A DNA stretch of 509 nt from Escherichia coli (GTDB lineage Bacteria > Pseudomonadota > Gammaproteobacteria > Enterobacterales > Enterobacteriaceae), in assembly GCF_003334385.1 (NCBI RefSeq), contig NZ_QOWN01000173.1; one strand, given 5' to 3'. Both the position numbers and the translations under genes were made by a program. The notes below the pieces were generated by a model. It was not told where the DNA came from. It did no database searches and saw only the letters and a program-made list of their open reading frames with translations. Positions 1 to 509 of this stretch are shown one piece after another (positions within the stretch are counted from its first letter, which is position 1; each line of letters starts with the position of its first letter).

Positions 1-28
1 GGCTCTTCCGCAACCTGGGTGGAGATTT
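1..28. repeat. Putative right terminal inverted repeat (IRR) of the ISL3-family element; exact inner boundary undetermined
   Basis: Seen in sequence: 1..28 is GGCTCTTCCGCAACCTGGGTGGAGATTT, immediately downstream of the transposase stop on the minus strand. Established knowledge, from memory and not database-checked: several ISL3 members such as IS31831 have IRs starting GGCTCTTCC/G, and family IRs are about 15-40 bp. The left end is not in the window, so the IR length cannot be confirmed by pairing. Confidence 0.45.
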
Positions 29-509
29 TCATGCCAGTGGACTCATTACCCTCTGCCTGAGTAGTTCAAATCCTGCTCGACCATACATCTGGCGTTTCAG
101 CATCTTCAGGCGATTTACATGACCTTCGACAACACCATTACTCCAGCGACTACTGATTGCCTCACATATAGCTGCAGCATCAGCTTCCATCCCCGCCGCC
201 ACGCGCCGAAATTCTGCTGAACCGCTTTCGTGGACTCGAGTGAACCAACTGCTTAGCTGTGATTTATTTTGGGTTTTCAGAATACGGTAGAACTCGAGTG
301 CCAGTTGCTGCGCTATTTTCAGCTCAGGTTCTTTTTCACACATCAGACTAATAAATCGGGAAGCATAATTTTCTTCATCCCTGGTTATTCTCCAGGGCAT
401 CAACCAGCGGCTTACCCGGGACACTGAAGGAAGTCTGACGGCAGTAGTAACCGGTGGGTTCCAGCCTTTACGCCATTTGGCAACCGCATCCCTGACGATG
501 GTTTCACTG
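29..509 (-). CDS. ISL3-family transposase, C-terminal part (DDE_Tnp_ISL3-like); 5'-truncated by the window edge, about 159 codons plus stop visible
   Basis: Seen in sequence: the minus-strand frame runs from the window edge (codon 508..506) to a TGA stop at 31..29 with no in-frame stop. The track's start at 424..422 is GTG, and the same frame upstream reads ...SETIVRDAVAKWRKGWNPPVTTAVRLPS before it. Established knowledge: the C-terminal segment WSNGVVEGHVNRLKMLKRQMYGRAGFELLRQRV (about 44..142) fits the conserved ISL3 transposase C-terminal signature, roughly SNGxxEGxNNxIKxxKRxxYG, which holds the catalytic Glu of the DDE triad (here E in VEG, codon 127..125). ISL3 transposases are about 400-450 aa, so most of the N-terminus lies beyond position 509. 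Confidence 0.85.
   Translation of the reverse strand, partial: SETIVRDAVAKWRKGWNPPVTTAVRLPSVSRVSRWLMPWRITRDEENYASRFISLMCEKEPELKIAQQLALEFYRILKTQNKSQLSSWFTRVHESGSAEFRRVAAGMEADAAAICEAISSRWSNGVVEGHVNRLKMLKRQMYGRAGFELLRQRVMSPLA

Follow-up and report, generated by a model that had tools for sequence, protein, structure and literature searches.

The 509-base window analysed here (the whole stretch of DNA) starts with GGCTCTTCC at positions 1–9, and it raises the question of whether position 1 is the tip of an insertion sequence and what kind of DNA lies beyond it. The window contains a single long ORF on the minus strand, with its stop codon at 31..29 and open to the right edge. According to the ORF list and translation, this ORF (29..508) is the 3′ part of the ISEc38 transposase gene and encodes residues 381–539 of a 539-aa protein. 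The initial annotation had noticed the GGCTCTTCC motif at the window start with the transposase stop just inside it, and both were confirmed. The 9-mer by itself is not significant in 509 bases (at least one match in 37 of 200 shuffles, with one mismatch allowed), and its significance comes from the context.

The window showed 100% identity with many plasmid and chromosomal copies in E. coli, annotated as ‘ISL3-like element ISEc38 family transposase’. The sequence was matched in 3,199 records from 2,991 of the 5,426 complete genomes, and the majority of these records belong to one single-copy chromosomal relative that is ~94% identical. L008 (E. coli IHE3034) represents this relative, which recurs in about 2,450 further records; it is usually a pseudogene, and around half of all complete E. 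coli genomes have one chromosomal copy of it. The full 539-aa protein (L001) scored 376.3 bits against the NCBIfam transpos_ISL3 profile (NF033550), for which the cut-off is 180. Two separate segments of it matched Pfam DDE_Tnp_ISL3 (E 1e-19 and 1e-13), and a match to Zn_ribbon_ISL3 was also obtained (E 2e-6). The C-terminal half of DDE_Tnp_ISL3 (PF01610, residues 413–534) lies at 47..412 of the window, on the minus strand. The complete core is 1722 bp long and contains one gene; 1722 bp is presumably also the length given in the ISfinder entry for ISEc38. Papers and supplements (ISfinder itself lay outside this coverage) give ISEc38 by name only, and no length or end coordinates were found in them.

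The outer tip of ISEc38

The full E. coli copies (L001–L009) were compared over both ends. Window positions 1–23 (GGCTCTTCCGCAACCTGGGTGGA) were identical at 21 of 23 bases to the reverse complement of the other end (GGTTCTTCCGCAACTTGGGTGGA), giving a terminal inverted repeat at the transposase-stop end (IRR, 1..23) with its outer tip at position 1. Like the family repeats, which are expected to span about 15–39 bp, those of ISEc38 begin with GG. Among relatives from four phyla, G1, G2, T4, C5, and T6 were invariant, and in five of them (L034, L042, L043, L047, and L050) an 8-bp target duplication directly adjoins the homologous GG. When copies were compared, 100%-identical 1722-bp cores were bordered by different sequence straight outside the GG. 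At two E. coli loci, L096 and L098, IS100 sequence takes over where the core stops, at the position-1 boundary. Position 1 as the outer tip of the stop-proximal inverted repeat of ISEc38 is thus supported, because the two ends pair at 21 of 23 bases and the 8-bp duplications of the relatives abut the GG. These were also the observations that upheld the earlier proposal of an ISL3-family tip at position 1, including its suggested check of the opposite end against the window start, where the inverted repeat was matched over 1–23. The tip itself is ordinary, already known biology.

An 8-bp direct repeat around the full element had also been anticipated. It was clean in the five relatives and absent around the common E. 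coli form, which has inverted IS100 tips and then a 5-bp repeat outside them. The same annotation had placed an IS/host junction at the window edge; the IS boundary proved true, but in the full E. coli copies compared, one decayed end in L009 apart, the flank is the terminal 21 bp of IS100 and not ordinary host DNA.

IS100 termini beside the E. coli copies

Conservation ran 21 bases beyond the GG at all ends of the nine full E. coli copies, with the single exception of a decayed end in L009. One side carried the X tip, TGTCACGAACGGTGCAATAGT, and the other side the Y′ tip, TGTCAACGACGGATGAAAAGT, and the flanks diverged beyond these 21 bases. IS100 ends in exactly these sequences, with TGTCACGAACGGTGCAATAGT as its istA-side terminus and TGTCAACGACGGATGAAAAGT as its istB-side terminus. 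L010 holds an IS100 whose termini read Y′ + GATCCAC... and X + GATCCAC..., and three further IS100-family copies agreed with X and Y′ as termini. A similar picture was obtained for the Klebsiella relative ISSen3, which has the termini TGTCAACGACGGGTAAAAAGT and TGTTACCAACGGTGCGAAAGT. In Citrobacter amalonaticus (L026) the relative of ISEc38 is flanked by exactly both ISSen3 termini, and the tips in L025, L027, and L029 are nearly ISSen3 termini. Because of this identity with the IS100 and ISSen3 termini, the 21-bp tips are read as the outermost sequence of an IS21-family element, one from each end, and not as part of the ISL3 element. TGT...ACA termini, the CS1–spacer–CS2 arrangement, and a 4–5 bp duplication belong to the flanking tips (IS100 nucleotides 1–21 at each end), not to ISEc38.

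The core with its two tips makes a 1764-bp unit, which was bracketed by perfect 5-bp direct repeats in L002, L004, and L007 (E. coli) and in L014, L018, L025, and L026. IS100 itself showed duplications of 5 bp, namely GTTTA (L094), ACCAC (L095), and TTCCG (L099). The order of X and Y′ relative to the transposase gene was one way in L001–L003 and L008 and the other way in L004–L007. The cores of L001, L002, and L004 had 0 differences in 1722 bp, yet the tips were swapped between L001/L002 and L004. Both junction types were widespread, in 2909 and 802 records.

Some copies showed local peculiarities. The left Y′ tip of L005 has a 4-bp deletion, and a variant X tip, TGTCACGAACAGTGCAAAAGT, was found in the L008-type relative and also on the otherwise ISEc38-identical L003. 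In the M8 plasmid (L001, 2623–2982) the tipped copy interrupts the istA of another IS21-family element, and a dense nest of IS66, IS21, and IS3 fragments surrounds it.

The terminal repeat of IS21 elements consists of two GC-rich boxes, CS1 and CS2, with ~10 A+T-rich bp between them, where HTH-2 of IstA reads CS1 and HTH-1 reads CS2 (PMC10122671). The IS100 end follows the order TGTCA, ACGACGG (CS1), ATGAAAAGT (spacer), and GATCCAC (CS2). The junction of the ISL3 core was always found at the boundary of spacer and CS2, in either the first or the second repeat. Budvicia (L017) and Rahnella (L023) showed the same junction point in the second repeat, with a tip of ~45 bp that includes a CS2 box.

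A junction made of the core end, TGAAAAGT, and GATCCAC... was predicted for insertion into IS100, and it was found with 66 of 66 bases in E. coli strain SMBL, in which the core adjoins nucleotide 14 of an IS100 that is intact in all other respects; the same 66-mer gave partial matches in 11 more genomes. In L096 the core end ...GGAAGAACC is followed by IS100 nucleotides 14–1954, with istB and istA intact, and the core is truncated on one side. L098 has a complete core (99.1% identical) that is bordered by Y′ at one end and, at the other, by IS100 starting from nucleotide 25/26; its orientation is opposite to that of L096, and it has 12 bp fewer than predicted. One junction per copy of the predicted duplication TGAAAAGT was what ISEc38 itself offered, with L098 deviating by those 12 bp. 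The equivalent single-insertion junction for the istA-side IS100 end was absent among the 5,426 genomes, and among the E. coli copies none had both junctions of a simple insertion together with the 8-bp duplication. Because both orientations occur in IS100 copies that still bear their interior (L096 and L098), the two tip arrangements are interpreted as insertion in either orientation, not as inversion. Inversion of the core between fixed tips was considered as a candidate and rejected, both orientations being found inside IS100 copies that keep the interior.

Our first reading had been a 1764-bp element extending to the left of the window, a case that the initial annotation had named as contradicting its tip, and it was dropped once the 21-mers proved to be IS100/ISSen3 termini. 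In its full form this explanation takes the 1764-bp unit as the real insertion sequence, with 44-bp imperfect inverted repeats (TGTCA...TGACA), its own transposase, and 5-bp duplications, so that window position 1 would lie 21 bp inside the element. The 21 conserved bases outside the GG in nearly all full E. coli copies (the L009 end excepted), flanks that diverge only past TGTCA, and the perfect 5-bp repeats at the loci listed above agree with it. However, the 21-mers match the termini of IS100 and ISSen3 end for end and change sides around identical cores, the cores are also found fused to IS100 interior, the relatives duplicate 8 bp directly at the GG, and 5 bp is the duplication length of IS100, which leaves the 1764-bp element highly improbable. 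A core that flips in place, via recombination between its 23-bp inverted repeats, is a shade less probable still. Near-identical inverted repeats do bound the core, and the two C/T differences between them are mosaic among copies, but with identical cores each of the two exchanges would have to lie within the 5-bp AGTGG and bypass the longer identical blocks, and independent insertions explain the orientations of L096 and L098 with no flip needed. Equally improbable to us is an arbitrary window start that only happens to coincide with the repeat tip. For windows drawn from inside the element, a random start would fall on the tip base about 1 time in 1,700, and whole contigs of relatives are bounded to within a few bases by the tips (L020, L041, L060, and L069).

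With position 1 taken as the ISEc38 tip, an assembly break at the window edge is plausible. Both alternative flanks were present at 100% identity on one plasmid, and with two alternative flanks in one genome a short-read assembler would therefore break exactly at the tip. In practical terms, the edge of the window or contig is a true IS boundary at which short-read assemblies will break, and the missing left flank is predictable as one of the two IS100 21-mers, TGTCACGAACGGTGCAATAGT or TGTCAACGACGGATGAAAAGT. The contigs of L020, L041, L060, and L069, which come from drafts of other species, are 1.7 kb long, and their ends coincide with the GG tips or miss them by a few bases; one has a flank of 1 nt and another of 13 nt. 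They look like collapsed repeats, and L037 (1,934 bp) may be another contig of this kind.

The IstA-like insertion and the wider subgroup

The Pfam match to the catalytic domain was split into residues 160–295 and 413–534, with an insertion between them. In the ISEc38 subgroup this insertion comprises about 115 residues, and ~95 of them align with IstA. Residues 302–395 aligned with residues 9–98 of IS100 IstA (34% identity, E 3e-11), with residues 10–104 of IS5376 IstA (PDB 8B4H/8Q4D, E 1.5e-11), and with positions 2–104 of the NCBIfam transpos_IS21 profile (E 1e-17). The profile score of 60.7 bits is below the cut-off of 160 and covers the N-terminal DNA-binding part of IstA only. The aligned span of IstA corresponds to HTH-1, the linker, and HTH-2. 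The last 15 residues of this tandem helix-turn-helix insertion (381–395) are encoded in the window at 464..508, minus strand, where the stretch SETIVRD aligns with the recognition helix of HTH-2. By our own reading of the alignment, of the four DNA-contacting residues named for IstA (PMC10122671), R31 and T92 were retained, K95 was replaced conservatively by R, and K32 was lost (to V).

A protein-based scan gave 78 loci from many phyla, and all 78 encode the long-form transposase. The ISL3 subgroup with the IstA module was found in Proteobacteria, Actinobacteria, Acidobacteria, and Chloroflexi. Every subgroup member found has the IstA-like module, with no module-free member as internal control.

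Three relatives from other phyla showed perfect 8-bp duplications at sites in the A+T-rich spacer of an IS21-type terminal repeat, and in two of them (L043 and L047) the neighbouring istA is complete or almost complete. In L043 (Bryobacteraceae) the duplication is CAGATTAG, an istA (208 bits) adjoins the element, and the terminal 13 bases of an IS21 element lie on the far side; the istB of this locus runs off the locus end and scored 199.4 bits, just below the 200-bit cut-off. In L034 (Rhodococcus koreensis) the duplication GTTTTTCA is accompanied by a TGTCGGCGGACA terminus on one side and, on the other, only by an N-terminal istA fragment of 135 aa, whose 42.9 bits fall below the cut-off of 160. 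The duplication in L047 (R. phenolicus), ACGTAATT, equals the spacer of the second repeat, and istA lies downstream. Two-tipped forms with 5-bp outer repeats, in both arrangements, were observed in Microtetraspora and relatives (L040, L044, and L046).

The survey of ends pointed in the same direction. A TGT started 20–23 nt outside the GG tip at 33 of the 69 resolvable ends, compared with about 3.6 expected and with 1–7 at thirteen control offsets, and a small second peak of TGT appeared at 44–47 nt. The A+T content was 64% in the 8 nt abutting the tip and 41% in the next 8. No recognisable IS21 ends were present in the flanks of L016, L030, L042, and L050.

The flanks of L016, L030, and L088 were inverted-repeat-like and A+T-rich by the tip, with no recognisable IS21 terminus and without an 8-bp duplication. 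Decayed sites or another target family may account for them. Serratia sp. AKBS12 (L075, 2278–3005) has a composite remnant in which the istB-side end of an IS21-family element, plus 220 bp of its interior, is deletion-fused to codons 389–539 of the ISL3 transposase, after which come the ISL3 repeat and a 21-bp istA-side tip. At the right end of L062 a 6-bp tandem GGATCT is seen beside the right repeat.

From the homology of the module with IstA and the target pattern at IS21 ends, we infer that the module would guide the element to these ends. We lean, by a narrow measure, towards a fuller account in which an ISL3 subgroup captured the tandem HTH of IstA, homes to IS21 repeats, and integrates between CS1 and CS2, in the spacer, so that the IS21 element residing there is disabled or hollowed out. 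One transposon would then prey on another, using a domain that it had acquired from this victim.

Proposed mechanism and spread of tipped copies

By combining these results, the main reading is that window 1–23 is the right-hand inverted repeat of ISEc38 and that ISEc38 and its ISL3 subgroup target the spacers of IS21 ends; we give this a probability of about 0.78. The ISEc38 transposase would cut at position 1, and the transposable unit would be the 1722-bp core GGCTCTTCC...GGAAGAACC, making the usual 8-bp target duplication. ISEc38 and the wider ISL3 subgroup would integrate into the 8–9 bp A+T-rich spacer between CS1 and CS2 of IS21-family end repeats. In E. coli the target would be IS100, and the DNA beside position 1 would then be the IS100 terminus, CS1, and spacer (21 bp). 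The two-tipped form would be the remnant of an invaded IS100 after loss of its interior. Candidate routes for this loss include a further event at the opposite IS100 end, a deletion next to the element, and recombination after two insertions.

A single genome had ISEc38 in as many as 12 places. In M8, RSHH22, and SK6988 the chromosome has seven to eight copies and no IS100 end sequence past the tips, each record giving a single place in the site searches, which fits either consumption or loss of IS100. No intact IS100 was found in any genome at the exact site of a two-tipped ISEc38 copy (sites of three copies searched). Intact IS100 elements were observed close by, at L095 3077–5030 and L099 2720–4673, which are 75 bp and ~28 bp away from two-tipped copies (L002 and L007, respectively). 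The paired IS100 and tipped copies share a zinc-ribbon gene or an IS66-family tnpA gene and have the same orientation, which suggests IS100 insertion hot spots near the tipped copies of L002 and L007. Because intact IS100 lies nearby, in the same genes and the same orientation, target choice of the IS100 type would have set the locations of these two tipped copies.

A different route of multiplication would make the core and its tips a miniature IS100 with ISEc38 as cargo, spread in trans by IstA and IstB and not through resident IS100 copies being invaded again and again. It is compatible with the main explanation and concerns only how copies multiplied. The unit is bracketed by 5-bp duplications and reached up to 12 places in one genome, and its copies share genes and orientation with intact IS100 elements only 75 bp or ~28 bp away, as though one machinery had selected both targets; no IS100 was found at exactly the same sites. 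The tips, however, hold only the terminus, CS1, and spacer, and are without CS2 and the second repeat, although both are contacted by IstA in the complex whose structure was solved (PMC10122671). The absence of IS100 end sequence beyond the tips in the M8, RSHH22, and SK6988 chromosomes also speaks against mobilisation in trans, which moreover leaves unexplained why the same spacer position is used across IS21 relatives and in second repeats. We consider this route doubtful, with about one chance in four in its favour.

A very small IS100 derivative was also seen. In L011, L012, and L013 (E. coli SMS-3-5 and others, 3001–3047) a 47-bp miniature IS100, made of the X tip, GGATC, and the other tip, lies in an IS3-family orfA and is flanked by the 5-bp repeat CTGTC. 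It was present in 503 of the 5,426 genomes, and its left deletion breakpoint is IS100 nucleotide 21/22, where ISEc38 cores join. A 42–47 bp ‘empty carrier’ MITE as the usual target was rejected, since this form occurs at one E. coli locus only and is an internal-deletion derivative of IS100.

Returning to the reading that ISEc38 targets IS21-end spacers, its consequences are both practical and general. IS annotation tools would misplace ISEc38-like ends or overlook the surrounding IS100 remnants. Targeting of this kind, if real, would provide a natural DDE transposase retargeted by an inserted DNA-binding module, an example of competition between mobile elements, and a simple model for engineering site-directed DDE transposases. 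In the searchable literature (most subscription journals and ISfinder being outside this scope), no description was found of ISL3 elements targeting IS21 ends or of ISEc38 copies embedded in IS100 termini. The IS21-end targeting habit of ISL3 elements therefore appears to be undescribed.

Compared with known systems, the element is the same as ISEc38 of the RefSeq annotation and ISfinder-derived tools in its transposase, inverted repeat, and whole-window nucleotides. In canonical ISL3, IS1165, IS31831, and IS1096 the inverted repeats start with GG(C/T)TCT, and the target duplication is 8 bp long. ISEc38 shares with them the DDE_Tnp_ISL3 catalytic domain and the N-terminal zinc ribbon (domains tested for ISEc38), whereas the ISEc38 subgroup differs by the IstA-like insertion and the strong association with IS21 ends. 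With IS100, ISSen3, and IS5376 of the IS21 family the likeness is of another kind, as the tips are IS100/ISSen3 termini and the transposase insertion is homologous to HTH-1/HTH-2 of IstA. ISEc38 is not an IS21 member, however; it is without the istA catalytic domain and without istB, and its catalysis is of ISL3 type.

IS4321/IS5075 and other IS1111-family elements reportedly use a DEDD transposase with an RNA guide, insert in a single orientation, and make no target duplication. ISEc38 resembles IS4321/IS5075, which land in Tn21-family terminal repeats, in its fixed landing position inside the terminal repeat of another transposon. The ISEc38 subgroup has instead a DDE enzyme, an 8-bp duplication, and insertion either way round, and it appears to employ a protein module that comes from its victim's transposase. 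The targets of IS1397 and ISKpn1 are loops in repeated palindromic units, and dedicated target selectors are used by Tn7-like and Tn5053-like elements. Common to all of these and to ISEc38 is a specific repeated sequence where they can land safely. They differ in transposase family and target, and the putative selector of ISEc38 is no separate protein but lies inside the catalytic domain itself.

Follow-up and report, generated by a model that had tools for sequence, protein, structure and literature searches.

The 131-residue reading frame of a 509-nt Escherichia coli sequence is the cut end of an ISEc38 transposase gene

The window, i.e. the whole 509-nt stretch of E. coli DNA analysed here, starts with a terminal inverted repeat and is then occupied, up to its other edge, by coding sequence read on the minus strand. 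Its features are collected in Table 1. The ORF listing features a minus-strand ORF at 29..424, 131 aa long, with a GTG start, which is indeed the codon found at 424..422, as stated in the initial annotation. When positions 29-508 are translated on the minus strand, 160 codons are read, with the sole stop at the very end: the frame, described earlier as free of stops from 508 down to 422, is in fact open all the way to the TGA at 31..29, and the 28 extra residues upstream of the GTG are identical to those quoted at the time. The translation opens with SETIVRDAVAKWRKGWNPPVTTAVRLPS-VSRVSRW..., S381 being encoded at 506-508, while base 509 is the final base of codon 380. By our own arithmetic, 28 stop-free codons have a chance probability of (61/64)^28, about 0.26, which is unremarkable alone, so that the case for upstream coding rests on homology: the residues upstream of GTG424 align with conserved positions in homologues. 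For the entire 160-codon open frame, the chance is about 5e-4.

The window can be assigned, with a probability of about 0.96, to the stop-codon end of the insertion sequence ISEc38, of the ISL3 family, in E. coli. The comparison was made by proxy, using copies so named in RefSeq rather than the ISfinder reference sequence: nucleotide identity to such copies, located on E. coli plasmids and chromosomes, is 100% across the 509 nt. Matches to the window total 3,199 records, including 431 E. coli records at 99% identity or above; 167 records of the plasmid collection reach the same level of identity. In the two copies from the E. coli M8 plasmid and chromosome (L001, L002), the CDS at 3029..4648 is annotated as 'ISL3-like element ISEc38 family transposase' (WP_075262665.1), and its stop codon (L001 3029) corresponds to window positions 29-31. 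Inverted repeat, stop position and reading frame are all shared by ISEc38 and the window, with zero differences inside the latter. ISEc38 is an already known, ordinary element, which the window edge cuts through.

Table 1. Features of the window, with window positions, and 5-bp direct repeats found outside the arms in individual copies.
Feature	Position or copy	Strand	Basis
ISL3-type terminal inverted repeat of the ISEc38 core (GGCTCTTCCGCAACCTGGGTGGAG)	1..24	.	pairs with the other core end
TGA stop of the transposase CDS	29..31	-	4 nt inside the inverted repeat; matches the RefSeq CDS end
3' 480 nt of the ISEc38 transposase CDS: codons 381-539 and stop	29..508	-	open frame; identity to annotated copies
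Residues 413-534: C-terminal half of DDE_Tnp_ISL3, predicted all-alpha bundle, then Glu-bearing helix	47..412	-	Pfam PF01610, AlphaFold2
Catalytic Glu508, codon GAA, motif SNGVVEGHVNRLKMLKR, third residue of the DDE triad	125..127	-	invariant in 57 homologues
GTG, internal codon Val409	422..424	-	Ala in relatives; without Shine-Dalgarno
Residues 381-398: end of HTH-2 of the IS21-IstA-like module	455..508	-	phmmer, NCBIfam, Foldseek
5-bp direct repeat GTAAT outside the arms	L002, E. coli		
5-bp direct repeat GTTGA outside the arms	L010, Salmonella		
5-bp direct repeat GTTTC outside the arms	L016, metagenome		
5-bp direct repeat GGTGC outside the arms	L042, Serratia		
5-bp direct repeat CTTGC outside the arms	L052, Roseomonas (35% identical transposase)		

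Translation of an annotated copy shows a full CDS of 1,620 nt, encoding 539 aa with zero internal stops. Since the window peptide begins at residue 381 of this protein, the ATG is located 1,139 nt past position 509, in an ORF of 1.62 kb: the start was correctly placed outside the window by the initial annotation, which had expected, however, a full ORF of only 1.2-1.35 kb. Any residue r of the protein corresponds to window positions 32+3(539-r) to 34+3(539-r), on the minus strand.

The product had been taken for an ISL3-family DDE transposase, and this is borne out by the PF01610 search: the window fragment alone matches the model with an E value of 7e-15, at positions 116-240 of 240. In the full protein, Pfam finds the zinc ribbon Zn_ribbon_ISL3 (PF14690) at residues 40-84 (E 1.8e-6), outside the window, and DDE_Tnp_ISL3 as two separate pieces, one at residues 160-295 (model positions 1-135, E 1e-19), the other at residues 413-534 (model positions 116-240, E 1.5e-13). 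Several helix-turn-helix matches are also reported, at residues 293-338. The NCBIfam model of ISL3 transposases, NF033550, assigns 376.3 bits to the 539-aa protein, with a cut-off of 180; the window fragment alone scores 114.6 bits, under the cut-off, as expected for a fragment. The fragment had been described as the C-terminal third of the DDE domain: it does hold the C-terminal part only, but this amounts to a half, inclusive of the catalytic Glu.

In an alignment of 57 sequences, homologues of 31-41% identity, the residues D163, D213, E508, G505, G509, K515, K518, C43 and C46 are invariant; both upstream catalytic Asp residues are therefore present in the full translation, as anticipated. 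The complete DDE triad is seen in the intact reference copy, E508 alone falling inside the window, which lacks Asp163, Asp213, the zinc ribbon and the greater part of the DNA-binding module. The AlphaFold2 model, built from the alignment, has a mean pLDDT of 91.3, with predicted helices at 423-520; by Foldseek, it is structurally closest to two DDE transposases, ISCth4 and Hermes, and to the N-terminal region of IstA. From N to C terminus, the window peptide comprises the last helix of an IstA-like double-HTH, a short variable linker and the alpha-helical C-terminal half of the ISL3 domain, which contains Glu508 and the conserved Lys515 and Lys518. From what is known of the family, the ISEc38 transposase would cut and join the element ends by DDE chemistry; a C-terminal fragment of 131 or 159 residues alone could presumably not do so.

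The gene owning the window may belong to a dead copy, sharing the same frame and carrying an upstream stop, a frameshift or a deletion. Ten records with an identical window were inspected: six contain an intact 539-aa CDS (L001, L002, L060, L061, L062, L064), three are pseudogenes, because of an internal stop (L003, L065) or a frameshift (L059), and one (L063, NZ_CP146557.1) features only a 186-aa C-terminal CDS. The four damaged records out of ten are what makes a dead copy conceivable, and a variant about 95% identical, present once in about half of E. coli chromosomes, is likewise a pseudogene, whose frame is interrupted by stops at codons 88 and 460. On the other hand, the majority of the sampled identical copies are intact, the family of 539-aa proteins is abundant (cluster P0036 has 914 member sequences), and the window itself contains no lesion; the lesions of the three pseudogene copies, in turn, all fall outside the window. 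A dead copy is a serious prospect, if less likely than not. In the literature, as far as it was covered, no transposition assay of ISEc38 was found; ISEc38 is mentioned in 28 papers, one of which lists it among detected mobile elements.

The variant about 95% identical (L006 and L007 1501-3222) accounts for about 2,450 E. coli records, matching the window at 90-95%; it occurs as one copy per genome in about half of the complete E. coli chromosomes. The two copies examined are found at the same locus, between a phosphotriesterase-related gene or ggt remnant and zinc-ribbon genes. Klebsiella pneumoniae plasmids carry a 75% identical relative (e.g. NZ_CP023943.1 76263-77880), matched by tblastn in two pieces and mostly unannotated. 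The transposase is matched by 1,090 Klebsiella plasmid records and, among the matches listed, every full-length one is this 75% relative, which looks like a widespread fixed pseudogene.

An internal start at GTG424 was considered, and ruled out: the 20 nt upstream of the GTG (CTGCCGTCAGACTTCCTTCA) contain no purine-rich Shine-Dalgarno, no promoter-like site was found in the window scan, and the upstream sequence is conserved coding sequence. The position of Val409 is occupied by Ala in three relatives of 83-84% identity (L010, L015, L058), where residues 381-396 are conserved and the frame is open, but the GTG codon is not conserved. It is thus extremely improbable that the 131-residue ORF is a genuine separate small gene, such as one for a transposition inhibitor that lacks the N-terminal part and is translated from an internal start: such a gene has the in-frame GTG as its sole support here, next to the 186-aa C-terminal fragment annotated as 'transposase' by RefSeq in NZ_CP146557.1, and is opposed by all of the above, as well as by the lack of both catalytic Asp in the 131 residues.

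The 131-aa ORF call is a window-edge artefact, because, of the 539 residues of the transposase, the minus strand holds just the last 159; to annotate 29..424 as a complete small gene would be an error, as the initial annotation had warned, the sequence being the 3' part of the transposase CDS. Contig ends, or short windows cutting an IS, yield plausible small ORFs, which should not be annotated as genes. The annotation at NZ_CP146557.1 123305..20, where the 186-aa C-terminal fragment spans the record origin, is a mis-annotation of this kind.

Base 1 of the window is the first base of a 1,722-bp core, whose terminal inverted repeats, of the GGCTCTT type, are formed by window positions 1-24 and by the opposite core end (reverse complement GGTTCTTCCGCAACTTGGGTGGAAG, in L001-L003). 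The single match of a terminator-like scan, at 6-24, is the internal dyad of the inverted repeat. We take 1,722 bp to be the length of ISEc38 in ISfinder; contigs of 1,722 bp exist, in line with this core. All the E. coli copies examined have conserved 21-nt arms on both sides of the core, with sequences TGTCACGAACGGTGCAA(T/A)AGT and TGTCAACGACGGATGAAAAGT; in L001 and L002 these arms are located at 2980-3000 and 4723-4743, just outside window base 1. Given this conservation, the idea that the mobile unit ends at window base 1 was rejected.

Similar arms, diverged and sometimes doubled, mostly accompany related cores in about 20 other Enterobacterales species, and arms are also found at 35-40% protein identity (L018, L019, L051, L052). 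Taking ISEc38-family cores from E. coli and relatives together, TGT occurs exactly at -21 in 36 of 54 distinct flanks, and flank conservation falls to background beyond -21.

An 8-bp target duplication, directly flanking the inverted repeats, is typical of the ISL3 family, and is not part of its transposase-based definition. No 8-bp repeat was found adjoining the core in 14 distinct complete elements (0/14). An apparent one, beside GGCTCTT in a Priestia copy (L057), is left as ambiguous, because this copy abuts another IS copy. Direct repeats of 5 bp are seen outside the arms of the five independent elements reported in Table 1. Since 5-bp repeats lie outside the arms, and no 8-bp repeat lies at the core, the moved unit would include the arms: by sequence, its length appears to be 1,764 bp instead of 1,722 bp. 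The association of 21-nt arms with 5-bp duplications suggests that the accepted boundaries of ISEc38 are too short. Terminal repeats beginning with TGT and bound by HTH-1/HTH-2, along with a short (4-8 bp) target duplication, are expected of an IS21-family element; the arms seen here may be acted on by the ISEc38 protein or by a resident IstA.

With respect to the two arm types, the core may point either way: A-core-B' and B-core-A' arrangements are represented by L001-L003, L006 and L007 on one side, by L004 and L005 on the other. In an Enterobacter plasmid copy (L015), the arms at the two ends are both of B type, and one extends over 55 nt. A flip of the core, through recombination in its own inverted repeats, was not supported as an explanation, since the GGC/GGT and CCTGGG/CTTGGG differences travel with the core rather than with the arms; no mechanism fitting the sequence details was found for the two orientations.

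In L001, an IS21-family istA fragment terminates right at the arm. In L009, a full IS100 (2004-3983), with a 5-bp duplication GCTGT, directly adjoins the arm of a chromosomal remnant of the ISEc38 variant. A 47-bp 'mini-IS100', in which the initial 22 nt and the final 25 nt of IS100 are combined, is present inside an IS3-family orfA-like gene in about 515 E. coli genomes; the one copy read, from the chromosome of strain 219 (L008 2001-2047), is flanked by the 5-bp repeat CTGTC. Its origin can be explained by a deletion between AGTG microhomologies. ISL3-style 8-bp insertion into a palindromic target, or into the mini-IS100, was not supported: the terminal 8 nt of the left flank are in no case the same as the initial 8 nt of the right flank, and a simple duplication cannot convert the empty 47-bp site (…AATAGTGGATCACTTTT…) into the filled one.

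The two DDE_Tnp_ISL3 pieces of the transposase are separated by an insertion of about 118 aa, which splits the domain between D213 and E508. The insert lies at residues ~296-398 (L001 3455-3760), mostly outside the window; residues 381-398 are the conserved part of the 28 extra residues, and are followed by a variable linker. When searched by phmmer, residues 302-398 match residues 10-107 of the IS5376 IstA (8q4d/8b4h) with an E value of 1.6e-10; the NCBIfam IS21 model matches at its positions 2-104 (E 1.6e-16), and Foldseek aligns 101 columns to 8b4h_A, with an rmsd of 3.8 Å and a probability of 1.0. The IS100 IstA is 33% identical to the ISEc38 module across 93 residues. Residues ~302-398 are, judging from these matches, homologous to the HTH-1 / linker / HTH-2 module by which IstA recognizes its ends.

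In IstA, HTH-1 (1-39), a minor-groove linker and HTH-2 (55-104) together recognize the terminal repeats of the element, with DNA contacts made by R31, K32, T92 and K95 (PMC10122671). T92 and K95 align with T383 and R386 of ISEc38: both are among the first six residues of the window peptide, so that the extra residues would encode the end of the DNA-recognition helix. The insert is not peculiar to ISEc38. The best 150 cluster representatives are nearly all 520-590 aa long, and feature one continuous alignment across residues ~10-536; the same IS21-model match is found in distant plasmid-borne relatives from Alphaproteobacteria, Actinomycetota, Deinococcus and Priestia. ISL3 transposases of 520-590 aa that share the insert form a large subfamily, found across phyla.

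These observations may be accommodated, tentatively, by a single reading: ISEc38 and the large subfamily of ISL3 elements with transposases of ~530-560 residues would be natural hybrids, combining an ISL3 catalytic core with an IstA double-HTH module, and their true ends would be the 21-nt TGT... repeats outside the inverted repeat, generating a 5-bp, not an 8-bp, duplication. If so, the 1,722-bp boundaries are 21 nt short on each side. We put this reading forward as a possibility, below even odds. Alternatively, the arms may be the shell of a mini-IS100, the unit being moved in trans by the IstA/IstB of a resident IS21-family element, which is favored by the E. coli arms being exactly identical to IS100; the persistence of arms at 35-40% protein identity favors a built-in link instead. 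No literature link of ISL3 ends to IS21 or IS100 was found. Should the 21-nt IS21-like arms of the hybrid reading be the real ends, ISEc38-type elements are wrongly delimited in reference databases, and provide an example of the exchange of an end-recognition module between IS families. The end architecture and the IstA-like insert, which could matter more than the main finding to mobile-element annotators, merit a specialist's look.

When compared with the classical ISL3 family, as described by PF01610 and by the NF033550 consensus, ISEc38 is alike in its zinc ribbon, in the DDE_Tnp_ISL3 domain, in the DDE triad with an E...K motif, and in inverted repeats starting with GG(C/G/T)TCTTC. Its transposase, in contrast, is about 120-135 residues longer than the ISL3 family models, because of the inserted double-HTH module. 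Target duplications differ as well: an 8-bp one is described for the ISL3-type Tn7546 (PMC9782665), representative of classical ISL3 elements, while in ISEc38-type elements, where visible, the duplication is of 5 bp and lies outside the arms. In this respect ISEc38 resembles IS100, of the IS21 family, which itself shows a 5-bp duplication, and whose left and right terminal 21 nt are identical to the arms of the E. coli copies. ISEc38 is nevertheless distinct from IS21 elements: its catalytic domain is ISL3-type, and the module is located centrally in the protein, instead of being N-terminal as in IstA. Accordingly, the full-length IS21 model NF033546 scores only 60.7 bits, against a cut-off of 160, and matches at positions 2-104 alone, i.e. 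at the N-terminal HTH module. Finally, IS21 elements feature an istB AAA+ helper gene downstream, as in the istA-istB pair of the IS100 found in L009, while the annotated copies of ISEc38 consist of a single CDS, with no istB.

Follow-up and report, generated by a model that had tools for sequence, protein, structure and literature searches.

The transposase of the insertion sequence ISEc38 carries, inside its catalytic domain, a segment homologous to the tandem HTH of IS21-family IstA transposases, and the 18 ISEc38 copies examined all lie at one defined position within the terminal repeats of the IS21-family element IS100. We propose, with a probability of roughly 0.35, that a long subfamily of ISL3 transposases homes to the ends of IS21-family elements by means of this acquired IstA-type HTH, and that this behavior is previously undescribed. 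The parts of the proposal differ in strength: the position-specific association of ISEc38 with IS100 ends is very likely real, the HTH module is probably the determinant of target choice, and with slightly less assurance we regard the nesting of an ISL3 element in an IS21 end as new to the literature. In the searchable literature, outside which the ISfinder notes lie, we found no description of ISEc38/IS100 nesting or of ISL3 target specificity for IS21. If the IstA-like module does steer an ISL3 enzyme to IS21-family ends, it would represent natural retargeting of a transposase by a foreign DNA-binding domain placed in its insertion domain, would set one insertion sequence family to destroying another, and would account for the IS100 'ghost' tips of 21 nt seen in E. 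coli genomes. The original prediction for this DNA, that it encodes an intact ISL3 C-terminal catalytic motif, has little import as it was put; the domain insert and the IS21-end nesting are less ordinary and, if the proposal is true, matter more.

The window, by which we mean the whole stretch of 509 nucleotides analyzed, is almost certainly the right-hand 509 bp of ISEc38, comprising a 23-bp inverted repeat (IR) and the last 159 codons of a DDE transposase gene on the minus strand. At every base (509/509, 100% identity) it matches ISEc38 copies annotated on E. coli chromosomes and plasmids, and it shares its IR, stop codon and 159 C-terminal residues with the ISEc38 entry (WP_075262665.1, described by NCBI as 'ISL3-like element ISEc38 family transposase'), with no difference anywhere in the window. 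ISEc38 is an ISL3-family element of 1,722 bp bounded by the IRs GGCTCTTCCGCAACCTGGGTGGA and GGTTCTTCCGCAACTTGGGTGGA, which pair at 21 of 23 positions in full copies. The features of the window are as follows.

1..23, no strand assigned: terminal inverted repeat GGCTCTTCCGCAACCTGGGTGGA, the end downstream of the transposase gene, pairing 21/23 with the other end.
29..31, minus strand: transposase stop codon TGA, from translation of the frame.
32..508, minus strand: C-terminal 159 codons, residues 381-539 of the 539-aa ISEc38 transposase, identical to WP_075262665.1.
89..136, minus strand: putative catalytic helix, residues 505-520, with E508 at 127..125, K515 at 106..104, K518 at 97..95 and R519 at 94..92, from conservation and AlphaFold.
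152..424, minus strand: residues 409-499, predicted by AlphaFold to form six helices that make up the all-alpha portion of the catalytic insertion domain (block-mean pLDDT 82-98).
470..505, minus strand: last helix of the IstA-like tandem HTH, residues 382-393, from the alignment to PDB 8q4d/8b4h, the NCBIfam IS21 model and an AlphaFold helix.

The minus-strand frame 508..32 is open over 159 codons and forms the sole long ORF of the window, the remaining five frames holding short ORFs of 21-52 aa; it runs beyond the window edge at 509 and is thus a C-terminal fragment. Five bases separate the stop codon from the IR at 1-23. As had been predicted, neither a frameshift nor a premature stop interrupts the visible 159 codons up to the TGA at 31..29, and the codon at 127..125, GAA, encodes the Glu placed there. 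The predicted motif WSNGVVEGHVNRLKMLKRQMYGRAGFELLRQRV is also present and intact, whereas the coordinates assigned to it (142..44) are off by one codon: minus-strand 44..142 translates to SNGVVEGHVNRLKMLKRQMYGRAGFELLRQRVM (SNGVV...RVM), and the quoted peptide (W...V) lies three bases away, its true position being 145..47. The fragment matches Pfam DDE_Tnp_ISL3 (PF01610; fragment residues 33-154 to model positions 116-240 of 240, E=7e-15) and NCBIfam NF033550 (E=5e-33), where its 114.6 bits fall under the 180-bit whole-protein cut-off because the fragment is partial; judged on its sequence, the frame is far beyond chance. Base 1 of the window coincides with the outermost IR base of ISEc38, so that the window contains no flanking DNA, and the insertion context of this copy is therefore unreadable. 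A window beginning at the edge of the IS would be compatible with a short contig on which assembly stopped at the boundary of a repeat.

The original assignment to ISL3 agrees with the best matches (NF033550, PF01610 and the NCBIfam search), the closest IS being ISEc38. Against NF033550 (cut-off 180), the full-length ISEc38 transposase reaches 376.3 bits, the alignment covering profile positions 1-368 of 370; it also matches PF01610, and full-length copies carry, outside the window, a zinc ribbon (PF14690, residues 40-84) in which C43, C46, C82 and C87 are invariant. ISL3 IRs, as described by ISfinder, are about 15-40 bp long and start with GGCTCTT; positions 1-23 of the window form an IR of this type, and relatives at 31-41% protein identity start with the same GGCTCT. 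The ISL3-type 8-bp target duplication is found as TGAAAAGT around the ISEc38 core at loci L028/L031, and an ordinary 8-bp duplication, CGGAAAGT, abuts the GG end of a Streptomyces relative (L018). The conserved D, D and E of the family correspond to D163, D213 and E508, of which E508 falls within the window, and both conservation and the structural model point to a catalytic function for them. The match to the IS21 model covers only positions 2-104 of 294 at 60.7 bits (cut-off 160), and no istB lies within the 1,722 bp of ISEc38; ISEc38 is not an IS21 member and has one IS21-type module aboard. No IS256 family appears among the Pfam and NCBIfam matches of the full-length protein. The identity of the window and its C-terminal motif are ordinary and already known, ISEc38 being a catalogued element that mobile-element finders routinely report.

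Of 5,426 complete E. coli genomes, 2,991 contain window-related sequence, at 1-12 places per genome, and 304 plasmids carry it as well. The original prediction took the window copy to be plausibly active if its N-terminal part were intact. The zinc ribbon, D163, D213 and 380 codons lie upstream of the window; since neither Asp nor any of these 380 codons falls inside it, the activity of the window copy is not judgeable, and an intact C-terminal motif in 509 bases is no guide to the mobility of this copy. We think it fairly unlikely that the copy from which the window derives is dead, whether as a right-end fragment left by truncation or as a pseudogene of full length with an upstream lesion. 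Dead copies of both kinds do exist. One plasmid copy (L002 4336, NZ_CP026724.1), which matches the window at each of its 509 bases, carries Q105* and three missense changes upstream, the chromosomal copy of ~95% identity beside a ggt pseudogene has an annotated frameshift or internal stop in every example fetched, right-end fragments spanning bases 1-546 or 1-261 of ISEc38 occur, and a protein search with the 159-aa window fragment returns mostly fragments of 100-240 aa, nearly all of them pseudogene pieces. The Q105* allele, which we had expected to be common among plasmid copies, is nevertheless confined to three records, and that expectation was dropped. The records at least 99% identical to the window number 431, and about 394 of these also match the whole 1,722-bp element at 99% identity or more. 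In the collection, 83 blocks list exactly this intact protein, and up to 12-13 places matching ISEc38 occur in some genomes; for these two reasons the 100% type has probably been active recently.

The insert is seen in the way the Pfam ISL3 domain is split in the full-length protein, with residues 160-295 matching model positions 1-135, residues 413-534 matching positions 116-240, and HTH matches falling between. It spans ~117-140 aa (residues ~296-412; full protein at L001:3032-4648, minus strand), and the part within the window, 395-508, encodes residues 381-418. Residues 302-398 align with residues 10-107 of IstA (PDB 8q4d/8b4h, E=1.6e-10) and with positions 2-104 of the NCBIfam IS21 model (E=1.6e-16), the insert is 33% identical to residues 9-101 of IS100 IstA, and a Foldseek search with the AlphaFold model also finds IstA. 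By these direct comparisons the insert is homologous to the tandem HTH of IS21-family IstA and splits the ISL3 catalytic domain. It is absent from the canonical ISL3 proteins that were aligned (ISPpu12, ISKox3 and ISEc53). The best 150 representative clusters, almost all 500-590 aa in length, align end to end and carry the insert, indicating a large 'long' ISL3 subfamily of at least this many clusters. In IstA, the tandem HTH-1/HTH-2 clamps the GC-rich CS2 and CS1 boxes of each terminal repeat across an AT-rich spacer, and T92 and K95 contact the CS1 box of the IS21 terminal repeats (PMC10122671). T383 (502..500) and R386 (493..491) of ISEc38 align with IstA T92 and K95 by manual count on the 8q4d/8b4h alignment.

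The position of ISEc38 relative to IS100 was read directly from its flanks. At 18 of the 18 ISEc38 loci examined, representing about 14 distinct sites, the core lies at nt 21/22 of IS100 terminal repeats (loci L001, flanks 2980-3000 and 4723-4743, core start 3001; L008, core start 2001; and L027-L036). Across the 18 loci the flanks are TGTCACGAACGGTGCAATAGT and/or TGTCAACGACGGATGAAAAGT, or variants of these with small deletions; both flank tips match the termini of the IS21-family element IS100 at 21/21 positions, and GATCCAC follows next in IS100 (reference copies L037 3515-5467 and L038 322-2275). Since the tips are cut at nt 21/22, insertion has taken place in the AT-rich spacer of the outermost repeat of IS100, directly on the 5' side of the GATCCAC box. 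L028/L031 represent a simple insertion in which the 8-bp duplication corresponds to IS100 nt 14-21 and is followed by GATCCAC, and L004 retains 46 nt of the other IS100 end. Most E. coli copies retain the 21-nt IS100 tips only, in A/B, B/A and B/B combinations, and have no 8-bp duplication because both of their flanks are IS100 tips. Outside the tips, 5-bp direct repeats (L001 GTAAT, L008 ACAGT and L034 GGAGG) flank a 1,764-bp composite, 5 bp being the length of the IS21-family target duplication.

Two other descriptions of the flanks were rejected. An extension of the IR, which would lengthen the element to 1,764 bp, with IRs of 44 nt and a duplication of 5 bp, disagrees with the perfect IRs of distant relatives, which start at GG, with the 8-bp duplications of L018 and L028/L031, which abut GG, and with the flanks themselves, which are exact IS100 termini. 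A 47-bp MITE-like palindrome was also considered, and the 47-mer proved to be IS100 tip A joined to the last 26 nt of the other end.

In the mechanism that we propose, the HTH module, nested in the alpha-helical insertion domain, would direct insertion into the AT-rich spacer between two GC-rich boxes, with the last HTH helix and its putative CS1-contacting positions T383 and R386 encoded at window 505..470. The outcome would be disruption of the IS21-family element, often amounting to its near-complete loss, and the tip-only IS100 remnants may have formed when two insertions recombined or through intramolecular transposition. The insert as the cause of target choice is what we infer from the homology and the nesting. 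The constant tips could alternatively belong to an ancestral tip-core-tip composite that IS100 IstA/IstB moved as a unit, and so reflect no target choice, an explanation that we find improbable. It would account for the 5-bp direct repeats, the IS21-family signature, around the 1,764-bp composite at L001, L008 and L034, and none of the copies examined has a complete IS100 interior on one side. IstA, however, needs two complete terminal repeats for integration in vitro (PMC10122671), and the 21-nt tips hold less than one; moreover, the ISEc38 core is found in either orientation to the tips, and between B/B tip pairs as well. The plain ISL3-type insertion at L028/L031 and the 46 nt of one IS100 end kept at L004 argue against the composite as well, and so does a relative at 31% identity that occupies equivalent positions of a different IS21-family element in Sinorhizobium, an independent parallel.

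This Sinorhizobium fredii relative (31% protein identity; L017) lies next to nt 20/21 at one end and nt 45 at the opposite end of an IS21-family element different from IS100, an intact copy of which, with istB annotated, is present in Neorhizobium (L040 3201-5684). Each of the two Sinorhizobium junctions comes after an AT-rich stretch and just ahead of a G(A/C)CCCCC box, which is where, in relative terms, the E. coli junctions lie too. Relatives in Klebsiella, Roseomonas, Pseudosulfitobacter, Priestia and a marine metagenome have arms starting with TGT 20-22 nt outside the IS end, which are candidate IS21-family tips.

Several further observations were made at IS100 tips. A 47-bp IS100 remnant without a core (tip A + GGATC + tip B'; L010/L011 1501-1547) is present in 514 of 5,426 E. 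coli genomes, where it lies inside an IS3-family pseudogene and has its own 5-bp repeat, CTGTC. The ~95% copy beside the ggt pseudogene (L006, L007) occupies one chromosomal site and probably accounts for most of the ~2,450 records at 90-95% identity to the window; it too lies between IS100 tips, without a 5-bp repeat. The two assemblies L029 and L032 share an insertion site and differ in a small deletion within the right-flank IS100 tip next to ISEc38 (4 nt vs 8 nt), and L027 has a 3-nt deletion in an IS100 tip. At the left flank of L028 and at L037 3500-3514, IS100-type tips are preceded by GTAAGCG..., which we take to resemble IS66-family terminal repeats, and IS66-family genes neighbor several ISEc38 loci (L001, L008); this IS66-like context suggests layered nesting of IS within IS.

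The remainder of the window encodes the C-terminal part of the catalytic domain. Across 142 diverse homologues from a search of 1.84 billion proteins, the invariant acidic residues are D163, D213, D234 and E508, and H237, N241, G505 and G523 are invariant as well. A K/R at +7 from the catalytic Glu is the usual DDE signature, and K515 stands at +7 from E508. The residues that the original prediction expected around the Glu are retained, E508 being 100% conserved (142/142), and the K/R-rich stretch downstream is conserved too, with K515, K518 and R519 each at 99%. Canonical ISL3 members were reached by tblastn with the N-terminal half-domain (ISPpu12, 429 aa; ISKox3 and ISEc53, 406 aa), and with these added C43, C46, C82, C87, D163, D213, D234, H237, E508 and G523 are still invariant. 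When the alignment proposed in the original prediction was carried out, the Glu at 127..125 fell on the single invariant Glu of ISPpu12 (TNAYTESIN), ISKox3 and ISEc53 (SNGNAEALN), with no misalignment. By this comparison E508 is the conserved third acidic residue of the family, with a Lys at +7, and its conservation, predicted topology and analogy to ISCth4 suggest that it is catalytic.

The AlphaFold model of the full-length transposase, built on 84 sequences (mean pLDDT 92.9, pTM 0.84), predicts a succession of β1 (residues 159-168, with D163), β2, β3, an α-helix, β4 (209-212, followed by D213) and a further α-helix. β5 (230-233) then precedes D234, H237 lies in the next helix, and a long helical region leads to helix 505-520, near the start of which E508 is placed. 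The arrangement would correspond to an RNase H-like core in which D163 on β1, D213 after β4 and E508 on the late helix together presumably bind the catalytic metal ions. Foldseek with this model returns ISCth4 (IS256 family) first, followed by IstA, Hermes and P-element transposases. The ISCth4 triad is D175/D241/E348, with C262-x-x-H265 opening an alpha-helical insertion domain, and the +21/+24 spacing of D241/C262/H265 is the same as that of D213/D234/H237 in ISEc38 (PMC7780238). D234-x-x-H237 is likewise predicted to open a long alpha-helical insertion domain of the kind known from IS256, MULE and hAT enzymes. Of these parts the window encodes E508 with its putative basic partners K515, K518 and R519, the greater part of the helical insertion domain, and also the final helix of the second DNA-binding module. 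Copy-out/paste-in chemistry is plausible by analogy with ISCth4 and with other ISL3 members. A PDB search found no solved structure of an ISL3-family transposase, and the literature searched held neither a paper assigning ISL3 catalytic residues by experiment or mutation nor a description of an 'insertion domain' for ISL3. It is very improbable that structural reasons explain the conservation of the Glu at 127..125 and that another acidic residue, such as D490 or E372 (97% and 89% conserved within the long subfamily), completes a triad whose assignment in ISL3 is non-experimental, since E508 alone is invariant once the canonical ISL3 proteins are included, D490 and E372 vary, E372 lies within the insert that canonical members lack, and E508, with its conserved Lys at +7, stands at the start of the helix that follows the insertion domain, as the catalytic Glu of ISCth4 does.

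Compared with known systems, ISEc38 shares with canonical ISL3 elements (ISPpu12, ISKox3, ISEc53) the zinc ribbon, the D/D/E positions, the D-x-x-H, the SNG..E..N...K C-terminal motif and the GG[C/G]TCTTCC-type IR, whereas the canonical proteins are without the ~117-140 aa segment and the overall identity is about 21%. ISCth4 TnpA (IS256 family; PDB 6XGX/6XG8) is the best solved-structure match, the likeness being limited to fold and motif spacing, since identity is ~11% and whole-chain TM-scores are low; its insertion domain consists of four helices (residues 261-325), in contrast to the ~265 residues with a nested DNA-binding module in ISEc38. The N-terminal HTH-1/HTH-2 of IstA (IS5376, PDB 8B4H/8Q4D; IS100 IstA) is homologous to the internal module of ISEc38, which has neither the rve catalytic domain nor an IstB partner. 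A parallel in behavior is offered by IS4321/IS5075 of the IS110 family, whose insertions occupy a fixed position within terminal repeats of transposons of the Tn21 type. They resemble ISEc38 in occupying one defined site inside the terminal repeat of another mobile element and differ in transposase class, and we know of no DNA-binding domain that they have captured from the transposase of their victim.

Two minor observations concern target sites elsewhere. On Rhizobium etli p42d (L039), the rhizobial IS21-type terminus met in the Sinorhizobium case recurs (3201-3245), ~180 bp from the start of the transposase gene of the IS110-family element ISRel9 (3423-4589), a hint that IS21-family ends may be insertion targets for another, unrelated IS family too. 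Finally, ISKox3 and ISEc53, on different plasmids, have nearly the same sequence outside the right IR, ATGCATATACAGTAT and ATGTATATACAGTAT (L025 1317-1331 and L026 2385-2399), reflecting either a target preference or true ends that lie further out.
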